This document shows positions 1 through 64,000 of a stretch of 64,000 bases of DNA, piece by piece. The stretch covers positions 59,252 through 123,251 of the forward strand of contig JBFMGR010000001.1 of the NCBI GenBank assembly GCA_040753135.1, written 5' to 3'. The translations under genes and the position numbers were made by a program. The stretch comes from Patescibacteria group bacterium (GTDB lineage: Bacteria; Patescibacteriota; Minisyncoccia; UBA6257; Brennerbacteraceae). How positions within the stretch are numbered: position 1 is the stretch's first letter; every line of letters begins with the position of its first letter. A model generated the notes under the pieces. That model was not told where the DNA came from, made no database searches, and saw nothing but the letters and a program-made list of their open reading frames with translations.

Positions 1-821
1 AGGCAAGCGCTTTGGATAAAAAATTGTTTGACTATGATTCCTTGCAGGCGCGAGATGTAACTATGCGCAAGGTTGATATATTGACGAAAAAAGAGGAAGC
101 AAAAGAAGTGCTGGAATTTCCCTATGCTGACAATCCGCAGATGTATATTGCAAGCATTACTAACGCTGTTTTGAGATTTGCGAGAATCCCCGGGCATTTT
201 GACAAAGTCGCGCCGGAAGTCAAAGAATATATCGCGCAACATCTTTTCGGTAAAAAAGTTGACATTGCCAAACTTGAAACGCTGAAAAAACTTAATCACC
301 CCAAAGTGCGCGGCGCGATTGTTTCTGTTTTTGTTGACGCTATCAATAATTTGACGATTGTATCCGAGGAAGCGAAACTGGAAGAACGCAAAATGCGAGC
401 GTCCGAGATTAAACCGTTTCCGTGGACAAAAACAGCGGTGGCGGCGCAAAAATCCGTTTTGAACTTTACGCCCGTTGATAATGACTTTGAAGCAAAGTTT
501 GTGCGGTTTCTTGATGGCGCAACCGATGTTGACGCTTTTATCAAAAACGAAACAAGAACAATCAATCTAAAAATCTCCTATATCGCCAAGGACGGATTTT
601 TGCGTCGCTATATTCCGGACTTCATCGTCAAGATAAAAAGTGGTATGGTGATTGTAGAAACGAAAGGGCGGGAAGATGTGGACGTGGCGGCAAAGGATTT
701 ACAGGGCAAACGATGGGTTGACGAGGTAAGCAGGCGCACGAGAACAAAATGGACGTTTTTGCGCGTTAACCAAAGGGAATTTGAGAAAGCGAGGTATACT
801 AGGTTGATTGATTTAATATAG
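1..821 (+). CDS. C-terminal fragment of a restriction endonuclease subunit (type III Res-like; PD-(D/E)xK nuclease domain). The 5' end is truncated by the window start. The listed ORF begins at a TTG, but the frame is open back to position 3.
   Basis: Motif YIPDFIVKIK…VIVETKGRE matches a PD-(D/E)xK catalytic core. The reading frame stays open to the window edge. Confidence 0.4.
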   Translation, partial: ASALDKKLFDYDSLQARDVTMRKVDILTKKEEAKEVLEFPYADNPQMYIASITNAVLRFARIPGHFDKVAPEVKEYIAQHLFGKKVDIAKLETLKKLNHPKVRGAIVSVFVDAINNLTIVSEEAKLEERKMRASEIKPFPWTKTAVAAQKSVLNFTPVDNDFEAKFVRFLDGATDVDAFIKNETRTINLKISYIAKDGFLRRYIPDFIVKIKSGMVIVETKGREDVDVAAKDLQGKRWVDEVSRRTRTKWTFLRVNQREFEKARYTRLIDLI

Positions 822-838
822 AACCAATTTATATAATT

Positions 839-1339
839 ATGGATCCGGAAAATATCTTAAAAGGCAGAATGGCCGAGGCGCTGGTGAGCGAGATTTTGCG
901 CGAGGCAGGTAATCAGGTTTATCGTTTTGGCTATGAATCAATTTTACAGAACTTAACTCAAGTTGAAAAAGTTTTTGACAGAGAAACCGAGATTGGGGAG
1001 AAAATTCGTTCAATTCCGGATTTATTGGTGATTAACAAAGAAGGCAGGCCGTTCTTTATTGAGGTTAAATTTCGCTGGCAGCAAAAATGGCACGAAAATG
1101 ATTTCAAAATGTTGAAACGGCTGGAGAATTTTTGGGAGCCAATCATTGTTTTTGTAAATTGTTATGAAAAACCATATTTTCTTATTATCAAGGCGCCTTA
1201 TTATGATAAAAACAAAAAGCTGAAGGGTTTGCCGTTAGAAGAAACTAATTATTTTAATATCTCTAAAAGCGTTATTAAAAATTATAATGTTTTGGTGGAA
1301 AAATATTTGACCCCAACACTGAATAAAAATTCAGCATAA
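839..1339 (+). CDS. Hypothetical PD-(D/E)xK-type nuclease (Hjc/restriction-endonuclease-like fold).
   Basis: IPDLLVINKEGRPFFIEVKFR fits a D…E-x-K nuclease motif. The N-terminal GRMAEALVSEILREAGNQV helix resembles Hjc-like resolvases. Confidence 0.35.
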   Translation: MDPENILKGRMAEALVSEILREAGNQVYRFGYESILQNLTQVEKVFDRETEIGEKIRSIPDLLVINKEGRPFFIEVKFRWQQKWHENDFKMLKRLENFWEPIIVFVNCYEKPYFLIIKAPYYDKNKKLKGLPLEETNYFNISKSVIKNYNVLVEKYLTPTLNKNSA

Positions 1340-1343
1340 ATCT

Positions 1344-1709
1344 ATGGAGAGTTTTGAGGATTTTGAAACTAAGAATTTAAAATTTGACATTAAAAGCCTG
1401 AAAGGAACTAAGGCGAGTTTGCTGACGAGGATTTTGTTACGGTTTTGGCCAGAGAAGGGTATGATCTGGCTTGCCCGTGAACTTGGTTTGGCTACGGACT
1501 TGACTGAAAAAGCCAATGATTTATTTTCTAAAGTTAAAAGAGTTGAGATTGTGCCATCGGAGTCGTCTTTTGGTCGGGGTTTTAAAATTATTTTAGACAG
1601 GAATACCGCTTTGTATTTTGAGCAAGACGGCGATCATTTTGTTTATGATGGTCCAGAAATGGGAGAATACGAAAAAGGAGAGGTAACAATTTTTGATAAT
1701 CTAGAATAA
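1344..1709 (+). CDS. Hypothetical protein.
   Basis: 121-aa ORF with no recognisable motif; followed by a palindromic terminator. Confidence 0.3.
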   Translation: MESFEDFETKNLKFDIKSLKGTKASLLTRILLRFWPEKGMIWLARELGLATDLTEKANDLFSKVKRVEIVPSESSFGRGFKIILDRNTALYFEQDGDHFVYDGPEMGEYEKGEVTIFDNLE

Positions 1710-1727
1710 ATAAAATAAATATTAAAA

Positions 1728-1763
1728 TAACATTCCAACATTCTTAAGAATGTTGGAATGTTA
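1728..1763. terminator. Perfect palindrome taacattccaacattcttaagaatgttggaatgtta. It could act as a bidirectional terminator and/or an operator. This is copy 1 of 3.
   Basis: The perfect inverted repeat is read directly. It lies between the convergent ORF 1344–1709 (+) and the ArsR gene (−). Confidence 0.5.
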
Positions 1764-2028
1764 TTATGAATTTGACAAGCTCGTGGCCGTAAGGGGAAAG
1801 TGAATGTAATACGTTTCGCCCCTGATATTTTTTATTAACCAGCCCTGCTTGAACTAGTCTTCTGGTATGCTCGGAAATAGTTTTGATGTTGCAATTTAAT
1901 CTGTCTGCGATTTCTTCTACAGTTATCCCTTCAGTATTTTTGATCAATAATAGAATTTCAATCCGCCTGTGGTTCGCGATTCCTTTAAAATGCCGTTCTA
2001 ATTGTTTGCTTGTTTTAATTTTCTCCAT
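1744..2028 (-). CDS. ArsR/SmtB-family HTH transcriptional regulator. The listed ORF extends to a TTG at 2064, but the ATG at 2028 (MEKIK…) is the likelier start.
   Basis: HRRIEILLLI…ITVEEIADRLNCNIKTISEHTRRLVQAGLV is a typical ArsR winged-HTH signature. Confidence 0.7.
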   Translation of the reverse strand: MEKIKTSKQLERHFKGIANHRRIEILLLIKNTEGITVEEIADRLNCNIKTISEHTRRLVQAGLVNKKYQGRNVLHSLSPYGHELVKFIITFQHS

Positions 2029-2046
2029 AATTAAGATTATACAATG

Positions 2047-2080
2047 ATATTCCAATATTCTCAAGAATGTTGGAATGTTA
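2047..2080. promoter_or_regulatory. Copy 2 of the attccaa(c/t)attct(c/t)aagaatgttggaat palindrome, sitting in the promoter/5' region of the ArsR gene. It is a candidate autoregulatory operator.
   Basis: Near-perfect inverted repeat (1 mismatch) immediately upstream of the ArsR start codon. Confidence 0.4.
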
Positions 2081-2131
2081 AGGATGAGTCCGGATACTAT
2101 TTCAAGAACAGATCGAAAAAGTTAAAAATTT

Positions 2132-2195
2132 GTCGGGTCGGGGAGAATCGCTCCGTTAGGCAACGGGGCGCCCTGTCGCCTGACAGGGCGAACTC
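2132..2195 (-). other. Orphan 3' piece of tRNA-Pro: GAGTTCG, two hairpins, then ATTCTCCCCGACCCGACA (T-loop 3' half, T-stem and acceptor 3' strand).
   Basis: Identical, apart from one base, to the hairpin-containing segment at 2592–2640. It ends with the tRNA-Pro acceptor 3' strand. Confidence 0.6.
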
Positions 2196-2232
2196 GGATT
2201 GCGCTTTCAAAAAGGATCGGGAGGGTCAATTA

Positions 2233-2307
2233 TGGTCGGGTCGGGGAGAATCGAACTCCCATCGCAGGACCCCCAGCCCTGCATACTAACCATTGTACTA
2301 CGACCCG
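2233..2307 (-). tRNA. tRNA-Pro (anticodon GGG), intact, with CCA encoded.
   Basis: A manual cloverleaf gives acceptor CGGGTCG/CGACCCG, D-stem GTAC/GTAT, anticodon loop CTGGGGG, T-arm GGGAG-TTCGATT-CTCCC, discriminator A and CCA. Confidence 0.8.
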
Positions 2308-2570
2308 ATTGATTTTAATTTTTTAAGCGCTTCTCGATATTGTTTATTAAATAATCGTTTTCCTTCTGTTGTTTTCAAAAACCGTTCCCTTCTTCTGGCG
2401 TCGTTTTCATTTTGATAAGCTTCGTATCCGATAAAAGAAATTGGCCTTCTGTGTTTTGTTGATTTAACTTTGCCGCGTTTGTGTTCTTCAATTCTTTCCC
2501 GCAACCGCTTTGTTAAACCAGTGTAAACCTGATTATTTTTTAAAAGAAGAAAATAAACATAAGTAAACAT
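2298..2570 (-). CDS. GIY-YIG nuclease family protein (UPF0213/YhbQ-like, ~91 aa). Its last codons overlap the 5' end of tRNA-Pro.
   Basis: The N-terminus MFTYVYFLLLKNNQVYTGLTKRLRERIEEH…YEAYQNENDARRRERFLK carries GIY…YIG/R/E hallmarks. The ATG at 2570 follows the hairpin region. Confidence 0.75.
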   Translation of the reverse strand: MFTYVYFLLLKNNQVYTGLTKRLRERIEEHKRGKVKSTKHRRPISFIGYEAYQNENDARRRERFLKTTEGKRLFNKQYREALKKLKSIGS

Positions 2571-2591
2571 AGATGATACTTTATAAGGAAT

Positions 2592-2687
2592 CGCCCCGTT
2601 AGGCAACGGGGCGCCCTGTCGCCTGACAGGGCGAACTCCCATCGCAGGACCCCCAGCCCTGCATACTAACCATTGTACTACGACCCG
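2592..2687 (-). pseudogene. Second tRNA-Pro 5' portion (acceptor through the 5' T-stem plus TTCG), then two tandem hairpins (ccctgtcaggcgacaggg and cgccccgttgcctaacggggcg) in place of the rest of the T-loop. A split or interrupted tRNA-Pro copy.
   Basis: 2636–2687 is identical to the 5' 52 nt of the intact tRNA-Pro; 2592–2631 are two perfect stem-loops. Confidence 0.6.
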
Positions 2688-2777
2688 ATAGATTTTTTTG
2701 AATTATGAATTATAAATAATGAATGATGAGTAATGAATTGAGAATGTTCTTTTTATAATAATAGAATTTTTTAAACT

Positions 2778-2803
2778 AAAAAACCAGCAAGCGCTGGTTT
2801 TTT
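2778..2803. terminator. Hairpin aaaaaccagcaagcgctggttttt, the terminator for mgtC-like (−).
   Basis: GC stem flanked by A/T runs, immediately 3' of the minus-strand ORF 2871–3338. Confidence 0.5.
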
Positions 2804-2870
2804 AGTTTTTGTTATATTGAAAATTTGAATTTAAGATTTTATTTAGAAATTAGAAATTAGGAATTTTCCT

Positions 2871-3338
2871 TTAGTATTCATCTTCAGAGATTTTGAGCTG
2901 TTTTTCCAAACGCCACAAAATAATTAAAACAAATAAAACAATTAAGGTCGCGGTAATTGCCGAAATATAAGCGCCTAAACCAACCGCGGCGCCGATGGCT
3001 GAAGAAACCCAGACCGTGGCCGCGGTGGTCAAGCCGTGAAGTTTTTTCTCGTGGAAGATAATCAAGCCCGCGCCCAAAAAGCCCAAGCCGACAATCAGCT
3101 GGCTTAAGACCCGGGTTGGGTCAATTGAGGCGCCAACAAGATTAAACCAGTATTTAGGAATAATGTCATTGCCTAAAATCACAAACAAGGCGCTGCCCAA
3201 AGAAACTAAAGAAAAGGTCCGCAAGCCCGCTTCTTTGTGGGAAAGCCGCCTTTCCAAACCAATCAGCATTCCCAAAACCGTAGCTAAGATCAGTTTTAAA
3301 ACAATTTCTTTTTCAGTGATGAACAAAAAATTAGGCAT
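2871..3338 (-). CDS. mgtC: MgtC/SapB family membrane protein.
   Basis: GLRT…IDPTRV…LIVGLGFLGAG…GLTTAATVW…AIGAAVGLG are MgtC family signatures; multiple transmembrane segments. Confidence 0.65.
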   Translation of the reverse strand: MPNFLFITEKEIVLKLILATVLGMLIGLERRLSHKEAGLRTFSLVSLGSALFVILGNDIIPKYWFNLVGASIDPTRVLSQLIVGLGFLGAGLIIFHEKKLHGLTTAATVWVSSAIGAAVGLGAYISAITATLIVLFVLIILWRLEKQLKISEDEY

Positions 3339-3525
3339 TGAGTTTTTTCTTGTGAGTTCTAAAGCACTGGGCGCAAGCCTTGACCCGCTTGCCTGACGCC
3401 AAAGTCAGCCATTGAAGATTGGGATATTTTCTGGTTTTTACGGTTGGGTTGTAATTGCCGCGCAAAAGCTTTCTTTTGCCAACCATTTTTGAGCCTTTGC
3501 CGCAGATTTGACAGACGCGAGCCAT
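3331..3525 (-). CDS. rpmB: 50S ribosomal protein L28.
   Basis: MARVCQICGKG…LRGNYNPT…KYPNLQ…GKRVKACAQCFR. Confidence 0.8.
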   Translation of the reverse strand: MARVCQICGKGSKMVGKRKLLRGNYNPTVKTRKYPNLQWLTLASGKRVKACAQCFRTHKKKLNA

Positions 3526-3926
3526 AATGATAAATGATGAATGATGAATTATGAATTAAGAGTGATGAATTAGGGAGTTTTGAGAATTATTAATAATATA
3601 CTTTAAATTAGGGGAATAATCAAGGAGCAATCTCTAATATACCAATCTGGGCAAATATACAAATTTAGCAGCGCGTTGCTTTATTATTTATAAATCCATT
3701 AAGAATTTAAATTCGCAAATTGAAAACTGCAAATTAAATTAATTTTAATTTATGCCCCGTTGTTGGAAACTCATCTGTATGGCGGGATAGGGTTTTATTG
3801 CTTCATTGCTTCATTGCTCTGTCCTACCAATTTACTAATCAATACTAATTATACTAATAAATTCATTGGTAGATATTAGCAACAATTGGTAAATTAGTGG
3901 GGCTCTATTAAAAATAATCTCGCTTC

Positions 3927-3959
3927 GTCTCGTTATGCGAGATTTAGCGTAGCTACGAC
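3927..3959. repeat. 33-nt element gtctcgttatgcgagatttagcgtagctacgac. An inverted, near-identical copy lies at 46304–46336.
   Basis: Direct comparison: the reverse complement of 46304–46336 differs at 2 positions. It contains the nested palindromes tctcg…cgaga and gtagctac. Confidence 0.6.
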
Positions 3960-4038
3960 GAGATCCGATAAAGCCAGAAAAATTGAAAGCTGCTTAGAAA
4001 TTAGGAATTGGAAATTGGGAATTATGCTATAGTATTTT

Positions 4039-4668
4039 ATGCTGACCTTGTTTTACTTTATTGTTTTTATCTTTTCTGCAGTGATTCACGAGATTTCCCA
4101 TGGCTATGCGGCTAAAGCTTTGGGCGATGACACGGCCGAACGTTCCGGACGGCTGACTCTGAATCCGGTTTCCCATTTAGATTTATTCGGCTCGGTGATT
4201 TTGCCGCTGATGTTTTATTTAACCTCAAAATTAGCCGGCGGATTTGGGATTATTCTTGGTTGGGCCAAACCGGTGCCGTATAATCCGTTTAATTTAAAAA
4301 ACCCGAAAAAAGGCGCTTTGCTGATTGCTCTGGCCGGGCCGATGTCTAATTTTTCTTTGGCTTTGCTTTTAAGCAGTTTGTTTCGTTTGGGCTTGATTGG
4401 ATTTAACAGCGCTTTGGGCGAGTTGTTGGCGATTATCATTCTGATTAACTTAATGCTTGGTATTTTTAATCTGGTGCCGATCCCGCCATTGGACGGCTCA
4501 AAAGTTTTATTCGGGCTTTTGCCGGCGTCTTGGTATAAATTGGAAGAGTTTTTAAACCAGTATAGTTTGATTATTTTTTTGATGTTTTTGTTTTGGGGCA
4601 TTGGCATTGTCGGATTTTTGGTTGGCTGGCTGTTTCAGCTTTTGACCGGGATTGGTTTGGGGGTTTAG
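4039..4668 (+). CDS. Site-2 protease family (peptidase M50) membrane metalloprotease.
   Basis: HEISHG zinc motif and NLVPIPPLDG motif; multi-pass membrane protein. Confidence 0.65.
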   Translation: MLTLFYFIVFIFSAVIHEISHGYAAKALGDDTAERSGRLTLNPVSHLDLFGSVILPLMFYLTSKLAGGFGIILGWAKPVPYNPFNLKNPKKGALLIALAGPMSNFSLALLLSSLFRLGLIGFNSALGELLAIIILINLMLGIFNLVPIPPLDGSKVLFGLLPASWYKLEEFLNQYSLIIFLMFLFWGIGIVGFLVGWLFQLLTGIGLGV

Positions 4669-4890
4669 CCCCGCACTGAATTTTTGGCAGTGGCTCAGCG
4701 CTTTTTGTTGATTGCTTATAAGCATTGATGATGCTTGATAAAGGAGTTAAACCAATCCTGGATTATTTTATTAGGTTTCAGCTTCGCTACAAAAAGCTGC
4801 CAAAAATCTAGTCCGGGGTTGATTTCTGCTTTTATTTTTGATAATCTTTAAAAAGCCGTTTGGGTTGATTTTTTTTATCTTTATAAAAAG

Positions 4891-5313
4891 ATGCCAACAG
4901 TCAGACAATTAATTAAAAAAGGCAGAAAGCCGATTGTTAAAAAAACTAAAAGCGTGGCTCTGCGACGCTATTTTAACCCATTGAAAAATCGGTATAAAGC
5001 GGCGCCGTCGCCGTTCAAGCGCGGTGTCTGCACTAAGGTTTTTGCCACGACTCCGAAAAAACCAAACTCGGCTTTGAGAAAAGTGGCTCGGGTCAGGTTA
5101 ACCAATGGCATGGAAGTAACTGCTTATATTCCGGGCGAGGGCCATAATCTCCAAGAGCATTCAGTGGTGGTAATTCGGGGCGGCCGGGTTAAAGACTTGC
5201 CCGGAGTCCGCTACCATGTTGTCCGGGGCGTGCTTGACACCACTGGAGTCGGCAAGAGAAAACAGCAGCGTTCTAAATACGGCGCCAAGAAAGAGAAAGC
5301 CAAAACCGAGTAA
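4891..5313 (+). CDS. rpsL: 30S ribosomal protein S12.
   Basis: [12 protein letters not shown]…KRGVCTKV…[19 protein letters not shown]…. Confidence 0.9.
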
Positions 5314-5443
5314 GGTTACTAATATACTAATTTGTACCAATAACTACTTATTTATAAATTATAAATCTTTGTGGAAGAATTAATTAGTTCAGGCCTATTA
5401 GTATAATTAGTATTGATTAGTAAATTGGTAGGCGATTTATACT

Positions 5444-5911
5444 ATGAGGAGAAAAGTCGATTACAAAAGAAAATATCAGCCGGATCCAAAATACCAAAGC
5501 CAGTTGGTCGGCCGGTTTATTAATCAGATAATGAGAAAGGGCAAGAAAACTGTTGCCCAGAGGGTTGTTTATCAAACTTTTGATTTGGTTGAAAAGCAAG
5601 CCAAGCAAGAGCCGTTGGCTGTGTTTGAGCAGGCGATTAAAAATGTCTCGCCTTTTTTAGAAGTTAAATCAAAGAGAATTGGCGGGGCGAATTATCAGGT
5701 GCCGGTTGAAGTCCAGGGCGAGAGAAAAATTACTTTAGCAATGCGCTGGATTCTTCAGGCGAGCCGGTCAAGAAAAGGCAAGGCGATGGCAGAAAAATTG
5801 GCTGAAGAGCTGATTCAGGCGTCTCATAATGAAGGCGCGGCAATCAAGAAAAGAACTGACGTCCAGAAAATGGCTGAAGCCAACCGGGCCTTTGCGCACT
5901 TCGCTCGATAG
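5444..5911 (+). CDS. rpsG: 30S ribosomal protein S7.
   Basis: YQSQLVGRFINQIMRKGKKTVAQRVVY…EVKSKRIGGANYQVPVEV. Confidence 0.9.
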   Translation: MRRKVDYKRKYQPDPKYQSQLVGRFINQIMRKGKKTVAQRVVYQTFDLVEKQAKQEPLAVFEQAIKNVSPFLEVKSKRIGGANYQVPVEVQGERKITLAMRWILQASRSRKGKAMAEKLAEELIQASHNEGAAIKKRTDVQKMAEANRAFAHFAR

Positions 5912-5957
5912 ATAGCCTACTAATGTACTAATCTTTACCAATGGTACTAATTTTATA

Positions 5958-6356
5958 ATGGCAGACAGCAGTAAAAAGATAATTGATTTAGTTTATCCTG
6001 AATTAAGTTATAAAATAGTCGGAATTTTGTTTACAGTGTTTAATGAATTGGGTTATGGTTATCAAGAAAAATATTATCAGAAGGCAATTGCTAAAGTTTT
6101 GGGAGACAACAAAATTTATTTCAGGGAACAGGTTTATTTGCCCCTTGAGTTTAATGGGGAGGGAATTGGAAATTATTATTTAGATTTTTTAATAGAAAAT
6201 AAACTAATCTTGGAGATTAAGAGGGGTGATCGATTTTTAAAAAGAAATATTGAACAAGTTTATTCTTATCTGAAAAGATCTAATCTGCGGCTGGGCATTA
6301 TTGCCAATTTTACCAAACAAGGCCTAAGATTTAAACGAATCGTAAATATAAAATAG
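5958..6356 (+). CDS. GxxExxY family protein (PD-(D/E)xK-related), inserted between rpsG and fusA.
   Basis: Literal G-YQ-E-KY-Y motif (ELGYGYQEKYYQKAI); ~130 aa as is typical for this family. Confidence 0.7.
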   Translation: MADSSKKIIDLVYPELSYKIVGILFTVFNELGYGYQEKYYQKAIAKVLGDNKIYFREQVYLPLEFNGEGIGNYYLDFLIENKLILEIKRGDRFLKRNIEQVYSYLKRSNLRLGIIANFTKQGLRFKRIVNIK

Positions 6357-6400
6357 TTAATTAGTAAAATTAGTATTTATTAGTATATTAGTAGGGCTTT

Positions 6401-8509
6401 ATGAGGGAATACAGTTTAGAAAAAACCAGAGATATCGGGATTATCGCCCATATTGATGCCGGCAAAACTACGGTTACCGAGCGGGTTTTGTATTACACTG
6501 GGATTACCCATAAAATTGGCGAGGTTCATGAGGGCGAGGCGACTATGGATTGGATGGTTCAGGAACGGGAGCGGGGGATTACGATTACTGCCGCGGCAAC
6601 AACTTGTTTTTGGACCCAGACCTATAAAGAAAAAGGCGACAAACCGGAGTTTAGAATTAATATTATTGACACTCCCGGGCATATTGATTTTACGGTTGAG
6701 GTCCAACGGTCTTTAAGAGTCTTAGACGGCGCAGTGGTGGTTTTTGACGGAGTTCAGGGGGTTGAGCCCCAGTCGGAAACTGTCTGGCGCCAAGCAGATT
6801 TGTTCAAAGTGCCGCGAATCTGTTTTATTAATAAGCTTGACCGTTTGGGCGCTGATTTTGATGCCTCGCTGGCTTCGATTCGCGAACGTTTAACTCCGAA
6901 TGCAGTGCCGATTCAGCTTAATATTGGTTTGGAAAACGATTTTGCCGGCGTGATTGATTTGATCAGAATGAAAGCAGTCAAAACCGAAGGCGAGAGAGGG
7001 GAAAGTTTAGTGATTGAAGAGATACCGGAAAACTTAAAGGAAAAAGCGGTTCAGGCTCGGCAGAAGATGGTTGAAAAAGCCGCAGAACAGGACGATGCTT
7101 TATTGGAGAAATATTTATCCGGCGAAGAGCTGGCCGAAGACGAGATTAGATTGGGTTTGAGAAAGGGTTGTTTAGCTTATAAACTGGTGCCGGTGTTTTG
7201 CGGTTCGGCTTTGAAAAATAAGGGCGTCCAGCTTTTATTGGACGCAGTGGTTGATTTTCTGCCTTCACCAATTGATCTGAAGGAGATTAAGCCGATTAAA
7301 GGGATTGATCCGAAAACAGAACAAGAGATTATTCGCCAGCCCGCAGATGATGAGCCGTTGGCTGCTTTGGCGTTTAAAGTCGCTTCAGACCCGTTTGTCG
7401 GCAGTCTGGTTTATTTTCGGGTTTACTCTGGAGCTCTAAAGCGCGGCAGTTATGTTTATAATGCGACCAAACAAGAACAGGAAAGAATCGGCCGAATTTT
7501 GAGGATGCACGCCAACCATCGGGAAGAAGTTGACGAGGTTTATAGCGGCGACATTGCTGCGTTAGTTGGGATGAAGAACACTACGACCGGAGATACTCTT
7601 TGCGATGTTGACCACCAGATTCTTTTGGAACGGCCGACTTTTCCTGAACCGGTTATCTCAATGAAGATTGAGCCGAAAACCAAAGCGGACCAGGAAAAGA
7701 TGGGCATTGTTTTAAGAAAGCTGCAAGAAGAAGACCCGACTTTCAAAGTCAGGACCGATGAAGAAACTTTGGAAACCATTATTGCCGGTATGGGCGAGCT
7801 TCATTTAGATGTTTGGGTTGACCGGATGAAACGGGAGTTCGGCGTTGAGGTTAATGTTGGCAAACCTCAGGTGGCTTATCGGGAGACAGTCAAAAGTGAA
7901 GCCAAAGAAGAAGGCAAGTATATCCGCCAGTCAGGCGGTCGGGGTCAGTACGGCCATGTTTGGCTTGAAGTTAAGCCAATGGAGCGAGGCGAAGGATTTA
8001 AGTTTAATAATTTAATCAAGGGCGGAGCGATCCCGAATGAGTTTATTCCGGCAGTGGAAAAAGGCGTTAAAGAGGCAATGGACAAAGGCGTTTTAGCCGG
8101 CTATCCAATCACTGATATTGAGGTCAGTTTGTATGATGGCTCTTTTCATGAAGTTGATTCATCTGAAGCCGCGTTTAAGATTGCCGGCTCAATCGCTTTT
8201 CAAGGAGCAGTGAAAAAGGCTAATTTAGTTATGCTTGAGCCGATGATGAAGATTGAAGTCTTGGTGCCGGATAAATTTTTGGGCGATGTGACCGGAGATT
8301 TAAGTTCTAAACGGGCAAGAATAGAAAAAATGGGCGAGCGGGCTAACCTTAAGGTGGTTGACGCAATGGTGCCTTTGTCAGAGATGTTTGGTTATGCAAC
8401 GAAATTAAGATCAATGACTGAAGGCCGGGGAACTTTTACGATGGAGTTTGACCATTACGAAGAAGTGCCTAAAAACATCGAGGAGCAGATTGTTGCCGGC
8501 AGGAAGTGA
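6401..8509 (+). CDS. fusA: Elongation factor G.
   Basis: [22 protein letters not shown] GTPase motifs; 702 aa. Confidence 0.95.
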
Positions 8510-8618
8510 AGCTAAAAATCAGCAGCAATCTTAAGCAGGAATGATTGACTTTTACCTGTTTTTAAGCTAATATACATACAAAATTTATTAATTATTAAAA
8601 GCAAAGAACAAATTAAAT

Positions 8619-9812
8619 ATGGCAGCAGAAAAATTTGAAAGAACAAAACCTCATCTCAATGTTGGCACGATTGGCCACGTTGATCATGGGAAAACTACTT
8701 TAACCGCGGCGATTACCAATGTTTTGGCAATGAAAGGGTTTGCCAAGGCTCACAGTTATGAAGAGATTGACAAGGCGCCGGAAGAAAAAGCCCGCGGCTT
8801 GACTATTAACCTTCACCATAACGAATATGAGTCAGAAAGCCGGCATTATGCCCACATTGATGCGCCCGGACATGCTGATTACATTAAGAATATGATTACC
8901 GGCGCGGCCCAGATGGACGGCGCAATTCTGGTGGTTTCGGCCCCGGACGGGCCAATGCCCCAGACCCGGGAGCATATCTTGCTTGCCCGTCAAGTTGGTG
9001 TGCCGGCGATTATTGTTTTTATGAATAAAGTTGATATGGTTGATGACCCGGAGTTGCTGGATTTGGTTGAAGCTGATATCCGTGAATTGTTGAAAAAATA
9101 TGAGTTTCCCGGCGACGAGATTCCGGTGATTCGCGGCTCTGCTTTAAAAGCCTCTGAAGCAAAAAGCTTGGAGGATCAGGCAGTCCAGCCGATTCTTGAG
9201 TTGGTTAAAGCTTTGGATGAATATGTCCCGGAGCCGGTTCGGGAAGTGGATAAGCCGTTCTTGATGCCGATTGAAGACATCTTCTCAATTGAAGGCCGGG
9301 GTACCGTAGTAACCGGAAGAATAGAACGGGGAATAATTAAAGTCAACGAAGAGGTTGAGATTATTGGGATTAAACCAACCGCTAAAACCGTGGTAACTGG
9401 GATTGAGATGTTTAATAAATCTCTTGATCAGGGCCAGGCGGGTGATAATGCCGGGATTCTGCTCCGAGGGACTAAAAAAGAAGATGTCCAAAGAGGGCAG
9501 GTGATTGCTAAGCCCTGTTCAGTAACGCCCCATTCAGAGTTTGAATGTGAAGTTTATGTTTTGAAGAAAGAAGAAGGCGGCCGACACACTGCTTTTGTTG
9601 GCGGTTATAAGCCCCAGTTTTATATCCGAACCACTGATGTAACCGGAGAGGTGACTTTGCCCGAAGGCAGGGAAATGGTTATGCCTGGAGACACGGCTAA
9701 TTTCAGCGTTAAGCTGATTTACCCGGTGGCTTTGGAAGAAAAACAGAGATTTGCTTTCCGAGAAGGCGGCAAAACTGTTGGCGCCGGCGTGGTAACCAAG
9801 ATTATTAAATAA
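8619..9812 (+). CDS. tuf: Elongation factor Tu.
   Basis: [22 protein letters not shown]; 397 aa. Confidence 0.95.
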
Positions 9813-9824
9813 CTCTGTTAATTA

Positions 9825-10154
9825 ATGCCTCAGGCAGCTGAACCTAAACAAAAGATGAGAATCAAGATTAGATCTTATGACCATAAGGTCATAGATAGTT
9901 CTTGCCGGTTGATTATTGAAACCGCGACCCGCTATGGCGCTGAAGTGGTTGGCCCGGTGCCTTTGCCGACCGAAGTGAAAAAATATACGGTTAATCGCTC
10001 CACTTTCGTTCATAAGGATTCGCGAGAGCAATTTGAAATGAGAATCCACAAACGGCTGATTGATATTTTAAACCCTTCAGCGAAAACCATTGAGGCATTA
10101 ACTAATTTAAGCTTGCCCGCCGGGACAGAGATTGAAGTTAAAATGGCAGTTTAA
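9825..10154 (+). CDS. rpsJ: 30S ribosomal protein S10 (alternative start at 9855, MRIKIRSYD).
   Basis: [15 protein letters not shown]…GPVPLPTE…[16 protein letters not shown]. Confidence 0.9.
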
Positions 10155-10204
10155 CCAGAAAGGGTTTTCAGGAAATCAGGGTTCAGGTTTAAGCAAAAAT
10201 TAAT

Positions 10205-10235
10205 TGAAAAGCGTCCTGATCAGACGCTTTTCAAC
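10205..10235 (+). terminator. Perfect hairpin aaaagcgtc-tgatcag-gacgctttt between rpsJ and rplC; a terminator or attenuator candidate.
   Basis: 9-bp perfect stem flanked by A/T runs, in the 200-nt rpsJ–rplC spacer. Confidence 0.4.
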
Positions 10236-10357
10236 TTGCTATAAGGTTACTAATTCACGAATAATTACAAATTTACAAATGAATGCAAATTAATTTCTTA
10301 CCAATCATAGATTTATAGTATTCGTATATTGGTACAAATTCGTATTTTCGTAAAACT

Positions 10358-10978
10358 ATGAAGTTTATTTTAGGGAAAAAATTAGGCATGATGCAGATTT
10401 TTGAGCCGGAAACAAAAGCGGCTCTGCCGGTGACTTTGGTTGAAGCCGGTCCGGTTTTTATTACTCAGGTCAAAACCAAAGACAAAGACGGCTATTCGGC
10501 GGTCCAGGTTGGTTTTAGCAAGAAAAAAAAGTTGACCAAACCATTAAGAGGCCATTTAAAAAATTTAGGCAATCTGCATTATCTGCGCGAGTTTAGAATT
10601 AACCAAGGCGAAGAGGCTGAATTTGAAAAAGGGAAGGAGATTACGGTTGAGATTTTCGCTAAAGGAGAGAAAGTGGCTGTTTCCAGTTTTTCCAAAGGTC
10701 GGGGCTTTGCCGGTGTCGTTAAGCGGCACGGCTTTCACGGCGGGCCAAAAACCCATGGCCAAAAGCATAGCTTAAGGCGGCCGGGCTCAATCGGCGCGAC
10801 AACTCCCCAGCGAGTAATTAAAGGAACCAGAATGGCCGGCCATATGGGCGCAGAAAGAGTTACAGTTAAAGGATTGAAGGTTGTTGACCTGGATCCGGAA
10901 AAAAACATTCTATTTATTAAAGGCGCGATCCCGGGGCATTTTGGCAGTTTAGTCGAAATAAAGGGTTATAAAACATAG
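10358..10978 (+). CDS. rplC: 50S ribosomal protein L3.
   Basis: LGKKLGMMQIF…VTLVEAGP…FAGVVKRHGF. Confidence 0.9.
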   Translation: MKFILGKKLGMMQIFEPETKAALPVTLVEAGPVFITQVKTKDKDGYSAVQVGFSKKKKLTKPLRGHLKNLGNLHYLREFRINQGEEAEFEKGKEITVEIFAKGEKVAVSSFSKGRGFAGVVKRHGFHGGPKTHGQKHSLRRPGSIGATTPQRVIKGTRMAGHMGAERVTVKGLKVVDLDPEKNILFIKGAIPGHFGSLVEIKGYKT

Positions 10979-10981
10979 AAC

Positions 10982-11644
10982 ATGAAACGTGAAACTGGAA
11001 AAATAAAAGTCTCTGTCTGGAATTCTGAAGGGAAGATAGTTAAGGAAATAGAGTTGCCAGAAAATATTTTTGGCTTGGAACTGAACAATGATTTAATTCA
11101 TCAGGTTGTTTATGTTTTACGTTCAAATCAGCGCCAGCCGACTGCTCATGCCAAAACCAGGGCCGAAGTCAGCGGCGGCGGGAAAAAACCCTGGCGGCAG
11201 AAAGGCTTAGGCCGCGCCAGGCATGGCTCAATCCGGTCGCCGATCTGGGTTGGCGGCGGCGTTGCCCACGGGCCAACTAAAGAAAAATCTTATCAAAAGA
11301 AAATCAATAAAAAGATGAAGCAAAAAGCTTTGTTTCAGATTCTGTCTTCCAAGCTAAAGCAAAACCGATTTCTGATTTTAGAGGGAGAAATAAAACTCAA
11401 AGAGCCAAAAACTAAGCTGGCCGAAGCTTATTTGAAAAATATTTTAAAATCAGGAAGCAGGGCTAAAAAAACTTTGCTGGTTAATGATTTTGAATCTCCG
11501 ACCCAAGCCCGCGCTTTTTACAACCTCAATTATTTGAAAGTCATTCCGGTAAAGAATATTAATATTTTAGATTTGGTTAATTTTCCTTATTTATTAATGC
11601 CGGAGAGCGGTTTAGAAAATTTAATTAAGCATTTAACTAAATAA
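10982..11644 (+). CDS. rplD: 50S ribosomal protein L4.
   Basis: KPWRQKGLGRARHGSIRSPIWVGGGVAHGP. Confidence 0.9.
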   Translation: MKRETGKIKVSVWNSEGKIVKEIELPENIFGLELNNDLIHQVVYVLRSNQRQPTAHAKTRAEVSGGGKKPWRQKGLGRARHGSIRSPIWVGGGVAHGPTKEKSYQKKINKKMKQKALFQILSSKLKQNRFLILEGEIKLKEPKTKLAEAYLKNILKSGSRAKKTLLVNDFESPTQARAFYNLNYLKVIPVKNINILDLVNFPYLLMPESGLENLIKHLTK

Positions 11645-11645
11645 A

Positions 11646-12035
11646 ATGTCAGCTTTAGGAATTTTTAAAAAGACCAAAACAAAGAAAGCCAAAGCGAGCA
11701 AAAAAACAAATCTACCCAAGGCAGAAAAAAAAGCTTTGGCTCCGACTGGCGGCGGCAGCGGAACAAAAATTATTCTTGGGCATCCGCATCTGAGCGAAAA
11801 AGCCAGTTTGCTGAAAGAAAAGGATAATGCTTATGTTTTTGTGGTGAAGAATTCAGCTAATAAAAAATCAGTTGGACAAGAAGTAGAGAGATTTTACAAA
11901 GTTAAAGTCGAGAAAGTCAGAATTATTAATCTGCCGAAAAAACCAAAAAATCTCGGCCGGACCCAGGGTTATCGCCCGGGTTTTAAAAAAGCTTTAGTTT
12001 ATCTGGCTGCGGGGCAGAAGATTGATTTGTTTTAA
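11646..12035 (+). CDS. rplW: 50S ribosomal protein L23, with a Lys-rich N-terminal extension.
   Basis: The C-terminal half (YVFVV…VEKVRIIN…GYRPGFKKALVYL) matches L23; operon position agrees. Confidence 0.8.
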   Translation: MSALGIFKKTKTKKAKASKKTNLPKAEKKALAPTGGGSGTKIILGHPHLSEKASLLKEKDNAYVFVVKNSANKKSVGQEVERFYKVKVEKVRIINLPKKPKNLGRTQGYRPGFKKALVYLAAGQKIDLF

Positions 12036-12043
12036 AGTACACG

Positions 12044-12075
12044 AATAGCCTTAACGAATAGGCGCACACGAATTA
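12044..12075. repeat. 32-nt element cgaatagccttaacgaataggcgcacacgaat. An identical copy lies at 18388–18419.
   Basis: Exact 32-nt identity read directly; both copies sit just upstream of a ribosomal protein gene (rplB, rplR). Confidence 0.6.
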
Positions 12076-12114
12076 AGGCATTTGAGCTGAATATTAAAAT
12101 AAAATTGAATTATT

Positions 12115-12954
12115 ATGGCAATTAAAACCTCAAAACCAAAAACACCCGGAAGGCGGCACTATCAAGTGGTTGATTATTCTGGTTTGTCCAAGGTTAAACC
12201 GAAGAAATCTTTAGTTCAAGGCAAGAAAAAAACTGCCGGAAGAAACACTTTTGGCCGGATTACGGTTAGGCATCGGGGCGGCGGGGCGAAAAGGCGCTAT
12301 CGCTTAGTTGATTTTGGCGAGAAATTTCTCGGCTTGAGCGGAAAGATTGAGACTCTTGAGTATGACCCAAATCGGACTGCTTTTATCAGTTTGGTTTTGC
12401 TTAGCAATGGTAAAAGGGTTTATTTGCTGGCGCCGTCAGGCATTAAAGTTGGTGATACGATTGAGGTTGCTGAAAAAGCCGAGATTAAGATTGGCAACCG
12501 GATCCGTTTAGAAAATATCCCGGTTGGGACCCAGGTTTGCAATATTGAGCTTCATTCCGGCCAAAAAGGAAAATTAGCCCGTTCAGCCGGAGCTTATGCA
12601 ACAGTTATGGCTCATGAGGGGACATACACTCATCTTAAGCTGCCTTCAGGAGAGGTAAGAAAGGTTTCTTCTTCCGGGTTTGCGACGATTGGCCAGGTCT
12701 CTAATTTTGAGCATCGGTTGGTCAGTTTGGGACAGGCCGGCAGATCTAGATTAATGGGGCGGCGGCCAACAGTCAGAGGCAAAGCAATGAACCCAAGGGA
12801 CCATCCTTATGGGGGCGGCGAAGGCCGGACTACTCGGGGGACAAAAAGGCCAAAAGACAAGTGGGGTAATATTACCGGCGGAAGAAAAACCAGAAAAAAA
12901 AGAAAATGGTCAAATAAATTAATTCTTCAGCGCCGGCCGAAAAAGAAAAAATAA
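12115..12954 (+). CDS. rplB: 50S ribosomal protein L2.
   Basis: GRNTFGRITVRHRGGG…MNPRDHPYGGGEGR. Confidence 0.9.
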   Translation: MAIKTSKPKTPGRRHYQVVDYSGLSKVKPKKSLVQGKKKTAGRNTFGRITVRHRGGGAKRRYRLVDFGEKFLGLSGKIETLEYDPNRTAFISLVLLSNGKRVYLLAPSGIKVGDTIEVAEKAEIKIGNRIRLENIPVGTQVCNIELHSGQKGKLARSAGAYATVMAHEGTYTHLKLPSGEVRKVSSSGFATIGQVSNFEHRLVSLGQAGRSRLMGRRPTVRGKAMNPRDHPYGGGEGRTTRGTKRPKDKWGNITGGRKTRKKRKWSNKLILQRRPKKKK

Positions 12955-13043
12955 CCTGTTGGACTGGGGTTAAATAAACTGAAAAAATTTGCTATAATTA
13001 AACCTCAAATTTTGGGTTTTAAAGTTTTACAAAGCAAGAAAAT

Positions 13044-13343
13044 ATGTCAAGAAGTTTAAAAAAAGGACCATACGTTGACCAAAAATTGTTGAAAAAAGCA
13101 GCCAAACTGAAACCCGGAGACAAAACCGTGATTAAGACTTGGTCAAGAGACTGCACCATTGTCCCGGAAATGGTTGGTCTTACTTTTGGGGTTCATAATG
13201 GCAAAGACTTTATTCCCGTGGCAGTAATTGAGGAGATGGTTGGGCATAAATTAGGCGAATTTTCTCCAACCAGAAAGTTTATTAAACATGGCGGCAAAAA
13301 GCAAAAAGCTTTAGAGGCAGCCAAACAAAAACCGACTAAATAA
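13044..13343 (+). CDS. rpsS: 30S ribosomal protein S19.
   Basis: [12 protein letters not shown]…[10 protein letters not shown]. Confidence 0.9.
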
Positions 13344-13375
13344 TTTAATTATCATCAGTAAAAGCATTAGTAAAA

Positions 13376-13503
13376 TTTTATGGATCCCGTTAGAAATTCA
13401 ACCATGATTAAACGAATCAAATTTTTAACCAAAATAAAGTCAACTATTGTCTTTATTTTTTCGAATAATGAATTAACCTTCTTAAATTTCTAACAGGATG
13501 GAC
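13376..13503 (+). mobile_element. MITE-like element (~125 bp) with ~13-bp terminal inverted repeats (cc[c/t]gttagaaatt / aatttctaac[a/g]gg). A second copy lies at 41174–41301. It ends in the ATG of rplV.
   Basis: The two copies are ~75% identical over ~125 nt with conserved inverted termini. The downstream gene's start codon lies inside the 3' terminal repeat (ggATGg). Confidence 0.6.
13380..13493 (+). CDS. Conserved 37-aa small ORF inside the MITE (MDPVRNSTMIKRIKFLTKIKSTIVFIFSNNELTFLNF). Its stop lies 4 nt before the rplV ATG.
   Basis: Frame and length are preserved in the second copy, and many of the nucleotide differences are synonymous. Confidence 0.45.
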   Translation: MDPVRNSTMIKRIKFLTKIKSTIVFIFSNNELTFLNF

Positions 13504-14007
13504 AAAGTTGTTGCTAAATTAAAATATTTAAGAGTTGCCCCGAAAAAGGTCAGGCAAGTAGCCCGCCTGCTCAAGGGGATGAGTTTTGTTGAGGCTGAAT
13601 CCCAGTTAAAGTTTTTGCCCCAGAAAAGCGTTAAACCTTTGTATAAATTATTGATTTCTGCCGGAGCCAACGCAGAAAACAATTACAATCTTTCTCGGGC
13701 CGATCTTTTTGTTGAAAATATTTTGGTTGATCCGGGTCCGACTTTGAAAAGAATGAGAGCCCGGGCAAGAGGGATGGCGGCGCCGATTAGAAAAAGAAGC
13801 TCGCATATTACTTTATTTTTGTCTCCAATCCGGGGCAAACAACTCAAGCGAGTTGCTAAAAAACAAAGTTTAAAGATGAAAAAGCCAAAAAAATCAGCTA
13901 TTCGGTCAGAAAAAGCCGGTTCCCCTCCTAGGCGGCCGATGAAAAAAGAAAGGTTGGCTAAGGCAAGCGGAGTGAAACAGAAAGTTTTTCGGAGAAAGGC
14001 AATTTAA
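13498..14007 (+). CDS. rplV: 50S ribosomal protein L22 with a basic C-terminal extension.
   Basis: AKLKYLRVAPKKVRQVARLLKG…AESQLKFLP…MAAPIRKRSSHITL. Confidence 0.85.
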   Translation: MDKVVAKLKYLRVAPKKVRQVARLLKGMSFVEAESQLKFLPQKSVKPLYKLLISAGANAENNYNLSRADLFVENILVDPGPTLKRMRARARGMAAPIRKRSSHITLFLSPIRGKQLKRVAKKQSLKMKKPKKSAIRSEKAGSPPRRPMKKERLAKASGVKQKVFRRKAI

Positions 14008-14140
14008 AAGGCTGCTAATATACAAATTGATACTAATATACCAATATTAAAACTTGTAAATTGATTCAGTTATATTTATAGATAAATTAATGAGATTAAA
14101 TAATTTGTAGATTTGTAATTATTCGTAAATTTGTAACTTT

Positions 14141-14830
14141 ATGACGCATAAGACTAATCCAATTTCACATCGTTTAGGGATTTTTGAAAACTGGCGTTCC
14201 CGATATTTCAAACGGAAAGATTTGGGTTTTCTTTTAGAAGAAGACCATCTAATTCGAGATTTAATTGATAAAAAGTTCAAACGTTCCGGAATTGAGAGAA
14301 TTGAGATTGAGAGAAGCGGCCAAGAGGTAAAGCTGTTTATTTTTTCCGCCCGGCCCGGGTTTATTATCGGTCGAGGCGGCACCGGAATTAATGATCTTCG
14401 CCAGGAGCTGGAAAAAAATATCAGCAAGCTTCGACAGAAAAATAATTACAGCCAAGACTTTGTTCTTCAGATTAGCGTTGAAGAGGTGAAAAAACCCGAA
14501 ATCTCTGCCCGGATTGTTTCAGAAAACATTGCTTTGGCTTTGGAGAAAAGAGCCCCTTTCCGGCGGGTGATGAAAAGCACTTTGAGCAAAATTATGAGCT
14601 ATAAAGAGGTTAAAGGGGCAAAGATTTTAGTTTCCGGCCGCTTGGGCGGAGTTGAGATCTCCCGAACCGAATGGTTAAGCGACGGTAAAATTCCTTTGAT
14701 TACTTTAAGGTCAAAGATTGATTATACTGAAAATCGGGCTTATTGCAGTTATGGGGTTCTTGGGATTAAAGTCTGGATTTATAAAGGTGAGCAGACGGAT
14801 TTTGATGAAACTAAAAAATTAGAGATTTAG
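14141..14830 (+). CDS. rpsC: 30S ribosomal protein S3.
   Basis: KH domain GIERIEIERSG…RPGFIIGRGG; 229 aa. Confidence 0.9.
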   Translation: MTHKTNPISHRLGIFENWRSRYFKRKDLGFLLEEDHLIRDLIDKKFKRSGIERIEIERSGQEVKLFIFSARPGFIIGRGGTGINDLRQELEKNISKLRQKNNYSQDFVLQISVEEVKKPEISARIVSENIALALEKRAPFRRVMKSTLSKIMSYKEVKGAKILVSGRLGGVEISRTEWLSDGKIPLITLRSKIDYTENRAYCSYGVLGIKVWIYKGEQTDFDETKKLEI

Positions 14831-14834
14831 CAAT

Positions 14835-15248
14835 ATGCTGGCGCCGAAAAAAATAAAACACAGAAAATGGCACAAAGGCCGTTCAAGAAAAAGAGTTAAA
14901 GAAACCCGAGGCACAGAATTGGCTTTCGGCTCTTTTGGAATCCAGTCCTTAGAAGCAAAATGGCTAACCGCGAACCAAATTGAAGCAGCTAGAAAAGTGA
15001 TTTCCAAACGGGTGAAAAAAGGCGGCAAGATGTGGATTCGAGTCTTTCCGGACAAGCCGGTAACCAAAAAACCGCCTGAAGTAACTATGGGCAGCGGCAA
15101 GGGCGCGGTTGATCATTATGTTTTTCCGGTTCGGCCCGGGCGGATTATTTTTGAGGTTGACGGGGTGACAAGAGAAATCGCAGTTGAGTCTTTGAAACAG
15201 GCTGGTTATAAGCTTCCGTTTAAAACCAGAGTGGTTAGCCGAAATTAG
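14835..15248 (+). CDS. rplP: 50S ribosomal protein L16.
   Basis: MLAPKKIKHRKWHKGR…. Confidence 0.9.
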   Translation: MLAPKKIKHRKWHKGRSRKRVKETRGTELAFGSFGIQSLEAKWLTANQIEAARKVISKRVKKGGKMWIRVFPDKPVTKKPPEVTMGSGKGAVDHYVFPVRPGRIIFEVDGVTREIAVESLKQAGYKLPFKTRVVSRN

Positions 15249-15259
15249 CGTTTAAGTCA

Positions 15260-15466
15260 ATGGCAACGATGAAAAATAAAGATTTAGAGAATAAAACCGA
15301 GTTAGAATTAGTTAATTTAATTCAAGAACTGATAGTTAAGCAGCGGAACTTGAAATTTGACTTGAAAATGGGTAAATTACAAAACATCTCTTTGCTGTCG
15401 AAAACAAGGAAACAGCTTGCCCAAGCAAAGACAATTTTAAAGATGAAATATGGAAGAAAAATCTAA
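15260..15466 (+). CDS. rpmC: 50S ribosomal protein L29.
   Basis: 68 aa, helical, in the operon position between rplP and rpsQ. Confidence 0.8.
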   Translation: MATMKNKDLENKTELELVNLIQELIVKQRNLKFDLKMGKLQNISLLSKTRKQLAQAKTILKMKYGRKI

Positions 15467-15710
15467 ACCAGTAAAAAAAAGAAGATTAAAAGGAGAAGTG
15501 GTTTCAGCCAAAATGGAGCAGACCGCGGTGGTTTTGGTTAAGCGAGTAAAGCATCATAAGCTTTACAAAAAAAGAATTAAATTTTCCCAACGGTTTAAAG
15601 CTCATAATCTCGGAAACCGGTATCGCGAAGGGGATTTTGTTGAAATTCAGGAAACCCGGCCGCTTTCTAAAGAAAAACGCTGGGAGATTATCGGTAAAAC
15701 CAAGAAATAA
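15450..15710 (+). CDS. rpsQ: 30S ribosomal protein S17.
   Basis: GEVVSAKMEQTAVVLVKRVKHHKLYKKRIK…. Confidence 0.85.
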   Translation: MEEKSKPVKKRRLKGEVVSAKMEQTAVVLVKRVKHHKLYKKRIKFSQRFKAHNLGNRYREGDFVEIQETRPLSKEKRWEIIGKTKK

Positions 15711-15800
15711 TTATTAAAATTACGAAGATATAAATCAAGACAAAATATACAAATATCAAATTCGCAGATTCGTAATAATTTGTAAATTAGTAACCTTATT

Positions 15801-16169
15801 ATGATTCAGTTAAGAACAATGTTAAGAGTGGCGGATAATAGCGGAGCAAAATTAGTCCAATGCTTTCGGGTTTATGGCGGTTCAGCTAAGAAATACGGAG
15901 AGATCGGTGATATTGTGATGGTGGCGGTTAAAGAAGCAGAACCAAGAAAACCGGTGAAAAAACATGATAAAGTCAAGGCAGTGATTGTCCGCCAGCGAAA
16001 GTCCAAAAGAAGAAAGGACGGCTCTTATATCCGTTTTGATGACAATGCCGTGGTGATTTTGGATAAAGGCAAACTGCCTAAAGGCGGAAGGATTTTCGGC
16101 CCGATTGCCAGAGAGATAAAGGAAAAGGGTTTTGACAAAATTGTTTCTTTAGCCGGAGAAATTCTTTAA
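15801..16169 (+). CDS. rplN: 50S ribosomal protein L14.
   Basis: [17 protein letters not shown]…. Confidence 0.9.
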
Positions 16170-16207
16170 AGCCGTAAAAGTATAAAAATTTGTAGATTTG
16201 TAATTTT

Positions 16208-16528
16208 ATGACACAGCCAAAATTAAAAATTAAAAAAGGCGACCTGGTCCGGGCGATTTCCGGAAAAGACAAAGGCAAGCAAGGAAAAGTAATTCGAGTT
16301 ATCCCAAGCAAGCGCAAAGCAATAGTTGAAGGGCTGTTTTTAGTTAAGAAAATTAGGCGGCCAAAAAAAGCCGGAGAAAAAGGCGAAATTATTGATTTGC
16401 CCCAGCCGGTTGATTTAGCTAAATTGATGCTGGTTTGCTCTTCTTGTTCAAAGCCGGTTCGGATCGGCTATGTTGTTGAAGGTAAGAATAAATCCCGAAT
16501 TTGTAAAAAATGCCAAGCAAAAATATGA
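16208..16528 (+). CDS. rplX: 50S ribosomal protein L24 (KOW domain) with a C-terminal CxxC…CxxC zinc ribbon.
   Basis: KIKKGDLVRAISGKDKGKQGKV; C-terminus CSSCSKP…CKKC. Confidence 0.85.
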   Translation: MTQPKLKIKKGDLVRAISGKDKGKQGKVIRVIPSKRKAIVEGLFLVKKIRRPKKAGEKGEIIDLPQPVDLAKLMLVCSSCSKPVRIGYVVEGKNKSRICKKCQAKI

Positions 16529-17082
16529 GTTTGAAACAAAAATTTGAAAATGAGATTGCCGCCGAGTTGAAAAAAAAGCTTGGCTTAGGTAATATATACC
16601 AGATTCCCAAGATAGAAAAAGTCGTGGTTAACTGCGGGATCGGGCGGTTAGTTTCTGGCGAAGATAAAAAGAGCCAGAAGAATCAGGTGCTTGATGAAGT
16701 TTCCGAACTCCTAAGTTTGATTACCGGCCAAAAACCGCGCTTAAATCAAGCAAAGAAATCAATTGCCGGGTTTAAATTAAGGCAGGGAGAGACAATCGGC
16801 CTGTCAGTTACTTTAAGGGGCCAGAGAATGTATGATTTTTTAGAGCGGTTTTTGAATTTAGTTTTGCCTCAAGTTAGGGATTTTCGAGGGATTCCTCAAA
16901 AATCAGTTTCTCAAAACGGGATTTTAAATTTTGGGATTAAAGAGCATATTGTTTTTCCGGAAACAATGGAAAAAGATTTTAGCCGTCTTTACGGTTTGCA
17001 GATTACTGTTGTTCCCCAAGTAAGAGATCGGGACCAGGCCCTAGAGCTTTATCAATTAATGAGTTTTCCCTTTCAAAGGTAG
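16510..17082 (+). CDS. rplE: 50S ribosomal protein L5.
   Basis: 190 aa in operon position; contains motifs such as NIYQIPKIEKVVVN. Confidence 0.9.
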   Translation: MPSKNMSLKQKFENEIAAELKKKLGLGNIYQIPKIEKVVVNCGIGRLVSGEDKKSQKNQVLDEVSELLSLITGQKPRLNQAKKSIAGFKLRQGETIGLSVTLRGQRMYDFLERFLNLVLPQVRDFRGIPQKSVSQNGILNFGIKEHIVFPETMEKDFSRLYGLQITVVPQVRDRDQALELYQLMSFPFQR

Positions 17083-17102
17083 CTTTTATTTAACGATATT
17101 GT

Positions 17103-17288
17103 ATGGCGAAAAAATCAGTTATTGCCCGGGCAAAGAAAAAGCCCAAATACTCAACCAGAATAGTCAGGCGCTGTTTTCGTTGTGGCCGGAAAAGGGGTTA
17201 TTTAAGGGATTTTAATCTTTGCCGGATCTGCTTTCGGGAAATGGCTAGCCAAGGATTGATTCCGGGCGTAAAAAAATCCAGCTGGTAA
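17103..17288 (+). CDS. rpsZ: 30S ribosomal protein S14 type Z (zinc-binding).
   Basis: 61 aa with CFRCGR…CRIC. Confidence 0.9.
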
Positions 17289-17442
17289 GAAGGTAATCGC
17301 GAATATACGAATCAACACAAATATACAAATATCTATCATTTATTTATATCATTTATATGAGTCTCACAAAGTGTATAACATTGAGAGTTGTCTATAATGG
17401 TATTGGTATTATTAGTATTTATTAGTACATTAGTAGGATTAT

Positions 17443-17823
17443 ATGGATACGATTGCTAACATGCTCACCTCAATCAGAAATGCCCAGGCAGTTAAAAAAG
17501 AAACTGTTAAAGTTCCTTATTCTAAATTTAAGTCTGAATTAGCCGAAGTTCTTAATGGCTTGGGTTTTATTAGCGCTGTCGGCCGAGGCGGGAAAAAAGA
17601 AAAAAAATATTTAGAGATAACTTTAAAATATAATGATGGTCAAGGAGCAATCAGCCAACTGAAAAGGATTTCTAAACCGGGCCAAAGGCTGTATTCTGGG
17701 TTTGCCGATTTTCGCTGGCCCAGGGGAGCGATTTTAATCGTTTCAACTCCCAAGGGCTTAATGACAGGCGAGCAGGCAAAGAAAAACAAGCTTGGCGGAG
17801 AATTAATTTGCTTAATCAGTTAA
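17443..17823 (+). CDS. rpsH: 30S ribosomal protein S8.
   Basis: DTIANMLTSIRNAQ…. Confidence 0.9.
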   Translation: MDTIANMLTSIRNAQAVKKETVKVPYSKFKSELAEVLNGLGFISAVGRGGKKEKKYLEITLKYNDGQGAISQLKRISKPGQRLYSGFADFRWPRGAILIVSTPKGLMTGEQAKKNKLGGELICLIS

Positions 17824-17826
17824 TTT

Positions 17827-18375
17827 ATGTCCAAAATCGGGAAAAAAATTATTATTCTGCCTGAAGGGGTTGAGCTTAACTGGGAAGACAATTCTGTTAC
17901 TGCTAAGGGGCCAAAAGGAAGTCTGACTAAAAAACTGGCTTTGTCCGGATTCAAATTATCATTGGCAAATAACCAGTTAGAGATTATTCCTCCGGAGAAT
18001 CTGAATAAAAAATATCGCTCTCTCTGGGGCACGATAAGGGCAGTGATTAATAATATGGTGGTTGGCGTCTCCCAGCCGTTTGGGAAGGTTCTGCTTTTTG
18101 AAGGAGTTGGTTATCGGGCGGAAGTCAATGGTAAAGAACTGGTTTTAAACTTGGGCTATTCTCACCCGGTTAAACTGCAAATTCCTGAAGGTATTGAGAT
18201 TGAGGCGGGCAAAGGAGAGATTAAAGTTTCCGGAATAGATAAAGAATTGGTCGGACTTTTCGCCGCCAAGATTAGAAAAACAAGAAAAGTTGAGCCCTAC
18301 AAAGGCACCGGGATACGTTATCAAGACGAGATAATTAAAAGAAAAGCGGGCAAGAAGATGGCCGGCGCCGCTTAG
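17827..18375 (+). CDS. rplF: 50S ribosomal protein L6.
   Basis: SKIGKKIIILPEGVE…; 182 aa. Confidence 0.9.
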   Translation: MSKIGKKIIILPEGVELNWEDNSVTAKGPKGSLTKKLALSGFKLSLANNQLEIIPPENLNKKYRSLWGTIRAVINNMVVGVSQPFGKVLLFEGVGYRAEVNGKELVLNLGYSHPVKLQIPEGIEIEAGKGEIKVSGIDKELVGLFAAKIRKTRKVEPYKGTGIRYQDEIIKRKAGKKMAGAA

Positions 18376-18387
18376 TCAATATCTATG

Positions 18388-18419
18388 CGAATAGCCTTAA
18401 CGAATAGGCGCACACGAAT
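18388..18419. repeat. Second copy of the 32-nt element cgaatagccttaacgaataggcgcacacgaat.
   Basis: Exact match to 12044–12075. Confidence 0.6.
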
Positions 18420-18425
18420 AAAACT

Positions 18426-18794
18426 ATGTTAGAATCTAAAGCAAAGATAAGAAAGCAAAAAAAAGAAAGACGGCATGAGCGAATTCGGGCAAGAGTTTTT
18501 GGCACTGCCAAGCGGCCCCGCTTGTCTGTTTTCCGTTCTAACAAGCATATTTTTGCCCAATTAATTGATGACGAGAAGCAGATTACTTTGGCGTCAGTTT
18601 CTGACCAGCATTTGACTAAAGCAAAGAAAAATGAATCCGGATTGGACCGGGCTTTCAGTGCCGGTAAACTTTTAGCGGAAAAAGCAAAAAGCCAGGGAAT
18701 TAAAACAGTTGTTTTTGACCGAGGCGGGTATCTTTACCATGGCCAGATCAAAAAATTGGCTGAAGGCGCTAGAGAAGGCGGATTGGCCTTTTAA
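18426..18794 (+). CDS. rplR: 50S ribosomal protein L18.
   Basis: RPRLSVFRSNKHIFAQLIDDEKQITLASVS. Confidence 0.9.
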   Translation: MLESKAKIRKQKKERRHERIRARVFGTAKRPRLSVFRSNKHIFAQLIDDEKQITLASVSDQHLTKAKKNESGLDRAFSAGKLLAEKAKSQGIKTVVFDRGGYLYHGQIKKLAEGAREGGLAF

Positions 18795-18829
18795 TTTAGG
18801 ATATAAACAATTAGCAAATTCACAGGTTT

Positions 18830-19291
18830 ATGGCGAGAGTGACAGTTTCAAAAAGAAAAGAAGACCAATGGCAGCAAAAACTGCTTGAGATTAATCGGGT
18901 GACCCGAGTTGTTGGCGGAGGCAAACGCTTGAGTTTTCGTGTGGTGATGGTGATTGGCGATTTTCAGAGCAAGGTTGGAGTTGGAGTGGCCAAGGCCGGC
19001 GATGTTTCTAAAGCAATAGAGAAATCTATCTTTCAAGCCCAGAAAAATATTATTGAGGTTCCTATTGTTGACGGGGCAATAAGCCGCGAAGTTGAAGCCA
19101 AACACTCAAGCGCCAGGATTTTAATTAAGCCGGGTAAAAAGGGACGAGGGTTAATTGCCGGCGGCCCGGCCCGGATTATACTTTCTTTTGCCGGAGTAAA
19201 AGACGCGGTGGCAAAAAATCTTGGCCGGACAACCAATAAGCTGACTAATGCGACCGCGGCAATTAAAGCTCTGAAGAAATTAAGCCAATAA
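18830..19291 (+). CDS. rpsE: 30S ribosomal protein S5.
   Basis: INRVTRVVGGGKRLSFRVVMVIGD…. Confidence 0.9.
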   Translation: MARVTVSKRKEDQWQQKLLEINRVTRVVGGGKRLSFRVVMVIGDFQSKVGVGVAKAGDVSKAIEKSIFQAQKNIIEVPIVDGAISREVEAKHSSARILIKPGKKGRGLIAGGPARIILSFAGVKDAVAKNLGRTTNKLTNATAAIKALKKLSQ

Positions 19292-19386
19292 AGAATAATT
19301 TTGAATATATAAATATACAGATTATTTATTGTTTACAAATTTCACCGGACGCATATTAAATATTTATTAACAGATTAGTAAAATTT

Positions 19387-19821
19387 ATGGTTTTAATTAA
19401 TGAAATCCAGCCGAAAAATAAGCTGAAAAAGAAAAAAAGAATCGGCCGCGGCGGCAAGCGAGGAACTTATTCAGGCAAAGGGATGAAAGGACAGAAAGCT
19501 CGGGCTGGGGCAAAGATAAAATCTGAAAAAAAAGAAGCGATTTTAAGGATTCCGAAAAAACGGGGAATTAGGTTTGTCAATCGTCCGTCTAAAACCAGAG
19601 CCGCGGAATTCGGAGTTAATCTTAGCGAGATAAACAAAACGTTTAATCAAGGCGAGATTGTTAATTTAAAGACCCTGGTTCAGCGCGGCTTGGTGAAAAA
19701 ACAAACTCGGGTTAAGATTTTAGCCAAGGGCGGATTAAATAAAAAATTAAGTTTCTCGGGCTTGTTTTATTCAAAAACTGCCAAGCAATTAATTGAAAAA
19801 GCAGGCGGAACTGCTGATTAG
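19387..19821 (+). CDS. rplO: 50S ribosomal protein L15. No L30 gene lies between rpsE and rplO.
   Basis: KKRIGRGGKRGTYSGKGMKGQKAR…. Confidence 0.9.
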   Translation: MVLINEIQPKNKLKKKKRIGRGGKRGTYSGKGMKGQKARAGAKIKSEKKEAILRIPKKRGIRFVNRPSKTRAAEFGVNLSEINKTFNQGEIVNLKTLVQRGLVKKQTRVKILAKGGLNKKLSFSGLFYSKTAKQLIEKAGGTAD

Positions 19822-19823
19822 AT

Positions 19824-21095
19824 ATGTTTAAAGCTATTCTCTCGCTTTTTAAAGCCAAAGATTTAAGGAAGAAAATTCTGATTGTTACCGGACTTTTATT
19901 GGTAACCCGATTTTTTGCTGCGGTGCCGGTTCCGGGCGCAGACACGGAAAGGTTAAAAGCTTTTTTCTTGCAGAACCAATATCTTGGTTTGGTGAATATT
20001 TTTTCCGGCGGCGCTTTGGCTAATTTTTCCGTGGCAATGCTCGGAATCGGCCCGTATATTACTGCCTCAATTATTTTTCAGCTTCTGACGATGATCTTCC
20101 CGTCTTTGAAAGAAATGTATTATGAGCAAGGCGAAGCCGGCCGGGCAAAGTTTGTCCGCTATACCAGATTCTTGACCGTAGTTTTGGCTTTTATCCAGGG
20201 GTTTGCTTTTTTGAGCTATTTAAAAAACCAGGGAGTGATTTTAGAGCTTTCCGGATTTGAGCTTTTCCGCAACCTAAGCTTGATTACTGCCGGTTCGGTT
20301 ATTTTTATGTGGTTAGGCGAGCTGATTTCAGAACAGAAAATCGGCAATGGCAGTTCTTTGATTATTTTTGCCGGTATTGTCACCGATCTGCCGAATGCGA
20401 TTAGAACAAATATTATCACTTTTGATTATTCCCAGATTCCATCTTATCTGATTTTCCTTGTTCTTGGTTTGGTGACGATTGGCAGTGTGGTTTTAATTAA
20501 TGAGGCGGAAAGGAGGGTGCCGATTAGTTATGCCAAAAGGGTTCGGGGAATGAAGGTTTACGGCGGAGCTAACACTTATCTGCCGCTGAAGATTAACCAG
20601 GCCGGCGTGATTCCGATTATCTTTGCCATCTCAATTTTGCTTTTTCCGGGTTTATTAGCTCAGATTTTGAGCTTGAGCAAAAACGAAACTTTATTGAAAT
20701 TAGCTTTGAATCTGCAGTCATTTTTCAATAACCAGTTGATTTATGGATTTTCTTATTTTATTCTGGTTTTTGCTTTTACTTATTTTTATACTTTAATTAC
20801 TTTTGATCCGAACGAGATTTCAAAAAATCTTCAGCACCAAGGCGGATTTATCCCCGGAATCAGGCCGGGCCAAAACACGGCCGAGTTTTTAGGCAGAATT
20901 TTATACCGGATTACCTTTTTAGGAGCAATCTTTCTGGGGATTATTGCGATTCTGCCTTTGGCGGTTCAATCAATGACCGGCATCAGCACTTTAACCTTAG
21001 GAGGGACCTCGCTTTTAATTGTTGTTTCAGTGGCCTTAGAAACTGTTCGCCAGTTGCGGGCTCAGCTGTTAATGCGCGAATACGAAGCGTTTTAA
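19824..21095 (+). CDS. secY: Preprotein translocase subunit SecY.
   Basis: 423 aa, 10 transmembrane segments, operon position after rplO. Confidence 0.9.
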   Translation: MFKAILSLFKAKDLRKKILIVTGLLLVTRFFAAVPVPGADTERLKAFFLQNQYLGLVNIFSGGALANFSVAMLGIGPYITASIIFQLLTMIFPSLKEMYYEQGEAGRAKFVRYTRFLTVVLAFIQGFAFLSYLKNQGVILELSGFELFRNLSLITAGSVIFMWLGELISEQKIGNGSSLIIFAGIVTDLPNAIRTNIITFDYSQIPSYLIFLVLGLVTIGSVVLINEAERRVPISYAKRVRGMKVYGGANTYLPLKINQAGVIPIIFAISILLFPGLLAQILSLSKNETLLKLALNLQSFFNNQLIYGFSYFILVFAFTYFYTLITFDPNEISKNLQHQGGFIPGIRPGQNTAEFLGRILYRITFLGAIFLGIIAILPLAVQSMTGISTLTLGGTSLLIVVSVALETVRQLRAQLLMREYEAF

Positions 21096-21194
21096 ATTGC
21101 TGTTTTTAAAGATTTAAAATTTAAATAATCTCGCACTTAACCGTGCGGGTTTGTTTTTAATACATAAAACTTGTTATAATTTCAATTATTAACA

Positions 21195-21869
21195 TTGTTA
21201 TGTATGGCTAAATTTAGAATTTTTTGCGTTATCGGCAAGTCTGGGTCTGGCAAAGGCACCCAAATAGAGCTTTTAAAAAACAAGCTTAAGCCGGTTAAGC
21301 ATATTTATTCTGGTGATATGCTGCGGGCTTTTATTAAGCAAGATTCGGCTTTGGCAAAAAAAGTTAGTGCTAAGATAAATAAAGGTTATTTGGCGCCGGA
21401 TTGGCTGACTGATTATCTCTGGCAAACCGAGCTGTTAAATCTTCCGGCTTCAACTCCAAATATTATTTTTGAAGGCACGCCAAGAACTATTGCCCAAGCT
21501 TTGGTGATGGATGAGGTTTGCCAATGGATGTTTGGGATAAAGCCAATCGCAATTCATCTGGATATTTCTGACCAAGAAGCAAAAAAAAGATTGTTAAAAA
21601 GATTGGTCTGCAAAAAATGCGGCCAGCCAGTGCCGTATAAACTGTTGGATCAAAATCCTAAAATCTGTCCGGTTTGCGGCGGCCCAATTATAAAACGAAA
21701 AGATGACAATAATAAAGCAATTTTAAACCGGCTGAAGTTTTTTAAAAAAGAGGTTTTGCCGACAATTGATTATTATAAAACTAAAAAACGGTTGATCTAT
21801 GTTAACGGTAAGCAAGACGTGCCTGAGGTTTTTAAAGAACTGTGGAGTAAACTAAAGAAAATAATATAA
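21195..21869 (+). CDS. adk: Adenylate kinase (zinc-lid type).
   Basis: P-loop GKSGSGKGTQ; lid CKKCG…CPVCGG. Confidence 0.85.
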   Translation: MLCMAKFRIFCVIGKSGSGKGTQIELLKNKLKPVKHIYSGDMLRAFIKQDSALAKKVSAKINKGYLAPDWLTDYLWQTELLNLPASTPNIIFEGTPRTIAQALVMDEVCQWMFGIKPIAIHLDISDQEAKKRLLKRLVCKKCGQPVPYKLLDQNPKICPVCGGPIIKRKDDNNKAILNRLKFFKKEVLPTIDYYKTKKRLIYVNGKQDVPEVFKELWSKLKKII

Positions 21870-22054
21870 AATGATGCTAATCTGCAAATCTTATGCTAAT
21901 CTACGAATTGCGAATAACAATTTATTATACTAATCTACAAATTTTATCCGAATCTACAAATTTGCGAATAACAGAGATTATAAAATTAAATCTATAAACA
22001 ATTTATTCGCATATTAGCTGATTAGCATTAGATTCGTATATTATTGGTATCATA

Positions 22055-22831
22055 ATGATTACGATTAAATCTGATAAGGAAATTAAGCTGCTGCAAGCAG
22101 CTGGCAGGCGCTTGGCTTTAGTTTTGAGTGAATTGAAAAAGCTTTGCTATCCAGGCATCTCTGCGGCCGAATTAGACCGCCGGGCTGGTTATTTGATGAA
22201 AAAATATCATAGCCGGCCTTCGTTTTTTAAATACCGGCCGGCGCCGCATTTAAAACCCTATCCGGCTAATATCTGTGTTTCGGTTAATGAAACAATTGTC
22301 CACGGGATTCCTAAAGAAAAGATAGTTTTTAAAGAAGGAGATTTGGTTACAGTTGACGCTGGTTTGATTTATGCTGAGATGTATGTTGATTCAGCTTTTA
22401 CGGTTGGGATCGGTAAGATTCCTGCTAAAACAAAGAAACTAATCAAAGCAACAGAAAAAGCTTTGGAAGCAGGAATCAAACAATGCTTGGTTGGTAAAAC
22501 CATTGGCGATATTGGTTTTGCTATTGAAACAACCATAAAAAAGTCCGGTTTTTCGGTGGTTAAAGATCTGGTTGGCCATGGAGTTGGCTATGCGGTCCAT
22601 GAAGAGCCGGCAGTGCCCAATTTTGGCAAAAAAAACCAAGGAGTAAAGCTTGAACCCGGCATGATTTTAGCTTTGGAGCCAATGGCCTGCTTCGGTTCTG
22701 GCGAGATTTTAGAGTTAGAAGACGGCAGTTTTATTACTTTGGATAACTCTTTGTCCGCTCAGTCTGAACATACAGTAGTAATCACTCAAGATAAACCATT
22801 AGTGGTAACAGAATTGAAAAGTATCAAGTAG
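22055..22831 (+). CDS. map: Methionine aminopeptidase, type I.
   Basis: VHGIP…DLVTVD…GHGVG…EP…E metal-ligand pattern. Confidence 0.85.
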   Translation: MITIKSDKEIKLLQAAGRRLALVLSELKKLCYPGISAAELDRRAGYLMKKYHSRPSFFKYRPAPHLKPYPANICVSVNETIVHGIPKEKIVFKEGDLVTVDAGLIYAEMYVDSAFTVGIGKIPAKTKKLIKATEKALEAGIKQCLVGKTIGDIGFAIETTIKKSGFSVVKDLVGHGVGYAVHEEPAVPNFGKKNQGVKLEPGMILALEPMACFGSGEILELEDGSFITLDNSLSAQSEHTVVITQDKPLVVTELKSIK

Positions 22832-22853
22832 AAAGTATTAAGTATTAAACGGA

Positions 22854-23252
22854 ATGATTATTTTAGCAATTGATTTTGGAGAAAAGCGCTTTGGTTTAGC
22901 ATCAGCGGACTCAAAAACAGAGGTAGCGTTGCTGCTTGGAGAGATTAGCTTTTCTTCTTTAACTGAAGCAAAAAAAGAGTTGAGCAAGATTATTAAAGAA
23001 AAAGGCGCCTCAACTTTGGTTTTTGGTTTGCCCTTGAGTTTTAAATTTGAAGAAACTCCAATCTGCGGCAAAATTAGGCGCTTTGCTCTGGAAGCAGAAA
23101 AAGAATTCGGAGTTAAAATTGCTTTTGTCAACGAGGTTTTAACTACCGAGATGGCGAAAAAACTTAATCAATCAACTAAAAACAAAGATTCAACTAGTGC
23201 GATGATTATTTTACAGGATTATTTAACTCGTTTAAAAGAACATGGGAGATAA
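22854..23252 (+). CDS. ruvX: Putative pre-16S rRNA nuclease / Holliday junction resolvase-like YqgF (RuvX).
   Basis: MIILAIDFGEKRFGLA is an N-terminal RNase-H-like motif. Confidence 0.7.
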   Translation: MIILAIDFGEKRFGLASADSKTEVALLLGEISFSSLTEAKKELSKIIKEKGASTLVFGLPLSFKFEETPICGKIRRFALEAEKEFGVKIAFVNEVLTTEMAKKLNQSTKNKDSTSAMIILQDYLTRLKEHGR

Positions 23253-23958
23253 AGTCTTTGTTTCAGTAGTAATCCCAGCTTATAATGAACAGTTCAATAT
23301 TATTGAAACTTTAAACTCGGTTTTTTCTTATCTTAAGAAACAAAGTTATGATTTTGAGGTAATTGTAGTTAATGACGGTTCAACCGACAAAACCAAAGAT
23401 TTGATTCTGGAATACCAAAAGTCTTTTTCTAATCTAATTTTTATTGATAATGAAATTAACCGAGGCAAGGGCTTTGTCGTTAAACAAGGGATGTTGCGGG
23501 CTAAAGGAGAGCTGGGTTTATTTATGGACGCAGATAACTCAACCAAGATTCAAGAAATTGAAAAAGCCCTGCCTTTATTTAAACAGAGCGCTGATTTAGT
23601 GATTGGCTCGCGGCGGCTAAAAGAGTCCAGGATTGTTGAGTCCCAACCGGCTCATCGCCAGTTTTTAGGCGAGGTATTTAGATTAACTACCAAGTTTTTA
23701 TTTGGTTTGCCTTATGATGATACTCAAGCCGGCTTCAAGGTTTTTAATCGCAAAGCCAGGCAGGTCTTTGCCCGGCAAAGAATTTCTGGCTGGAGCTTTG
23801 ATGTTGAGCTTTTGGTGCGGGCAAAAAAACTTGGCTTAAACATTGTTGAGATTCCGATTGAATGGGAAAACCGCAAGCAGTCAAAAGTCAGGTTAAAAGG
23901 AATGATAAAAGCGTTGTTTGAGTTTGTTAGAATTTATTTTGGTAAATTTGGGGATTAG
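23242..23958 (+). CDS. Family 2 glycosyltransferase (dolichyl-phosphate mannosyltransferase-like).
   Basis: VVIPAYNE…VIVVNDGSTD…DAD motifs. Confidence 0.7.
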   Translation: MGDKVFVSVVIPAYNEQFNIIETLNSVFSYLKKQSYDFEVIVVNDGSTDKTKDLILEYQKSFSNLIFIDNEINRGKGFVVKQGMLRAKGELGLFMDADNSTKIQEIEKALPLFKQSADLVIGSRRLKESRIVESQPAHRQFLGEVFRLTTKFLFGLPYDDTQAGFKVFNRKARQVFARQRISGWSFDVELLVRAKKLGLNIVEIPIEWENRKQSKVRLKGMIKALFEFVRIYFGKFGD

Positions 23959-24013
23959 GACAACTCTTAAAAATCAATCAGATAAATTTGCTATACTAAA
24001 AATATTAAAGAAC

Positions 24014-24781
24014 ATGCTTTTGGTTTTTAATTGGAAACTTAATCCCCAGAACTTTAACCAGGCGGTAAAACTGTTTGAGGCAATGAAAACGGGCTCAAAA
24101 AAAGCCAAAAACTCTGTTATTGTTATTTGCCCGCCATTTGAGCATTTGTTTAGAATCTTAAATCTTGGGGCTAAAGTCAGCAATCTTTATTTCGGCGCCC
24201 AAGATTGTTTTTGGGAGAATTCCGGCTCTTATACTGGCGAGATTTCGCCTCTGGGCTTAAAAACCGCTGGGGTTGATTATGTTATTTTGGGGCACTCGGA
24301 AAGAAGGCAATACTTGGATGAAACTAATGAGATGATTAATAAAAAACTCATCTCGGCCTTAAGTTTTGGTTTAAAACCAATGCTCTGCCTTGGTGAAGAT
24401 GAAAAGACCCATTTTCAAGGAGAAAAAGCAGTTAATTCTTTTTTGAAGAGTCAGTTAGTTCAAAGTCTGCTGGGCGCGGAAAGGCTGTCTTTGTCCCAGA
24501 AAAGCAATTTGATTCTTGTTTATGAGCCAATCTGGGCAATCAGCGATAATTCCGGCAATCTGGCTGACAATCCGGCTGATGCTGCCGCGGCGATTAAATA
24601 TTTGAAAGAAATATTGGTTGCTGATTATCAATTGCCGATTCCGAAGGTGCTTTACGGCGGTTCGGTCAATAGTAAAAATATCGCTGATTTTTTGAAGTAC
24701 CCGGAGGTTGACGGTTTTTTGATTGGCCGAGCCTCTTTGAACCAGCAGCAAGCAAAGGAAATTATGGCAATTGCCGGTTGA
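24014..24781 (+). CDS. tpiA: Triosephosphate isomerase (start taken at MLLVFNWKLN).
   Basis: NWKLN, GHSERR, YGGSVN motifs. Confidence 0.85.
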   Translation: MLLVFNWKLNPQNFNQAVKLFEAMKTGSKKAKNSVIVICPPFEHLFRILNLGAKVSNLYFGAQDCFWENSGSYTGEISPLGLKTAGVDYVILGHSERRQYLDETNEMINKKLISALSFGLKPMLCLGEDEKTHFQGEKAVNSFLKSQLVQSLLGAERLSLSQKSNLILVYEPIWAISDNSGNLADNPADAAAAIKYLKEILVADYQLPIPKVLYGGSVNSKNIADFLKYPEVDGFLIGRASLNQQQAKEIMAIAG

Positions 24782-24822
24782 ACGTGCTATCTTTTATAGA
24801 GAATTAATTTAAAAAAGTTTCT

Positions 24823-25593
24823 ATGATAGAAAGCCGTTTTAAAAACATTTTGTTCATTGCTTTGTCGTTGTTTTTATTTACCCTGATGGCTTTGGGAACC
24901 GCTTTCTTTTTCCATTTAATTAATTATTCTTTTTCCGGCGCGCCGGCAGTAATCAATGTTTCTGGGCAAGGCAAAGTGATTTATCAGCCGGATTTGGCGG
25001 AAATAAATATCTCGGTGATTACTAAAGGCGGGGCGCCGGATCAAGTTCAGCGGGAAAATGACGGAAAAGTCCGGGCGATAGTTGATTATCTAAAAGAAAA
25101 AGGCGTTAAGGAAGAAGATATTAAAACCAGGTATTATAATCTTTATCCTGAATATGAGCAGCTGACTCCGGACAGCCCCTATGGCGGGGTTAACCCCTTG
25201 GAGATTATTGGCTATTCTTTAAATCAAGGGCTGGGCTTTAAAGTTAGAGAGATTGGTTTGGCAGGCGAGATCTTGGCCGGCCTGACTGACAAAGGGGCTA
25301 ATAACATTGAGAATATCTCTTTTGGTTTGAGCGATGAAAAGACTGAAGAATTAAGATCACAAGCTAAACAGCAAGCAATTGAAAAAGCCCAAGCAGAGTT
25401 TCAAAAAATGAAATCTCAATTTGGCTTTAAAAAGTTTCGCTTAACCGGCATTAATGATTTATCTTCTTATCCCGGGGCTTATTTAGAGAAATCCGCTTTG
25501 GGTCTGGGCGGGGATTCCCTGCCGGCTTCACCGATTCAACCCGGTACCGGCGAGGTCATTGTTAATGTAAACCTGACCTATAAAGTTAAGTGA
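24823..25593 (+). CDS. SIMPL-domain (DUF541) secreted or membrane-anchored protein.
   Basis: N-terminal transmembrane segment; INVSGQGKV…PDLAEINISV pattern. Confidence 0.5.
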   Translation: MIESRFKNILFIALSLFLFTLMALGTAFFFHLINYSFSGAPAVINVSGQGKVIYQPDLAEINISVITKGGAPDQVQRENDGKVRAIVDYLKEKGVKEEDIKTRYYNLYPEYEQLTPDSPYGGVNPLEIIGYSLNQGLGFKVREIGLAGEILAGLTDKGANNIENISFGLSDEKTEELRSQAKQQAIEKAQAEFQKMKSQFGFKKFRLTGINDLSSYPGAYLEKSALGLGGDSLPASPIQPGTGEVIVNVNLTYKVK

Positions 25594-26771
25594 GGAGATT
25601 GCCTAAAAAAACTTATTTTAAAAATAAGCGAGTTTTAATTCGGGCTGATTTTAACGTCGAGATTGAAAGCAATCGGGTGGTTGATGATTTCAAGATTGTC
25701 CGGGCTTTGAAAACAATCAAATATGTTAATTCTCAATCTCGGTATGTTTTGTTGGTCAGTCACTTGGGCAATCCTAAAGAAGGCGGCCGACTCGACTCTT
25801 TAGCGCCGGTAGCAAAGTATTTGTCAAAACTTTTGAATAAAAAAGTTTATTTTGTTTTTGACCGGCTTGAGCAGTTGGAACAAAGTTTGTCCGGCTTGCC
25901 CAAGGGGTCAGTGGTTTTATTGGAAAATATCCGATTTTATTCTGGCGAATATTCAGAATCCGGTTATGTTAATTCAGTTTCTTTTTCTAAAAAATTAGCT
26001 AGTTTGGCTGATTGTTATATTAACGAGGCATTTGGCGAGTCGCACCGAAAAGTTTCTTCTCTTGTTGGGATTACCAAATATCTGCCCAGTTTTGCCGGAT
26101 TTAATTTAGTTGAAGAGATAAAAAATCTGGACCGGATAAAAAAAGGCTTTAAAAAACCTTTGGTAATTATTTTAGGCGGCTCAAAGCTGAAAACAAAACT
26201 GCCATTGATAAAAAGTTTTATTAAGCAAGCTGACCAGATTCTTCTTGGCGGCGCCTTGGCAAATACCTTTCTAAGATCTTTGGGATTAGAAATTGGCCGG
26301 TCTGTTTTTGAAAAAGATTTTTTAAAACAGGCAAGCCGGTTAGCTGAATTAAAGCAGGTTTATCTGCCGATTGATTTTGCCATTGCTAAATCTAAGAACA
26401 GCAAAAAATTTCGCCTTACTGATAATCAATTACCGGCCACTGATTATCTTTTAGATCTCGGACCAGAAACAATCCGGCAATATCAAAAAATAATTAAAAG
26501 CGCCGGCATGATTCTTTGGAACGGACCAATGGGCTATTATGAGAACCCGGTTTTTTCTTTGGGGACAAAAGAGATAGCCAAAGCGATTTTTGCTAACAAA
26601 AAAGCTTTTAAGGTGATTGGCGGTGGTGATACTGCCGCTTTCTTAAGAAAAGCGGAATTTCCAATTTCTAATTCTCAATTCCTAAATACTTTTATTAGTA
26701 CTGGCGGGGGAGCGATGCTGGAGTATTTAGCCGGAAAGAAATTGCCTGGAATTGAAACGTTGAATTATTAA
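25590..26771 (+). CDS. pgk: Phosphoglycerate kinase.
   Basis: RADFNV…; GGGAML… C-terminal motif; 393 aa. Confidence 0.85.
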   Translation: MRRLPKKTYFKNKRVLIRADFNVEIESNRVVDDFKIVRALKTIKYVNSQSRYVLLVSHLGNPKEGGRLDSLAPVAKYLSKLLNKKVYFVFDRLEQLEQSLSGLPKGSVVLLENIRFYSGEYSESGYVNSVSFSKKLASLADCYINEAFGESHRKVSSLVGITKYLPSFAGFNLVEEIKNLDRIKKGFKKPLVIILGGSKLKTKLPLIKSFIKQADQILLGGALANTFLRSLGLEIGRSVFEKDFLKQASRLAELKQVYLPIDFAIAKSKNSKKFRLTDNQLPATDYLLDLGPETIRQYQKIIKSAGMILWNGPMGYYENPVFSLGTKEIAKAIFANKKAFKVIGGGDTAAFLRKAEFPISNSQFLNTFISTGGGAMLEYLAGKKLPGIETLNY

Positions 26772-26826
26772 TTTTTTATTTGGTTTTTTACCGCAAATAA
26801 AATTCATAATTCTTTATTTATAATTC

Positions 26827-27291
26827 ATGGGTCAAATAATTATTTATACAGACGGCGGGTCGCGGAATAACCCGGGGCCGGCAGGAATTGGCGTGGTAGC
26901 GGATTTGAGCGGGTTAACCGCGAACCTGCGCGGCAATAAAAACAAAGAATACCAGTGGAGCCAATATATTGGTAAAGCGACAAATAATCAGGCTGAATAC
27001 CAAGCGATTATCTTTGCTTTGAAGAAAACTAAGGCTTTGCTCGGCAAAACCAAAGCAAAAAAAGTCAAAATTTTACTGAAAACAGACAGCCAATTAATTG
27101 CCAGCCAGCTGGAAGGAAAATACAAATTAAAAGAAAAAGAGTTTTTCCCGTATTTTATTGAGATCTGGAACCTGAAACAAGATTTTGGCGAAGTGAAATT
27201 CGAAGCTGTGCCGCGGGAGAAAAACAAATTAGCCGATAAATTGGTTAATTTAGCTTTGGATAAAGAACTGAATCAGGAAAAATTGTTTTGA
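26827..27291 (+). CDS. rnhA: Ribonuclease HI.
   Basis: IYTDGGSRNNPGPAGIGVV…TNNQAEYQAI. Confidence 0.8.
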   Translation: MGQIIIYTDGGSRNNPGPAGIGVVADLSGLTANLRGNKNKEYQWSQYIGKATNNQAEYQAIIFALKKTKALLGKTKAKKVKILLKTDSQLIASQLEGKYKLKEKEFFPYFIEIWNLKQDFGEVKFEAVPREKNKLADKLVNLALDKELNQEKLF

Positions 27292-27455
27292 TCATTTTAT
27301 GCAAGATGGCCTTGCCGCGTCATCAGACACGGTTTTGCTATTGTTACCCGGCTCGCTTCGTCAGAGCATGCGATACGACTTTGACTTTTTGGAATTTTTG
27401 GCTTATACTTAGTCCTAATCCCGCTTAGCGGGATTTATAACTGATTTTTAAATTA

Positions 27456-28220
27456 ATGGAAAGAAACGATTTAATCAAAGAATTTGTTGCCAGGGGCCTG
27501 CATCTGGGCGGCCGGCGGTCTTTTATTCATCCAAAGATGAAAAAGTTCGTTTTTACTTTTAAAAATGATTTAGCTTTAATAGATTTAGAAAAAGCAGCTG
27601 AACTTTGGGAAAAGACTTTTGAAGAGTTAAAAAATCTAATTTTGCAAGGCAAAACGATTCTTTTTGTCGGCACTCAGCCGGCGGCTGGGCCGGTTTTGAA
27701 AAAATACGGAGAAGAGCTGAATCTGCCTTATATTACCGGCCGCTGGCTGGGCGGAACAATTACTAATTTTCAAACTCTTAAAAAAAGACTGGATTATTTG
27801 GCAGAGCTTGAAGCAAAATTAAACTCCCAGGAGGTTGATACTTATACAAAAAAAGAGCGGGGTTTAATGAAAAAAGAAAGTGAAGAGATAAGGGGAAAGT
27901 TTGAGGGATTGGTTAAGCTCAAGTTTCTTCCTGACGCCCTATTTGTTTTTTGCGGCAAAAAGCATCGGACTGCCTTAAAAGAAGCCCAAAGAAAAGGGGT
28001 GAAAATTTTTGGGCTTTTGGGTTTAGAAGATGACCCGGATCAGGCGAATCAATTTATCCCTTTAAATGATAACACTAGGATCGGGATTGAGTTTGTGATG
28101 GAGCAGATAAAGCAAATTTACCAGGAACAGCAAAAGGCAGCTAAAAAATCTTCTGAAGAGCCAAAGGAGAAAACAATTGAAACTGACGCGGGGGAAAAAC
28201 CAACAAAAACCGCAGAATGA
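27456..28220 (+). CDS. rpsB: 30S ribosomal protein S2.
   Basis: 254 aa, followed by tsf; GRWLGGTITNF motif. Confidence 0.85.
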   Translation: MERNDLIKEFVARGLHLGGRRSFIHPKMKKFVFTFKNDLALIDLEKAAELWEKTFEELKNLILQGKTILFVGTQPAAGPVLKKYGEELNLPYITGRWLGGTITNFQTLKKRLDYLAELEAKLNSQEVDTYTKKERGLMKKESEEIRGKFEGLVKLKFLPDALFVFCGKKHRTALKEAQRKGVKIFGLLGLEDDPDQANQFIPLNDNTRIGIEFVMEQIKQIYQEQQKAAKKSSEEPKEKTIETDAGEKPTKTAE

Positions 28221-28287
28221 ATTTGTCAAGAGTTCGCAATTTAACAATTAGGAATTAGAAATTGGAAATTAGGAATTATTTATTGGC

Positions 28288-28878
28288 ATGTATTCGCCTT
28301 CAATTGAACAGATAAAAGAATTAAGACAGGCGACTTTGGCGCCGATGATGAAGTGCAAAGAAGCTTTGGTTGCTTCAGCCGGAGATTTTGAAAAAGCAGT
28401 TGCTTGGCTGAATGAAAAGGGAGCGATTAAGGCCGCAGCTAAATCAGAGCGTTCTGTTGGCGCCGGATTGATCAATGCTTATATCCACAATGGCGGCCAA
28501 GTTGGCGTTCTTTTAGACTTGCGCTGTGAAACTGATTTTGTTGCCAGAAACCAGGAGTTTAAAGACCTGGCCCATGAAATTTGCCTTCAGATTGCCGCGG
28601 CTTCGCCCAGATGGGTTTCATCGGAAACCGTTCCCGAAGACGAGATTAAAGAGAAAAAGCAAGCTTGGCTAAAAGAGGCTGAAGCTTTGGGCAAGCCCAA
28701 AGAAGTAGCGGAGAAAATTGTCCAAGGAAAACTGGATAGTTTTTACAAAGAAACCTGCCTTTTAAACCAGCCCCATTTTAAAAACGAGGAAGAAACAATT
28801 AATGACTTGATTGTCAAAACAGTGGCCAAATTGGGCGAGAACATAAAGGTAGGGAAATTTGTCCGTTTTGAAATATGA
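28288..28878 (+). CDS. tsf: Elongation factor Ts.
   Basis: IKELRQATLAPMMKCKEAL…LRCETDFVARN. Confidence 0.85.
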   Translation: MYSPSIEQIKELRQATLAPMMKCKEALVASAGDFEKAVAWLNEKGAIKAAAKSERSVGAGLINAYIHNGGQVGVLLDLRCETDFVARNQEFKDLAHEICLQIAAASPRWVSSETVPEDEIKEKKQAWLKEAEALGKPKEVAEKIVQGKLDSFYKETCLLNQPHFKNEEETINDLIVKTVAKLGENIKVGKFVRFEI

Positions 28879-29573
28879 TCTGGGAACTAATCCCGTTGGG
28901 TTTAATCTTAATCGGCTTTGGCGGAGCGTTTGTTTTTTTAATTAAAAGAACCGAATCTGTTTCAGATCAAGAGATTGAAGCTTTGATTAAACAAAATTCA
29001 GCCGTAGAGAAAATCAGCAATTTTTACCAAAGCAAAATCAAACCCAGGCTTGAATCCCGAGAGTTAGAAAATAGATTTCTGATTTTGCTGGAAAAGTTTT
29101 TGCGCTGGTTAAGAATTTTGACTCTAAAAACAGAGAATTGGTTGACCGGGAAAATTGACCAAGTAAAAGAATTAAGAAACCGGCCGAAGTTTGACCCATA
29201 TTATTGGCTTTCGGTCAGGAGAAGCGCTTTGGAAAAAAAGATTGAGCAGACATTTTCGAAAAAATCGCTCTCCCGATCATTTGACCCGCTTAAAGAAGAG
29301 CTTAAATTAATCAAAAAAAGAGTCAACCAGCTTGATGAATGGGTTCATTTAGTCAGGTTTTATTTAGAAAAAGGCGAGCTGGAAGAGGCGAGGCGGCTTT
29401 TGGCTAAGATTTGGTTAAAAGGCGAAAAAAACTCGAGCTTGTCTTTACTGATTGAAGAATTCAGTTTAAAAGTCCAGGAAACAGAGATTAAACAAAAACA
29501 AGAACAAGAGATTGAAAAACAAGAGGAAGCGGATAATAATATAGGGAGTAAAGAGGGAGCAGATAGGCTTTAA
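28875..29573 (+). CDS. Hypothetical membrane-anchored coiled-coil protein.
   Basis: N-terminal transmembrane segment, K/E-rich helical remainder. Confidence 0.35.
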   Translation: MIWELIPLGLILIGFGGAFVFLIKRTESVSDQEIEALIKQNSAVEKISNFYQSKIKPRLESRELENRFLILLEKFLRWLRILTLKTENWLTGKIDQVKELRNRPKFDPYYWLSVRRSALEKKIEQTFSKKSLSRSFDPLKEELKLIKKRVNQLDEWVHLVRFYLEKGELEEARRLLAKIWLKGEKNSSLSLLIEEFSLKVQETEIKQKQEQEIEKQEEADNNIGSKEGADRL

Positions 29574-29720
29574 AGAGACAGTCGGAATAATTCAGGCGGG
29601 ATAGATGAAAAGACAATCCCCAATAGTCAATCGTAATTGTTCTATATAGCATTAAGGTATATTGATAAAAAATTATTATTAAGCATAAAAGATTCTATAT
29701 TTTTATAAAAGAAAATTTTT

Positions 29721-29808
29721 GCGCAGGTAGTCCCGTAGGGGCCGGGAGCGGTCTGTAAAACCGTTGGCCACGTTGCCCGCGTGAGTTCGACTCTCACTCT
29801 GCGCACCA
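29721..29808 (+). tRNA. tRNA-Tyr (anticodon GTA) with a long variable arm and encoded CCA.
   Basis: Acceptor GCGCAGG/TCTGCGC, anticodon loop CTGTAAA, T-arm GTGAG-TTCGACT-CTCAC. Confidence 0.8.
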
Positions 29809-29837
29809 TTCTGTTAAAATCTTGTAACAATATAGAT

Positions 29838-29912
29838 GGCCCTATCGTCTAGCCCGGCCTAGGACATCGCCCTCTCACGGCGAAAACACGGGTTCAAATC
29901 CCGTTGGGGCTG
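29838..29912 (+). tRNA. tRNA-Glu (anticodon CTC).
   Basis: Acceptor GGCCCTA/TGGGGCT (two G·U pairs), anticodon loop CTCTCAC, T-arm ACGGG-TTCAAAT-CCCGT. Confidence 0.7.
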
Positions 29913-29968
29913 CTAAACTATATGAAAACGAAGTTGTTAAAAACATGCGTTTCTTTCAATAAAAACAA

Positions 29969-29995
29969 CAAAATCCCGCTTTTAAAGCGGGATTT
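29969..29995 (+). terminator. Rho-independent terminator aaaatcccgc-tttta-agcgggatttt after the tRNA pair.
   Basis: Perfect 10-bp stem followed by a T-run. Confidence 0.6.
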
Positions 29996-30138
29996 TGTTA
30001 TGCCCAGCACCACTAAAAATTAAAGAGTTTTAGTAACACTGGGCACGGCAGTAAGGAGGAAACTGCCGCGCTTTTTAAAGAGCTAAATTATATTATAACA
30101 GATTTTTCAAAAAAATCAAAGTGTGTTAAGGTAATTTT

Positions 30139-30474
30139 ATGACCGATAAACAAAAAATCTTAATCTTATTTAGCTTGGGTTTAGCTTTGAATTTATTGGC
30201 CTGGGCTCTAATTTATTTTCAGGTGCCAGAGGAAAATTTCCCCTTTATTGTCAAATACAATATCTTTTTAGGTAAAGATCTGTTTGGGGATAAAACCGCC
30301 CTATTTTCTCTGCCAAGTTTAGGATTGATAATTTTAGCGATTAATGCTATATTGGCTTTAGCTTTATTAAGCAAAGAAAAAACCTTTGCTTTTTTAATTG
30401 GCTTAATAAATCTTTTCTGGCAGGTTTTTGTTCTCTTTTATGCTTTTGCTGCAATCTTCATCAATACTTATTAA
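30139..30474 (+). CDS. Hypothetical small membrane protein (3–4 transmembrane segments).
   Basis: Hydrophobic 111-aa ORF. Confidence 0.35.
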   Translation: MTDKQKILILFSLGLALNLLAWALIYFQVPEENFPFIVKYNIFLGKDLFGDKTALFSLPSLGLIILAINAILALALLSKEKTFAFLIGLINLFWQVFVLFYAFAAIFINTY

Positions 30475-30522
30475 TTTAGTTCCATAATTCATAATTCTTT
30501 ATTCATAATTCATTTAATAGAT

Positions 30523-30831
30523 ATGAAAGCAGTAGTGAAAATTAAAGGCCACCAGTATCTAGTTGCTAAAGGTGATAAGCTTAAGGTTCAGAAAATCAAA
30601 GCCGAGTCTAATGAGAAAATTTCTTTTGAAGATGTTTATTTAGTTTTTAATGATAAGGAATTTCATTTAGGCAAACCAAGAGTAGAAAAAGCAAAAGTTG
30701 AGGCTAAAATTCTCCGCCATTTAAAAGGCAGAAAAGTGATCGCTTTTAAATACGGGCCAAAAACCAGGCGCCGAGTTAAGCGGGGCTTTAGGCCGGAATA
30801 TACTGAAATAGAAATCACTAGCATTAGCTAG
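30523..30831 (+). CDS. rplU: 50S ribosomal protein L21.
   Basis: MKAVVKIKGHQYLVAKGDKL…FKYGPKTRRR…GFRPEYTEIEI. Confidence 0.8.
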   Translation: MKAVVKIKGHQYLVAKGDKLKVQKIKAESNEKISFEDVYLVFNDKEFHLGKPRVEKAKVEAKILRHLKGRKVIAFKYGPKTRRRVKRGFRPEYTEIEITSIS

Positions 30832-30840
30832 TGATTTCTA
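30810..30840 (+). terminator. Hairpin agaaatcactagc-atta-gctagtgatttct at the end of rplU.
   Basis: Perfect 13-bp stem followed by an A/T-rich tract. Confidence 0.55.
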
Positions 30841-31332
30841 TTTTAAATCCAAAATTCCAATAACCAAAATTTTTAGCTACGGGTTGATTCGCTTTTAGCA
30901 GACAATTTTCAGATAATTCTAAAAGCCCAAAATTTAAAAAATGTTTAAATGAAAACAGGGGCGCCATTGGCACCCCTGATGTTTTTTCGCCCGGGAGTGT
31001 AATTTCTGCCCCCGGGCATTAGACGCGTGGGCAACCCGAGACTATGTCTCGGGTTGCCCGATCAGTATATTTATTATAGCAAGAAAAAATACCGCTGTCA
31101 AACGCAGGAATAGTTCAATTTAGGATTTCTTAATTTATTGAAGTCTCACTTCAATAAATTGTTTTCCGCGTCTAAAGAAGTCGGGCTTCTAAAACTAGGT
31201 CTTTATGGAAACCAATATGTTTCTGAACTTATGCAGATTTTAAGATATCAATATCGCTGGTCTTTAAGAATATTTTAAGATTTGTGGATTTATTTAGAAA
31301 TTAGATATTAGGAATTAGATATTGCCAACGCT

Positions 31333-31944
31333 TTATCTTCTTGAAGTTAAGGCGTTGGTTAGGGTGTCTTCATCAGCAAACTCTATCTCCGCGCCCCTGG
31401 GCAGACCCAAACCCAAACGGGTGATTTTTAGATTAAATGGCGAGAGAAGTTTTTCCAGTTCCATCGCAGTCAGATCTCCTTCAGCAGTATGGCTTAATCC
31501 CAAAACCAGCTCTTTGATAGAAGAATCGTTTTTCAGCCGCTCCAACAGCTCTTTGATTCTTATCTCTTGGCCATTGCTCTTTTTTAAGGGTGAGAACAAG
31601 CCGCCTAAAATAAAATAAAGCCCTTGATATTTTTTAGTTTTTTCCAAACTAATTAAGTCAGTCTCTTTTTCAACCAGAGTTAAGATGGTTTTGTCCCGGC
31701 TTGGATTACGGCAAATCTGGCAGAAGTTAAGCCGGTTGGGGCCAGAGTTTGGTTCGAAAACAAAAAAACATTTAGGACAGATAGCGGTTTTATCGGCTAA
31801 ATCCTTTAAGGCAAAAGCATAAGAATAAATAAGGTTTTTGTTTTTCTTCAAAAACCAGAAAGCAATCCTCTGGGCCTGTCTTGGTCCAATACCCGGGATT
31901 TTGGAAAACGACTCAATGAATTTTTTTAATGAATCCGGGAGCAT
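31333..31944 (-). CDS. recR: Recombination protein RecR.
   Basis: FSKIPGIGPRQAQRIAFWFL; C4 zinc finger; Toprim. Confidence 0.85.
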   Translation of the reverse strand: MLPDSLKKFIESFSKIPGIGPRQAQRIAFWFLKKNKNLIYSYAFALKDLADKTAICPKCFFVFEPNSGPNRLNFCQICRNPSRDKTILTLVEKETDLISLEKTKKYQGLYFILGGLFSPLKKSNGQEIRIKELLERLKNDSSIKELVLGLSHTAEGDLTAMELEKLLSPFNLKITRLGLGLPRGAEIEFADEDTLTNALTSRR

Positions 31945-32089
31945 AAAAAATGAATTATGAATAATGAATAATGAATTATGGAATTAAGATAGATTTTAGA
32001 GCCAAAATCTAAAATCTACGTTTTATTGTTATGTCCTCCCGCCAATTTACTAATAATTGGTAAATCAACAGGGTTTTATTGGAAATTGT

Positions 32090-33490
32090 TTAAAATTCTT
32101 CTTCGCCAAGGCTGCGCTCTGAGATTTCTTCTTTGGTCAGTTCTCTAAAACTGGCAAAGTCCTGGTTAAAATACAATGTTGCTTTGCCAAGAGGCCCATT
32201 CCGGTGTTTGGCAATGATAATATCAGCCAAGTTTTGCCTTTCTGTTTCTTGTTTTACCCGGTCTTCCCGGTAGATAAACATCACCACATCAGCGTCTTGC
32301 TCAATTGAGCCGGATTCTCTTAAATCAGCCAATTTGGGCATTTGCTGGGGCCGATGCTCAACTGCCCGGCTAAGCTGGGAGATTGCCAAAATCGGAATGC
32401 TCAATTCTCTGGCCAAAGCTTTTAAGCCCCGGGAGATTTCGGTCATTTGCTGGACCAAGTTGTCAGAATTTGAGGGCGAGTGGATCAGCTGGAGATAATC
32501 AACAATTAACAGGCTTAAGCCGGTTTCTGCTTGTAAGCGTCGAGCCATGGCTCTCATCTGGATAATGGTCGGCATAGGCGCGTCATCAACATAAATCGGC
32601 GCTTCGTCTAATTTAGCCATTGCTTCTTGGATTAACTCAAAATCATTGGGTTCGCCTTTTTCGGAAAGATTGCCGGTTCTGATTTTCCAGAGGTCAACAT
32701 TGGCTTCAGCGGCAATTAATCGGTCAATAATCTGGTCCCGGGACATCTCCAAACTGAAAACTCCGACCGGAACGTTTTCTTTCAAAGCCGAATTCCGGGC
32801 AATATCAAGAGCTAAAGCGGTTTTCCCCAAAGAAGGCCGGGCGGCTAAAATCACTAAATCAGACCGCTGTAACCCGGAAAGCAGGTTGTCAAGCGGGGCA
32901 AATCCGGTTGGCACGCCTCTTAGTTTTCCCCGCTGGTGATGCAGTTCATCAATTCTTTCAAAAGCTTTTTTTAAATCATCGCCAATATGGACAAAGGCCG
33001 GGCCAGCGCTTTTTTGGGAGATTCGGAAAATTTCTTGTTCAGCCAGATCAAGGACTTCATTGACATCTTTTTTTTCTTCCCGAGCCAGTTCGCTGATATT
33101 ATAAGAGGCGCTGATTAAATCTCTTAAAACCCGTTTTTTATTGACGATCTTTGAGTAGTGTTCAATATGGCTTGAAGTTGGCACGGCGTTGACCAGTTCA
33201 GAAAGGTAGCCAATTCCGCCGATTTCTTCTAAGAGCTTTTTTTCTTTCAACCGGCTGGAAACAGTTAGAACATCAATTGGTTGGCTTTTAGAAAAAAGCT
33301 CCAGCATTACCTCAAAGATTTTTGCATGATTGGGCTGGTAGAAATCTTCCGGAACCAAAAGGTCAGCGACTTTAGTAATCGCATTTTTATCAATCATAAT
33401 TGCGCCCAAGACAGATTGTTCCGCTTCTAAATCTTGAGGCGGCAACTGTCCGGCCAGATTTTCTAAGTTTTGAACTTTCTTTTTAGGCAT
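32090..33490 (-). CDS. dnaB: Replicative DNA helicase DnaB.
   Basis: PPQDLEAEQSVLGAIM…; ARPSLGKTALALDIARN Walker A; 466 aa. Confidence 0.9.
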   Translation of the reverse strand: MPKKKVQNLENLAGQLPPQDLEAEQSVLGAIMIDKNAITKVADLLVPEDFYQPNHAKIFEVMLELFSKSQPIDVLTVSSRLKEKKLLEEIGGIGYLSELVNAVPTSSHIEHYSKIVNKKRVLRDLISASYNISELAREEKKDVNEVLDLAEQEIFRISQKSAGPAFVHIGDDLKKAFERIDELHHQRGKLRGVPTGFAPLDNLLSGLQRSDLVILAARPSLGKTALALDIARNSALKENVPVGVFSLEMSRDQIIDRLIAAEANVDLWKIRTGNLSEKGEPNDFELIQEAMAKLDEAPIYVDDAPMPTIIQMRAMARRLQAETGLSLLIVDYLQLIHSPSNSDNLVQQMTEISRGLKALARELSIPILAISQLSRAVEHRPQQMPKLADLRESGSIEQDADVVMFIYREDRVKQETERQNLADIIIAKHRNGPLGKATLYFNQDFASFRELTKEEISERSLGEEEF

Positions 33491-34898
33491 TTTTTATTTT
33501 TTTGGCAATTGGTTTTTTGGGAGAATCAATCACTTGCCAGCCGAGCCTTTCAATTTCCCGCCTGATTTTGTCTGCTTGCTCCCATTTTTTATTTTCCCTT
33601 AGTTTTTTTCGCTGGGCAAGCAAAACTGTGATTTTCCTGGGTATAACTTCAGATTTTTTTCTGATAAAAATCTTAAAGATTGAGTTGATTTTTTCAAGCA
33701 ACCGGATTATTTCTTCTTGGGTTTGACGGCTGATTTGAGTTAAAAACGGGTCATCTTGGTATATTTTTCTGATTAATTCAAATAATAAGCCAAGAGCTTT
33801 AGCGGTATTAAAATCATCAGCTAAGTTGGCAAGAAATTCTTTTTCTGTTTTTGAGATTAGTTTTTCAAGTTTAGGATTGGGTTTAACGGTTTTCCCTGGT
33901 TTTAATCCGATAATCTGGGAATAAAACTGATTTAATTTCTCCCAAGCTTGTTTAGACTGGTTAAAAGCTTTGAAGCTGAAGTTAATCGGAGTTCGGTAAT
34001 GGAAATTGGCGATAAAAAACCTGACGGTTTCTGGCCTTTCTTTTTCAAGTAATTGAGAGACGGTAATGAAGTTGCCCAAAGATTTGCTCATCTTCTTGCT
34101 GTTTACTAAAAGAAAACCAGTATGCATCCAGATCTGAACCAAGGGCTTTTTCCCGGAGATTGATTCCATTTGAGCAATCTCGGATTCATGATGGGGGAAA
34201 ATTAAATCAATGGCGCCGCCATGGATATTATACCGGGGCCCGAAAAAATGCTCGGAAATAGCCGTGTCTTCAATATGCCAACCAGGCCGGCCTTTGCCCC
34301 AAGGGCTGGGCCAGTTTGGTTCATTGGGCTTGGAAAATTTCCAAAGGCAAAAATCAGCTTTGTTTTTTTTATCAATTGAGTCATCAATCCGGGAAACCGA
34401 ATCTTGGGCTTGCAAGCCGGTTCTTTTGGCTAATTTGCCGTAATCTTTGAATTTATTGACGTTGAAGTAAATTCCGTCGCCGGTTTGGTAAGCAATCTTT
34501 TTATCAAACATTCTTTTGACCTGGCTGATAATTTGGGGAATAAATTCAGTTGCCCGAGCATGCCGAGTGACTGAATTAATTTTCAGTTTTTTCATCTGTT
34601 GATGATAGATTTTTTCATATTCCCGGGCGATTTTTTTAGACGTAGTTTGTTTTTCCCTGGCTTTGTTGATGATTTTGTCATCTATATCAGTGATGTTCTG
34701 GAGGTAAAAAACATCAAAACCGGCAAATTTTAAAAAATTAACAAAAAAATCATAAACTAAATAAGTCCGAGCATGGCCGAGATGGGGCTGGTCTTGAACT
34801 GTCGGGCCGCAGACAAAAAGATTAATCTTGTTTTTACTTAAAGGTTTTAAAGCCTGCTTTTTCCCGGTTAAAGTATTGTAAATTTTGATTGTCAACAT
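33483..34898 (-). CDS. cysS: Cysteine--tRNA ligase.
   Basis: CGPTVQDQPHLGHARTY (HIGH) and KMSKSLGN motifs. Confidence 0.9.
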   Translation of the reverse strand: MLTIKIYNTLTGKKQALKPLSKNKINLFVCGPTVQDQPHLGHARTYLVYDFFVNFLKFAGFDVFYLQNITDIDDKIINKAREKQTTSKKIAREYEKIYHQQMKKLKINSVTRHARATEFIPQIISQVKRMFDKKIAYQTGDGIYFNVNKFKDYGKLAKRTGLQAQDSVSRIDDSIDKKNKADFCLWKFSKPNEPNWPSPWGKGRPGWHIEDTAISEHFFGPRYNIHGGAIDLIFPHHESEIAQMESISGKKPLVQIWMHTGFLLVNSKKMSKSLGNFITVSQLLEKERPETVRFFIANFHYRTPINFSFKAFNQSKQAWEKLNQFYSQIIGLKPGKTVKPNPKLEKLISKTEKEFLANLADDFNTAKALGLLFELIRKIYQDDPFLTQISRQTQEEIIRLLEKINSIFKIFIRKKSEVIPRKITVLLAQRKKLRENKKWEQADKIRREIERLGWQVIDSPKKPIAKKIKNA

Positions 34899-34993
34899 AG
34901 TTTATTGTTAAATTGTGTCCCACTTCCTTAAATTATAATTTTAAACAGGGGTATAGCAGTGAAACAATGGAGCAATGAAGCAGTTTAATTTTC

Positions 34994-35902
34994 TTACAGC
35001 CAATTTTTCTTTTTCATAATAAGGTATAAGCCAAAGCTGCAGACAAGAGTGATGCCGGTAATGATATACCAATCAGCCGGTTTGCCAATAATTGGCGTAA
35101 ACTGGGTGTTAATCTGGAATAGCGTGCCGATAATTGTAAACGGCGCCAAAAGAAAAGCCAACCAGGAAAGAATTTTAGTCACCTCATCAAGTTTTGAAGA
35201 TAAAAGCGAAGAGTTGGTTGCCTCTAAGCTGTCAATGGTGTCTTTTTGGTTTTCGGCCAAGTCAATTGTGTCCAGATAAAGTCCGTAAATTTGATCAAAC
35301 AAAGAGGATTTATTTTCTTGGTAAAGCTCTTGGTTTAAGCCGGCTAAAGATTTTAACAATCCCTGGATTGGTTTCATAATTCTCCGGAAATCTAAAATGT
35401 CCCTTTTGGCAACCGAAAGCTGTTTAATCATTTCTTTTTCTTTGCCCTTAAAGATTTTGTCGGTGATTAAGTTGACCTCTTTGTCAATATGGGCCAGTTC
35501 CCGGTTGGCATAACTGAATAGATGGCCGAACAAACCATTTAAAAATTCAGCTGTGGTTTGGTCAAAATATTTTTTCTTAAAACCCTCTAATTCTTCCGCA
35601 TTTTTGAAGAATTCGTCAATTGGCTGGCAGTTTTCATATCTTATTGTGGCAACCTCTTTTTCTTTGATTAAAAAATTAATTTCCACCGGAGTGCAGGTCT
35701 TTTTGCTTTCATTGTAAATTGGAAAACGGATGACTAAAAAAATAAAGTCTTGGTGTTTTTCTATTTTTTGTCTCGGCGATTGGTTTTTAAGCTCTTCAAT
35801 TAAGCTGGAGTTGAGTTCAAAAGATTTCCCCAGAAAATCGATTTCCTCGTCTGTTGAGGGATAGAGGTCATACCAGACAATGTTTTCTTTGATTAAGCGC
35901 AT
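34994..35902 (-). CDS. CorA-family divalent cation transporter-like protein; the GMN-type motif is divergent.
   Basis: ~300 aa with two C-terminal transmembrane helices flanking GTLFQIN…, which is CorA-like topology. Confidence 0.45.
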   Translation of the reverse strand: MRLIKENIVWYDLYPSTDEEIDFLGKSFELNSSLIEELKNQSPRQKIEKHQDFIFLVIRFPIYNESKKTCTPVEINFLIKEKEVATIRYENCQPIDEFFKNAEELEGFKKKYFDQTTAEFLNGLFGHLFSYANRELAHIDKEVNLITDKIFKGKEKEMIKQLSVAKRDILDFRRIMKPIQGLLKSLAGLNQELYQENKSSLFDQIYGLYLDTIDLAENQKDTIDSLEATNSSLLSSKLDEVTKILSWLAFLLAPFTIIGTLFQINTQFTPIIGKPADWYIITGITLVCSFGLYLIMKKKNWL

Positions 35903-35933
35903 ATTTTTATTTTAGCATAAACACAAACTATTT

Positions 35934-35960
35934 TTAGCAGTCTTGACTTTAGATTGCTAA
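35934..35960 (+). promoter_or_regulatory. CIRCE-like operator TTAGCAGTC-N9-GATTGCTAA overlapping a ttgact…tataat promoter upstream of hrcA.
   Basis: Inverted repeat with a 9-nt spacer matches the CIRCE architecture; −35 ttgact at 35944 and −10 tataat at 35965. Confidence 0.6.
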
Positions 35961-35985
35961 AGAGTATAATACAGATAATTCTAAA

Positions 35986-36672
35986 ATGAATCCTCGGCAA
36001 AAGCAAATCCTTTCCGCTTTAATTGACGATTATGTCAAAGAAGTTAAGCCAATTAGCTCTAATTTTTTAGTTGAACAGCATCATCTGGATTTTAGTCCGG
36101 CAACAGTCAGGAACGAGCTGGCTCAGCTTTTGGCTGAAGGCTATTTGAGGAAAATCTATTTTTCCTCCGGCAATTTGCCAACCAACAAAGCTTATCGGTT
36201 TTTAGTTGAGCAGATTTTAGGAGAGGAGGTCTTGGCAGCAGAATTAGAATTTGGTTTGGAGCCGGAAATAGAGTCTTTGTCTGAATTAGTCAAACTTCTA
36301 AGCCGCCAGCTCGGTTTATTAACTGCTGGGATTGACCAGGATTTGAATTTGTTTGTTGATGGTTTGGAGGAGTTGTTTAATCAGCCGGATTTTGAGACCC
36401 GGGTCCAGTATCTGGCTTTGGGCCGGGTGGTAGATTTTTTGCGGGAAGCAAGGGAAGAGATTTTTAAAAAAGCGGAGAATCTCCCGGCGGCAATGTTTGT
36501 TGGCAGGAAAAATCCTTTTTATCAGGGCAGCGATGAGTTAAGCTGGCTGGTTAGCGGCCCCGGGGAAAATTGCTCCCCTGGAGTTTTAATCAGCATCGGA
36601 CCAACCAGAATGTTTTACAAAAAAAACTGGCAGACATTTTGTCGCCTGAAGGATTGTTTTTTTAAAGATTAA
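35986..36672 (+). CDS. hrcA: Heat-inducible transcription repressor HrcA (short form, 228 aa).
   Basis: The N-terminal winged HTH (RQKQILSALIDDYV…SPATVRNELAQLLAEGYL…GNLPTNKAYRF) matches HrcA; it is followed by grpE–dnaK. Confidence 0.6.
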   Translation: MNPRQKQILSALIDDYVKEVKPISSNFLVEQHHLDFSPATVRNELAQLLAEGYLRKIYFSSGNLPTNKAYRFLVEQILGEEVLAAELEFGLEPEIESLSELVKLLSRQLGLLTAGIDQDLNLFVDGLEELFNQPDFETRVQYLALGRVVDFLREAREEIFKKAENLPAAMFVGRKNPFYQGSDELSWLVSGPGENCSPGVLISIGPTRMFYKKNWQTFCRLKDCFFKD

Positions 36673-36694
36673 GAATTAATTATTTTAAATCACA

Positions 36695-37177
36695 ATGGCA
36701 GAAAGCAAAAAAACTAAAGATAAAGACCAGCGAGCTGGAGAAAAATTATCGGAGTGCGAAAAGCTTCGGAACGAGTATCTGGCTGGCTGGCAAAGAGCAA
36801 AAGCAGATTTTTTGAATTACAAAAGGCAAGAAGAGGAACGGTTAAGCGGTCTAATCAAGTTGGCAAACGAAGGATTAATTTCAGAACTGCTTTTTGTTTT
36901 AGACAGCTTTGCTTTGTTAAAAAACAATTTAAAGGATCAAGACAAAGAAAATTCAAAACCGCTTTTCTTGATTTACTCCCAGCTTGAGGGCATTTTAAAA
37001 AGGCATGGTTTGGAGAAGATTGGAGCAAGAAAGGGAGATAAGTTTGACCCGGAGAAACACGAAGCCGTTGAAGCGGAAGAAAACGGAGAATCAGGAATAA
37101 TTTTAGAAATTATTGCTGATGGTTACATTCTGAACGGGAAATTGATTCGGGCAACGAGAGTTAAAGTGGCGAAATAG
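36695..37177 (+). CDS. grpE: Nucleotide exchange factor GrpE.
   Basis: Coiled-coil N-terminus; KLRNEYLAGWQRAKADFLNYKRQ; C-terminal β domain. Confidence 0.8.
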   Translation: MAESKKTKDKDQRAGEKLSECEKLRNEYLAGWQRAKADFLNYKRQEEERLSGLIKLANEGLISELLFVLDSFALLKNNLKDQDKENSKPLFLIYSQLEGILKRHGLEKIGARKGDKFDPEKHEAVEAEENGESGIILEIIADGYILNGKLIRATRVKVAK

Positions 37178-37248
37178 CCGCGGCAGATCATGGATTATAT
37201 GAATTAAAGATTATAGATAATTAATTTTTTTAAAAAAATTAAAAACAT

Positions 37249-39126
37249 ATGGCAAAAATACTTGGAATTGATTTAGGAACAACTAATTCGGTGGTGGCAA
37301 TCACAGAAGGCGGCCAGCCCCGAGTTTTGGAGAATAAAGAAGGTTCAAGATTAACTCCTTCAGTGGTGGCGATTTCCAAAGCCGGCGAGCGTTTGATTGG
37401 AATCACGGCTAAAAGGCAAGCCGCGGTTAATCCCCAGAACACGATTTTTTCAGTGAAAAGATTAATCGGCCGGCATTTTTCTGATTCGGTGATTCAGAGT
37501 GATAAGAAAATGCTGCCTTATGAGATTACTGAAGCCAATAATGGCGGAGTTGAGGTTAAGATGGGAGAGAAAAACTATAAACCAGAAGAGATCTCAGCCA
37601 TGGTTTTAAGCAAACTTAAACAGGATGCTGAAGATAAGTTGGGAGAAAAAATTGAAGAAGCGATCATTACTTGCCCGGCTTATTTTGATGATTCCCAAAG
37701 GGCCGCGACCAAAGCCGCCGGAGAGATTGCCGGTTTCAAAGTCAAACGGGTTCTGCCCGAACCAACTGCTGCGGCTTTGGCTTATGGGTTTAACAAAAGA
37801 AAAAACGAGCAAATTTTGGTTTATGATTTTGGCGGCGGCACTTTTGACATTTCAGTATTGGAGATTGGCGACGACGTGATTGAGGTTAAGGGAATTGGCG
37901 GGGATTCTCACTTGGGCGGCGACGATTTTGACCAGAGAATTATTGATTTCATTGTCGCTGAATATAAAAAGCAAGAAGGAATTGATCTGTCAAAAGATAG
38001 CTTGGCTTTGCAGCGCTTGAAAGAAGTGGCAGAAAAAGCTAAACACGAGCTTTCAACCATGTTTGAGACCGAGATTAACCTGCCTTTTGTCACCTCTGAT
38101 GCTTCCGGCCCGAAACACCTTCTAATGAAGTTTTCCCGGTCCCAGTTAGAAGATCTGGTCAGGGATTATATAGAAAAGTCAATTCAGCTGGTTGACCAAA
38201 CTTTAAAAGAGATAAAATTAAAACCCGAAGAGATTGAAGAAGTCGTTTTGGTTGGCGGTCAGACCCGAATGCCGGCAATGCAAGAAGCAGTGAAGAAATA
38301 TTTTGGCAAAGAACCGCACAAAGATATCAATCCGGATGAAGTGGTAGCAATTGGTGCCGCAGTCCAAGCCGGGATTCTTCAGGGCGAAGTTAGAGATGTT
38401 TTGCTTCTGGATGCCGCGCCGCTGAGTTTGGGTATAGAAACATTGGGCGGAGTTTCCACCATAATGGTTCCCAAGAATACCACCGTGCCAACTGCCAGAA
38501 CCGAAGTTTTTTCCACTGCCGCAGATAACCAAACCTCGGTTGAGGTTCATGTTCTGCAGGGAGAAAGGCCAATGGCTCAAGACAATAAATCTTTGGGACG
38601 GTTTATTCTTGACGGGATTCCGCCGGCGCCCCGGGGCGTGCCCCAAGTAGAAGTCACTTTTGATATTGATGCTAACGGGATTCTTTCTGTGACCGCGGCA
38701 GATAAAGCCACCGGCAAAAAGCAGTCAATTAGAATTGAGGGGTCAACCAATCTGTCCCAAGAAGACATTGAAAAGATGAGAAAAGAAGCCGAGCTCCATC
38801 AGGAAGAAGACAAGAAAAAGAAAGAGTTAATTGAGGCAAGAAACTTGGCCGATAATTTGATTTATCAAACAGAAAAGTCTTTGCGCGACTGGGGGGACAA
38901 GATAGCCGAGGAGCTAAAAAAACAGTTAGAAGCAAAAACCGAAGAGCTGAAAAAAATAAAAGAAACCGATGATTTGCTTGCCATTAAAACCAAGACCGAA
39001 GAGCTGACTAAATTGCTTCAGGAAATTGGAGCAAAAATGTATCAGCAGACTCAAACAAGCCAAGAAAAACCAGAATCAGACCAAAGTTCAGAATCAGATA
39101 AAGACCAGAAAAAGAGCGAGGATTAA
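37249..39126 (+). CDS. dnaK: Chaperone DnaK (Hsp70).
   Basis: ILGIDLGTTNS, DFGGGTFD, VGGQTRMP motifs; 625 aa. Confidence 0.95.
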   Translation: MAKILGIDLGTTNSVVAITEGGQPRVLENKEGSRLTPSVVAISKAGERLIGITAKRQAAVNPQNTIFSVKRLIGRHFSDSVIQSDKKMLPYEITEANNGGVEVKMGEKNYKPEEISAMVLSKLKQDAEDKLGEKIEEAIITCPAYFDDSQRAATKAAGEIAGFKVKRVLPEPTAAALAYGFNKRKNEQILVYDFGGGTFDISVLEIGDDVIEVKGIGGDSHLGGDDFDQRIIDFIVAEYKKQEGIDLSKDSLALQRLKEVAEKAKHELSTMFETEINLPFVTSDASGPKHLLMKFSRSQLEDLVRDYIEKSIQLVDQTLKEIKLKPEEIEEVVLVGGQTRMPAMQEAVKKYFGKEPHKDINPDEVVAIGAAVQAGILQGEVRDVLLLDAAPLSLGIETLGGVSTIMVPKNTTVPTARTEVFSTAADNQTSVEVHVLQGERPMAQDNKSLGRFILDGIPPAPRGVPQVEVTFDIDANGILSVTAADKATGKKQSIRIEGSTNLSQEDIEKMRKEAELHQEEDKKKKELIEARNLADNLIYQTEKSLRDWGDKIAEELKKQLEAKTEELKKIKETDDLLAIKTKTEELTKLLQEIGAKMYQQTQTSQEKPESDQSSESDKDQKKSED

Positions 39127-39216
39127 TTTGTTTAGTAGCTTAATCTGATGTTTTTTGTTCGGCGTGGCACAATCGCGTTGAACATGATATAATCAGGACA
39201 AAAGATAGATACTGCT

Positions 39217-40218
39217 GTGTTTGAAAACAAATTAAAAACCAAATTAGTTTCAGTTTCTGACCCTCAAGCAAAAAGCTTATTTTTTAAAAAGGCGTTTTTA
39301 ATCGCTTTAAACTTGGGCTTGAGCGTTGCGGTGGCCGGGCTGATTCTGCGTTTAACCAATCCGGCTAACAGCTATACTCGGCTGGACCAGATTTTAATGT
39401 TAGCAACAGCTTCTGTCTGGCTTTGCGTTTATTTAATCTCTGGATTAGTTTTTTCTTTTGGCGCGGTTTTTGGCTTGAGTTTAGTTGGTTTTGGTTTGGT
39501 TTTTGCCCCGTTTTTTCGGTTTGTTGATTTAACGGTTTTCGGAATTTTGCTTGGTTTGAGCTTGGTTTTTGCCTGGTTATCCAGGCAAGCAGGAAAAAAG
39601 GTGATTAATAATTCATTAAAGTTAAGTCCGATTCAGATAATTGCGGTCAGCCGGGGCGGGTTAATCTTTGTTTTAAGCTTGCTGATTTCTTTGAGTTTAT
39701 GGTCAGTCAGGTTTGGCAGCTTATCAGCTCCGGACAAAATTGATTTTATTGGTCTGTTCGGCGGTTTTTATCCGAGTTTTGGCGAAGAGAAAACCGTTGA
39801 TGAGTTAACCGAGGGTTTGACGGAAAAACAATTAAGCAAGATTTTGGAGACAATGCTGCCTTCTGGCTTGCCTGGTCCCCAAGCCGAGATTATTAAACAG
39901 GGGGTTAAGCAAGAAACTAAAACCGGCATTTTAAAGGAAATCAGCAGTTTGGTTGGTCGGGAGATTTCGCCTCAAGAAACAATCTCTCAAGCGATTGAGT
40001 CTTCATTTAATTTTTATTACCAAAATTTGCCTGAATCAACCCGGAGAATAATTGATTTTGTGATTCTGGCCGCGCTTTTTGCTTTTTGGTTTGGCATTTT
40101 TCAGTTATTCAGCTTTGTTCTTTACGCGGTTTTTTGGCTAATTTTAGAAGTTTTACTGTTGTTAAAAGTGATTAAAGTGAGTATTATTACCGTAGAAAAA
40201 GAAGTTCTGACTATATGA
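39217..40218 (+). CDS. Hypothetical polytopic membrane protein.
   Basis: Multiple hydrophobic segments; no recognisable motif. Confidence 0.35.
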   Translation: MFENKLKTKLVSVSDPQAKSLFFKKAFLIALNLGLSVAVAGLILRLTNPANSYTRLDQILMLATASVWLCVYLISGLVFSFGAVFGLSLVGFGLVFAPFFRFVDLTVFGILLGLSLVFAWLSRQAGKKVINNSLKLSPIQIIAVSRGGLIFVLSLLISLSLWSVRFGSLSAPDKIDFIGLFGGFYPSFGEEKTVDELTEGLTEKQLSKILETMLPSGLPGPQAEIIKQGVKQETKTGILKEISSLVGREISPQETISQAIESSFNFYYQNLPESTRRIIDFVILAALFAFWFGIFQLFSFVLYAVFWLILEVLLLLKVIKVSIITVEKEVLTI

Positions 40219-40267
40219 TTTCCAGATGGTGCCAATTTACTATTTGATGCAGATAAACAAAAATTCT

Positions 40268-40407
40268 AAATCCTAAATCCTAAATAAATTAAAATGACCA
40301 AAATTGAAAATGTAAAACAGTTTAGAATTTGGATATTGGGATTTTGGAATTGTTTAGGGCTTAGATATTAGAATTTAGAATTTATAGACAAGATTTGTAA
40401 ATTAGCA
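40268..40407 (+). repeat. ~135-nt intergenic repeat, copy A; ~88% identical to 48614–48746.
   Basis: Direct alignment of the two regions; both lie immediately upstream of a + strand gene. Confidence 0.6.
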
Positions 40408-40449
40408 TTATATTATTATCTGTAATCTGTAGATTAGCATCGTATTTTT

Positions 40450-40962
40450 ATGAAGGATTATTACAAAATTTTAGGCGTTTCTGAAACTGCCTCAATCGAA
40501 GAAATTAAAAAAGCTTACCGTAAATTAGCCCATCAATATCATCCGGACCGGGCAGACGGGAATGAAACTAAGTTTAAGGAGATTAATGAAGCCTATCAAA
40601 CGCTTTCTAACCAAGAGAAAAGGCGGCAGTATGATGCCAGGCGGAATTTCGGCGCTGGCGGATTTGATTTTGGCTTTGGCCCGTTTGGGTTTTCCGGCCA
40701 AAGCAGTTATGGTTGGCAAAGCTTAGACGATCTGCTTTCCGAGTTTTTCGGCGGCATGGCCGGAGCCGGGTTTTCTGGCCAGTATCAAGGCGGATTTGGT
40801 TCAAGAACTAAAACCGCTCCCAAACAGATTGTTCGGTTAAGCTACCAGGGGCCTAAAGGAGTGGTTTTGACTGTCGAGTTGGCCGGAGTTTCCGGTTTGG
40901 AGCCAAAACTTAAACAGGTAATTGACGAGTTTTCCCAAAAAATATTCAAGGAGGTAGGATAA
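40450..40962 (+). CDS. J-domain protein (DnaJ-like with J domain and G/F region, no zinc-finger/CTD).
   Basis: DYYKILGV…[13 protein letters not shown] with the HPD motif; Gly/Phe-rich linker. Confidence 0.65.
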
Positions 40963-40997
40963 GATGAATAAATCCTAATTTTCAATTTACAATTTCT

Positions 40998-41036
40998 CTG
41001 CCAGAGGCAGATCCGCCTTTGGCGGACAATTTCCAG
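40998..41036. repeat. ggcggatccgcc-family double-hairpin element (variant gcagatccgcctttggcggacaatttccag), copy 1 of 5.
   Basis: Shares a core with 45584, 46859, 48588 and 49468. Confidence 0.5.
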
Positions 41037-41173
41037 TGAATTTCAATAATTTAATCTCAAATCACAAACACTAAAATTCAGATAAATTTTAATGATTATA
41101 ATTCAAATTTCTTGAAGTCTGAAAATTTAAAAACTGGAGCTTGATTGAGAATTGATAATTGAAAATTAAAGTT

Positions 41174-41301
41174 TGCCATGGATCCCGTTAGAAATTCAAC
41201 GATAATTAAACGAATTAAGTTTTTGATTAAGGCAAAACCGACAACTATCTTCGTATTATTGAATAAAGAATTAACTTGCTTAAATTTCTAACGGGATGGA
41301 T
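41174..41301 (+). mobile_element. Second copy of the MITE-like element; it ends in the ATG of rmuC.
   Basis: Aligns to 13376–13503 with conserved terminal inverted repeats. Confidence 0.6.
41178..41291 (+). CDS. Small ORF, copy 2 (MDPVRNSTIIKRIKFLIKAKPTTIFVLLNKELTCLNF).
   Basis: Same 37-codon length and frame as 13380–13493; its stop lies 4 nt before the rmuC ATG. Confidence 0.45.
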   Translation: MDPVRNSTIIKRIKFLIKAKPTTIFVLLNKELTCLNF

Positions 41302-42336
41302 ATTATTTTAGTGATTGTAATTTTGGGGTTTGTGGTTTTGGCGTTTATTTTTGGCTTTGTCATTTATCTGCTTTTAAAAAAACAGCAAGACGACCAGATT
41401 CAAAATCAGTCAATCAATTCTTTAGGCGAGTCAATCTCCAAGATGCAGGTTCAGCTGATGGAGCATTTGGCCAATCAATTAAGCGCGGTTAGGGGCAGTT
41501 TGGATAATACTGTGGGCAAAAACATTCAGCGGTTTTCCGAAGAGTTTGTTGGCGTTAAAGAAGATTTAAAAAGAGTCGGCGAGATTTACCAAAGCGTTGA
41601 CAATCTTCAAAAAATCTTTAAATCGCCAAAGCTACGGGGCAACTGGGGCGAGGCATCTCTTGAGCATCTGCTTTCCCAGCACTATCCCAAAGAGCTTTAC
41701 GACCTTCAGCATATGTTTTCTTCAGGCGAACGGGCCGATGCGGCGTTTAAACTGCCCGATGGCAAGATAATTGCGATTGATGCCAAATTCCCTTTGGAAA
41801 ACTTTTCCAAACTTCAAGTGGTGGAAACTGATCTGGAGAAAGAAGCAATAGAAAAAACCTTTATCCAGGATGTTAAAGCCCGGATTGACGAGATTGGCCA
41901 AAAATACATTTTGCCCTCAGAGGGGACTTTGGATTACGCGATTATGTATGTGCCGGCTGAAGCGGTTTATTATGAGATCGTTAATCCGGCGACCAAAGCA
42001 AGCAAGGACGACTTGATTTCTTATGCTTGGTCTAAGAAAGTGATTATTGCTTCGCCAAATCTGTTTTACCTGACTTTAAAAACAGTTGAGCATTGGTTTC
42101 GTGATGTTCAGATTTCTAAACAAACCCAAGGTATTTTAAAGAGATTTGAGAGAATCAGAAAAGACGGCGAAAAATTAGCTGAAGATTTCCGGCTTTTGGG
42201 CAAGCACCTGGGCAATGCCCAGTCAGCTTTTAACAACACTGAAAAACGGCTTGATTTAATGGTTGGCAAAGTTGACCAATTAACCTCAATTAAAGTTAAA
42301 GGCGAGCTAGAAGAACCGGAAGGGGAAAGTGAATGA
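41296..42336 (+). CDS. rmuC: DNA recombination protein RmuC.
   Basis: N-terminal transmembrane segment, long coiled coil, C-terminal nuclease-like region (…AIDAKFPLENF…). Confidence 0.6.
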   Translation: MDIILVIVILGFVVLAFIFGFVIYLLLKKQQDDQIQNQSINSLGESISKMQVQLMEHLANQLSAVRGSLDNTVGKNIQRFSEEFVGVKEDLKRVGEIYQSVDNLQKIFKSPKLRGNWGEASLEHLLSQHYPKELYDLQHMFSSGERADAAFKLPDGKIIAIDAKFPLENFSKLQVVETDLEKEAIEKTFIQDVKARIDEIGQKYILPSEGTLDYAIMYVPAEAVYYEIVNPATKASKDDLISYAWSKKVIIASPNLFYLTLKTVEHWFRDVQISKQTQGILKRFERIRKDGEKLAEDFRLLGKHLGNAQSAFNNTEKRLDLMVGKVDQLTSIKVKGELEEPEGESE

Positions 42337-42545
42337 TGAATCAGGAATGATGAATTAATCTCCTTAATATTTTATCAGCGAATAGCGGATTTATACGAAT
42401 AAATGAATGAAATAAATCAAAAGTCAAAATGACAGATTAAAATGTAAAAAAATCTCAAAATTTGAAAAAATTTAAACCTCTGAAAATTGAAATATTGAAA
42501 ATTCATTGAAAATTGAAAATTAGAAATTAGAAATTCTTTAGGTTT

Positions 42546-43283
42546 ATGCTAGACACCACCCATGTTTTAACTGGTTTGGTTATTGGCAAGTATCTGAAAA
42601 ATCCTATCTTGGCTTTTGGCGCTGGAGTTTTGTCCCATTTTGTTTTAGACGCCATTCCTCATTGGGATGGAACAAAGACGCTTAATGCGTCTTTGTTCCG
42701 AAGCGAAGCGAAGGTGGGAGAAAAGACTTTTTCAAAGTCTTTTCTCCGCAGTGAGGCGAGCGAAGAAACAAAGAGAGCTGGCGTAGCTTTGTTGCGAGCC
42801 GAACAAGGTGGAACAAAGACGCTTAATGCGTCTTTGTTCCGAAGCGAAGCGGAGGTGGAAGGAAAGACGCTTAATGCGTCTTTGTTCCGAGCGGAGCGAG
42901 ATGGAGAAGGGGGGCTAAATGATGCTGAATGCCGAATAAGATTCACCCGAGAGGGCAAGATTATTTTAGGCCTAGATATCTTAATCAGTTTGATTATTTT
43001 TTTATTTCTATCAATCAAAGGCCCGCTCTGGCCCGATTTTCCTAACCCTAATTCGTTATTCATCATTCTTCATTCTAATTTGTCCTGGGTTGCCGGAGTT
43101 TTTGGCGCTTTATTGCCGGACATTTTATTATTGGCTTATATTTTTTATCCTTCAGCCAAATTAAAAAAGCTTTCTGTTTTTGAATTCCATAAAAATATCC
43201 AAAGAAAAATTCCAATGATTCCGGGGTTGGTCTTTCAGTTAATCTGGATTAGTTTTTGCTTGTATTTTTTTGTTTTATCTTGA
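42546..43283 (+). CDS. YdjM/DUF457-like membrane-bound metal-dependent hydrolase, carrying an in-frame ~75-aa hairpin-repeat insertion.
   Basis: N-terminal HVLTGLVIGKYL…SHFVLDAIPHWD and C-terminal GALLPDILLLAY motifs; the middle is encoded by the tandem hairpin array. Confidence 0.5.
   Translation: MLDTTHVLTGLVIGKYLKNPILAFGAGVLSHFVLDAIPHWDGTKTLNASLFRSEAKVGEKTFSKSFLRSEASEETKRAGVALLRAEQGGTKTLNASLFRSEAEVEGKTLNASLFRAERDGEGGLNDAECRIRFTREGKIILGLDILISLIIFLFLSIKGPLWPDFPNPNSLFIILHSNLSWVAGVFGALLPDILLLAYIFYPSAKLKKLSVFEFHKNIQRKIPMIPGLVFQLIWISFCLYFFVLS
42669..42890. repeat. Array of five ~45-bp units, each holding a perfect hairpin (for example ggaacaaagacgc-ttaat-gcgtctttgttcc), embedded in-frame in the ydjM-like gene.
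   Basis: Units 1, 4 and 5 are near-identical. Units 2 and 3 differ in sequence but stay palindromic, i.e. the changes are compensatory. Confidence 0.7.
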
Positions 43284-43313
43284 CAAAAGGGGAAGATAGA
43301 TTATAATGACTTA

Positions 43314-43340
43314 TTAGCAATCTATATTGTAGATTGCTAA
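43314..43340 (+). promoter_or_regulatory. CIRCE operator TTAGCAATC-N9-GATTGCTAA upstream of groES.
   Basis: Perfect 9-bp inverted repeat with a 9-nt spacer, ~30 nt upstream of the groES start. Confidence 0.7.
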
Positions 43341-43367
43341 TTAAATAATTAACTGATTAAAAGAGTT

Positions 43368-43673
43368 ATGAAAATAAAACCATTATCAGATTATATTCTG
43401 ATTGAACCATTAAAAGAAGAAAAAACCACTTCTTCCGGGATTATCATTCCGGAGACCGCTTCAGAAGAGCGACCCCAAAAAGGTAAAGTTATTGCCGTTG
43501 GTCCGGGCAAATTAAATGATAAAGGCGAGCGGGTAGCGATGGAGATTAAGGTTAACCAAGAAGTGCTTTTCAAAAAGTACGGGCCAGACGAAATTAAGGT
43601 CAGAGACGAGTCCGGCAAAGAGGTTGAGTATTTAATTGCCAGAGAAGAAGACATTCTCGCCATTATAGAATAA
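43368..43673 (+). CDS. groES: Co-chaperonin GroES.
   Basis: MKIKPLSDYILIEP…; 101 aa. Confidence 0.9.
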   Translation: MKIKPLSDYILIEPLKEEKTTSSGIIIPETASEERPQKGKVIAVGPGKLNDKGERVAMEIKVNQEVLFKKYGPDEIKVRDESGKEVEYLIAREEDILAIIE

Positions 43674-43785
43674 TGGCAAAATTCCCAACTCCCAAATTTC
43701 AATTTCCAATTCTCATTGATTTATCAACCTTATATGTTTGGGAATTGTAAAATTGTAAATTTATTGAAAATTAAAAATTGTAAAA

Positions 43786-45441
43786 TTGAAAATTATGAGT
43801 AAGCAAATTTTATACAAAGATAAAGCTAGGGAGGCGTTAAAAAAAGGTGTTGATAAAGTCGCCAATGTGGTTAAAGTGACTTTAGGCCCAAAAGGCAGAA
43901 ATGTAATTTTAGACAAAAGCTATGGTTCGCCAATAATTACCAAAGACGGCGTTACCGTGGCAAAAGAGATTTCTTTGGAAAATAAACTGGAAAATATTGC
44001 GGCTGAATTGGTTAAGGAAGCAGCCCAGAAAACCGCTGATATTGCTGGAGATGGCACCACGACTGCGGCGCTTTTGGTTCAGGCAATTGTCAATGAAGGA
44101 TTTTCTCAAGTTGCTTCCGGATCTAACCCGGTGCTTTTGAAGAAAGGAATCGACAAAGCTTTGGCAAAAGTTTTAGAGATGTTGTCAGAGCAAAGCGTAA
44201 AAATAGAGGATAAGAAAAAAGTTGAAGAAGTTGCCTCAATCTCGGCGAATAACGATCCGGAAATCGGCAAGCTGATTGCCGAGGTGTTTAATGAGATTGG
44301 CAAAGAAGGCGTGGTTACGGTTGAGGAATCCCAAACCTTAGGTTTGTCTCGGGAAACCGTTGAGGGTCTTCAGTTTGACCGGGGCTATGTTTCTCCTTAT
44401 ATGATTACTGACGCAGAAAGAATGGAAGCGGTTTTGGAAGATCCCTATATTCTGATTACTGACCAGAAAATCTCGGCTATGAACGAGCTTTTGCCGGTTC
44501 TGGAAAAGATTATCCAATCGGGCAAAAAGAACATTGTTTTGATTGCTGAGGACATAGAGGGTGAAGCTTTGGCGACTCTGGTGGTCAATAAGCTTCGCGG
44601 CACTTTTAATGCTTTGGCAATTAAAGCGCCCGGGTTTGGCGACAGAAGAAAAGAGTTGCTGGAAGATATTGCCGCGATTACTGGGGGCAAGCTGATTTCT
44701 CCAGATCTTGGCTTAAAACTGGAAGGCGCAGATTTAAATATGCTTGGCCAGGCCCATCGAGTGGTGGCTAATAAAGACAACGCCACGATAGTTGGCGGCA
44801 AAGGCGAAAAAAACAAAATTGAAGAAAGAATCAAACAGATTCGTTCGCTTTTAGAAAAGTCAGAATCAGAGTTTGACAAAGAAAAATACGAAGAAAGGCT
44901 GGCCAAGCTCTCCGGCGGCGTGGCAGTGATTAAAGTCGGCGCCGTGACCGAAACCGAAATGAAAGAGAAAAAATTCAGGATTGAAGACGCGATTCATGCG
45001 ACTCGGGCAGCCCTGGAAAGTGGGATTGTTTCTGGCGGCGGCGTGGCTTTGTTTGATATCAGCCGCGAGTTGAGAAAGAACAAAGATAAGCTTTTTCCGG
45101 TTTTTGGCGACGAGAATCGGGGCGTGGAGATTGTTCTTCGAGCTTTGGAATATCCGATTAGAACGATTGCCGAGAATTCGGGCAAATCAGCAGAAGATGT
45201 GTTCAATACTTTGGTTAAAGAAGATAGAACCGGTTATGGCTTTAATGCTTTGACTGGCGAGTTTGTTGATATGATTGAAGCCGGGATTCTTGACCCAACC
45301 AAAGTGGTTAAATCAGCTATTTCCAATGCTGCTTCTGTGGCTGGGTTAATCTTAATCTCTGACGCGATCGTGGCAGACAAACCAGAAGAAAAAGACAAGC
45401 CAGAGATGCCCGGTGGCTATCCCGGCGGAGAAGATTATTAA
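43786..45441 (+). CDS. groEL: Chaperonin GroEL.
   Basis: AGDGTTTA motif; C-terminal GGM-like tail; 551 aa. Confidence 0.95.
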   Translation: MKIMSKQILYKDKAREALKKGVDKVANVVKVTLGPKGRNVILDKSYGSPIITKDGVTVAKEISLENKLENIAAELVKEAAQKTADIAGDGTTTAALLVQAIVNEGFSQVASGSNPVLLKKGIDKALAKVLEMLSEQSVKIEDKKKVEEVASISANNDPEIGKLIAEVFNEIGKEGVVTVEESQTLGLSRETVEGLQFDRGYVSPYMITDAERMEAVLEDPYILITDQKISAMNELLPVLEKIIQSGKKNIVLIAEDIEGEALATLVVNKLRGTFNALAIKAPGFGDRRKELLEDIAAITGGKLISPDLGLKLEGADLNMLGQAHRVVANKDNATIVGGKGEKNKIEERIKQIRSLLEKSESEFDKEKYEERLAKLSGGVAVIKVGAVTETEMKEKKFRIEDAIHATRAALESGIVSGGGVALFDISRELRKNKDKLFPVFGDENRGVEIVLRALEYPIRTIAENSGKSAEDVFNTLVKEDRTGYGFNALTGEFVDMIEAGILDPTKVVKSAISNAASVAGLILISDAIVADKPEEKDKPEMPGGYPGGEDY

Positions 45442-45480
45442 AAAGAGGGCAAAGCTTATAGATTTAAGATTTAAGAAAAC

Positions 45481-45520
45481 AATATTCCAACATTCTTGAG
45501 AATGTTGGAATATTGTTTTT
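45481..45520 (+). terminator. Copy 3 of the palindrome aatattccaacattcttgagaatgttggaatatt followed by ttttt; the groEL terminator.
   Basis: Perfect 15-bp stem plus T-run, 40 nt after the groEL stop. Confidence 0.6.
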
Positions 45521-45583
45521 AAGAGATGATCTTGTAAATTTGCTTCTTAAGTAATAAAATGGGCTTTATGCCAGAGTAGTTTC

Positions 45584-45617
45584 TGCCAGGGGCGGATCCG
45601 CCCTTGGCGGGCAGTGT
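45584..45617. repeat. ggcggatccgcc double-hairpin element, copy 2.
   Basis: ctgccaggggcggatccgcccttggcgggcagtg. Confidence 0.5.
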
Positions 45618-45644
45618 ATTTCTTGAAACAAAACATTATCTTTT

Positions 45645-45717
45645 GCCGAGATAGCTCAGTTGGCAGAGCACGCCCTTGGTAAGGGCGAGGTCCCGGGTTC
45701 AAGTCCCGGTCTCGGCT
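45645..45717 (+). tRNA. tRNA-Thr (anticodon GGT).
   Basis: Acceptor GCCGAGA/TCTCGGC, anticodon loop TTGGTAA, T-arm CCGGG-TTCAAGT-CCCGG. Confidence 0.8.
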
Positions 45718-45870
45718 CAAAATTTGCTAATCGCTAATAGCAAATGGCGAATAGCAAATAATTTTCCTGCCGAAGGTCTCTCCGAGAGAAATAAAATAAC
45801 TGTTGAAATATTGCTAATATTTAATAAATAGTTTAGAATCTGGAATTAATATTTAGAGTTTATAGAATTT

Positions 45871-46047
45871 ATGGAACCCCGCTCTTATTTTGCGGGAAGC
45901 AGAGTGTCGGTTCGCTGGGTTAAAAAGGTTTGTGGCTATCCGCCAGCCGCGAGCCGAGAAAATTAAACAAAATTGGTCATAAGTAATTAATTTTTATTGA
46001 GCGTTAACGGACGGCAAAATAAGAGCGGGGTGCTCATTTTTGTAGCC
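45871..46047 (+). ncRNA. Candidate structured RNA (~180 nt) closed by a 17-bp long-range helix (ccccgctcttattttgc … gcaaaataagagcgggg), upstream of rpmG. Identity unknown.
   Basis: Long-range perfect complementarity is read directly. The region is non-coding and sits between tRNA-Thr and rpmG. Confidence 0.3.
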
Positions 46048-46070
46048 AATCGCCGCGCTCTTGGACAAAA

Positions 46071-46259
46071 ATGGCAAAAAAAGGCGCAAAAAAATCAAAA
46101 TATTCAGAAAACTTGATTAAGTTCCAGTGCCAGGAATGTAAGATGTTTAATTATTATTCCCGGAAAAACAAAAAACTGGTAGAAAGGAAGCTGGAATACA
46201 AAAAGTTTTGTAAGCACTGCCGCAAGCACACTTTGCACAAAGAAACCAAGAAAAAGTAG
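46071..46259 (+). CDS. rpmG: 50S ribosomal protein L33.
   Basis: 62 aa; C…CxxC…CxxC; KFCKHCRKHTLHKE. Confidence 0.75.
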   Translation: MAKKGAKKSKYSENLIKFQCQECKMFNYYSRKNKKLVERKLEYKKFCKHCRKHTLHKETKKK

Positions 46260-46303
46260 GCCACTTGGCGGAATTTTCAATTGTTCTGACTTCACCAGAT
46301 TTT

Positions 46304-46336
46304 GTCGTAGCTACGCTAGATCTCGCATAGCGAGAC
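46304..46336. repeat. Inverted copy of the 33-nt element at 3927–3959.
   Basis: Reverse complement matches with 2 mismatches. Confidence 0.6.
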
Positions 46337-46452
46337 ATAGCGAGACAATTTTCAATTTTCAATGGAATTGGCTTGTTTTAAGTTTTGTTTTATAATACTG
46401 TTTAGAATTAAAAGTTAGTAATTACTAATTAGAAATTAGGAATTATTCCCTT

Positions 46453-46523
46453 GGGGGCTTGGTGTAGTGGTAACACAACGGTCTCCAAAACCGTTGACGA
46501 GGGTTCGATTCCTTCAGCCCCTG
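46453..46523 (+). tRNA. tRNA-Trp (anticodon CCA).
   Basis: Acceptor GGGGGCT/AGCCCCT, anticodon loop CTCCAAA, T-arm GAGGG-TTCGATT-CCTTC. Confidence 0.75.
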
Positions 46524-46528
46524 CTTTA

Positions 46529-47269
46529 ATGTTTAATAACTTCTCTACCAACCAAGAATTAGTTGGTCATTTGAAATCTATCGGGGTTTTGAAAACTCCT
46601 CTGATTATCTCTGCGTTTGAAAAGATTGACCGGAAAGATTTTGTCCCCAAACAGTTTGAAAATGAAGCTTATGGAGATTATCCTTTGTCAATTGGTCAAG
46701 GTCAGACGATTTCCCAACCCTACACCGTGGCATTTATGCTGGAGTTATTACAACCTCAGCCAGGAGAAAAAATCTTAGATATTGGTGCTGGGTCAGGATG
46801 GACTACCGCTCTTTTGGCTTATATAATAAGCCAACAAGGCAGCACCAATTACCAATTACTCCGCCGGGGGCGGATCCGCGCTTGGCGGACAATTTCCAAA
46901 GAAATCCCAATATCCAATAATCAAAATGAATTAGGCAAGGTTTATGCGATAGAAGTTATTCCAGAATTATGTGAATTTGGAGCGCAAAATTGCAACAAGT
47001 ATAAATTTGTCTCTGATGGGGTAGCTAAGTTTTTTTGCCAGGACGGGAATCTGGGTTTAAAAGATTACGCTCCTTTTGACAAAATTTTAGCCAGCGCCGC
47101 TTTAAGCAAAAAAGAGCTGCCCCAGGCTTGGAAAGACCAGCTGAAGGTTAGGGGCAGGATTGTCTGCCCAATAATGAATAGCATTTTTGTTTTTGATAAA
47201 ATAAAACAAGATAAATGGCAAGAAGAAGAGCATTACGGCTTTAATTTTGTACCGCTGGTGAAGAGGTAA
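46529..47269 (+). CDS. pcm: Protein-L-isoaspartate O-methyltransferase, with an in-frame insertion derived from the ggcggatccgcc repeat.
   Basis: GQTISQPYTVAFMLELL…ILDIGAGSGW methyltransferase motif I. The insertion LRRGRIRAWRTISKE is encoded by 46859–46900. Confidence 0.7.
   Translation: MFNNFSTNQELVGHLKSIGVLKTPLIISAFEKIDRKDFVPKQFENEAYGDYPLSIGQGQTISQPYTVAFMLELLQPQPGEKILDIGAGSGWTTALLAYIISQQGSTNYQLLRRGRIRAWRTISKEIPISNNQNELGKVYAIEVIPELCEFGAQNCNKYKFVSDGVAKFFCQDGNLGLKDYAPFDKILASAALSKKELPQAWKDQLKVRGRIVCPIMNSIFVFDKIKQDKWQEEEHYGFNFVPLVKR
46859..46900. repeat. ggcggatccgcc double-hairpin element, copy 3, lying inside pcm.
   Basis: ctccgccgggggcggatccgcgcttggcggacaatttccaaag. Confidence 0.55.
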
Positions 47270-47371
47270 GAAGTTAAATGGTTTCGCGACCAGTATCGGT
47301 TTAGTCAGACGTTAACATAAAACCATACTGGCAGGGGAAACCAAAACGATTAAGATTAACATTTTAGTCAG

Positions 47372-48475
47372 ATGGAATTATCGTTAACCAAAGAAAGATT
47401 GCAGAGTTTAAGACAGCGTTTAAATAAATGGCAGGAGTGGTTGGATATTGAGAATAAAAAAGCGAGAATTATTGAAATTGAAACCCAATTTTTAGACCCG
47501 AATTTTTGGCAAGACAGAGAAAAAGCCGAAATTTTTTCAAAAGAGTTAGGCAAGCTTAAAACTTTGCTTAAAGAGCTTGAGGATAAACAGAAAGAACTGG
47601 ATGAGCTGGAGATGTTTTTATTTATTGCTGATAAGGAAAATAAAGAAGCCGAGGCTTTGGCAGAGATTCAGCCTCCTTTGGAAAAATTAGAAAAAGAAAT
47701 GGATAAAGAGGAGCTGAAAATGTTTTTGTCCGGCAGATACGATGCCGGTAAAGCCAGCTTAGCAGTTTATGCCGGCGCTGGCGGAGAAGACGCTCAGGAT
47801 TGGGCAAGAATGCTTTGGGAGATGTACCAAAACTACGCTCGGGCGCGAGGTTGGGAATTTATTATTTTAGATGAACACAAAAACGAGCAAGGCGGGATAA
47901 AAAGCGCGGTGGCCGAGATAGTTGGCGATTATGCTTATGGTTATTTAAAAGGTGAAAATGGAGTCCACCGTTTAGTTAGAATTTCGCCGTTTGACGCTGA
48001 TAATCAGAGGCATACTTCTTTTGCTTTAGTTGAGGTCTTGCCGGAGATAGAAGAAAAAGAATATCAGTTGAAAGAAGACGATTTAGAAATAGATTTATTC
48101 CGCTCTTCCGGGCCAGGCGGCCAGAATGTCAATAAAGTAGAAACTGCAGTTAGGATTAAGCATAAACCAACCGGCATTATTGTTTCTTGCCAAAGCGAGC
48201 GAAGCCAGGACAGGAATAAGCAAAAAGCCTTGGGCCTTTTGCGGGCCAAGCTTTATCAATTAGCTGAAACTGAAGCCCGCACAGAAAAAGCCGAGATTAA
48301 AGGCGAGAAAAAGCAGATTGCTTGGGCGAATCAGATCCGGTCTTATGTGCTTCATCCTTATCAGTTGGTTAAAGACCATCGGACCGAAGCAGAAACAACT
48401 CAAGTGGAAAAAGTTTTAGCCGGCGACCTGGATAGATTCATTGAAGCCGAACTAAAAATGAAGTATAATAAATAA
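47372..48475 (+). CDS. prfB: Peptide chain release factor 2; a single uninterrupted ORF with no programmed frameshift.
   Basis: SPF and GGQ motifs; 367 aa. Confidence 0.9.
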
Positions 48476-48587
48476 ATGATGCTAATCGGCGAATTTAATG
48501 CTAATCAACGAATATATTAATAAAAGAATTAAGTACTATGATGCTAATATGTGAATGAACACAAATTCTGAATCCTAAGCGCTTAAG

Positions 48588-48620
48588 CCGGGGGCTGTTC
48601 GCCTCTGGCGGAAAATCCTA
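48588..48620. repeat. Degenerate copy 4 of the ggcgg…ggcgg element (gccgggggctgttcgcctctggcggaaaatcc).
   Basis: Partial match to the family consensus. Confidence 0.35.
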
Positions 48621-48746
48621 AATAAATTCAAATGACCAAAATTAAAAATCCAGAACTGTTTAGAATTTAGGCATTGGGATTTTGGAATTATTTAGGGCTT
48701 AGATATTAGAATTTAGAATTTATAGATAAGATTCGTAGATTAGTGT
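48614..48746 (+). repeat. ~135-nt intergenic repeat, copy B, upstream of ftsE.
   Basis: ~88% identity to 40268–40407. Confidence 0.6.
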
Positions 48747-48753
48747 CGCGTTT

Positions 48754-49443
48754 ATGTCGATTATTTCTTTTCAAAACGTTTCCAAAATTTACAACTCCCA
48801 TTCAATTGCGCTGGATAATGTCAGCTTTAGCATTGAAAAAGGCGAGTTTGTTTCTTTGGCGGGCAAATCAGGCGCAGGCAAATCCACTGCGCTTAAGCTT
48901 TTAATTGCCGAAGAAAGCCCGTCCAAAGGAAAGGTTTCATTCAACGAGCAAGATGTTCAAAAACTTTCTTCTAAAGAGCTACCGTTGTTAAGAAGGAGGA
49001 TCGGAATGATTTTTCAGGACTATCGGCTTTTGGCACACAAGACAGCTTATGAGAACATTGCTTATGCGATGGAGGTTGCCGGGATGAGCGATGAAGATAT
49101 CAACCGGGATGTTGAACAAGTGCTGGAGCTGGTGGCTTTGCCCGACCGGGCAAATAACTTTCCTAAAGCTTTGTCCGGCGGCGAAAAACAGCGAATTGCA
49201 ATTGCTCGGGCTTTGGTCCAGCGGCCAGAGTTGATTATTGCTGACGAACCAACCGGGAATTTAGATCCGATCAACACCTGGGAAATTATCAAGCTTTTGG
49301 TTAAAATTAACGAACTGGGAACAACCGTGATTTTAGCCACTCACGATAAAGAAATCGTTGACTCCTTGGAAAAAAGGGTGATTATTTTAGACCGCGGCAA
49401 AATTATTAAAGACGAGCAAAAAGGAAAGTATATTATTACCTAA
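48754..49443 (+). CDS. ftsE: Cell-division ABC transporter ATP-binding protein FtsE.
   Basis: Walker A GKSGAGKST, signature LSGGEKQR, Walker B LIIADEPT. Confidence 0.85.
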   Translation: MSIISFQNVSKIYNSHSIALDNVSFSIEKGEFVSLAGKSGAGKSTALKLLIAEESPSKGKVSFNEQDVQKLSSKELPLLRRRIGMIFQDYRLLAHKTAYENIAYAMEVAGMSDEDINRDVEQVLELVALPDRANNFPKALSGGEKQRIAIARALVQRPELIIADEPTGNLDPINTWEIIKLLVKINELGTTVILATHDKEIVDSLEKRVIILDRGKIIKDEQKGKYIIT

Positions 49444-49467
49444 TTTTCAATTTTCATTGAATTTTCC

Positions 49468-49505
49468 CGTCAGGGGCGGATCCGCCTCTGGCGGGCAATG
49501 ATTCA
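49468..49505. repeat. ggcggatccgcc double-hairpin element, copy 5.
   Basis: ccgtcaggggcggatccgcctctggcgggcaatgattc. Confidence 0.5.
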
Positions 49506-49572
49506 ATCTTTGAAAATTAGGGGATTGATAGCTGATTGGGAATTGTGAATTGGTAATTAGCAATTTTAAACC

Positions 49573-50490
49573 ATGATTTTAGTTTCATTAAAAAGAATAT
49601 TTAAAGCTGGTTGGCAGAGTTTTTCCCGGAATCTTTGGTTGTCAGCCGCGACCATCGGCATTATGGCAGTGACTTTGTTTGTTTTTTCCAATCTGATTTT
49701 ATTTGATTTTTTTACTGACGAGGTGGTCAGAATGATTAGAGATAAAATTGACTTGTCAATCTATTTCAGCGCTAATGTTGACGAAAGCGAGATTTTTAAA
49801 GTTCGGGATATTTTAAAACAGCTGCCCGAAGTGGAGCGGGTTGAGTATATCTCCCGGGAAAAAGCTTTGGAGATATTTTCAGAAAAACACCAAAGTAACG
49901 AAGTGGTCAGGCGGGCATTAGAAGAATTAGGCACCAATCCCTTGCAAGCATCGTTAAATATCAAAGCCAAACAGGGTCAGTCTTATGAACCGATAGTGGC
50001 TTTTGTTGAGGGCGCGCCCTTTAAAGATTCAATCAGTAAGATTAACTTTACTGAAAACAAATTGATTATTGAGCGGCTGAATAAAATCGCCAGCGGTATC
50101 CAAAAGTTTGGCCTGGGAGCGATTATTGTTTTTTCCGGTTTGGCGGTTTTGATTGCTTTTAACTCAATTAGAATGGCGATTTATTCTTTCCGTGAAGAGA
50201 TTAATGTGATGCGTTTGGTTGGCGCTTCGCATTGGTTTATTCGGGGCCCGTTTTTGATTATGGGCTTGGTGATTAGCTTGATTGCTTCTTTGGCGACATT
50301 TTTTGTTATCTGGCTGGCGGTTTTGCTGTTAGCGCCCAAAGTCAATGCTTTTATTCCGGACATCAATTTTCAGGTGTTTTTCAACCAAAATTTTCTAAAG
50401 CTGTTTTTCTGGCAGACTTTTGCCGGCATTGCGATTATGTTTTTGTCAATCTATCTGGCGTTTAACAAATATTTAAAAGAAGAAAAATAA
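49573..50490 (+). CDS. ftsX: Cell-division permease FtsX.
   Basis: N-terminal transmembrane segment, periplasmic domain, three C-terminal transmembrane segments; follows ftsE. Confidence 0.7.
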   Translation: MILVSLKRIFKAGWQSFSRNLWLSAATIGIMAVTLFVFSNLILFDFFTDEVVRMIRDKIDLSIYFSANVDESEIFKVRDILKQLPEVERVEYISREKALEIFSEKHQSNEVVRRALEELGTNPLQASLNIKAKQGQSYEPIVAFVEGAPFKDSISKINFTENKLIIERLNKIASGIQKFGLGAIIVFSGLAVLIAFNSIRMAIYSFREEINVMRLVGASHWFIRGPFLIMGLVISLIASLATFFVIWLAVLLLAPKVNAFIPDINFQVFFNQNFLKLFFWQTFAGIAIMFLSIYLAFNKYLKEEK

Positions 50491-50510
50491 ATTAAAAATA
50501 TTAAAATAAT

Positions 50511-50909
50511 ATGGCATTTTATTCAGCAGAAAAAGATAACGAACTTTTCATAATAGGAGAAGTTAATTGGGGGAATTTTCAACGAATGAGGGCTGAAGCC
50601 GGCTATCTATTAGATGAGCTCCAAAACTTGATAGAAACTTTAAATTTAGAGCCAGAAAGAAAATCGGCTTTGACTTTTCAAGCCGGACAGATCTCTGGCA
50701 TTCTTTTAGTTTTGGGCGCTGAAGATTTGGATATAAAAGAAAATGAGCTTAAAAAATCGATGTTAAAGTCTGCCCGGTTGCTTAAAGATCAGTTTAGAAT
50801 AGCAAAAACAAATCTGCCGGAATCAGAAGCTGTTTTGTCCTGGCTAGACAAAGTGGTTAATTTTGTCAGTCGGCTTGATGACTTTATTGCGGAAAATTCC
50901 GGCGGTTAA
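50511..50909 (+). CDS. Hypothetical protein.
   Basis: 132-aa ORF, no motif. Confidence 0.3.
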   Translation: MAFYSAEKDNELFIIGEVNWGNFQRMRAEAGYLLDELQNLIETLNLEPERKSALTFQAGQISGILLVLGAEDLDIKENELKKSMLKSARLLKDQFRIAKTNLPESEAVLSWLDKVVNFVSRLDDFIAENSGG

Positions 50910-50938
50910 GAAAAATAAATTTTCTTTTTAAAATACTT

Positions 50939-51304
50939 TTAGTCTTGTTTAAGGGCTTCAGCTTTTGTGTCGTGGATTGTCCCCCGAGGATGTTCTGGCG
51001 GGGCATAGATTGAGATAATTTTCATTTCTTCTGAACCGGTGTTGATAATATTGTGTTCGGTGCTATGGGGGATGTATAAAACATCATCTTCTTTGATTTC
51101 AAATTCGCTTTGATTCAAAATTGCTTTACCTCTGCCGTCAGCAAAGATTAAGATCTGGTCAACATCGGCGTGGATTTCTTCGCCGATGTCTTCATTGGGC
51201 AAAAGCGACATCAGAACTATTTGGGCCTTGTTGCTGGTATAAACCTCTTTGCGAAAATAATTATTGTTTTTCGCCTCGTTTAAATTGATTTTAAAGTAAG
51301 CCAT
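50939..51304 (-). CDS. Cupin-domain protein.
   Basis: G(X)5HXH…E…H-type cupin pattern (EIHADVDQILIF…IPHSTEHNIIN). Confidence 0.5.
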   Translation of the reverse strand: MAYFKINLNEAKNNNYFRKEVYTSNKAQIVLMSLLPNEDIGEEIHADVDQILIFADGRGKAILNQSEFEIKEDDVLYIPHSTEHNIINTGSEEMKIISIYAPPEHPRGTIHDTKAEALKQD

Positions 51305-51433
51305 ATTTTTTTAATAATTAATTTTTTGTTATTATAACAGACTTTGATTTTCTATTTTTATCAGTTAAAATAAACTTTGCCTTGTTATTCTTTGGTTGTT
51401 CGTTGTCAGTTGATGGTTGTTAGTTAATTTCAT

Positions 51434-51504
51434 TGCGGGGTCGTCTAAAGGTAGGACGTTTGGTTCTGGCCCAAAAAATTGGGGTTCGAATCCCTGCCCC
51501 GCAG
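51434..51504 (+). tRNA. tRNA-Gln (anticodon CTG), with the U1:A72 pair typical of tRNA-Gln.
   Basis: Acceptor TGCGGGG/CCCCGCA, anticodon loop TTCTGGC, T-loop TTCGAAT. Confidence 0.65.
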
Positions 51505-51595
51505 CACTTCGGCAAGCTTAGCGTAGGTCTCTTCGATTCGCCCAGCGCAAGTGTCATAACTCGCCAGGAGATAATCTTGAATCAAGGATTAAATT

Positions 51596-51630
51596 GACTA
51601 AATTTTTTGAATGTGCTATTCTAATAAATA
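51596..51630 (+). promoter_or_regulatory. Sigma-70-like promoter ttgact-N17-tattct upstream of the HTH gene.
   Basis: −35 and −10 hexamers with a 17-nt spacing, read directly. Confidence 0.4.
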
Positions 51631-51652
51631 GAATTTTAGTTACTTATTATTT

Positions 51653-52738
51653 ATGATTGACCGATTAGTTGAGCAAATTCTTCAGCCGCTGCCGAAAAGA
51701 ACTCAAGAGATTATTTCTAGACGTTTGGGTTTGGAGACTGGCTTTGCTGAAACCCTAGAGGCGATTGGTCAAGATCTAACCATTACTCGGGAAAGAGTCA
51801 GGCAGTTAGAATCAGTCGGGTTTAAGCAAATAAATAATACTTTGGCTCAATCGTCAATTCTTGATGATTTTTTTCAGGCAGTTGAAAATCACTTATCCCA
51901 TTTTCAGGGCCTTCGGGAAGAAAAACGGCTGTTAAAAGAGCTGTCTTATATTTTCAATGACGAAGAGGCCCAGCCATTAAAAATCCGCTTTCTTCTTTTT
52001 TTAGACAAGCGGCTGTTTCATTTTGCCGAAGCGGAAGACCATTCTGCTTTTTGGGTAACAGACAAAAAATTAGCCCAAAAAGTAATCTCTCTTGTTAAAA
52101 AACTCAATCGGGCAATCAGGAGCAAAAGCGCCCCCTTGCCAGCAGAAACCTTTGAGGGTTTTGTCAAGGGAATGGCTAAGGGTTTGGGCTTAGACAAGGT
52201 TCCGGTTGGCATTTTAATGTCTTATGTCAGCTTAAGCCCAAAGATTGCTTTCAGTCCGTTTGGTTATATTGGCACAGAACAGCATCTGGAGATTGCTCCG
52301 CAAAATGTCGGCGAAAAAGCTTATTTGATTTTGAAGTCTGCCGGCCGGCCGATGCATTTCCGCGACTTAACTGAAGCAATGAATCAGCATGCCCAGAATG
52401 CCAGCGGTTTTCACCCGGTTTGGCAAAAGCAGGTTGAAGCCCAGACGGTCCATAATCAGCTGATTAAAGCGGGGAACTTTGTTTTGATTGGTCGGGGGAC
52501 TTATGCATTGAGCGAATGGGGATACAAACCCGGAACAGTCAAACAAGTTTTAGTTGGGATTTTAAGAAAAGCCAAACAGCCGATTTCTTTTGATTTAATT
52601 GTCAAAGAAGTAAAAAAAATCCGTTTGGTTAAAGAATCAACCGTTTTCATTAATCTTCAGGATAAAAAATTATTTAAAAAATTCCCGGGCAAGAAATATG
52701 CCCTTAAGCAGGCAAAACTTAAAGCGGAAGAGGCCTGA
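51653..52738 (+). CDS. DNA-binding protein with an N-terminal sigma-70 region-4-like HTH and a C-terminal HARE-HTH-like domain.
   Basis: N-terminus LPKRTQEIISRRLGLETGFAETLEAIGQDLTITRERVRQLE is sigma region 4. C-terminus NFVLIGRGTYALSEWGY matches the HARE-HTH motif. Confidence 0.5.
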   Translation: MIDRLVEQILQPLPKRTQEIISRRLGLETGFAETLEAIGQDLTITRERVRQLESVGFKQINNTLAQSSILDDFFQAVENHLSHFQGLREEKRLLKELSYIFNDEEAQPLKIRFLLFLDKRLFHFAEAEDHSAFWVTDKKLAQKVISLVKKLNRAIRSKSAPLPAETFEGFVKGMAKGLGLDKVPVGILMSYVSLSPKIAFSPFGYIGTEQHLEIAPQNVGEKAYLILKSAGRPMHFRDLTEAMNQHAQNASGFHPVWQKQVEAQTVHNQLIKAGNFVLIGRGTYALSEWGYKPGTVKQVLVGILRKAKQPISFDLIVKEVKKIRLVKESTVFINLQDKKLFKKFPGKKYALKQAKLKAEEA

Positions 52739-52815
52739 GTCGACAAAGCTTTGTTCAGCCAGACAAAAAACAGGGATTTGCTTAGAAACTTTTTTCGTTT
52801 TAAAATAAAGCAAGT

Positions 52816-54186
52816 ATGGATTCTTTGCTGAATTTTTTGTTTCCCAATGAGTTCTTGCGCGGCTTGGCCGAAGATTTAATTTTGGTTTTATGGGGCGCTT
52901 GGGTTGATTGGTGGTGGCTGGTCTTGCCTCCGGTTTTGTTTTTTGTTGCCCTGGATTACTGGAAGAATTATAAGAAGGAGCAGTTTGTCAGCAAAATTGA
53001 ATGGGTGGTTTTGGAGCTTCGGGTCCCCCAAGATATTGAGGCAACGCCGAAAACAATGGAGCAGGTTTTTAGTTCTTTGGCCGCCACTGCCAGCTCGCCC
53101 GGCTGGAAAGATGAAGCCAAAGAAGGCAAAGTGCCTTTGTGGCTTTCTTTTGAGATGCTCGGGCAGCATAAGCAGGGCGTGTCTTTTTTTGTCAGAATAC
53201 CAAAAGAGTTCCAGCGCTTGGTTGAAACCCAGATTTATTCCCAGTATCCCCAGGCAGAGATTAGCCTGGCAGAAGATTATATTAAGAGATTCAGTTCTTT
53301 GCCGGATAATTATTATGATATCTGGGGGGCCGAGCTGGCTTTAGCCGAAGAAGCAGTTTATCCGATTAAAACTTACCCCTTTTTTGAGGAAGTAAAAGAA
53401 GAGAAACGGTTAGACCCATTAGCGCCATTTCTGGAGATCTTGAGCCATTTAAAAGAGGGAGAAGAGATCTGGCTTCAGATTGTTTTGCGCGGCTTGACCA
53501 AAGACCAGTCAAAGGCTTTAAAAGAAGAGTCTAAAAAATCAATCAATAAACTGATTGGTAAAAAAGAAGAAGAAAAAAAGCCGGGGACTTTTGGTTTTGC
53601 TAAAGGATTGGTTGATGAAACCAAGAATGTGGCGAAAAAATTTGTTGCTGATATTGGCCCAGCTTTGGGCGCTCCGGCTGGCGGCGAAGAAAAAAAAGAG
53701 GAGAAAAAAGAAGACCGGCCGTCCTTAATTCAGTTTTTGACTCCGGGTGAAAAGGAAAAAGTGGAAAAAGCAGAAGAAAAGCTTTCTAAAACAGTTTTTG
53801 AAACAGAGATCAGGGTTGTTTATGTGGCGCCAAAATCTATTTTTGATAAAAAATCCCATAGCAGCGCGGTTAAATCTTATTTCCGAACCTTTAACTTAGC
53901 TCATTTGAACGGCTTTAAAGAAAAAGACGGACCAAAGCATCCATTTTATTTAAAATGGTTTTTTGGCAAAAATCTTGAGTTTCAAGATATTAATAAATTT
54001 TTTAAAGCTTGCGCCGGAAGGGAGATTGGCGGTCCGGAAACAAAAGATATTTTGAAAAAATTAATTCTCAATTCAGAAGAATTAGCTACTCTTTATCATT
54101 TTCCTTTAACTAAAGTTGAGGCGCCGCGGCTCTACCGATTGCAGACGAAAAAATACGAACCGCCGCCAAATCTGCCGGTGATTTAA
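52816..54186 (+). CDS. Hypothetical membrane-anchored protein (456 aa) with a K/E-rich central linker.
   Basis: Trp-rich N-terminal transmembrane region; low-complexity KEEKK tract; no known motif. Confidence 0.35.
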   Translation: MDSLLNFLFPNEFLRGLAEDLILVLWGAWVDWWWLVLPPVLFFVALDYWKNYKKEQFVSKIEWVVLELRVPQDIEATPKTMEQVFSSLAATASSPGWKDEAKEGKVPLWLSFEMLGQHKQGVSFFVRIPKEFQRLVETQIYSQYPQAEISLAEDYIKRFSSLPDNYYDIWGAELALAEEAVYPIKTYPFFEEVKEEKRLDPLAPFLEILSHLKEGEEIWLQIVLRGLTKDQSKALKEESKKSINKLIGKKEEEKKPGTFGFAKGLVDETKNVAKKFVADIGPALGAPAGGEEKKEEKKEDRPSLIQFLTPGEKEKVEKAEEKLSKTVFETEIRVVYVAPKSIFDKKSHSSAVKSYFRTFNLAHLNGFKEKDGPKHPFYLKWFFGKNLEFQDINKFFKACAGREIGGPETKDILKKLILNSEELATLYHFPLTKVEAPRLYRLQTKKYEPPPNLPVI

Positions 54187-54228
54187 GTGAATTATGAATT
54201 ATGAATAGTGAATCTAAAATAATGAATT

Positions 54229-55857
54229 ATGGATAATGGGACAGACAGAATTTTAATTGGCGAGGCCGAGTTCCGGAATAAGCGGACGCCGTTTGGAATT
54301 AAGATTGACGACTTAAGGCGGCATATTTATGCGGTTGGCCTGACCGGCGTGGGCAAGACGACTTTTTTGGAAACAATGGCGCTTTACCATATTCAGCACA
54401 ATAAGGGCGTGGGGATTATTGACCCACACGGAGAGTTTTCTGATCGGCTGATGGATTATATTCCCAAAGAAAGAATTGATGATGTGGTTTATATCAATCC
54501 ATCAGACACCAATTATCCACTGGCTTTTAATGTAATGGAGAGCGTTGATTTTGAGCAGAGGCACTTAGTTGCTTCGAGTTTGTTGTCAGTGTTTAAAAAA
54601 ATCTGGCCTGATGTTTGGTCAGCCCGGATGGAGTATATCTTAAACAATACTTTTTTAGCGCTTTTAGAGTATCCGGACTCAACCCTTTTGGGCATCAGCC
54701 GGATGCTGGCAGATAAGGATTATCGGAAGATGATTGTTTCCAGGCTGATGGATCCGGTGGTCAAAGCCTTCTGGACCCAGGAATTTGCCCGCTACCATGA
54801 CCGGTTTCAAGTTGAAGCAATTGCGCCTTTACAGAATAAAGTTGGCCAATTCACTGCTAATCCTTTAGTGAGAAATATTATCGGCCAGAAAAAGACTAAG
54901 CTTAATTTAAGAGAGATAATTGATACCAGAAAAATTTTGATTGTCCGTCTGCCGGTAGGTTTGGTCGGCGAATCCAATGCCTCGCTTTTAGGCGGTTTGT
55001 TGGTGACCAAACTTCAGCAAGCCGCGATGTCCAGGATTGATATTCCGGAGAACCAGCGGGAAGATTTTTGTTTAGTAATTGACGAGTTTCAGAACTTTGC
55101 CACCGAATCATTTATTAAGATTTTGTCAGAGGCAAGAAAATACCATCTGAATTTGGTGATTGGCCATCAGTATTTAGACCAGATTCCTGAAGAAATCTTG
55201 GCCGCAATTTTGGGCAATGTCGGCACTTATGTTGCTTTTCGGATCGGCCCGGTTGACGCGGAAAAATTAGAACCGCAGTTTTTGCCCCAGATCAACGTTC
55301 ACGAGTTAGTTAATCTGCCGAACCATTATTTTTACATCAAGATGATGATTGACGGCGTGACTTCGCCGCCGTTTTTAGGCACAACTTTACTGCCGCCGCC
55401 TTTGCCGGTTCAAAGTTATAAAGAAGAGATTATCAAGCTCTCTCAATTAAAATACTCTACCCAGAAAGGCTTTATTGAGCAGGAGATTCAAAAATGGCTT
55501 GAGCCGGTTGAGCCGGGAAAAGAAGAAAAATTAGAGCAAGAGCCGGAAGTTTGGGAGCCGGTAATGCTCCATGAAGCAGTTTGTTCCTCCTGCGGCAAAG
55601 ATATTCGCTTGCCTTTTGAGCCGGATCCGAATCGGCCGGTTTATTGCAAAAAATGCCTGAAAAAAGTTAAAAAGCCAGAAGCAGAAAAAAAGCCAGCTAA
55701 AGCCAAAGCGAAAAAGCCGGTTTCGGCAAAGCCAAAAACAGAACCAAAAGCAGAAGAAAAAAAGTCCGGTTTAGGCGAGATGCTGAAAAAAATTATCAGT
55801 TCGCAGAAACCAGAAAAAGAAACAGATTCTCTTGAATCCCAAGAACAAGAATCTTAA
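54229..55857 (+). CDS. VirD4/TraD/TrwB-like P-loop ATPase (type IV secretion system DNA-binding-domain-like) with a C-terminal CxxC…CxxC zinc ribbon and a Lys-rich tail. It has no N-terminal transmembrane segment.
   Basis: Walker A GLTGVGKTT, Walker B LVIDEFQNF, HQYLDQI; C-terminus CSSCGK…RPVYCKKC followed by a KPAKAKAKKP tail. Confidence 0.55.
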   Translation: MDNGTDRILIGEAEFRNKRTPFGIKIDDLRRHIYAVGLTGVGKTTFLETMALYHIQHNKGVGIIDPHGEFSDRLMDYIPKERIDDVVYINPSDTNYPLAFNVMESVDFEQRHLVASSLLSVFKKIWPDVWSARMEYILNNTFLALLEYPDSTLLGISRMLADKDYRKMIVSRLMDPVVKAFWTQEFARYHDRFQVEAIAPLQNKVGQFTANPLVRNIIGQKKTKLNLREIIDTRKILIVRLPVGLVGESNASLLGGLLVTKLQQAAMSRIDIPENQREDFCLVIDEFQNFATESFIKILSEARKYHLNLVIGHQYLDQIPEEILAAILGNVGTYVAFRIGPVDAEKLEPQFLPQINVHELVNLPNHYFYIKMMIDGVTSPPFLGTTLLPPPLPVQSYKEEIIKLSQLKYSTQKGFIEQEIQKWLEPVEPGKEEKLEQEPEVWEPVMLHEAVCSSCGKDIRLPFEPDPNRPVYCKKCLKKVKKPEAEKKPAKAKAKKPVSAKPKTEPKAEEKKSGLGEMLKKIISSQKPEKETDSLESQEQES

Positions 55858-55910
55858 AGTTTGATTATATCTGTTGTTAGCAAAATAAAATTAGTTGTTT
55901 TGCTTTTGCT

Positions 55911-57059
55911 GTGAAAAATAAAAATCAAAATAAAATCGTATTCGTCGCGATGAGCGGCGGGGTTGATAGTTCTGTTGCCGCCTTGCTTTTGAAGCGCCAA
56001 GGGCTCAATGTTGTTGGCGTGTTTATGAGGAACTGGACGGTTAAGGTCCCGGGTTTGATTCATTGCCCCTGGGAAGAAGACCAACGTTTTGCCCGCCAAG
56101 CGGCAGCCCAGATCGGAATTCCTTTATATACCTGGGATTTTGAAAAAGAATATCAGGAGGAGGTGTTTAAATATTTTTTGGAGAGCTATAAAAAGGGCGA
56201 GACTCCGAATCCGGATGTGGTTTGCAATAAAAAGATTAAGTTTGGCTTGTTTTTGAAAAAAGCTAAAAAGCTGGGCGCGGATTTTATTGCCACTGGCCAC
56301 TATGCCCGTTTGAAACGGGCAAGAATTAAGAATAAAGAATTAAGAATAAAGAAAAATAAACCATCATTCATAATTCGTAATTCATTATTCATGGCTCATG
56401 ATGTCAACAAAGACCAATCTTATTTTCTCTGGACTTTGACTCAAAAGCAATTAAAACACTGCCTTTTTCCTTTGGGCGATTTGACTAAGCCAGAGGTAAG
56501 AAAAATCGCTAAAAGAGCCGGTTTAGTCACAGCGGCTAGAAAAGATTCCCAAGGGCTTTGCTTTGTCGGGCCAATCAGTTTAAAAGAGTTTTTAAGGCCA
56601 TATCTTGAGGAAAAATCAGGCAGGATTGTTTTAGTTGAGTTTAATAAAAATGGCATTAAAAAAGAAAGATTAATTGGCGGGCATCGGGGCGTCCATCTGT
56701 TTACTTTGGGCCAGCGGCAGGGGATTAGGGTTGGCGGCGGCACGCCTTATTACGTTGCCAAAAAAGAGATTAAAAAAAACATCTTGTATGTTTGCGCCAA
56801 AAAAGATCTGCCTAAGTTTTTTCCAACCAAGATAAAGATCAAGCAAGCTAACTGGATTAATTCAGGATCGGTTAGGTTTCCTTTAAAATGCCGGGCGCGG
56901 TATCGCTATCGCCAGCCGCTTCAATCAGTTAAGGTGATTAAAAACAAAACCAATAAGTTTGAGGTTGTGTTTACTAAGCCGGCAGTGGCGATCACTCCGG
57001 GCCAGTCAATCGTGTTTTATAAGAATAAAACCTTGTTAGGCGGAGGAGTGATTGAATAA
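55911..57059 (+). CDS. mnmA: tRNA-specific 2-thiouridylase MnmA, with an in-frame low-complexity insertion (…RIKNKELRIKKNKPSFIIRNSLF…).
   Basis: PP-loop VAMSGGVDSSVAA, catalytic Cys motifs, DQSYFL. Confidence 0.85.
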   Translation: MKNKNQNKIVFVAMSGGVDSSVAALLLKRQGLNVVGVFMRNWTVKVPGLIHCPWEEDQRFARQAAAQIGIPLYTWDFEKEYQEEVFKYFLESYKKGETPNPDVVCNKKIKFGLFLKKAKKLGADFIATGHYARLKRARIKNKELRIKKNKPSFIIRNSLFMAHDVNKDQSYFLWTLTQKQLKHCLFPLGDLTKPEVRKIAKRAGLVTAARKDSQGLCFVGPISLKEFLRPYLEEKSGRIVLVEFNKNGIKKERLIGGHRGVHLFTLGQRQGIRVGGGTPYYVAKKEIKKNILYVCAKKDLPKFFPTKIKIKQANWINSGSVRFPLKCRARYRYRQPLQSVKVIKNKTNKFEVVFTKPAVAITPGQSIVFYKNKTLLGGGVIE

Positions 57060-57116
57060 TGAAATAAAAAAAGAAGTAAAGATTTAAAATTTTGAAAAAT
57101 AAACCCCACACATAGA

Positions 57117-57425
57117 TTATGCGTGGGGTTGGGGAAGGGGCTTGTTGTTATGAAAAGCCGTTTGAGCGGCTTCTTCAAAAAGTTCACCAATCCCTTTTAT
57201 ACCATTAAGCGACGTTGTCTGGCCGATTATTATCACTGCGTTTCCAGCGATAATAATTGAGCCAGTTACGTTTTTGTATTGAAAATCCGCAGTGTCGGTT
57301 TTCCATTGAATCTTTAAATTTTTGACACCGAGTTTTATGTATAAAAGGTTAGTGAAGAGGCCGCGGCGGAACAGAGCCTCTTCCCATGGCAGGTTGTGTT
57401 TGATTAAGATATTAAACCTTGCCAT
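57117..57425 (-). CDS. Hypothetical protein.
   Basis: 102-aa ORF between convergent/divergent neighbours; no motif. Confidence 0.25.
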   Translation of the reverse strand: MARFNILIKHNLPWEEALFRRGLFTNLLYIKLGVKNLKIQWKTDTADFQYKNVTGSIIIAGNAVIIIGQTTSLNGIKGIGELFEEAAQTAFHNNKPLPQPHA

Positions 57426-57538
57426 GGCAACCTCCTTTCTTAATTTAATCTTAACTGATAATTAACAACTTACAACTGGGTTTTTAACAGCCGTTGAAGT
57501 GATTTTCTAAGAGAAAATTGCTATACTTATTTTTTAAG

Positions 57539-59437
57539 ATGATTATTGCTCAAGAGTTAAGGCAAAAATATTTAGAATTTTTTAAGCAAAAAGGGCATCA
57601 GATTATTCCGAGCGCTTCTTTGATTCCGGAAAATGACCCGACCGTGCTTTTCACTACCGCGGGGATGCATCCTTTAGTGCCTTATTTATTAGGTGAAAAA
57701 CATCCGGCCGGTAAACGTTTGGTTGATGTTCAGAAATGTCTCCGGACCGTTGATATTGAAGAAGTTGGCGACCAAGTCCATCAGACTTTTTTTGAGATGC
57801 TGGGCAACTGGTCTTTGGGGGATTATTTTAAAAAAGAGGCAATTGAGTGGAGTTATGAGTTTTTGATTTCTAAAGATTGGCTGGGACTTGATAAAAATAG
57901 ATTAGCGGTTTCAGTATTTGAAGGCGACCAGGACGCGCCGTTTGACCAAGAAGCTTATAGTGTTTGGCTGAATTTGGGCATTCCTGAAAAAAGAATCGCC
58001 AAACTGCCGAAAAAAAACAACTGGTGGGGACCGGCCGGTCAAACCGGACCTTGCGGCCCAGATACCGAGATGTTTTATTGGGTTAGCAATGAACCAGCGC
58101 CGGAAAAGTTTGACCCCGATGATTCTCGCTGGGTTGAGGTCTGGAACGATGTGTTTATGGAGTATAATAAAAAAGTCAAAAGTCAAAAGTCAAAAGTCAA
58201 AAATGAAATTCGAGATTCAAAAATAGAAAAATCTAAAAATTTAAATAAGGAAGCATACGAATACGAATCTTTAAAACAAAAAAATATTGATACTGGCATG
58301 GGTTTAGAAAGGGTTTTGGCGGTTTTGAACGGACTTGATGATAATTACAGAACCGAGCTGTTTTGGCCAATTATTGAAAAAGTTGAGGAGCTGTCGGGCA
58401 AAAAATACGGCGACTCTGAAGAGATAACCAAAGCAATGCGGATTATTGCTGACCATCTTAAGGCGGCAATTTTTATCTTAGCTGAACGAATTGAACCGTC
58501 AAATGTTGAGCGAGGTTATGTTTTAAGGAGACTAATCAGGCGGGCGATTCGTTACGCCAAGCAATTAGAGATTAATCAAGCTTTTTGTTTTAAGTTGGTT
58601 GAGCCGGCAATTAAAATTTATCAAGATGTTTACCCGGAGCTTTTCCAAAATAAAGATTTTATTGAAGAGCAGTTAGTCAGAGAAGAAGAGAGGTTTAGCA
58701 CAACTTTAACTAAGGGTTTAAATGTTTTAAAGAAAGAGGTCCAAAAAATGAAGCAGACAGGTAAGAAAAGCTTGTCCGGAGATATTGGCAAGATAGCTTT
58801 TAATTTCTTCCAGAATTATGGTTTTCCGCCCGAATTATTCTTAGAAGAGATCGCCAAAGAAATTCCCCATAGCAAAGAGGGTGTTTTGGCGTCTTTTAAT
58901 CAGGCTTTTAAAAAACACCAAGAATTATCCCGCCAGAAAGCGGAGCAAAAATTCAAGGGCGGTTTGGCTGACCACTCTGAAATCAGCAAAAAATACCATA
59001 CTGCCACCCATTTATTGCAAGCGGCCTTGCGCCAAATTTTAAGCGACCAGATTTATCAAAAAGGCTCAAACATCACTGCCGAGCGTTTGCGATTTGATTT
59101 TAATTATTCTGAACCGATCAGTTCGGAACAATTAAAAGAGATAGAAGGCTTGGTTAATCAGAAAATTCAAGAACATCTGCCGGTTCATTTTGAAGAAATG
59201 GCAGTTGATAAAGCGAAGAAAATCGGCGCTTTGGGCGTGTTTGGGAGCAAGTATAGCGAGAAAGTTAAAGTTTATTTTATTGGTCCTTCGATGAACTCAG
59301 GGCAAATTCCTTTTTCTATAGAGATCTGCGGCGGCCCGCATGTAGAAAATACAAAAGAGATTGGTAAAATTAAAATTGCCAAACTGGAATCAATCGGCCA
59401 AGGAATAAAAAGAATTCGAGCAGTGGTTGAAGTTTAA
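57539..59437 (+). CDS. alaS: Alanine--tRNA ligase, short form (~632 aa; catalytic, tRNA-binding and editing-core domains). It carries an in-frame low-complexity insertion at 58170–58290.
   Basis: IPSASLIP…DPTVLFTTAGM…; editing-domain HTATHLL…CGGPHV. Confidence 0.8.
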   Translation: MIIAQELRQKYLEFFKQKGHQIIPSASLIPENDPTVLFTTAGMHPLVPYLLGEKHPAGKRLVDVQKCLRTVDIEEVGDQVHQTFFEMLGNWSLGDYFKKEAIEWSYEFLISKDWLGLDKNRLAVSVFEGDQDAPFDQEAYSVWLNLGIPEKRIAKLPKKNNWWGPAGQTGPCGPDTEMFYWVSNEPAPEKFDPDDSRWVEVWNDVFMEYNKKVKSQKSKVKNEIRDSKIEKSKNLNKEAYEYESLKQKNIDTGMGLERVLAVLNGLDDNYRTELFWPIIEKVEELSGKKYGDSEEITKAMRIIADHLKAAIFILAERIEPSNVERGYVLRRLIRRAIRYAKQLEINQAFCFKLVEPAIKIYQDVYPELFQNKDFIEEQLVREEERFSTTLTKGLNVLKKEVQKMKQTGKKSLSGDIGKIAFNFFQNYGFPPELFLEEIAKEIPHSKEGVLASFNQAFKKHQELSRQKAEQKFKGGLADHSEISKKYHTATHLLQAALRQILSDQIYQKGSNITAERLRFDFNYSEPISSEQLKEIEGLVNQKIQEHLPVHFEEMAVDKAKKIGALGVFGSKYSEKVKVYFIGPSMNSGQIPFSIEICGGPHVENTKEIGKIKIAKLESIGQGIKRIRAVVEV

Positions 59438-59489
59438 ATAACCCAAGCGTGATATAATTAATTGAATTAAAATAAAAATTTGACCAAAA

Positions 59490-60863
59490 ATGGCGAAAAA
59501 GTTTTTTGATATTAAAAAAAGCAAAAAATCAAAGGATTTAAGAGTAAAAGAAGTAAAGCCAAAGCGCGGCAAGGAAGTTGAGATAGAGCCTTCAGGAGAT
59601 AAAACCGGGCCGGAGATGAAATTAGAAGAAAGATATAATGAGTTTTTAAAAAGCTTATCTTCTAAAACCGAACCGGAAACAGAGATCCAGCCGGAGAAGA
59701 AGAAAAAAAGAGCAAAACCAAAAGATCGGAGCCGGGTTTTAAAATCAGTTTCTTGGCTGATCGGCTTAATCGGCTTGGGACTTTTGATTTATTTTGGCAG
59801 CGGTTTTATCAGCCAGGTTGAGATTGTTTTGGAGATCCAAAAGGAAACTCAAGAAAAAACCTTTTCCGCTTTGTTTGAAAAAGAGCCTGAGCAAACCGGA
59901 TTTTTAAATGGCCAGTTTGTTTTACCGCTCCATACTTTTGAAAAGTCTTTTTCTTACTCTAAAGATTATCCGGCCACGGGCGAAGGGGAAGTTAGCGGCT
60001 ATAGCCGGGGCAAAATTATAATTTATAATGAAGCTACCCAATCAGCCCAGATTTTAGTTGCTCGAACTAGGTTTGAATCTCCTGACGGCAAGATTTTCCG
60101 GATTCAGGAAAGAGTTTCTGTTCCCGGATATGACCGGGTTGGGCCGGGCATACTAGAGGTTGAGGTGGTCGCAGACCAGCCGGGGCCGGAATATAATCTT
60201 GAGTCAACTCGGTTTACCATTCCCGGGTTTGCCGGCAGTTCCAAGTTTGAAAAAATTTATGCGATTTCAAAAGAAAAGTTTTATGGCGGCGCTTCCGGGT
60301 TAGCCAAGGTGGTTACTGAAGAAGATGTCAAAACTGCAAAAGAAAAAATTACCCAGTTTGCTTATGATACCGCCAGAGAAGAGGTAATTAAAGAAATCCC
60401 GGAAAACTTAAAGCTTTTGGACAAAGCAGTCCAGTTTAAATTGGGTGAAATCGCTGTTTCTTCTGCTGGTGAAGCAGAAATAACCCGAGCAACAATTGAA
60501 GGCAGGCTGTCAATCTTGGTTTTTGATGAAACCGAACTTAAGGAGTTAATTGCTGAAAAAATGGTTGAGGACCAACAGATAAAATCTGATCTGACTTTGG
60601 CCAATTATCAGATTTTTTATGAAAATCCTGAAATAGATTTAGAAACCCAAACAATGAAGCTGGCAGTCAGGGTCAGGCGGGATATCCAGGCATTAGTCGA
60701 TGCTTTAGAGTTTAAGCAAAAAATAGCCGGCAAGAGCATTGAGGAGCTGAAAAAGGAGCTCTTAAAGCTTGAGGGAGTTCAGAAAATTCAGGTTTCGGTC
60801 TGGCCGTTCTGGATGAAAAAAGCGCCGGAGAATATTGACGCAATTAAAATCCGTGTAGAATAA
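59490..60863 (+). CDS. Hypothetical membrane-anchored protein (457 aa).
   Basis: Basic N-terminus, one transmembrane segment, large extracytoplasmic domain; no motif. Confidence 0.35.
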   Translation: MAKKFFDIKKSKKSKDLRVKEVKPKRGKEVEIEPSGDKTGPEMKLEERYNEFLKSLSSKTEPETEIQPEKKKKRAKPKDRSRVLKSVSWLIGLIGLGLLIYFGSGFISQVEIVLEIQKETQEKTFSALFEKEPEQTGFLNGQFVLPLHTFEKSFSYSKDYPATGEGEVSGYSRGKIIIYNEATQSAQILVARTRFESPDGKIFRIQERVSVPGYDRVGPGILEVEVVADQPGPEYNLESTRFTIPGFAGSSKFEKIYAISKEKFYGGASGLAKVVTEEDVKTAKEKITQFAYDTAREEVIKEIPENLKLLDKAVQFKLGEIAVSSAGEAEITRATIEGRLSILVFDETELKELIAEKMVEDQQIKSDLTLANYQIFYENPEIDLETQTMKLAVRVRRDIQALVDALEFKQKIAGKSIEELKKELLKLEGVQKIQVSVWPFWMKKAPENIDAIKIRVE

Positions 60864-60871
60864 TTTTAGGA

Positions 60872-60905
60872 AGTCTCACTTCAATATATTGAAGTGAGAC
60901 TTCAA
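60872..60905. terminator. Perfect 34-nt palindrome gaagtctcacttcaatatattgaagtgagacttc. A related half-site occurs at 31127–31143.
   Basis: 14-bp perfect stem immediately after the stop of 59490–60863. Confidence 0.55.
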
Positions 60906-60977
60906 TAATATAGCTGTCGACTCCAACGGGGTTGATTTTCAGTTGGTTTTTTATTATAATGATAAAGCCTTTTATTT

Positions 60978-61193
60978 ATGGCGAACAAGAAAAATAACCG
61001 AGTTGAAGGTTTAGTTACCGAGGCTTTGCCTAATGGGTTTTTCAGGGTAAGATTGGCTGATGATAGAGAGATTTTGGCCCATTTGGCTGGTAAAATGAGG
61101 ATTAACTTTATTAAGGTAATGGTTAATGACTTGGTTACAGTTGAGCTTTCCCAGTATGATGAAACCAAGGGCAGAATCGTTTATCGTAAATAA
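60978..61193 (+). CDS. infA: Translation initiation factor IF-1.
   Basis: [33 protein letters not shown]…. Confidence 0.9.
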
Positions 61194-61306
61194 TTTTAAT
61201 TTCTTGACCAAGCTGCCAGAATTAACTCTGGCAAGAGTTTTTTAGCTTAATTCGGGTTGGCTGGGTAATTAAGTTAAACCGGACCAAATTGATAAAAATT
61301 AGAAAA

Positions 61307-61420
61307 ATGAAAGTTAAAGCTTCAGTAAAAAAACGATGCGCTAAGTGCAAAGTGGTTCGGCGTAAAGGTCGAGTTTTTATTATTTGTGAGAACAAAAGAC
61401 ACAAACAGAGACAGGGATGA
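61307..61420 (+). CDS. rpmJ: 50S ribosomal protein L36. It is absent from the ORF track because it is shorter than 60 aa.
   Basis: Translating 61307–61420 gives [37 protein letters not shown]. Confidence 0.85.
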
Positions 61421-61584
61421 AACAGCGCCTGCGCGCTGTTTCATCCGGTTCTGCGGAGCAGAAATTGCGGTTATTTCGCAAAGCTGAATCCGCAATGGCT
61501 GGATGAAACAAATTAAAAACCATTTGAGTTTAGAGATTAGAATTTTGAATTTATTTGGGAATTAGAAATTAGGAATTTTGTGGT

Positions 61585-61971
61585 ATGCGTTTAGCCGGAG
61601 TCAATATTCCAGACGAGAAAAAAATTTCAGTGGCCCTGACTTATATTTTTGGTATTGGCCCATCTTCAGCAGAAAAGATTTTAAATCAAGCTAAAGTTGG
61701 TTTGGGCAAAAAGACTAAAGACTTGACCACTGAAGAATTTAACCGAATGAGAGAAGTAATTGAAAGCGAATATCGGATTGAGGGCGATCTGCGCCGTGAA
61801 GTTTTCGCCAATATTAAAAGATTAAAAGATATAAAAACTTATCGCGGCATCAGGCATATCAAGCGCTTGCCGGTTCGGGGCCAGAAAACCAAGCATAATT
61901 CAAGAACCGTCAGGGGCAATGTCAGAAAGACAATTACTTCAGGGAAAAAGGCGCCAGCCCAGAAAACATAA
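61585..61971 (+). CDS. rpsM: 30S ribosomal protein S13.
   Basis: MRLAGVNIPDEKKISVALTYIFGIG…. Confidence 0.9.
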   Translation: MRLAGVNIPDEKKISVALTYIFGIGPSSAEKILNQAKVGLGKKTKDLTTEEFNRMREVIESEYRIEGDLRREVFANIKRLKDIKTYRGIRHIKRLPVRGQKTKHNSRTVRGNVRKTITSGKKAPAQKT

Positions 61972-62058
61972 ATTAGAATTATGAATTATGAATAAGGAAT
62001 TAAGGGGTTTGGCTTAAAACGTTTAATTAATCTATTTATTCTAGACTCCGAATATACT

Positions 62059-62511
62059 ATGGGGAAGAAAACAATCAAAACTGAAGACACCGCCGAAGCT
62101 TTAAAGGCCCAGGAAAAGGTTGAAGCCAAGATTAAAAAAGCCGGGCCGGTTTCCGCATCAAAGAAACTTGAATCCAGCCGGATTTATATCAGCTCTTCTT
62201 ATAACAACACTTTGATTACCATTACTGATTCTAAAGGCGGGGTGATTGCCTGGTCTTCGGCCGGCAGTCTTGGATTTAAGGGCCCGAGAAAAGCTACTGC
62301 TTATGCGGCGACCAGCACAGTTAATACCTTGTTGCAAAAAGTTAAAAAATTTGATTTGGGTAAAGTATCAATTTATGTTAGGGGAATTGGCGGCGGCAGA
62401 GAAGCGGCGATCAGAGCTTTAATCAACAATAACCAGGATATTCAGCTGATTAAAGACGTTACTCCGGTTCCTCATAACGGACCTCGGCCGAAAAAAACGC
62501 GGCGAGTGTAA
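62059..62511 (+). CDS. rpsK: 30S ribosomal protein S11.
   Basis: IYISSSYNNTLITITD…. Confidence 0.9.
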   Translation: MGKKTIKTEDTAEALKAQEKVEAKIKKAGPVSASKKLESSRIYISSSYNNTLITITDSKGGVIAWSSAGSLGFKGPRKATAYAATSTVNTLLQKVKKFDLGKVSIYVRGIGGGREAAIRALINNNQDIQLIKDVTPVPHNGPRPKKTRRV

Positions 62512-62572
62512 ATGAGGGGTGAATAATGAATAATGAATTAAAACGGATTTGTGAATTGAAAATTGTTTTGAT

Positions 62573-63202
62573 ATGGCATTTATTTTAGGACCAAAAGAAA
62601 AAAAGAGTCGGGCGCTGGGAGAAAACCTTTTTCTTAAGCCGGAACGCTCAATTTCCCAAAAATCAGCAATGGTTAGGCGGCCTTATCGTCCGGGAATGCA
62701 TGGTAAAAGAAGAAGAAATTTATCCGAGTACGCTTTGCAGCTGATAGAAAAGCAAAAAGTCAAGTTTAGTTACGGCCTGTCTGAAAAGCAGCTGAAAAAA
62801 TACGCTCAGAAAGCAATTGGCTCTCAAAAAGTTTCTGCGCCGGAATCCCTTTTCAGATTCTTAGAAACAAGAATTGATAATGTGGTTTTTCGGGCCGGGA
62901 TTGCCCCATCACGGAGCGTTGCCAGATTAATGGTAACCCATGGCCATATTAATTTAAACGGCAAGAGGCACGATGTCCCCTCGGCAGAGCTTAAATCCGG
63001 CGACGAGATTTCAGTTCGGGAAAATTCATTAAAAACTAAATTGTTTGAGGACACCCAAAAAAGGCTAAAAGAAACAGATCTGCCCGCCTGGCTTGAGCTT
63101 GACCCGGAAAAATTAACTGTTAAAATTATTGGCTACCCTTCTTTAGAGCAAACTAAGCTTTCTTTTAACTTAGCTTTGGTGCTTGAATTCTACTCTCGCT
63201 AA
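62573..63202 (+). CDS. rpsD: 30S ribosomal protein S4.
   Basis: 209 aa; S4 domain VVFRAGIAPSRSVARLMVTHGHINLNGKR. Confidence 0.9.
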   Translation: MAFILGPKEKKSRALGENLFLKPERSISQKSAMVRRPYRPGMHGKRRRNLSEYALQLIEKQKVKFSYGLSEKQLKKYAQKAIGSQKVSAPESLFRFLETRIDNVVFRAGIAPSRSVARLMVTHGHINLNGKRHDVPSAELKSGDEISVRENSLKTKLFEDTQKRLKETDLPAWLELDPEKLTVKIIGYPSLEQTKLSFNLALVLEFYSR

Positions 63203-63236
63203 TTTTTATTAAGTTAAATAATTATAAATAATCAAT

Positions 63237-64000
63237 ATGATTTCTTTACCAAAACAGCCAAAAATAATTAAATCAGACAGTCGAGAAGCGGTGATTGAGA
63301 TAGAAGAGCTTTATCCCGGTTATGGTTTGACTCTGGGCAACGCTCTGCGTCGGGTTTTGCTTTCTTCGTGCGAAGGAGCGGCAATTACTTCTTTTAAAAT
63401 TGACGGCGCGCCCCATGAATTTTCCACTTTGCCCGGAGTGGCTGAAGATTTGATCGAGATCTCCCTTAACTTAAAAAAAATCAGGCTTAAGATTTTTAGC
63501 GAAGAACCCCAAGTATTAAGTTTATCCGCTAAAGGCGAGGGAGCGATTGCCGCCAAAGATTTTGGCAAAAATCCCTTGGTTGAGATAGTTAATCCTGAAA
63601 CCGGAATTGCTACCTTGACTGATAAAAAATCTAATTTTAATCTTGAGGTCAGAATCGAAAGGGGGATCGGTTATTCTGCGGCTGAAGACAGGCGAAGAAA
63701 GGAAAAATTGCCGGTTGGCACGGTTGAGCTTGACGCCAATTTTTCACCGGTAATTTTAGTTAATGCCATTGTTGAAAATATGCGGGTTGGCGAAAAAACT
63801 AATTATAACCGATTAAGGTTGGAGATTAAGACCGATGGTTCAATTGATCCGATTTTCGCGTTTAATTATGCTCTGGGCATTTTAATTGATCACTTTAGCG
63901 CTTTGAGAACAGAGGAGCTTGCTCCTGAAGGCGAGGTGGCTTCTTTTGCCAGCTTGCGCAATTCAGAAGCAATTGAAAAGATTGTTTTGGAAAACACGGG
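63237..64000 (+). CDS. rpoA: DNA-directed RNA polymerase subunit alpha (N-terminal part; runs off the window).
   Basis: Translation from the ATG at 63237 gives …GYGLTLGNALRRVLLSS…; follows rpsD as in the alpha operon. Confidence 0.85.
   Translation, partial: MISLPKQPKIIKSDSREAVIEIEELYPGYGLTLGNALRRVLLSSCEGAAITSFKIDGAPHEFSTLPGVAEDLIEISLNLKKIRLKIFSEEPQVLSLSAKGEGAIAAKDFGKNPLVEIVNPETGIATLTDKKSNFNLEVRIERGIGYSAAEDRRRKEKLPVGTVELDANFSPVILVNAIVENMRVGEKTNYNRLRLEIKTDGSIDPIFAFNYALGILIDHFSALRTEELAPEGEVASFASLRNSEAIEKIVLENT

What the first reader, a model, noticed from the sequence alone, without database searches (positions are those of the whole stretch)
1728..2080. Thrice-repeated perfect palindrome attccaacattcttgagaatgttggaat flanking an ArsR-family regulator and closing groEL
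Copies lie at 1728–1763, 2047–2080 and 45481–45520.
Copies 1 and 2 bracket the ArsR/SmtB-family gene. Copy 2 overlaps its promoter and start region, where it could be an autoregulatory operator; ArsR-family dimers bind 12-2-12-type inverted repeats.
Copy 1, and copy 3 (which is followed by TTTTT right after groEL), look like intrinsic terminators.
Either one transcription factor binds both its own gene and the groEL 3' region, or the palindrome is a reusable terminator cassette spread by duplication.
Basis: partly seen in the sequence, partly recalled or inferred. Interest (0 to 1): 0.5.

Follow-up and report, generated by a model that had tools for sequence, protein, structure and literature searches.

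The report
Mobile palindrome with its own repressor
The three palindromes are copies of a short, widely conserved DNA element that appears to be the binding site of the small repressor gene it brackets; elsewhere the same element has copied itself to gene ends and even, in frame, into essential genes, a pairing I could not find described.

Summary
In detail: there are three copies, against none expected by chance.

**What the element is.** It is a four-box palindrome, ACATTC-NN-ACATTCT-NN-AGAATGT-NN-GAATGT. It occurs in more than 120 public contigs, mostly Patescibacteria, with some labelled Verrucomicrobia or Kiritimatiellia.

**Link to the gene.** The only gene consistently next to it is the 94-aa ArsR/SmtB-fold gene at 1744-2028(-).
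- In 80 metagenomic loci chosen by the protein alone, 76 carry the element upstream and 72 downstream.
- In 52 of those 72, the palindrome centre falls on the stop codon.

**The three copies.**
- Copy 2 covers the -35 and spacer of a leaderless promoter, which points to autorepression.
- Copy 1 encodes TFQHS plus the stop codon and folds like a terminator.
- Copy 3 occupies the slot where relatives carry unrelated groEL terminators.

**Evidence of spread.** The boxes stay invariant while the spacers drift, so the constraint looks like protein binding rather than a hairpin. Lone ("solo") copies avoid divergent promoter regions and cluster near the gene. About a fifth of them lie in frame inside housekeeping genes. 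One PGK gene carries a 45-nt insertion that its closest relatives lack. The element has therefore been copied into new places, as REP or RPE repeats are, but its partner is a repressor-type protein, not a transposase.

**Not established.** Binding, termination and the copying mechanism are all untested.

The parts
1726..1765 (.). Copy 1 (the gene's 3' element; core boxes 1730-1761). It is a perfect palindrome. Its left arm on the minus strand encodes the last five codons TFQHS, and the centre holds the TAA stop of the winged-helix gene. On the minus strand it forms an 18-bp hairpin with a T-rich tail.
   Evidence: Sequence. RNA fold -23.3 kcal/mol, z -8.0. Flagged as terminator-like on the minus strand. 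In 52 of 72 homologous loci the element centre coincides with the stop codon. Homologs end in TFQHS, TFSHS or TFQYS.
1744..2028 (-). The 94-aa ArsR/SmtB-fold winged-helix gene (MEKIKTSKQLERHFKG...TFQHS*), the presumed binding protein of the element.
   Evidence: Pfam MarR 40.3 bits and HTH_5 32.7 bits, both above cut-off. AlphaFold2 pLDDT 88 with topology a1-a2-a3-aR-b1-b2-a5. Best PDB folds are CadC, HlyU, CzrA and SmtB, TM 0.73-0.85. 1410 homologs at E<=1e-5, the best 120 at 67-81% identity.
2036..2064 (-). Predicted sigma-70 promoter of the winged-helix gene: -35 TTGAGA (2064-2059, the centre of copy 2), 17-nt spacer, -10 TATAAT (2041-2036). The ATG follows 7 nt later, which predicts a leaderless mRNA.
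   Evidence: 11 of 12 consensus matches. A -10 hexamer at offset +21 or +18 from the element centre occurs in 66% of 74 upstream sites, and is absent at downstream and solo sites.
2047..2078 (.). Copy 2 (upstream element, the operator). It has four boxes with one arm mismatch and covers the -35 and spacer of the promoter.
   Evidence: On the transcribed (minus) strand the hairpin is weak (-10.5 kcal/mol, z -1.6), which fits a double-stranded DNA operator better than an RNA hairpin. 76 of 80 protein-selected loci have an element at this position.
45475..45520 (.). Copy 3 (solo element; core 45482-45513). Its hairpin starts 33 nt after the groEL stop and is flanked by AAAA and TTTTT. It occupies the groEL terminator slot.
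   Evidence: RNA fold -26.9 kcal/mol, z -8.4. Four syntenic relatives (GroEL 83-89% identical) carry unrelated G+C-rich hairpins in the same slot, followed by T-rich tails where the contig allows it to be seen.

Best explanation
**What it is.** The three palindromes are copies of a 32-45 bp DNA element built from four GAATGT-type boxes: ACATTC-NN-ACATTCT-NN-AGAATGT-NN-GAATGT. It is the presumed binding site of the 94-aa ArsR/SmtB-fold protein encoded between copies 1 and 2. The unit [element]-promoter-leaderless gene-[element] is conserved across Patescibacteria and occurs on some contigs labelled PVC.

**How it most likely works (all steps inferred).**
1. Dimers, probably two per site as reported for SmtB on 12-2-12 operators, bind the boxes on double-stranded DNA.
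2. At copy 2 this occludes the -35 and spacer, so the gene represses itself.
3. Copy 1 supplies the last codons and the stop codon. It acts as the gene's terminator and as a second binding site.
4. Copy 3 is a dispersed solo copy that has taken the place of the groEL terminator. There it acts as a hairpin terminator and possibly as a protein roadblock.

**How it spreads.** Solo copies arise by copying of the element into new places: gene ends, arrays next to the repressor gene, and in-frame positions inside housekeeping genes. The family therefore behaves like REP/RAYT or Rickettsia palindromic elements. The difference is that its dedicated protein is a repressor-type DNA binder, not a transposase.

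**Shown versus inferred.** Shown: conservation, linkage to the gene, positions, promoter overlap, and insertions relative to homologs. Inferred: binding, repression, termination, and how the copies are made.
For: **Real and conserved**
- Three copies against none expected by chance.
- Box positions are invariant in 130 sites.

**Linked to the protein**
- The winged-helix family is the only family enriched next to motif-selected sites: 14 of 87 start-facing genes, the rest at most two each. There is no enrichment among 100 end-facing genes.
- In 80 loci selected by the protein alone, 76 have an upstream element and 72 a downstream one. In 52 of the 72, the element centre falls on the stop codon.
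- Distant paralogs carry a different palindrome at their own upstream position, and the L052 paralog has it at both ends.

**Operator role**
- The window promoter matches consensus at 11 of 12 positions, with the -35 at the element centre.
- A -10 hexamer lies at +21 or +18 from the element centre in 66% of upstream sites. By inspection of the listed sequences, +21 goes with centre CTTGAG and +18 with CTCAAG. No such signal exists at other sites.
- Boxes are invariant while the spacers vary and are often not complementary: stems are perfect in only 38-50% of sites.

**Fold**: ArsR/SmtB.

**Terminator slot**
- Relatives carry unrelated terminator-like hairpins after groEL.
- Solo sites are depleted between divergent genes (3 of 60, p=0.009) and enriched between convergent genes (18 of 60, p=0.007).

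**Mobility**
- About 20% of solo sites lie inside long ORFs. Ten were checked against Pfam, and nine are recognisable housekeeping or repair genes (PGK, FBA, TsaD twice, GltX, 6PGD, UvrC, a Mur ligase, a glycosyltransferase).
- 19 of 20 are read in the frame HSNIL[QKE]NVGM.
- They appear as insertions of roughly 6-30 aa relative to homologs, most often 13-19.
- One PGK has exactly 15 extra aa (a 42-nt perfect palindrome plus 3 nt) that its 7 closest relatives, 69-75% identical, lack.
- The copy in that PGK shares its CACAAC/GTTGTG flanks with the operator copy of the same metagenome-assembled genome.
Against: - No binding, repression or termination has been measured.
- Only 26% of downstream sites and 10-54% of solo sites have a T4 tract, so most copies are not canonical intrinsic terminators.
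- No transposase or recombinase is enriched nearby, and there is no target-site duplication. The copying mechanism is therefore unknown.
- Copy density is low, about 0.01-0.02 per kb away from the gene, unlike REPs.
- The protein scores just below the NCBIfam ArsR/SmtB cut-off (51.5 against 55) and has no conserved sensor residues.
- The purpose of binding at solo sites that lack a promoter is unexplained.
- Gene calls in the public loci are my own simple ORF calls.
Confidence: 0.65

Rival explanations
1. A classical regulon. The ArsR-like protein is an ordinary transcription factor, and every palindrome is an operator controlling a nearby promoter, for example a stress regulon that includes groEL.
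For: - The site is conserved across phyla in the way the CIRCE or LexA operators are.
- Some neighbours are stress or repair genes: DnaJ twice, a hibernation factor, RecG three times, DinB, and LexA nearby.
- Neighbours within 2.5 kb of the gene are richer in nucleases, helicases and restriction-modification genes than those beyond 4 kb.
Against: - Solo and downstream sites lack the -10 signal seen at upstream sites.
- Among solo sites with both neighbours assigned, 30% lie between convergent gene ends and 5% between divergent starts. About 20% of all solo sites lie inside ORFs.
- No gene family recurs beyond what chance predicts for about 100 sites.
- Copy 3 lies after groEL, not before groES, and relatives have no such site.
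Confidence: 0.1
2. A plain family of intrinsic terminators spread by duplication. The neighbouring regulator gene is unrelated, and only hairpin formation is under constraint.
For: - The hairpins are strong (-23 to -27 kcal/mol).
- Copy 1 is flagged as terminator-like.
- Copy 3 replaces a terminator.
- Solo sites favour gene ends.
- Complementarity extends beyond the conserved core at position 18 (54% against a baseline of about 27%).
Against: - The link with one gene family is near-universal in loci chosen by the protein alone.
- Boxes are invariant while the spacer positions inside the stem are often mismatched.
- Identical sequence in different phyla is not expected of terminators.
- Upstream copies overlap a promoter and, in the window, fold poorly on the transcribed strand.
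- Most copies lack a T tract.
Confidence: 0.05
3. Recombination-site cassettes, like integron attC sites or Xer pdif modules. The palindromes would be crossover sites for a recombinase encoded elsewhere. Genes flanked by two sites, including the winged-helix gene, would move as modules, with the protein acting as an accessory factor.
For: - The layout can be read as 11-6-11 or 13-2-13, with a variable centre.
- The upstream and downstream centres of a cassette match, in the same orientation, in 55 of 69 cases.
- Co-directional SITE-gene-SITE-gene arrays lie next to the gene.
- Neighbourhoods vary and resemble defence islands.
- The protein is 60-80% identical between Patescibacteria and a Kiritimatiellia contig.
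Against: - No integrase or Xer family appears among the 25 commonest families of 146 neighbouring genes.
- In-frame copies inside essential genes and lone copies such as copy 3 are not cassette boundaries.
- The matching centres are also explained by promoter and stop-codon needs plus shared descent.
Confidence: 0.07
4. A chromosome-organising protein-site pair, in the manner of ParB/parS, Noc, MatP/matS or a replication terminator such as RTP or Tus with Ter sites. The gene would be autoregulated through a nearby site.
For: - Each genome has few copies, and they are highly conserved and dispersed.
- Sites cluster around the protein's own gene.
- From memory: the tus and rtp genes are autoregulated through adjacent Ter sites, and ArsR-like AspA binds a palindromic centromere upstream of its own gene.
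Against: - GC skew does not change sign anywhere in the window, although it holds three sites.
- A symmetric site cannot act as a polar replication barrier.
- No partner ATPase gene is linked.
- Recent insertions into coding sequences point to copying rather than to placed landmarks.
Confidence: 0.08

Closest known systems
ArsR/SmtB-family autorepressors with 12-2-12 operators (SmtB, CzrA, CadC, HlyU)
   Same: - Same fold (TM 0.73-0.85) and small size.
- A long inverted repeat (here 13-2-13) overlaps the gene's own promoter.
- From memory, SmtB binds a 12-2-12 repeat as two dimers, which would fit four boxes.
   Different: - No conserved metal- or thiol-sensing residues, and a score below the NCBIfam family cut-off.
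- No regulated partner gene.
- A second operator is fused to the stop codon in most family members.
- The operator also exists as dispersed copies at gene ends and inside genes.
REP / REPIN elements and their RAYT genes
   Same: - Short palindromes dispersed mainly outside genes.
- The gene for the associated protein is flanked by two copies of its own palindrome. [quoted passage not shown]
- Different protein lineages carry different palindromes.
   Different: - The associated protein is an ArsR-fold DNA binder, not an HUH tyrosine transposase.
- Copy number is low (about 0.01-0.02 per kb), against more than 100 copies per genome for REPs.
- The element spans several phyla.
- Copies occur in frame inside genes.
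Rickettsia palindromic elements (RPE) and other MITEs that insert in frame
   Same: Palindromic repeats are inserted in frame into unrelated metabolic genes and add a conserved peptide (RPE: PMC10969869; here HSNIL[QKE]NVGM). No transposase is known for either.
   Different: - RPEs are about 150 bp, confined to Rickettsia, and have no known dedicated binding protein.
- This element is 32-45 bp with no terminal-repeat-plus-duplication structure.
- It has a presumed partner repressor gene and occurs across Patescibacteria and on some PVC-labelled contigs.
IS1 InsA-type arrangement (from memory)
   Same: A protein of about 90 aa binds the inverted repeats at the ends of its own element. One repeat overlaps its promoter, so the protein represses itself.
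   Different: - There is no transposase reading frame next to the winged-helix gene.
- Each end of the cassette is a complete palindrome rather than a single terminal repeat.
Terminator-like repeats: uptake-sequence pairs in Neisseria and Haemophilus terminators (from memory) and the pneumococcal terminator-like element SPRITE (named in PMC10969869)
   Same: Sequence-specific repeats, recognised or copied as such, occupy the stems of terminators at many gene ends.
   Different: - Those occur in hundreds to thousands of copies and are tied to DNA uptake or to nothing known.
- Here the copy number is low and the partner is a cytoplasmic repressor-type protein.

Membership tests
ArsR/SmtB family of winged-helix repressors | Fold a1-a2-a3-aR-b1-b2-a5 | tested here: met
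   AlphaFold2 model with pLDDT 88 and exactly this order of elements. The top 25 PDB matches are all CadC, HlyU, CzrA, SmtB or SqrR, with TM 0.71-0.85.
ArsR/SmtB family of winged-helix repressors | Passes the curated sequence-profile thresholds | tested here: inconclusive
   Pfam HTH_5 scores 32.7 bits against a cut-off of 22, and MarR 40.3 against 24.6. NCBIfam NF033788 scores 51.5 bits, below its cut-off of 55.
ArsR/SmtB family of winged-helix repressors | Conserved inducer-sensing site (a3N cysteines or a5 His/Asp) | tested here: not met
   The single Cys46 is replaced by G, K, S or R in homologs. The a5 residue His82 is variable. There is no CxC motif.
ArsR/SmtB family of winged-helix repressors | Binds an inverted repeat overlapping its own promoter (autorepression) | not testable with these tools
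   The sequence arrangement fits: a 13-2-13 repeat over the -35 and spacer, conserved in about two thirds of 74 loci. Binding itself was not measured.
Rho-independent (intrinsic) terminators | Stable stem-loop followed directly by a T tract at a gene's 3' end | tested here: inconclusive
   Copy 1 is flagged on the minus strand. Copy 3 has a -26.9 kcal/mol stem followed by TTTTT and sits in the groEL terminator slot. Across the family, however, TTTT follows only 26% of downstream sites and 10% of metagenomic solo sites, and 54% of genome-set solo sites have a T or A tract on one side.
Rho-independent (intrinsic) terminators | Constraint on pairing, not on sequence | tested here: not met
   Boxes are invariant across phyla, while stem positions 9 and 10 pair in only 63-70% of sites and only 38-50% of stems are perfect.
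REP/REPIN-RAYT systems | The gene of the associated protein is flanked by two copies of the dispersed palindrome | tested here: met
   76 of 80 loci have the element upstream and 72 of 80 downstream. The paralog in L052 is flanked at both ends by a different palindrome, and three further paralogs have one upstream.
REP/REPIN-RAYT systems | The associated protein is an HUH/Y1 (IS200/IS605-like) transposase | tested here: not met
   The protein has the ArsR/SmtB fold and gives no transposase-family hit above threshold.
REP/REPIN-RAYT systems | High copy number (of the order of 100 or more per genome) | tested here: inconclusive
   Density is about 0.01-0.02 per kb beyond 2 kb from the gene, and the window has 3 copies in 64 kb. 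No complete genome was available for a full count.
Rickettsia palindromic elements / in-frame MITEs | Palindromic repeat inserted in frame in unrelated protein-coding genes | tested here: met
   Nine recognisable genes have Pfam matches, in most on both sides of the site. 19 of 20 sites are in one frame. The sites are insertions relative to homologs.
Rickettsia palindromic elements / in-frame MITEs | MITE anatomy: terminal inverted repeats around an internal region, with a target-site duplication | tested here: not met
   The whole element is one 32-45 nt palindrome. Direct repeats of 2-5 nt at its edges occur no more often than in permuted controls.
Integron attC / Xer pdif modules | A linked tyrosine recombinase and arrays of site-bounded cassettes | tested here: not met
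   Arrays exist, but no integrase or Xer family appears among the 25 commonest families of 146 neighbouring genes.
HrcA-CIRCE type heat-shock operator of groESL | An inverted repeat upstream of groES, conserved with the operon | tested here: not met
   The site lies downstream of groEL and is absent from four syntenic relatives. Cpn60 is not among the recurrent neighbour families listed.

The most novel reading that the evidence does not exclude
This would be an undescribed kind of partnership between a protein and a genomic element. A miniature palindrome that is nothing more than a repressor operator copies itself around small Patescibacteria genomes. It replaces terminators and inserts in frame into essential genes. 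A dedicated ArsR-like protein, whose own gene is bracketed by the element, either mobilises it, polices it, or uses the scattered copies as roadblocks. Such roadblocks would throttle transcription of core genes such as PGK, FBA, TsaD, GltX, the Mur ligases and groEL. In effect this would be a mobile operator network.
Probability: 0.3. Interest if true: 0.85.

Novelty: new variant of a known kind. Interest (0 to 1): 0.7.

Why it matters
- **Gene regulation in Patescibacteria.** These bacteria have tiny genomes, few regulators and almost no experimental genetics. A strongly conserved regulator-like gene (homologs 67-81% identical) with a sharply defined 32-bp site gives a directly testable regulatory unit.
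- **Mobile DNA.** The data link three things usually treated apart: an autoregulated repressor, terminator hairpins, and selfish palindromes inside coding genes. If the protein binds the dispersed copies, this would be a natural case of operator sequences spreading as mobile DNA. It would also offer a way into how RPE-like in-frame insertions arise, which remains unknown.
- **Annotation.** Gene callers read through CTGCAG-centred copies and extend the protein. In-frame copies add a recurring 10-aa peptide to enzymes.

Tried and rejected
- **Heat-shock or groEL regulon:** rejected. The site is absent from groEL relatives and there is no chaperone enrichment.
- **Phage origin:** no match in 2.9 million viral contigs.
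- **Known RNA family:** Rfam at gathering threshold finds only tRNAs in the window. At relaxed E-values only spurious microRNA hairpins appear.
- **Replication terminus:** GC skew stays positive across the whole window.
- **DNA looping with helical phasing:** upstream-to-downstream spacing runs mostly 299-402 bp (one locus at 503), with no periodicity at 9-12 bp.
- **Hairpin more perfect at terminator-position copies than at operator copies:** not found (43%, 38% and 50% perfect; Fisher tests not significant).
- **Target-site duplication:** none at fixed or adaptive boundaries. The AGA repeat around the PGK insertion is probably coincidence.
- **Conserved operon partner of the gene:** none. 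The largest neighbour clusters have 4-5 members among 80 loci. Window ORFs 839-1339 and 1344-1709 each recur next to a family member only once.
- **Defence-system membership:** PADLOC gives only generic Csa3/CARF helix-turn-helix similarity.
- **T-tract orientation relative to the upstream gene:** inspection of the flanks gave no consistent direction.
- **Literature:** no paper contains the motif or the inserted peptide as a text string, and keyword searches found nothing relevant.
- **Look-up of the exact protein's contig:** failed.
Full report
**1. The observation**

The window holds exactly three copies of the palindrome, with cores at 1730-1761, 2047-2078 and 45482-45513.
None of 100 dinucleotide-preserving shuffles gave a match.
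- Half-sites and the central 14-mer occur nowhere else above chance.
- Copy 1 is a perfect palindrome (centre CTTAAG). Copy 3 is perfect except for its centre, CTTGAG. Copy 2 has one arm mismatch.
- As RNA, copies 1 and 3 fold at -23 to -27 kcal/mol on both strands (z about -8).
- Copy 2 folds well only on the plus strand. On the minus strand, which is the strand transcribed through the tRNA-Pro and the winged-helix gene, it reaches only -10.5 kcal/mol (z -1.6).

**2. The gene between copies 1 and 2**

The ORF 1744-2028(-) encodes 94 aa.
- Pfam places it in the winged-helix families: MarR 40.3 bits, HTH_5/ArsR 32.7 bits, both above cut-off.
- The best solved-structure relatives by sequence are HlyU, ArsR, CadC and CzrA.
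- An AlphaFold2 model (pLDDT 88) has the a1-a2-a3-aR-b1-b2-a5 order. Its best fold matches are all ArsR/SmtB proteins, with TM 0.73-0.85.
- NCBIfam's ArsR/SmtB model scores 51.5 bits, just below its cut-off of 55.
- The usual sensor residues are not conserved.
- The stop codon TAA (1744-1746) is the centre of copy 1, so the last five codons, TFQHS, are the palindrome's arm.
- The scan finds a promoter, TTGAGA-17-TATAAT, matching consensus at 11 of 12 positions. Its -35 is the centre of copy 2 and its -10 ends 7 nt before the ATG, which predicts a leaderless mRNA.

**3. The element is conserved far beyond this genome**

- Of the 80 titles shown, most are Patescibacteria (Saccharibacteria, Paceibacterota and many candidate phyla). 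Twelve are labelled Verrucomicrobia, Kiritimatiellia, Omnitrophota, Bdellovibrionales or Gammaproteobacteria. At least two of the Kiritimatiellia loci come from contigs with 59% G+C.
- In 130 sites the flanks outside the search pattern are also conserved. The consensus is AA-N-AACATTCCAACATTCT-NN-AGAATGTTGGAATGTT-N-TT.
- There is no match in 2.9 million viral contigs and no Rfam family.
- No paper contains the motif string.

**4. The link to the winged-helix gene**

- Among genes whose start faces a motif-selected site, the winged-helix family is the only recurrent one: 14 of 87, with every other family at two or fewer.
- Genes whose end faces a site show no enrichment.
- The reverse test is cleaner. 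Of 80 metagenomic loci chosen only because they encode a relative of the protein, 76 have the element just upstream and 72 just downstream. In 52 of the 72, the palindrome centre coincides with the stop codon.
- Homologs at 67-81% identity end in TFQHS, TFSHS or TFQYS.
- Distant paralogs carry a different palindrome at the upstream position. In L052 it is TCTATTCCAGTGTTTTGCAAAACACTGGAATAGA, present at both ends and again encoding the C-terminus.
- This co-variation of protein and flanking palindrome is the best available evidence, short of an experiment, that the protein recognises the element.
- The family has 608 representatives at 50% clustering with E<=1e-3, and 120 with E<=1e-10.

**5. 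Anatomy and what is under constraint**

- In the protein-selected set, positions 2-6, 8 and 11-14 from the centre are essentially invariant in upstream, downstream and solo copies.
- Positions 9-10 vary (CA, TC, TA, TG, CG) and pair between the arms in only 63-70% of sites. Only 38-50% of stems are perfect, with no difference between the three classes.
- The element is therefore four boxes, ACATTC-NN-ACATTCT-NN-AGAATGT-NN-GAATGT. The constraint is on the boxes, as expected for a protein site on double-stranded DNA, and not on a hairpin.
- Some selection or bias for palindromy beyond the boxes does exist. Position 18 carries 0.13 bits of information yet pairs in 54% of genome-set sites and 70% of metagenomic solo sites, against a baseline of about 27%.

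**6. Upstream copies are operators**

- In 74 upstream copies, a -10 hexamer lies at offset +21 (39%) or +18 (27%) from the element centre on the gene side. It is often preceded by TGn.
- By inspection of the listed sequences, +21 goes with centre CTTGAG (-35 TTGAGA) and +18 with centre CTCAAG (-35 TTCTCA).
- The signal is absent on the far side of the element, and absent at downstream and solo copies.
- The start codon typically follows the -10 by 6-8 nt.
- A protein on the boxes would cover the -35 and the spacer. Autorepression is inferred from this, not shown.

**7. Downstream and solo copies**

- *Terminator slot.* In four syntenic relatives (GroEL 83-89% identical), the slot after groEL holds unrelated G+C-rich hairpins, followed by T-rich tails where the contig allows it to be seen. 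The window has copy 3 there, flanked by AAAA and TTTTT. Copy 3 therefore sits where a terminator is expected.
- *Position relative to genes.* Solo sites are depleted between divergent genes (3 of 60 against a 17% background, p=0.009) and enriched between convergent genes (18 of 60 against 16%, p=0.007).
- *T tracts.* Only 26% of downstream copies and 10% of metagenomic solo copies are followed by TTTT. Most copies are thus not canonical intrinsic terminators.
- *Clustering.* Solo copies are 5-10 times denser within 2 kb of the gene (0.10-0.18 per kb) than further away (0-0.02 per kb). They often form co-directional SITE-gene-SITE-gene arrays.
- *Neighbours.* Genes within 2.5 kb are richer in ResIII/DEAD helicases, PD-(D/E)XK nucleases, PIF1, DNA methylases, LexA, NUDIX and RadC than genes more than 4 kb away. 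In the window, the ORF at 12-821 is the end of a restriction endonuclease.

**8. The element is copied into new places**

- Twenty-two of about 100 solo sites in the genome set lie inside long ORFs.
- Ten of these were checked against Pfam. Nine are recognisable genes, most with domain matches on both sides of the site: PGK, class II aldolase, TsaD in two genomes at different positions, GltX, 6-phosphogluconate dehydrogenase, UvrC, a Mur ligase and a glycosyltransferase.
- In 19 of 20 cases the element is read in the same frame, giving HSNIL[Q/K/E]NVGM. The always-open frame IPTFxRMLEC is never used.
- Alignments show the peptide as an insertion of roughly 6-30 aa relative to homologs, most often 13-19.
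- The Brennerbacteria PGK carries exactly 15 extra residues, RPQHSNILQNVGMLW. That is 45 nt: a 42-nt perfect palindrome plus 3 nt. Its seven closest relatives, 69-75% identical, lack the insertion.
- That copy shares its CACAAC/GTTGTG flanks with the operator copy of the same metagenome-assembled genome.
- The centre dinucleotide type is largely genome-specific. It matches between the two ends of a cassette in 55 of 69 cases.
- A 32-nt exact site cannot arise by point mutation inside a coding sequence, so copies are made and inserted.
- No target-site duplication was found. No transposase or recombinase is enriched nearby.

**9. Best explanation and its limits**

- The three palindromes are copies of a mobile, four-box operator-like element. 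Its presumed protein is the ArsR/SmtB-fold repressor encoded between copies 1 and 2.
- Copy 2 is the autoregulatory operator. Copy 1 is the gene's 3' element, serving as coding end, stop codon, terminator-like hairpin and second site. Copy 3 is a solo copy in the groEL terminator slot.
- Shown: conservation, linkage, promoter overlap, box-level constraint, terminator-slot replacement, and in-frame insertions.
- Inferred: binding, repression, termination or roadblock, and the way copies are made.
- Unexplained: what the protein does at promoter-less copies, why a single reading frame is tolerated, and why copies pile up next to the gene.

**10. Comparison with known systems**

- The protein works like an ArsR/SmtB autorepressor and shares the fold. 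It lacks the sensor sites, a regulated partner gene, and the NCBIfam threshold score.
- The gene-flanked-by-its-own-palindrome layout and the dispersed copies match REP/RAYT (PMC2817692). However, the protein is not an HUH transposase and copy number is low.
- The in-frame copies match Rickettsia palindromic elements (PMC10969869). Those are about 150 bp, confined to one genus, and have no known binding protein.
- I found no description of this pairing.
- I rate it a new variant of known kinds, with a 0.3 chance that it is something more: operators that spread as mobile DNA under a dedicated protein.

Noticed in passing
window 2133-2152, 2233-2307, 2298-2642, 2632-2696: tRNA-Pro(GGG) on the minus strand has two partial copies. 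One is a 98% identical copy of its 5' 56 nt plus 9 upstream nt at 2632-2696. The other is a copy of its 3' 20 nt at 2133-2152. A small GIY-YIG ORF lies between the full tRNA and the 5' copy. This looks like a GIY-YIG gene inserted at the tRNA with duplication of the target.
   Followed up: partly
window 30871-30907, 40995-41031, 45580-45616, 46858-46894, 49464-49500; L203 upstream of tRNA-Thr: A second, G+C-rich palindrome family, CCGCCAGGGGCGGATCCGCCYTTGGCGG, has five copies. One lies in frame inside the PCMT ORF 46451-47269, giving the peptide LLRRGRIRAWRTI. The copy before tRNA-Thr is also present before tRNA-Thr in a relative.
   Followed up: partly
window 42546-43283 (ORF), repeats at 42668-42748 and 42809-42889: A membrane-protein-like ORF carries several in-frame copies of a third palindrome, GGAACAAAGACGCTTAATGCGTCTTTGTTCC, giving the repeated peptide GTKTLNASLFRSEA. 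This genome therefore tolerates at least three families of small palindromes inside ORFs.
   Followed up: partly
window, many intergenic regions (e.g. 2696-2740, 3528-3572, 28237-28294, 31943-31998, 42479-42538, 43737-43811): Intergenic regions are filled with 7-nt periodic repeats of the types GAATTAT, AGAAATT and TACTAAT, forming large direct-repeat families (D1-D6, D11, D12).
   Followed up: no
window 3823-3859 / 5396-5432 and 3907-3988 / 46275-46356: Two long inverted repeats between distant places: one of 37 nt at 100% complementarity, 1.5 kb apart, and one of 82 nt at 83%, 42 kb apart (I3 and I1).
   Followed up: no
window 12-821; loci L121-L200 within 2.5 kb of the winged-helix gene: The ORF at the window start is the C-terminal part of a BPTD_3080-type restriction endonuclease. 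In other genomes the winged-helix cassette also sits among restriction-modification, nuclease, helicase, LexA and RadC genes more often than genes over 4 kb away do.
   Followed up: partly
L052 2-334 and flanks; L053, L024, L110 (second homolog); L165, L032, L004, L163, L073: Distant paralogs of the winged-helix gene have different ATTC/GAAT-containing palindromes upstream, and in L052 at both ends. Variant element subfamilies also exist, such as ACATCCTTACAAACTTGAGAATGTAAGGATGT. This suggests a diversified superfamily of protein-palindrome pairs.
   Followed up: partly
protein P0009 and other homologs longer than 94 aa; L054 4575: Where the downstream element has the centre CTGCAG there is no stop codon, and called proteins run on as ...TFQHSAECWNV.... 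The same peptide occurs inside a Kiritimatiellia ORF in L054. It is the one intragenic copy read in a different frame, and may be a remnant of a cassette end.
   Followed up: no
window 839-1339 and 1344-1709; L052 478-957; L169 423-788: The two small ORFs upstream of copy 1 each recur once next to a family member in another genome. The 166-aa ORF is 51% identical to one beside the L052 paralog. The 121-aa ORF is 49% identical to one beside the L169 homolog. Their function is unknown.
   Followed up: partly

What the first reader, a model, noticed from the sequence alone, without database searches (positions are those of the whole stretch)
2132..2687. A ~48-nt direct repeat brackets a GIY-YIG nuclease gene plus an intact tRNA-Pro, implying a tRNA-Pro copy with a two-hairpin insertion in the T-loop
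Read 5'→3' on the minus strand, the locus contains, in order:
- the 5' 52 nt of tRNA-Pro, up to the 5' T-stem (2687→2636);
- TTCG, then two perfect back-to-back hairpins (ccctgtcaggcgacaggg, cgccccgttgcctaacggggcg), then ATTC;
- a 91-aa GIY-YIG nuclease ORF (2570→2298) whose last codons overlap the next element;
- a complete 75-nt tRNA-Pro(GGG) with a normal TTCGATT T-loop (2307→2233);
- a 37-nt spacer;
- GAGTTCG plus the same two hairpins (1 substitution) and ATTCTCCCCGACCCGACA, the missing 3' T-stem and acceptor strand (2195→2132).
So a ~48-nt direct repeat (GAGTTCG-hairpins-ATTC) brackets a GIY-YIG gene plus an intact tRNA. Joining the outer pieces gives a tRNA-Pro carrying a 40-nt structured insertion between T-loop positions 57 and 58.
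GIY-YIG enzymes are classic homing endonucleases of introns, but bacterial tRNA introns are group I and sit in anticodon loops. A T-loop intervening sequence, or a split tRNA, would be unusual in a bacterium.
Alternative readings are a recombination scar, or an endonuclease-mediated duplication that captured a tRNA copy.
Basis: partly seen in the sequence, partly recalled or inferred. Interest (0 to 1): 0.8.

Follow-up and report, generated by a model that had tools for sequence, protein, structure and literature searches.

The report
tRNA-splitting GIY-YIG cassette with rescue tRNA
A small selfish DNA cassette (a mini nuclease gene, a spare tRNA-Pro gene and two copies of a 40-base double hairpin) has been inserted into the T-loop of this bacterium's tRNA-Pro gene, and it belongs to a widespread family of tRNA-targeting cassettes in Patescibacteria that I could not find described in the searchable literature.

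Summary
On the minus strand, a tRNA-Pro(GGG) gene is split in its T-loop. Between the halves lie a 90-aa GIY-YIG ORF and a complete tRNA-Pro(GGG), bracketed by a 51-nt direct repeat (GAGTTCG, double hairpin, ATTC).

It is not a T-loop intron or a split tRNA. It is one copy of a large cassette family.
- In 80 metagenomic loci picked only by ORF homology, 72 have an intact same-strand tRNA touching the ORF.
- 75 of the 80 carry the same double hairpin (HP).
- HP is 42 nt: CG-hairpin-CG-hairpin-CG. It sits exactly after the CG of YYCG|RA in tRNA T-loops or anticodon loops.
- Its stems covary almost without G-U, and it scores equally on both strands. That points to a DNA-level element.
- HP-bearing tRNA pieces are nearly always dead fragments beside an intact tRNA.
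- In sister loci (L138, L147, L015) the split outer tRNA and the inner intact tRNA are different alleles. The inner tRNA is therefore cargo.

Best reading: a homing-type mobile cassette that breaks a tRNA gene and supplies its replacement. The minimal Slx1/UPF0213-like nuclease probably acts on the hairpins. The movement mechanism is inferred, not shown. I found no published description.

The parts
2632..2687 (-). 5' fragment (nt 1-56, up to the G of T-loop TTCG) of the resident, now split, tRNA-Pro(GGG) gene
   Evidence: 56/56 identical to the intact copy. Sub-threshold tRNA hit of 21.7 bits. Not called by ARAGORN.
2592..2633 (.). Left double-hairpin unit (HP): CG-hairpin-CG-hairpin-CG, 42 nt including the CG of TTCG. 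The inserted part is 2592-2631.
   Evidence: CM R1 hit of 56.7/53.7 bits on the +/- strands. Two 9-bp stems sharing the central CG. DNA fold z = -3.85.
2571..2591 (-). ATTC(C), a remnant of the T-loop/T-stem 3' side, plus a 16-nt leader before the ATG
   Evidence: Sequence. The same 'HP, 9-34 nt, ATG' layout occurs in sister loci.
2298..2570 (-). Stand-alone minimal GIY-YIG nuclease gene (90 aa; about 80-aa core, Slx1/UPF0213-like). Its last codons and stop run into the next tRNA.
   Evidence: Pfam PF01541, E 2.7e-12. PDB 1zg2/1ywl UPF0213, E about 1e-10. Family-invariant Y6, Y16, R26, H30 and E62 are all present. 100% match to a Patescibacteria MAG protein.
2233..2307 (-). Intact tRNA-Pro(GGG) with a normal TTCGATT T-loop and encoded CCA: the functional (rescue/cargo) copy
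   Evidence: ARAGORN. Rfam RF00005, 60 bits.
2196..2232 (-). 37-nt spacer of unknown origin between the intact tRNA and the right HP
   Evidence: Sequence. Spacers of 6-118 nt occupy the same position in 37 sister arrangements.
2149..2195 (.). GAGTT (remnant of the T-stem 5' side) plus the right HP unit (2149-2190). It is 41/42 identical to the left HP and in the same orientation.
2132..2148 (-). 3' fragment (T-loop A58 through the acceptor 3' strand and discriminator) of the split resident tRNA-Pro gene
   Evidence: 19/19 identical to the intact copy, counting the CG (repeat D5). Joined to the 5' fragment it makes a valid tRNA-Pro.

Best explanation
The locus is a composite mobile cassette sitting inside the T-loop of the resident tRNA-Pro(GGG) gene. 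Its layout is [tRNA 1-56]-HP-(ATTC)-leader-GIY-YIG ORF-[complete tRNA-Pro(GGG)]-spacer-(GAGTT)-HP-[tRNA 58-73].

The inner complete tRNA is the working gene. The two outer pieces are the halves of the disrupted original gene and are not spliced or joined.

HP is a 38-bp, strand-symmetric double-hairpin DNA module. It is found inserted exactly at the CG of YYCG|RA in 7-nt tRNA loops, with the CG present on both sides. This is compatible with a 2-nt staggered cut.

The about 80-aa GIY-YIG protein has no DNA-binding domain and belongs to the Slx1/UPF0213 branch, whose eukaryotic founder Slx1 is a structure-selective nuclease. It is inferred to be the nuclease that nicks or cuts at the folded hairpins or at the loop target.

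Recombinational repair is inferred to install HP plus the ORF and a replacement tRNA. One candidate route is crossover integration of a small circle carrying 'a-HP-b'; homing from a cassette-bearing allele is another. Because the cassette destroys a tRNA gene and supplies the substitute, the host cannot easily lose it.

Simpler relatives can be derived from this complete form by deletion between the duplicated tRNA segments. These are 'fragment-HP-ORF-tRNA', 'tRNA-ORF-HP-fragment' and the ORF-less 'tRNA-spacer-HP-fragment'.

Shown: the anatomy, the family, the target motif, the DNA-like covariation and the cargo tRNA in sister loci. Inferred: nuclease activity, its substrate, and the recombination route.
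For: 1. Family. Homologues at about 55-65% identity, and the few looked up at random, all sit against a tRNA with the same hairpins.

2. ORF-selected set.
- 54 have 'ORF then tRNA' and 18 have 'tRNA then ORF' on the same strand.
- The HP covariance model hits 75 of the 80 loci. It hits the 64-kb window only at the two reported sites.

3. HP-selected set. Most hits are Patescibacteria, and several MAGs carry 3-5 copies.

4. Target. The junction is CG| in 24 of 28 cleanly assignable loci. There are 15 T-loop and 13 anticodon-loop insertions. The anticodon-loop cases are mostly Ser(CGA), Arg(CCG) and Arg(TCG) (10 of 13), whose loops contain YCG|RA. HPs are also nested inside the TTCGA-like loop of other HPs.

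5. DNA-level element. 98.8% of cells are paired, 14 of 14 pairs show double-sided changes (403 cells), and one-sided G-U changes number only 0-2 per pair. Bit scores are equal on both strands.

6. Fragments are dead. Excision of HP restores a tRNA in 1 of about 110 cases. Most 'HP-ORF-tRNA' loci have no 3' fragment.

7. Cargo. In L138, L147 and L015 the joined outer halves form a valid tRNA of the same isoacceptor. Its sequence is only 70-83% identical to the inner tRNA. In L138 and L147 the outer acceptor strands are complementary to each other (GGAGGAG/CTCCTCC) and differ from the inner tRNA's.

8. Paired HPs. The two HPs of one locus are 41-42/42 identical in the window, L138, L147 and L152. 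In L158 the comparable part (the contig ends inside the second copy) is identical, 40/40, and includes the same nested hairpin. HPs of different loci differ.

9. Mobility.
- At least 20 tRNA species are occupied.
- Nearest-neighbour ORFs share the same tRNA in only 25 of 72 cases.
- Degenerate or frameshifted ORFs and ORF-less relics occur.

10. Nuclease. All family-invariant catalytic-type residues are present. The protein matches UPF0213 structures. Slx1, YhbQ and YazA form one family of structure-selective nucleases (PMC7017083).
Against: - No empty-site/filled-site pair between close relatives was found. The window's tRNA-Pro has no exact relatives in the metagenome collection, and the nearest ORF is only 73% identical.
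- In the window the inner and outer tRNA sequences are identical (73/73). Here the 'cargo' could equally be a local duplication or the result of gene conversion.
- The intact tRNAs beside cassettes keep TTCGA. G57A shows no enrichment (14/90 vs 33/169, p = 0.5). A nuclease that cut plain duplex T-loops would therefore attack its own rescue copy and every other tRNA.
- GIY-YIG enzymes hydrolyse DNA and do not transfer strands, so integration must rely on host recombination. That is untested.
- How the element changes tRNA species while always carrying the matching tRNA is unexplained.
- The covariation alignment was fitted to the model, which favours pairing.
Confidence: 0.75

Rival explanations
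1. T-loop intervening sequence or split tRNA. The outer pieces are transcribed and the 40-nt hairpin pair is removed, or the halves are joined in trans, to give a second functional tRNA-Pro.
For: The joined outer pieces fold as a cloverleaf with an extended T-arm (-60.8 kcal/mol, z = -4.6). With the HP removed they are a perfect tRNA-Pro. In the window both pieces are undecayed.
Against: - No intron family matches, there is no bulge-helix-bulge motif, and a complete tRNA-Pro(GGG) lies between the pieces.
- In the family the fragments usually lack a partner, often diverge from the intact tRNA, and collect extra hairpin insertions.
- The stems lack G-U and the element is strand-symmetric.
- The pieces are 440 nt apart, with an ORF and a tRNA between them.
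Confidence: 0.03
2. A passive recombination scar. On this reading the tRNA was locally tandem-duplicated. One copy was hit by a REP/MITE-like palindromic repeat moved by host functions. The GIY-YIG gene is an unrelated resident, for example a repair nuclease that merely uses the tRNA promoter.
For: - Inner and outer tRNA sequences are identical in the window.
- About two thirds of HP sites in the genome scan have no ORF.
- UPF0213 proteins also occur as single-copy genes in ordinary bacteria (PMC7017083).
Against: - The ORF-HP-tRNA association is near-universal when loci are chosen by ORF alone: 75/80 with HP and 72/80 with a touching tRNA.
- The same tight architecture recurs on at least 20 tRNA species, and closely related ORFs sit on different tRNAs.
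- Inner tRNAs are foreign alleles in L138, L147 and L015.
- Several loci hold tandem, degenerate or frameshifted ORF copies (L001, L071, L122, L197/L200), as expected for a selfish gene.
Confidence: 0.12
3. A domesticated or regulatory RNA-level module. HP plus the tRNA fragment would act in the transcript as a processing site, terminator or tRNA mimic that controls expression of the nuclease or the tRNA. Alternatively the cassette could be a defence that occupies phage attachment sites in tRNA genes.
For: - The ORF is always co-oriented with the tRNA, starts 0-30 nt from a tRNA end or an HP, and often ends inside the tRNA. Co-transcription and RNase P/Z processing are therefore likely.
- The second hairpin is scored as terminator-like.
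Against: - Strand symmetry and the near absence of G-U argue against selection on one RNA strand.
- HPs are nested and pile up in dead fragments.
- There is no PADLOC defence hit beyond noise, no PHROG hit, and the family is almost absent from viral contigs.
Confidence: 0.08

Closest known systems
Free-standing GIY-YIG homing endonuclease genes of T4-like phages (Seg family; SegB lies in the T4 tRNA gene cluster; PMC2330249)
   Same: - A GIY-YIG nuclease gene not housed in an intron, placed among tRNA genes.
- Spread attributed to a break in the naive allele, with the gene and its flanks copied across.
- 2-nt 3' overhangs are typical of the family, matching the CG found on both sides of HP.
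   Different: - The protein here is only the about 80-aa catalytic core with no DNA-binding domain, and it falls in the Slx1/UPF0213 branch.
- The element sits inside a tRNA gene, carries a replacement tRNA, and is coupled to a conserved double hairpin.
- It is chromosomal in Patescibacteria and virtually absent from viral contigs.
Double-hairpin elements of Allomyces mitochondria (Paquin, Laforest and Lang 2000, as cited in PMC7218506), and mitochondrial mobile GIY-YIG ORFs that insert at a gene's end with a replacement terminus (the latter from my own recollection of Paquin et al. 1994, not checked here)
   Same: - Short, GC-rich, back-to-back hairpins that are multi-copy and thought to be mobile.
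- An endonuclease ORF whose insertion keeps the host gene working by bringing a substitute piece and displacing the original as a fragment.
   Different: - Bacterial rather than mitochondrial.
- The target is a defined motif (YYCG|RA) in tRNA loops.
- The substitute is a whole tRNA gene.
- No sequence relation was tested.
Integrase-driven genomic islands and prophages that integrate into tRNA or tmRNA genes
   Same: They target the T-loop or anticodon-loop region, regenerate an intact tRNA, and leave a displaced partial copy as a direct repeat.
   Different: - The cassette has no tyrosine or serine recombinase and is only about 0.45 kb.
- The junctions carry an inserted hairpin module rather than a simple att core.
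MITE/REP-type palindromic repeats and hairpin-dependent systems (REP/RAYT, IS200/IS605, integron attC)
   Same: Structure is conserved while sequence varies, with compensatory changes. ORF-less copies are numerous and insertion is next to a short specific motif.
   Different: The associated enzyme is a GIY-YIG nuclease, not an HUH or tyrosine enzyme. The element is a 38-bp pair of inverted hairpin modules, specific for tRNA loops.
Group I introns in tRNA genes of Patescibacteria (PMC13011429) and non-intron insertions encoding GIY-YIG proteins in CPR rRNA genes (PMC11270868)
   Same: The same bacterial group, with structural RNA genes interrupted and homing-endonuclease families involved.
   Different: No ribozyme core is present, the site is the T-loop, and an intact gene copy is provided instead of splicing. 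The rRNA GIY-YIG insertions are uncharacterised and could be related, but this was not tested.

Membership tests
GIY-YIG nuclease superfamily (Pfam PF01541) | Sequence match to the GIY-YIG catalytic domain above the curated cut-off | tested here: met
   47.2 bits against a cut-off of 22.6, E 2.7e-12
GIY-YIG nuclease superfamily (Pfam PF01541) | Conserved catalytic-type residues (two Tyr, Arg, His, Glu) | tested here: met
   Y6, Y16, R26, H30 and E62 are invariant in 24 family members including the window protein. The mapping to I-TevI residues is from memory.
UPF0213 / Slx1-YhbQ-YazA branch (minimal stand-alone GIY-YIG) | Closest solved relatives are UPF0213 proteins, and the domain is alone with no extra modules | tested here: met
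   1zg2 at E 2.2e-10 and 1ywl at E 7.7e-9, the only PDB hits. The conserved core is about 80 aa.
Classical GIY-YIG homing endonucleases (I-TevI, Seg type) | C-terminal DNA-binding domain joined by a linker (proteins of about 200-270 aa) | tested here: not met
   90 aa in total, with variable tails that are run-on translation of HP or tRNA. The group I intron endonuclease model scores only 16.3 bits against a cut-off of 56.
Classical GIY-YIG homing endonucleases (I-TevI, Seg type) | Cleaves the element-free allele and shows presence/absence polymorphism | not testable with these tools
   No close relatives of the locus were found. A biochemical assay is needed.
Bacterial tRNA group I intron | Group I ribozyme core, with insertion in the anticodon loop | tested here: not met
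   No Rfam intron hit at gathering or at E <= 1. The site is the T-loop, and the intervening 440 nt hold an ORF and a tRNA.
Archaeal-type split or BHB-intron tRNA | Bulge-helix-bulge motif at the exon-intron junctions, or complementary leader sequences joining the halves | tested here: not met
   The insertion folds as two plain 7-9 bp hairpins with 4-nt loops. The repeats are direct, not complementary. The family fragments mostly lack partners.
Integrase-mediated tRNA-targeting island | Tyrosine or serine recombinase gene within the element | tested here: not met
   The only ORF between the repeats is the GIY-YIG gene. Pfam scans of six neighbouring ORFs within about 4 kb (window 12-6356) show no integrase.
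MITE/REP-like palindromic mobile repeat | Multi-copy, structure-conserved short palindromic unit with a defined insertion motif and ORF-less copies | tested here: met
   More than 120 genomic loci (cap reached) with several copies per MAG. Covariation. CG-flanked insertion at YYCG|RA. ORF-less copies.
IS200/IS605 or REP/RAYT or integron attC systems | Associated HUH (Y1) transposase or tyrosine recombinase | tested here: not met
   The associated protein is GIY-YIG in 75 of 80 ORF-selected loci. None of the other enzymes is present in the window cassette.

The most novel reading that the evidence does not exclude
A previously undescribed class of bacterial mobile element. It is an 'addictive' micro-cassette of about 0.45 kb that inserts into the universally conserved TTCGAA-type loops of tRNA genes. 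It uses an about 80-aa structure-specific GIY-YIG nuclease and a 38-bp double-hairpin module as its recognition and recombination handle. It carries a rescue copy of the very tRNA it destroys. It has proliferated across Patescibacteria, and occasionally Omnitrophota, Verrucomicrobiota and Kiritimatiellota, on at least 20 tRNA species.
Probability: 0.5. Interest if true: 0.85.

Novelty: new variant of a known kind. Interest (0 to 1): 0.75.

Why it matters
- **Function of an uncharacterised family.** It would give a function, or at least a testable substrate, to the large stand-alone UPF0213/Slx1-like GIY-YIG family. That family is abundant in CPR genomes and currently annotated only as 'GIY-YIG nuclease family protein'.
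- **A new strategy for selfish DNA.** The cassette splits an essential tRNA gene at its most conserved motif and brings the replacement along.
- **Annotation.** Many database proteins of this family have tails or heads that are translated hairpin or tRNA sequence, for example ...GSPSHTTGRPVE. Partial tRNA genes next to them are relics, not assembly errors.
- **Possible tool.** An 80-residue nuclease paired with a 38-bp hairpin handle and a 6-bp target could interest enzyme engineers.

Tried and rejected
- **Intron or known RNA.** Rfam at gathering and at E <= 1 gave only the tRNA, a sub-threshold hit on the 5' fragment, and noise.
- **Empty site.** An exact or degenerate pattern for the tRNA-Pro(GGG) 5' part in metagenome contigs gave 0 hits. 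The nearest ORF relative is 73% identical. No orthologous empty locus could therefore be examined.
- **Phage vector.**
  - The HP pattern gave 0 hits in IMG/VR.
  - The protein family gave one distant hit at 39%.
  - There was no PHROG hit.
- **Defence system.** PADLOC gave only noise, E about 0.005-0.009 with no passing stretch.
- **Target immunity by G57A (TTCA T-loops) in cassette-adjacent tRNAs.** There is no enrichment: 14/90 vs 33/169, p = 0.5.
- **Solo HP in a complete tRNA as the common state.** Rejected; 1 of about 110.
- **The window arrangement as an atypical member.** This was my first impression. It was rejected once 54 of 80 ORF-selected loci showed the same 'HP-ORF-tRNA' order. 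The double-HP form also recurred (L138, L147, L152, L158, L203, L214, L013, L015).
- **Literature.** Seven full-text searches and the papers read found no description of a GIY-YIG/double-hairpin/tRNA cassette. Subscription-only literature was not searchable.
- **Automated junction typing.** My script mis-picks the natural tRNA-Ser variable arm as a hairpin in about a dozen loci. Those were left unclassified.
Full report
**1.

Read on the minus strand, the region contains, in order:
- the first 56 nt of a tRNA-Pro(GGG), 2687->2632;
- a 40-nt insertion made of two perfect hairpins, 2631->2592;
- ATTC(C) and a 16-nt leader;
- a 90-aa ORF, 2570->2298;
- a complete tRNA-Pro(GGG), 2307->2233 (ARAGORN; Rfam 60 bits);
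- a 37-nt spacer;
- GAGTT plus the same hairpin pair with one substitution, 2195->2149;
- the last 17 nt of the tRNA, 2148->2132.

The repeat finder gives three repeats: the 5' copy (65 nt, 98%), the hairpin repeat (58 nt, 93%; 51 nt with one mismatch) and the 3' copy (19/19). The 40-mer occurs twice in the window against 0 expected. The ORF is a GIY-YIG domain (PF01541, E 2.7e-12). The protein is 100% identical to one from a Patescibacteria MAG, and the next relative is 73% identical.

**2. The locus belongs to a family**

I looked up the genomic context of eight homologues (55-69% identical). All but one sit against an intact tRNA (Ser, Asp or Gly), and all eight have the same kind of hairpin pair fused to a tRNA fragment.

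I then sampled the family in two independent ways.

Almost all are Patescibacteria lineages, with a few from Omnitrophota, Verrucomicrobiota and Kiritimatiellota. Several MAGs hold 3-5 copies.

A protein-profile scan of metagenome contigs, blind to hairpins and tRNAs, confirmed 442 relatives before its cap and returned 80 loci. In those 80:
- 54 have 'ORF then an intact same-strand tRNA', with a gap of -49 to +36 nt.
- 18 have 'tRNA then ORF'.
- Four more have a tRNA 95-166 nt away.
- Three of the rest are cut by contig ends.

A covariance model built from 71 hairpin units finds the unit in 75 of the 80 loci. It hits the 64-kb window only at the two reported places. The window's order, 'fragment-HP-ORF-tRNA', is the majority architecture. 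The full form with a second HP and a 3' fragment recurs in L013, L015, L138, L147, L152, L158, L203 and L214.

**3. What the hairpin unit is**

With the CG of TTCG included, the unit is 42 nt: CG-[7 bp, 4-nt loop]-CG-[7 bp, 4-nt loop]-CG. Equivalently it is two 9-bp hairpins sharing the central CG (79 of 137 pattern matches have exactly this geometry).
- The tops of the two stems (GTC-ATTC-GAC and GTC-GAAT-GAC) are reverse complements of each other, so the element reads the same on both strands. The model accordingly scores both strands alike.
- On 136 distinct copies, 98.8% of cells pair. All 14 pairs show changes on both sides (403 cells; covariation score 0.62 against 0.18 in shuffles). One-sided (G-U type) changes number 0-2 per pair.
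- Near absence of G-U together with strand symmetry is what a DNA hairpin, cruciform or palindrome constraint predicts. A helix selected on one RNA strand would not look like this. This step is inference.
- When the outer CG changes to TG or CA, the central and distal dinucleotides change in step.

The unit lies exactly after the CG of YYCG|RA.
- In the T-loop the motif is TTCG|AA.
- In anticodon loops it occurs mostly in tRNAs whose loop has the motif. Of the 13 anticodon-loop cases, 10 are Ser(CGA) CTCG|AA, Arg(CCG) TCCG|AA or Arg(TCG) TTCG|GA/AA.
- Of 28 cleanly assignable loci, 15 are T-loop and 13 anticodon-loop insertions, and 24 have CG| at the junction.
- The hairpins' own loops contain TTCGA. 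HPs are found nested in them, and single hairpins accumulate in the dead tRNA fragments (L012, L158, L166, L168, L173, L210).

In the window, the intact T-arm GGGAGTTCGATTCTCCCC and the two interrupted copies form a paralogous empty-site/filled-site comparison. It shows a clean 40-nt insertion with CG on both sides.

**4. The hairpin-bearing tRNA pieces are not working genes**

- Removing the unit in silico restores an ARAGORN-recognisable tRNA in 1 of about 110 copies.
- In most 'HP-ORF-tRNA' loci there is only a 5' fragment. It is often 100% identical to the neighbouring tRNA (L047 36/36, L050 55/55, L076 69/69, window 56/56), and no 3' fragment is present.
- In 'tRNA-(ORF or spacer)-HP-fragment' loci, the 3' fragment ranges from identical to about 50-65% identical.
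- No intron or other RNA family matches the window region.

This rules out the T-loop intron or split tRNA reading for the family. By extension it makes that reading very unlikely for the window, where an intact tRNA-Pro(GGG) lies between the pieces.

**5. The inner tRNA can be cargo**

For the double-HP loci I joined the outer pieces across the whole cassette. ARAGORN accepts the product in six of eight.
- In L138 the outer tRNA-Ser(GGA) has acceptor strands GGAGGAG/CTCCTCC and is 62/88 identical to the inner tRNA-Ser(GGA), which has GGAAGGG/CCCTTCC.
- L147 is similar, at 67/87.
- In L015 the identity is 75/90.

In those loci the inner tRNA is therefore a different allele brought in with the ORF, not a local duplicate.

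In the window (73/73), L214 (86/88) and L152 (83/88), inner and outer are the same or nearly so. That fits a recent event between like alleles, a local duplication, or gene conversion.

The two HPs of one locus are 41-42/42 identical in the window, L138, L147 and L152. In L158 the comparable 40 nt (the contig ends inside the second copy) are identical and include the same nested insertion. HPs of different loci differ in their variable stem positions. So the HP was duplicated in the event that built the composite.

**6. The protein**

- The conserved core is about 80 aa and ends at ...QQYRDIL. The tails are run-on translation into HP or into the tRNA.
- Y6, Y16, R26, H30 and E62 are invariant.
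- The only solved relatives are two UPF0213 structural-genomics proteins.
- This is the Slx1/YhbQ/YazA branch, whose eukaryotic founder is a structure-selective nuclease (PMC7017083; PMC1564403).
- There is no DNA-binding domain, so long-sequence recognition of the I-TevI type is unlikely.
- Intact tRNAs beside cassettes are not enriched for TTCA T-loops. The enzyme therefore probably does not cut ordinary duplex T-loops freely. Action on the folded hairpins or on single-stranded loops is the more economical idea. This is inference.

**7. Proposed mechanism, inferred**

The nuclease makes a break at the CG of a YYCG|RA loop, or at an HP. The short T-arm remnants that always flank HP on the ORF side (GAGTT... 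and ...ATTC in the window) supply homology to any T-loop.
- Non-crossover repair copies HP alone. This kills the tRNA and is rarely retained.
- Crossover with a circular or allelic donor carrying 'a-HP-b', the ORF and a tRNA yields fragment-HP-ORF-tRNA-spacer-HP-fragment, the window's structure.
- Deletion between the duplicated 3' segments then gives the common 'fragment-HP-ORF-tRNA' form.
- Deletion between the 5' segments gives the ORF-less 'tRNA-spacer-HP-fragment' form (37 examples).
- The mirror composite (L147) gives 'tRNA-ORF-HP-fragment'.

Transcription most likely comes from the split gene's own promoter region, with the ORF co-transcribed with the tRNA. The consensus scan is uninformative here.

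Signs of a selfish life cycle:
- At least 20 tRNA species are occupied.
- Nearest-neighbour ORFs share the tRNA in only 25 of 72 cases.
- Several loci hold tandem, degenerate or frameshifted ORF copies.
- ORF-less relics are many.

Unexplained points:
- how the matching rescue tRNA is acquired when the target species changes;
- the origin of the 37-nt spacer;
- self-immunity.

**8. Comparison with known systems and novelty**

It works most like a free-standing homing endonuclease gene (T4 SegB among tRNA genes, PMC2330249). It also resembles mitochondrial mobile ORFs that bring a replacement gene end, combined with a mobile double-hairpin repeat (Allomyces DHEs, cited in PMC7218506).

It fails the membership tests for classical GIY-YIG homing enzymes (no DNA-binding domain), group I introns, archaeal split or BHB tRNAs, integrase islands, and HUH or tyrosine hairpin systems.

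The recent Patescibacteria literature describes group I introns at tRNA position 35/36 (PMC13011429) and uncharacterised GIY-YIG-encoding, non-intron insertions in rRNA genes (PMC11270868). It does not describe this cassette. Within the searchable literature it appears to be undescribed. I rate it a new variant of a known kind (homing-type selfish cassette plus palindromic mini-element), with a fair chance that the mechanism is new.

Noticed in passing
window 1726-1765 and 2027-2080: A perfect 40-nt palindrome (AATAACATTCCAACATTCTT/AAGAATGTTGGAATGTTATT) lies just past the 3' end of the MarR/ArsR-type regulator gene (1744-2064, minus strand). An 80-89% copy lies at its 5' end, overlapping the best promoter-like site (2064->2036). 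These are probably operator or terminator sites for autoregulation.
   Followed up: no
window 2298-2642 (minus strand): An in-frame ATG inside the T-stem of the 5' tRNA fragment extends the ORF to 114 aa through the hairpins (MGVRPVRRQGAPLPNGAIPYKVSS-MFTYVY...). In databases many family proteins carry such heads, or tails like GSPSHTTGRPVE, that are simply translated HP or tRNA sequence.
   Followed up: partly
window 12-821, 839-1339 and 1344-1709 (plus strand): Three ORFs lie just downstream of the cassette on the opposite strand. The first has a weak, sub-threshold TnsA-like endonuclease N-terminal match (E 1.9e-4). The other two have no Pfam hit. This may be another mobile or defence-type island next to the tRNA locus.
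   Followed up: no
window 5958-6356 (plus strand): A PD-(D/E)XK nuclease-family ORF (PF13366, E 1e-28) is wedged right after the rpsL/rpsG ribosomal protein genes. Small stand-alone nuclease genes seem to be scattered through this genome.
   Followed up: no
L025, L078, L081, L083, L115 (one Liptonbacteria MAG, JACRFR01): At least five HP copies share the same non-tRNA left flank (GGGCCTT..AAGGCCCGACCTCA.AAATTCG) and right flank (GGTCGCCCCCC..TATTCTC). In this genome HP appears to ride on, or have invaded, a larger dispersed repeat.
   Followed up: no
L020 (Omnitrophota MAG), 83-124 and 306-347: Adjacent tRNA-Met and tRNA-Val genes are each followed by the same 38-nt spacer, the same HP and their own 3'-end fragment. 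The spacer sequence starts again after the second fragment. An ORF-less 'spacer+HP' module seems to have been copied from one tRNA to the next.
   Followed up: partly
L003/L006, downstream gene (about 4718-6297 of L003): The gyrB gene next to one cassette carries an intein with a LAGLIDADG endonuclease. Several kinds of homing-type selfish elements therefore lie within a few kb in these genomes.
   Followed up: no
window tRNAs at 29721-29808, 29838-29913, 45645-45718, 46453-46524 and 51434-51505: Three other tRNAs in the window (Tyr, Trp, Gln) have TTCGA T-loops but no HP. Only tRNA-Tyr and the inner tRNA-Pro encode CCA, and the 3' fragment of the split tRNA-Pro does not.
   Followed up: partly

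What the first reader, a model, noticed from the sequence alone, without database searches (positions are those of the whole stretch)
13376..13503. MITE-like element carrying a conserved 37-codon ORF that supplies the start codon of the downstream gene (two copies: upstream of rplV and rmuC)
Two ~125-nt copies (13376–13503 and 41174–41301) share ~13-bp terminal inverted repeats (ggatcccgttagaaatt … aatttctaac[a/g]ggat).
Both contain an ATG-initiated 37-codon ORF (MDPVRNST[M/I]IKRIKFL…NNELT[F/C]LNF). Its frame and length are preserved although the copies differ by ~25% at the nucleotide level, and many changes are synonymous or conservative, which suggests purifying selection on a peptide.
In both copies the stop TAA is followed after 4 nt by the ATG of the host gene (rplV and rmuC respectively), and that ATG lies inside the 3' inverted repeat.
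The element therefore appears to donate the translational start, and probably couples translation, for an essential ribosomal gene.
Basis: seen in the sequence. Interest (0 to 1): 0.7.

Follow-up and report, generated by a model that had tools for sequence, protein, structure and literature searches.

The report
Tiny mobile element at start codons
The two 118-bp repeats are stripped-down copies of a very small, widespread and apparently undescribed mobile element of ultra-small (Patescibacteria/CPR) bacteria; it inserts exactly at a gene's start codon, duplicates that codon, and in its full form carries only a ~90-residue GIY-YIG nuclease gene.

Summary
Two 118-bp units sit at 13380-13497 before rplV and 41178-41295 before rmuC, 80% identical. 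Each has 13-bp inverted ends (TCCCGTTAGAAAT), an ATGGA direct repeat and a 37-codon ORF whose TAA lies 4 nt before the host ATG.

They are MITE-like, but the element does not donate a new start codon. It inserted at the host's own ATGGA and duplicated it: relatives have a 3-14 nt S19-L22 spacer and no such ends.

The same ends occur in about 60 of 120 sampled genome loci, mostly Patescibacteria, plus Planctomycetota. Interiors are unrelated, flanks are ATG-R-A on both sides, and the element usually sits at the start of a long ORF.

Full-length members (~280-300 bp) encode only an 85-97 aa GIY-YIG (UPF0213/Slx1-like) nuclease. Its N-terminus (MNPVR) and C-terminus (..LTG* or ..NF*) are encoded by the two ends. 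A filled/empty site pair at ychF shows a clean 278-bp insertion.

The 37-codon ORF is not family-wide: 27 of 40 short copies have early stops. The two window copies do show an excess of third-codon-position changes.

Translational coupling and nuclease-driven mobility are inferred. I found no prior description.

The parts
13380..13384 (+). Copy A: upstream copy of the duplicated target ATGGA. Its ATG is the captured start of the 37-codon ORF.
   Evidence: family-wide ATG-R-A duplication
13385..13397 (+). Copy A: left 13-bp terminal inverted repeat TCCCGTTAGAAAT (encodes ..PVRN of the ORF)
13380..13493 (+). Copy A: 37-codon ORF MDPVRNSTMIKRIKFLTKIKSTIVFIFSNNELTFLNF*. No domain match; interior not homologous to GIY-YIG.
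13486..13498 (+). Copy A: right terminal inverted repeat ATTTCTAACAGGA (one C:A mismatch to the left end). Contains the ORF stop TAA at 13491-13493; its last A is the A of the rplV ATG.
13498..13502 (+). Copy A: downstream copy of ATGGA, the start of rplV (L22, 13498-14007)
41178..41182 (+). Copy B: upstream copy of the duplicated ATGGA
41183..41195 (+). Copy B: left terminal inverted repeat TCCCGTTAGAAAT
41178..41291 (+). Copy B: 37-codon ORF MDPVRNSTIIKRIKFLIKAKPTTIFVLLNKELTCLNF*
41284..41296 (+). Copy B: right terminal inverted repeat ATTTCTAACGGGA (perfect). Stop TAA at 41289-41291.
41296..41300 (+). Copy B: downstream copy of ATGGA, the start of rmuC (41296-42336)
2298..2642 (-). The only GIY-YIG nuclease gene in the window (likely start ATG at 2570). 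Same protein family as the full-length elements (profile E 3.8e-25), but tRNA-linked and without the 13-bp ends. A possible, unproven, trans-acting partner.

Best explanation
The two 118-bp units are non-autonomous (MITE-like) copies of a family of miniature mobile elements common in Patescibacteria and also present in some Planctomycetota.

A full-length member is only about 280-300 bp. It is essentially one ORF for an 85-97 aa GIY-YIG nuclease (UPF0213/YhbQ-like, Slx1-like fold), bounded by 13-bp inverted ends (TCCCGTTAGAAAT). The left end encodes the N-terminus (M-N/D-P-V-R) and the right end encodes the C-terminus plus a stop codon.

The element inserts at 5'-ATG-R-A-3', typically the start codon of a host gene, and duplicates it. 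The upstream ATG, with the host's own transcription and initiation context, becomes the element ORF's start. The downstream ATG remains the host start. The right end places a stop either 4 nt before that ATG (TAA-cggg-ATG) or overlapping it (ATGA). The likely consequence is that ribosomes that translated the element ORF, and thereby melted the end-to-end hairpin that pairs the A and U of the host AUG, terminate and re-initiate on the host gene.

In this window one such lineage has lost the nuclease. It keeps a 37-codon ORF running from the captured start to the TAA, and it has landed at ATGGA of both rplV and rmuC.

Shown: repeat anatomy, duplication at the start codon, empty sites in relatives, family distribution, and the GIY-YIG content of full-length members.

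Inferred: that the GIY-YIG nuclease, probably acting on the hairpin or cruciform formed by the ends, drives mobility; that the short copies are mobilised in trans; and that host translation depends on coupling.
For: Anatomy and copy number in the window.

Insertion rather than ancestral sequence: the closest L22 relatives (65-67% identity) have S19-L22 spacers of 14 and 3 nt, no ends, and N-termini that align with the product of the second ATG.

Family: a 15-mer scan of species-representative genomes gave 120 loci. In about 55-60 of them the inverted partner lies 27-300 nt away, against 1 of 120 in viral contigs. The 37 loci (36 genome loci plus this window) holding the 41 canonical elements (ATG on both sides) split as 28 Patescibacteria-labelled, 5 Planctomycetota and 4 unclassified.

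Flanks: of 82 elements defined by their ends alone, 44 have ATGnn on both sides in register and 16 more on the right only. The duplicated pentamer is ATG-(A35/G9)-(A42/G2).

Start-codon position: 30 of 39 right-hand ATGRA open ORFs of 100 codons or more, against 23% of all ATGRA sites in the same loci (P 1e-12).

Inverted repeat: exactly 13 nt. Pairing is 38-43 of 43 at positions 1-13 and falls to chance at position 14. Positions 11-13 show compensatory changes. There is no G:T versus A:C bias, which favours a DNA-level transposon end over a strand-specific RNA structure.

Full-length members: L045 (97-aa GIY-YIG, Pfam E 5.6e-17; TAA-cggg-ATG of a 525-aa ORF), L244 (before ychF), L252, and L264 (Planctomycetes, before nusA).

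Filled versus empty site at ychF between genomes with 92-94% identical YchF: a 278-bp insert with ATGAG on both sides.

Protein family: more than 2600 clusters at E<=1e-5. Of the best 120, 76 start M.PVR and 92 end ..LTG or ..NF, which are the ends read in frame. There are 3797 clusters at 50% identity with E<=1e-10. Catalytic-core residues are invariant. The AlphaFold model (pLDDT 87.6) is closest to UPF0213 BH0048 and to the Slx1 structure-specific nuclease.

Co-occurrence: a full-length copy and at least 4 short copies lie in one MAG (L045 and L096). A second within-genome short pair is in L049.
Against: No full-length element with these ends lies in the 64-kb window. The only GIY-YIG gene here (2298-2642) is a tRNA-linked paralog without the 13-bp ends.

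The interior of the window copies has no detectable similarity to GIY-YIG genes on either strand, so descent by internal deletion is not shown.

GIY-YIG enzymes are hydrolytic nucleases, and none is known to act as a transposase (my knowledge). The integration chemistry is therefore unexplained.

The direct repeat is not always 5 nt: some copies share only TG or TGA, and some have no ATG.

Nothing here measures translation. 27 of 40 short copies have early stops, so strict termination-reinitiation cannot be universal.

Sampling was biased: one end had to match an exact 15-mer, and the scan stopped at 120 rows.
Confidence: 0.7

Rival explanations
1. A conventional MITE mobilised by an ordinary (for example DDE) transposase encoded elsewhere. 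On this view the GIY-YIG ORF in longer copies is a passenger or a secondary acquisition, and the start-codon position reflects only target preference for ATGRA plus purifying selection against disruptive insertions.
For: 13-bp inverted ends with a sharp boundary and a 4-5 bp direct repeat are classical transposase signatures. GIY-YIG nucleases are not known transposases (my knowledge). Some copies lie at non-ATG sites.
Against: In every full-length copy examined, the space between the ends is filled by the GIY-YIG ORF alone, and the ends form that ORF's first and last codons. 92 of the 120 closest proteins end in end-encoded residues. No longer end-to-end pair enclosing another gene was seen in the 120 loci. 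The ends and the nuclease family share the same phylogenetic distribution.
Confidence: 0.15
2. A domesticated cis-regulatory module: a leader peptide plus hairpin that the host uses to control translation of rplV and rmuC, attenuator- or coupling-style. The 37-aa peptide or its translation would be under selection.
For: The ORF is intact in both copies with the same length and frame. There is a third-codon-position excess (15 of 24; P about 0.003) and fewer amino-acid changes than neutral simulation (P 0.05-0.09). The host AUG is partly paired in a 14-15 bp stem. Family-wide, uORFs reach the right end slightly more often than shuffled interiors (13 against 7.8 expected, P 0.02).
Against: Two unrelated genes carry it. 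Relatives lack it. Most family members have early stops. There is no Rfam match. End pairing shows no RNA-type wobble bias. Neutral retention of an open frame over 24 substitutions is expected 58% of the time. The antisense frame is equally 'conserved'.
Confidence: 0.1
3. The 37-codon ORF encodes a functional small protein in its own right, for example a small basic/hydrophobic peptide carried by the element.
For: The codon-phase bias of divergence and a basic N-terminal half followed by a hydrophobic stretch (sequence).
Against: No family or domain match. No gene with this product is on record. No further copies turned up in two metagenome scans. Interiors of other family members are unrelated.
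Confidence: 0.05

Closest known systems
Bacterial MITEs co-transcribed with neighbouring genes (for example Neisseria Correia/NEMIS elements)
   Same: About 100-150 bp, terminal inverted repeats, short direct repeat of the target, multiple copies per genome, no transposase, inserted next to genes and transcribed with them (Correia properties are from my knowledge).
   Different: The target is the start codon itself (ATG-R-A), not TA. The ends are read as the first and last codons of an ORF. The matching full-length element encodes a GIY-YIG nuclease rather than a DDE transposase. The same 13-bp ends are shared across phyla.
Free-standing GIY-YIG homing endonuclease genes (phage T4 seg genes; I-TevI catalytic domain)
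   Same: A small selfish gene whose only product is a GIY-YIG nuclease, inserted between or next to host genes without disrupting them.
   Different: Seg-type genes have no terminal inverted repeats and no target duplication. They spread by homology-dependent repair between related genomes and carry DNA-binding domains (my knowledge). Here the protein is a bare ~90-aa domain that is structurally closer to UPF0213/Slx1 than to I-TevI. The element has 13-bp inverted ends and a duplicated pentamer, and it occupies many unrelated loci.
UPF0213 / YhbQ (COG2827) stand-alone GIY-YIG proteins and the eukaryotic Slx1 nuclease domain
   Same: Best sequence and structure matches: 1ZG2 with E 1.8e-9; Foldseek 1ZG2 and Slx1 with TM about 0.6. 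The GIY-YIG core residues are conserved.
   Different: Those proteins are treated as ordinary cellular genes. Here the gene's termini are transposon-like ends, and presence or absence differs between near-identical host loci.
REP elements with RAYT, and IS200/IS605 (hairpin-recognising minimal mobile systems)
   Same: Hairpin-forming ends, very small size, and short hairpin-only derivatives (27-47 nt forms in Planctomycetota and Omnitrophota loci L065, L071, L110, L120).
   Different: The enzyme class is GIY-YIG, not a HUH tyrosine transposase. These elements have true terminal inverted repeats and a target duplication, which IS200/IS605 lack (my knowledge).
Elements tolerated inside coding regions by duplicating a codon (yeast mitochondrial 'byp' elements and the T4 gene 60 hop; Rickettsia palindromic elements)
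   Same: A hairpin-forming insert flanked by identical codons derived from the target, placed so that host protein synthesis survives.
   Different: Nothing here requires ribosomal bypassing. The duplicated codon is the initiator, so ordinary initiation or re-initiation is enough.

Membership tests
MITE (miniature inverted-repeat transposable element) | Short (under about 300 bp) with terminal inverted repeats | tested here: met
   118-bp unit; 13-bp ends, extending to 14-17 bp in the window copies
MITE (miniature inverted-repeat transposable element) | Flanking direct repeat of the target, with an empty site in relatives | tested here: met
   ATGGA lies on both sides of both copies. Relatives have a 3-14 nt S19-L22 spacer without the ends. 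A clean filled/empty pair exists for a full-length member. Repeat length varies in some members.
MITE (miniature inverted-repeat transposable element) | Several related copies at unrelated loci in one genome | tested here: met
   Two copies, 80% identical, before rplV and rmuC. Only 64 kb of the genome could be examined.
MITE (miniature inverted-repeat transposable element) | No coding capacity for its own mobility enzyme | tested here: met
   The 37-aa ORFs have no significant Pfam match (no hit at or above gathering score; best E 0.049) and only the N-terminal MNPVR aligns to the nuclease profile
MITE (miniature inverted-repeat transposable element) | An autonomous element with the same ends exists | tested here: met
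   Full-length copies L045, L244, L252 and L264 in other genomes; none in this window
MITE (miniature inverted-repeat transposable element) | Mobilised in trans by the autonomous element's enzyme | not testable with these tools
   Needs genetics or biochemistry
GIY-YIG nuclease gene (applies to full-length family members) | GIY-YIG domain with catalytic-core residues | tested here: met
   Pfam PF01541 E 5.6e-17; invariant Y11, Y13, Y24, G26, R34, H38, E58, N84; fold matches 1ZG2 and Slx1
GIY-YIG nuclease gene (applies to the window copies) | GIY-YIG domain present | tested here: not met
   No similarity beyond the end-encoded residues
Homing endonuclease gene in the strict sense | Cleaves the empty allele of its own insertion site and spreads by homology-directed repair | not testable with these tools
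   Occupation of many unrelated loci with only ATGRA in common argues against classical long-site homing
Leader-peptide attenuator or known cis-regulatory RNA | Conserved RNA structure with covariation, or a match to a curated family | tested here: not met
   No Rfam hit at gathering or relaxed threshold. Fold z-scores are only -2 to -2.4 on the sense strand. No wobble bias.
Integron attC site | Outer R''/R' core sites in the order RYYYAAC ... GTTRRRY | tested here: not met
   The order here is the reverse (..GTTAGAA ... TTCTAAC..), the conserved part is 13 nt, and the core is flanked by CCC/GGG (sequence)

The most novel reading that the evidence does not exclude
The full-length relatives are autonomous transposable elements of only about 280 bp. 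Their sole protein is a ~90-aa Slx1-like GIY-YIG nuclease that recognises the hairpin or cruciform formed by its own gene's termini. That would be a new enzymatic class of prokaryotic mobile element and the smallest autonomous one. It would survive by 'start-codon parasitism': it borrows the host gene's promoter and initiation site and hands ribosomes back through a built-in stop/start junction. The window's two copies would be its non-autonomous derivatives, still translated from the captured start.
Probability: 0.4. Interest if true: 0.9.

Novelty: new variant of a known kind. Interest (0 to 1): 0.75.

Why it matters
Significance:
- If the nuclease is the mobility enzyme, this adds a GIY-YIG-based element to the catalogue of prokaryotic transposons. 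That catalogue currently holds DDE, HUH, serine, tyrosine and Cas1 enzymes (my knowledge).
- It would also lower the minimum size of an autonomous element to about 280 bp.
- It offers a reason why thousands of tiny 'GIY-YIG nuclease family protein' genes are scattered through the reduced genomes of Patescibacteria.

Practical consequences:
- The insert creates an upstream ATG and, in one of three frames, an in-frame N-terminal extension. This can mislead gene callers about start codons.
- The element shows how an essential ribosomal-protein operon can tolerate an insertion.

A testable model: the stop/start junction built into the right end, plus a hairpin that pairs part of the host AUG, gives a natural system for studying termination-reinitiation in organisms whose genes in this window show no Shine-Dalgarno-like leaders.

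Tried and rejected
- Rfam at gathering threshold on the whole window, and at relaxed threshold on 13300-13600: only tRNAs or noise.
- Exact look-up of the 37-aa product and of L22 in the assembly index: nothing on record.
- Search for more copies of the window's own subfamily in metagenomes. A gapped pattern found nothing. A 20-mer found three contigs, all carrying a different interior. A many-copy dN/dS was therefore impossible.
- Viral contigs: the 15-mer hits are almost all unpaired chance matches (1 of 120 paired). Nine GIY-YIG relatives were found, mostly without the ends. There is no evidence for a phage vector.
- Homology of the short copies' interior to GIY-YIG genes, by tblastn on both strands and by a family profile: none.
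- Long-range end pairs enclosing a larger transposase gene: none convincing.
- An RNA-level reading of the hairpin: no excess of G:U-compatible mismatches on either strand. The element is not terminator-like (no U-tract). Promoter-like hexamers just upstream of both first ATGs are at chance level.
- attC, DNA-uptake sequence, dif/Xer site, group I/II intron, and ribosomal bypass were considered and set aside on sequence anatomy.
- Literature searches, including the end sequences themselves and GIY-YIG combined with Patescibacteria, MITE, TIR, start codon or coupling: no description found. A CPR rRNA-insertion study does note GIY-YIG ORFs in non-intron insertions (PMC11270868).

Full report
1. 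THE OBSERVATION

The natural unit runs from one ATGGA to the next: 13380-13497 and 41178-41295, 118 nt each. The two are 98/123 identical when aligned with both flanking ATGGA repeats. A profile built from the pair finds only these two copies in the window (E 2e-39 and 7e-37). The end motif is far above chance: 5 matches against 0.32 expected, four of them the four ends.

Each unit has the following layout:
- ATGGA, the upstream copy of the duplicated target.
- The left end TCCCGTTAGAAAT.
- An 87-nt AT-rich interior.
- The right end ATTTCTAAC[A/G]GGA, whose last A is the A of the next ATGGA.

A 37-codon ORF runs from the first ATG to a TAA inside the right end. Four nucleotides later comes the ATG of L22 (169 aa, PF00237) or RmuC (346 aa, PF02646).

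2. INSERTION, NOT ANCESTRAL LEADER

The window's L22 is identical to an NCBI protein annotated from the second ATG. Its N-terminus (MDKVVAKL..) aligns with the N-termini of its closest relatives (MTKVVAKL.., MSDSVVAKL.., MESIIAKL..). In the two closest relatives for which DNA could be fetched (65-67% identity), the S19-L22 spacer is 14 nt and 3 nt and no end motif is present. The window's spacer is 154 nt. Removing one 118-nt unit restores an ordinary 36-nt spacer and ATGGAC.. as the start. The element therefore did not bring a start codon. It landed on the host's ATGGA and duplicated it.

3. THE SAME ENDS ARE WIDESPREAD

By my own arithmetic a 15-mer should give roughly two thousand chance matches in 596 Gb, and about half of the loci are indeed lone matches in unrelated taxa.

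In about 55-60 loci, however, the inverted partner lies 27-300 nt away. The corresponding figure in viral contigs is 1 of 120. The 41 canonical elements lie in 37 loci, the 36 genome loci plus this window. 28 are labelled Patescibacteria or CPR: Saccharibacteria, Nomura-, Kaiser-, Paceibacterota, Morani-, Campbell-, Zambryski-, Brenner-, Doudna-, Kerfeld- and Colwellbacteria. Five are Planctomycetota and four are unclassified.

Interiors are unrelated in sequence and length. The inverted repeat is exactly 13 nt. Watson-Crick pairing holds in 38-43 of 43 elements at positions 1-13 and falls to chance at position 14. Positions 11-13 show compensatory double changes. G:T and A:C mismatches are equally frequent. 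That pattern fits a protein-recognised DNA end better than a strand-specific RNA helix.

4. START-CODON ASSOCIATION

Of 82 elements defined only by their ends, 44 carry ATGnn on both sides in the same register and 16 more carry it on the right only. The pentamer is ATG-(A35/G9)-(A42/G2). The right-hand ATGRA opens an ORF of at least 100 codons in 30 of 39 cases, against 23% for all ATGRA sites in the same loci (P 1e-12).

The preference for R-A after the ATG indicates DNA-level target specificity. The excess at genuine gene starts indicates an added filter: tolerance, a need for expression, or both. Exceptions exist:
- TG- or TGA-only repeats.
- An ACTTG-flanked subgroup.
- ATAAA flanks.
- One full-length copy in a spacer that uses its own ATG.

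5. WHAT THE FULL-LENGTH ELEMENT IS

In L045 the same ends enclose 298 nt. The ORF from the left ATG is a 97-aa GIY-YIG nuclease (PF01541, E 5.6e-17). It stops at the TAA in the right end, 4 nt before the ATG of a 525-aa host ORF.

This protein has more than 2600 homologous clusters at E<=1e-5. Of the best 120, 76 begin M-[N/D/S]-P-V-R. In addition, 92 end ..LTG (CTA ACG GGA TGA, the TGA overlapping the host ATGA) or ..NF (AAT TTC TAA). Both termini of the protein are therefore the inverted ends read in frame. A profile search finds 3797 clusters at 50% identity with E<=1e-10.

Context look-ups show such genes abutting host genes:
- ychF in Saccharibacteria, with a 4-nt ATGA overlap.
- A PEP-utilising enzyme gene.
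- nusA in a planctomycete.

Genomes whose YchF is 92-94% identical have the same neighbours but no nuclease gene:
- Empty site: ..aatgtaATGAGtttatc..
- Filled site: ..gacgcATGAG[TCCCGTTAGAACC ... GGTTCTAACGGG ATGAG]tttatc..

This is a clean 278-bp insertion with the start-codon pentamer on both sides.

The protein keeps the GIY-YIG core (invariant Y11, Y13, Y24, G26, R34, H38, E58, N84). Its AlphaFold model (pLDDT 87.6) is closest to UPF0213 BH0048 and to the Slx1 structure-specific nuclease, and less close to I-TevI.

One MAG contains both a full-length copy (L045) and at least four short copies (L096) that share only the ends. L049 holds a second within-genome pair of short copies, 64% identical.

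6. THE 37-CODON ORF

Its first six codons (MDPVRN) and its last codons (..LNF*) are the ends themselves. The interior has no similarity to GIY-YIG genes or to any Pfam family.

Across the family the uORF from the captured ATG is 3-97 codons long. 27 of 40 short copies stop early, and 13 reach the right end against 7.8 expected from shuffled interiors (P 0.02).

The right end is built so that any reading frame that survives the interior has one of three outcomes:
- It stops at TAA, 4 nt before the host ATG.
- It stops at the TGA of ATGA.
- It fuses in frame to the host protein (for example the 24-aa extension in L258/L259, and the long fusion proteins).

Unit length is 1 mod 3 in 22 of 41 copies.

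Between the two window copies, 15 of 24 differences fall at codon position 3. The binomial P is 0.003, or 0.01 after allowing for any of the three phases; a sampling-without-replacement simulation gives a smaller value. The 11 amino-acid changes compare with about 14 expected (P 0.05-0.09). An open frame would survive 24 neutral substitutions 58% of the time. The antisense frame that shares third positions is equally conserved but has no start codon.

This adds up to a real but weak signal that the sequence has been read as codons. It is not evidence for a conserved peptide family.

7. HOW IT PROBABLY WORKS

Shown: the insertion places the element ORF behind the host's own upstream region and first ATG, and it leaves a second, identical ATGRA for the host gene.

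Inferred: ribosomes initiate at the first ATG, which is single-stranded and sits one nucleotide before the stem. The left end is stop-free in that frame, so even a six-codon uORF translates through it and melts the 14-15 bp stem in which the A and U of the host AUG are paired. The host AUG is then used by re-initiation (TAA-nnnn-ATG or ATGA) or by a following ribosome. Genes in this window have AT-rich leaders without Shine-Dalgarno-like motifs, so start-site accessibility is likely to matter.

For mobility, the only element-encoded protein is a Slx1-like nuclease, and the ends can form a hairpin or cruciform. Two routes seem possible: cleavage at the base of that structure, or a staggered cut at ATGRA followed by copying of an element that carries ATGRA on both sides. 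The second would also explain why the repeat length varies. This step is speculative and has no precedent among GIY-YIG enzymes that I know of.

8. COMPARISON WITH KNOWN SYSTEMS AND NOVELTY

The window copies pass every testable criterion for a MITE. The parent differs from known insertion sequences in enzyme class, size and target. It differs from free-standing homing-endonuclease genes in having inverted ends, a target duplication and many unrelated insertion sites.

Nine searches of the held literature, including one for the end sequences themselves, found no description. A survey of CPR rRNA insertions does report GIY-YIG ORFs in non-intron insertions (PMC11270868).

I rate the finding a new variant of known kinds (MITE plus selfish GIY-YIG gene). 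There is a substantial chance that the parent is a new class of element.

9. CAVEATS

- Sampling of genomes was pattern-biased and truncated.
- Only 64 kb of the source genome was visible.
- No full-length copy with these ends is in the window.
- Nothing here measures transcription, translation or transposition.

Noticed in passing
window 2150-2800 (minus strand): A GIY-YIG ORF (2298-2642, likely start at 2570; PF01541) ends with a TAG inside the 5' end of tRNA-Pro(GGG) (2233-2307). The first ~57 nt of that tRNA are duplicated at 2625-2680. A double hairpin, GCCCTGTCaggcGACAGGGC-GCCCCGTTgcctAACGGGGC, occurs twice (about 2592-2632 and 2152-2196), each time after GAGTTCG. Its CCCGTT/AACGGG core matches the core of the MITE ends. 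It looks like a second, tRNA-targeting form of the same nuclease family.
   Followed up: partly
L012 465-707; L001 4454-4645: Other GIY-YIG paralogs also abut or interrupt tRNA genes. In L012 the stop TAG lies in the tRNA 5' end, as in the window. In L001 the ORF sits between tRNA-like halves.
   Followed up: no
window 42671-42899, inside ORF 42546-43283: A 48-nt tandem repeat (4.9 copies, 64% matches) with an internal palindrome AAAGACGCttaaTGCGTCTTT lies inside a predicted membrane protein. It produces the repeated peptide motif TLNASLFRSEA.
   Followed up: no
L065, L071, L110, L120 (Planctomycetota and Omnitrophota loci): Hairpin-only forms of the same ends, with interiors of only 27-47 nt, sometimes in tandem or nested arrays and often without a flanking ATG. 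They resemble REP elements.
   Followed up: no
L258 and L259 (groundwater metagenome contigs): A 75-nt element with the same ends and ATGGA flanks is open and in frame with the host gene, giving a 24-aa N-terminal extension. Some library proteins of 600-655 aa carry the GIY-YIG domain fused in frame.
   Followed up: no
L262 790-1080: A full-length GIY-YIG element with the ends but not at an ATG (flanks tttA|TCCCG..CGGGA|TAAaaa). It uses its own ATG just inside the left end and lies 18 nt upstream of tyrS. It shows that the start-codon rule is not absolute.
   Followed up: partly
L252 1-3260: A full-length element sits between two ORFs that both hit the PEP-utilizers domain. Whether these are tandem paralogs or a gene split by the insertion was not resolved.
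   Followed up: no
window, upstream of about 15 gene starts (for example 10982, 12115, 14141, 37249): Leaders are AT-rich with no Shine-Dalgarno-like purine motif. Weak sigma-70-like hexamers end 3 and 5 nt before the first ATG of the two elements, at chance frequency.
   Followed up: no
L266 (IMG/VR contig) about 1450-1770: A viral-contig GIY-YIG relative is flanked by a diverged version of the ends (CCCCGTAGGATTT ... AAATCCAACGGGG-TGA-ATG). Related end variants may therefore exist.
   Followed up: no
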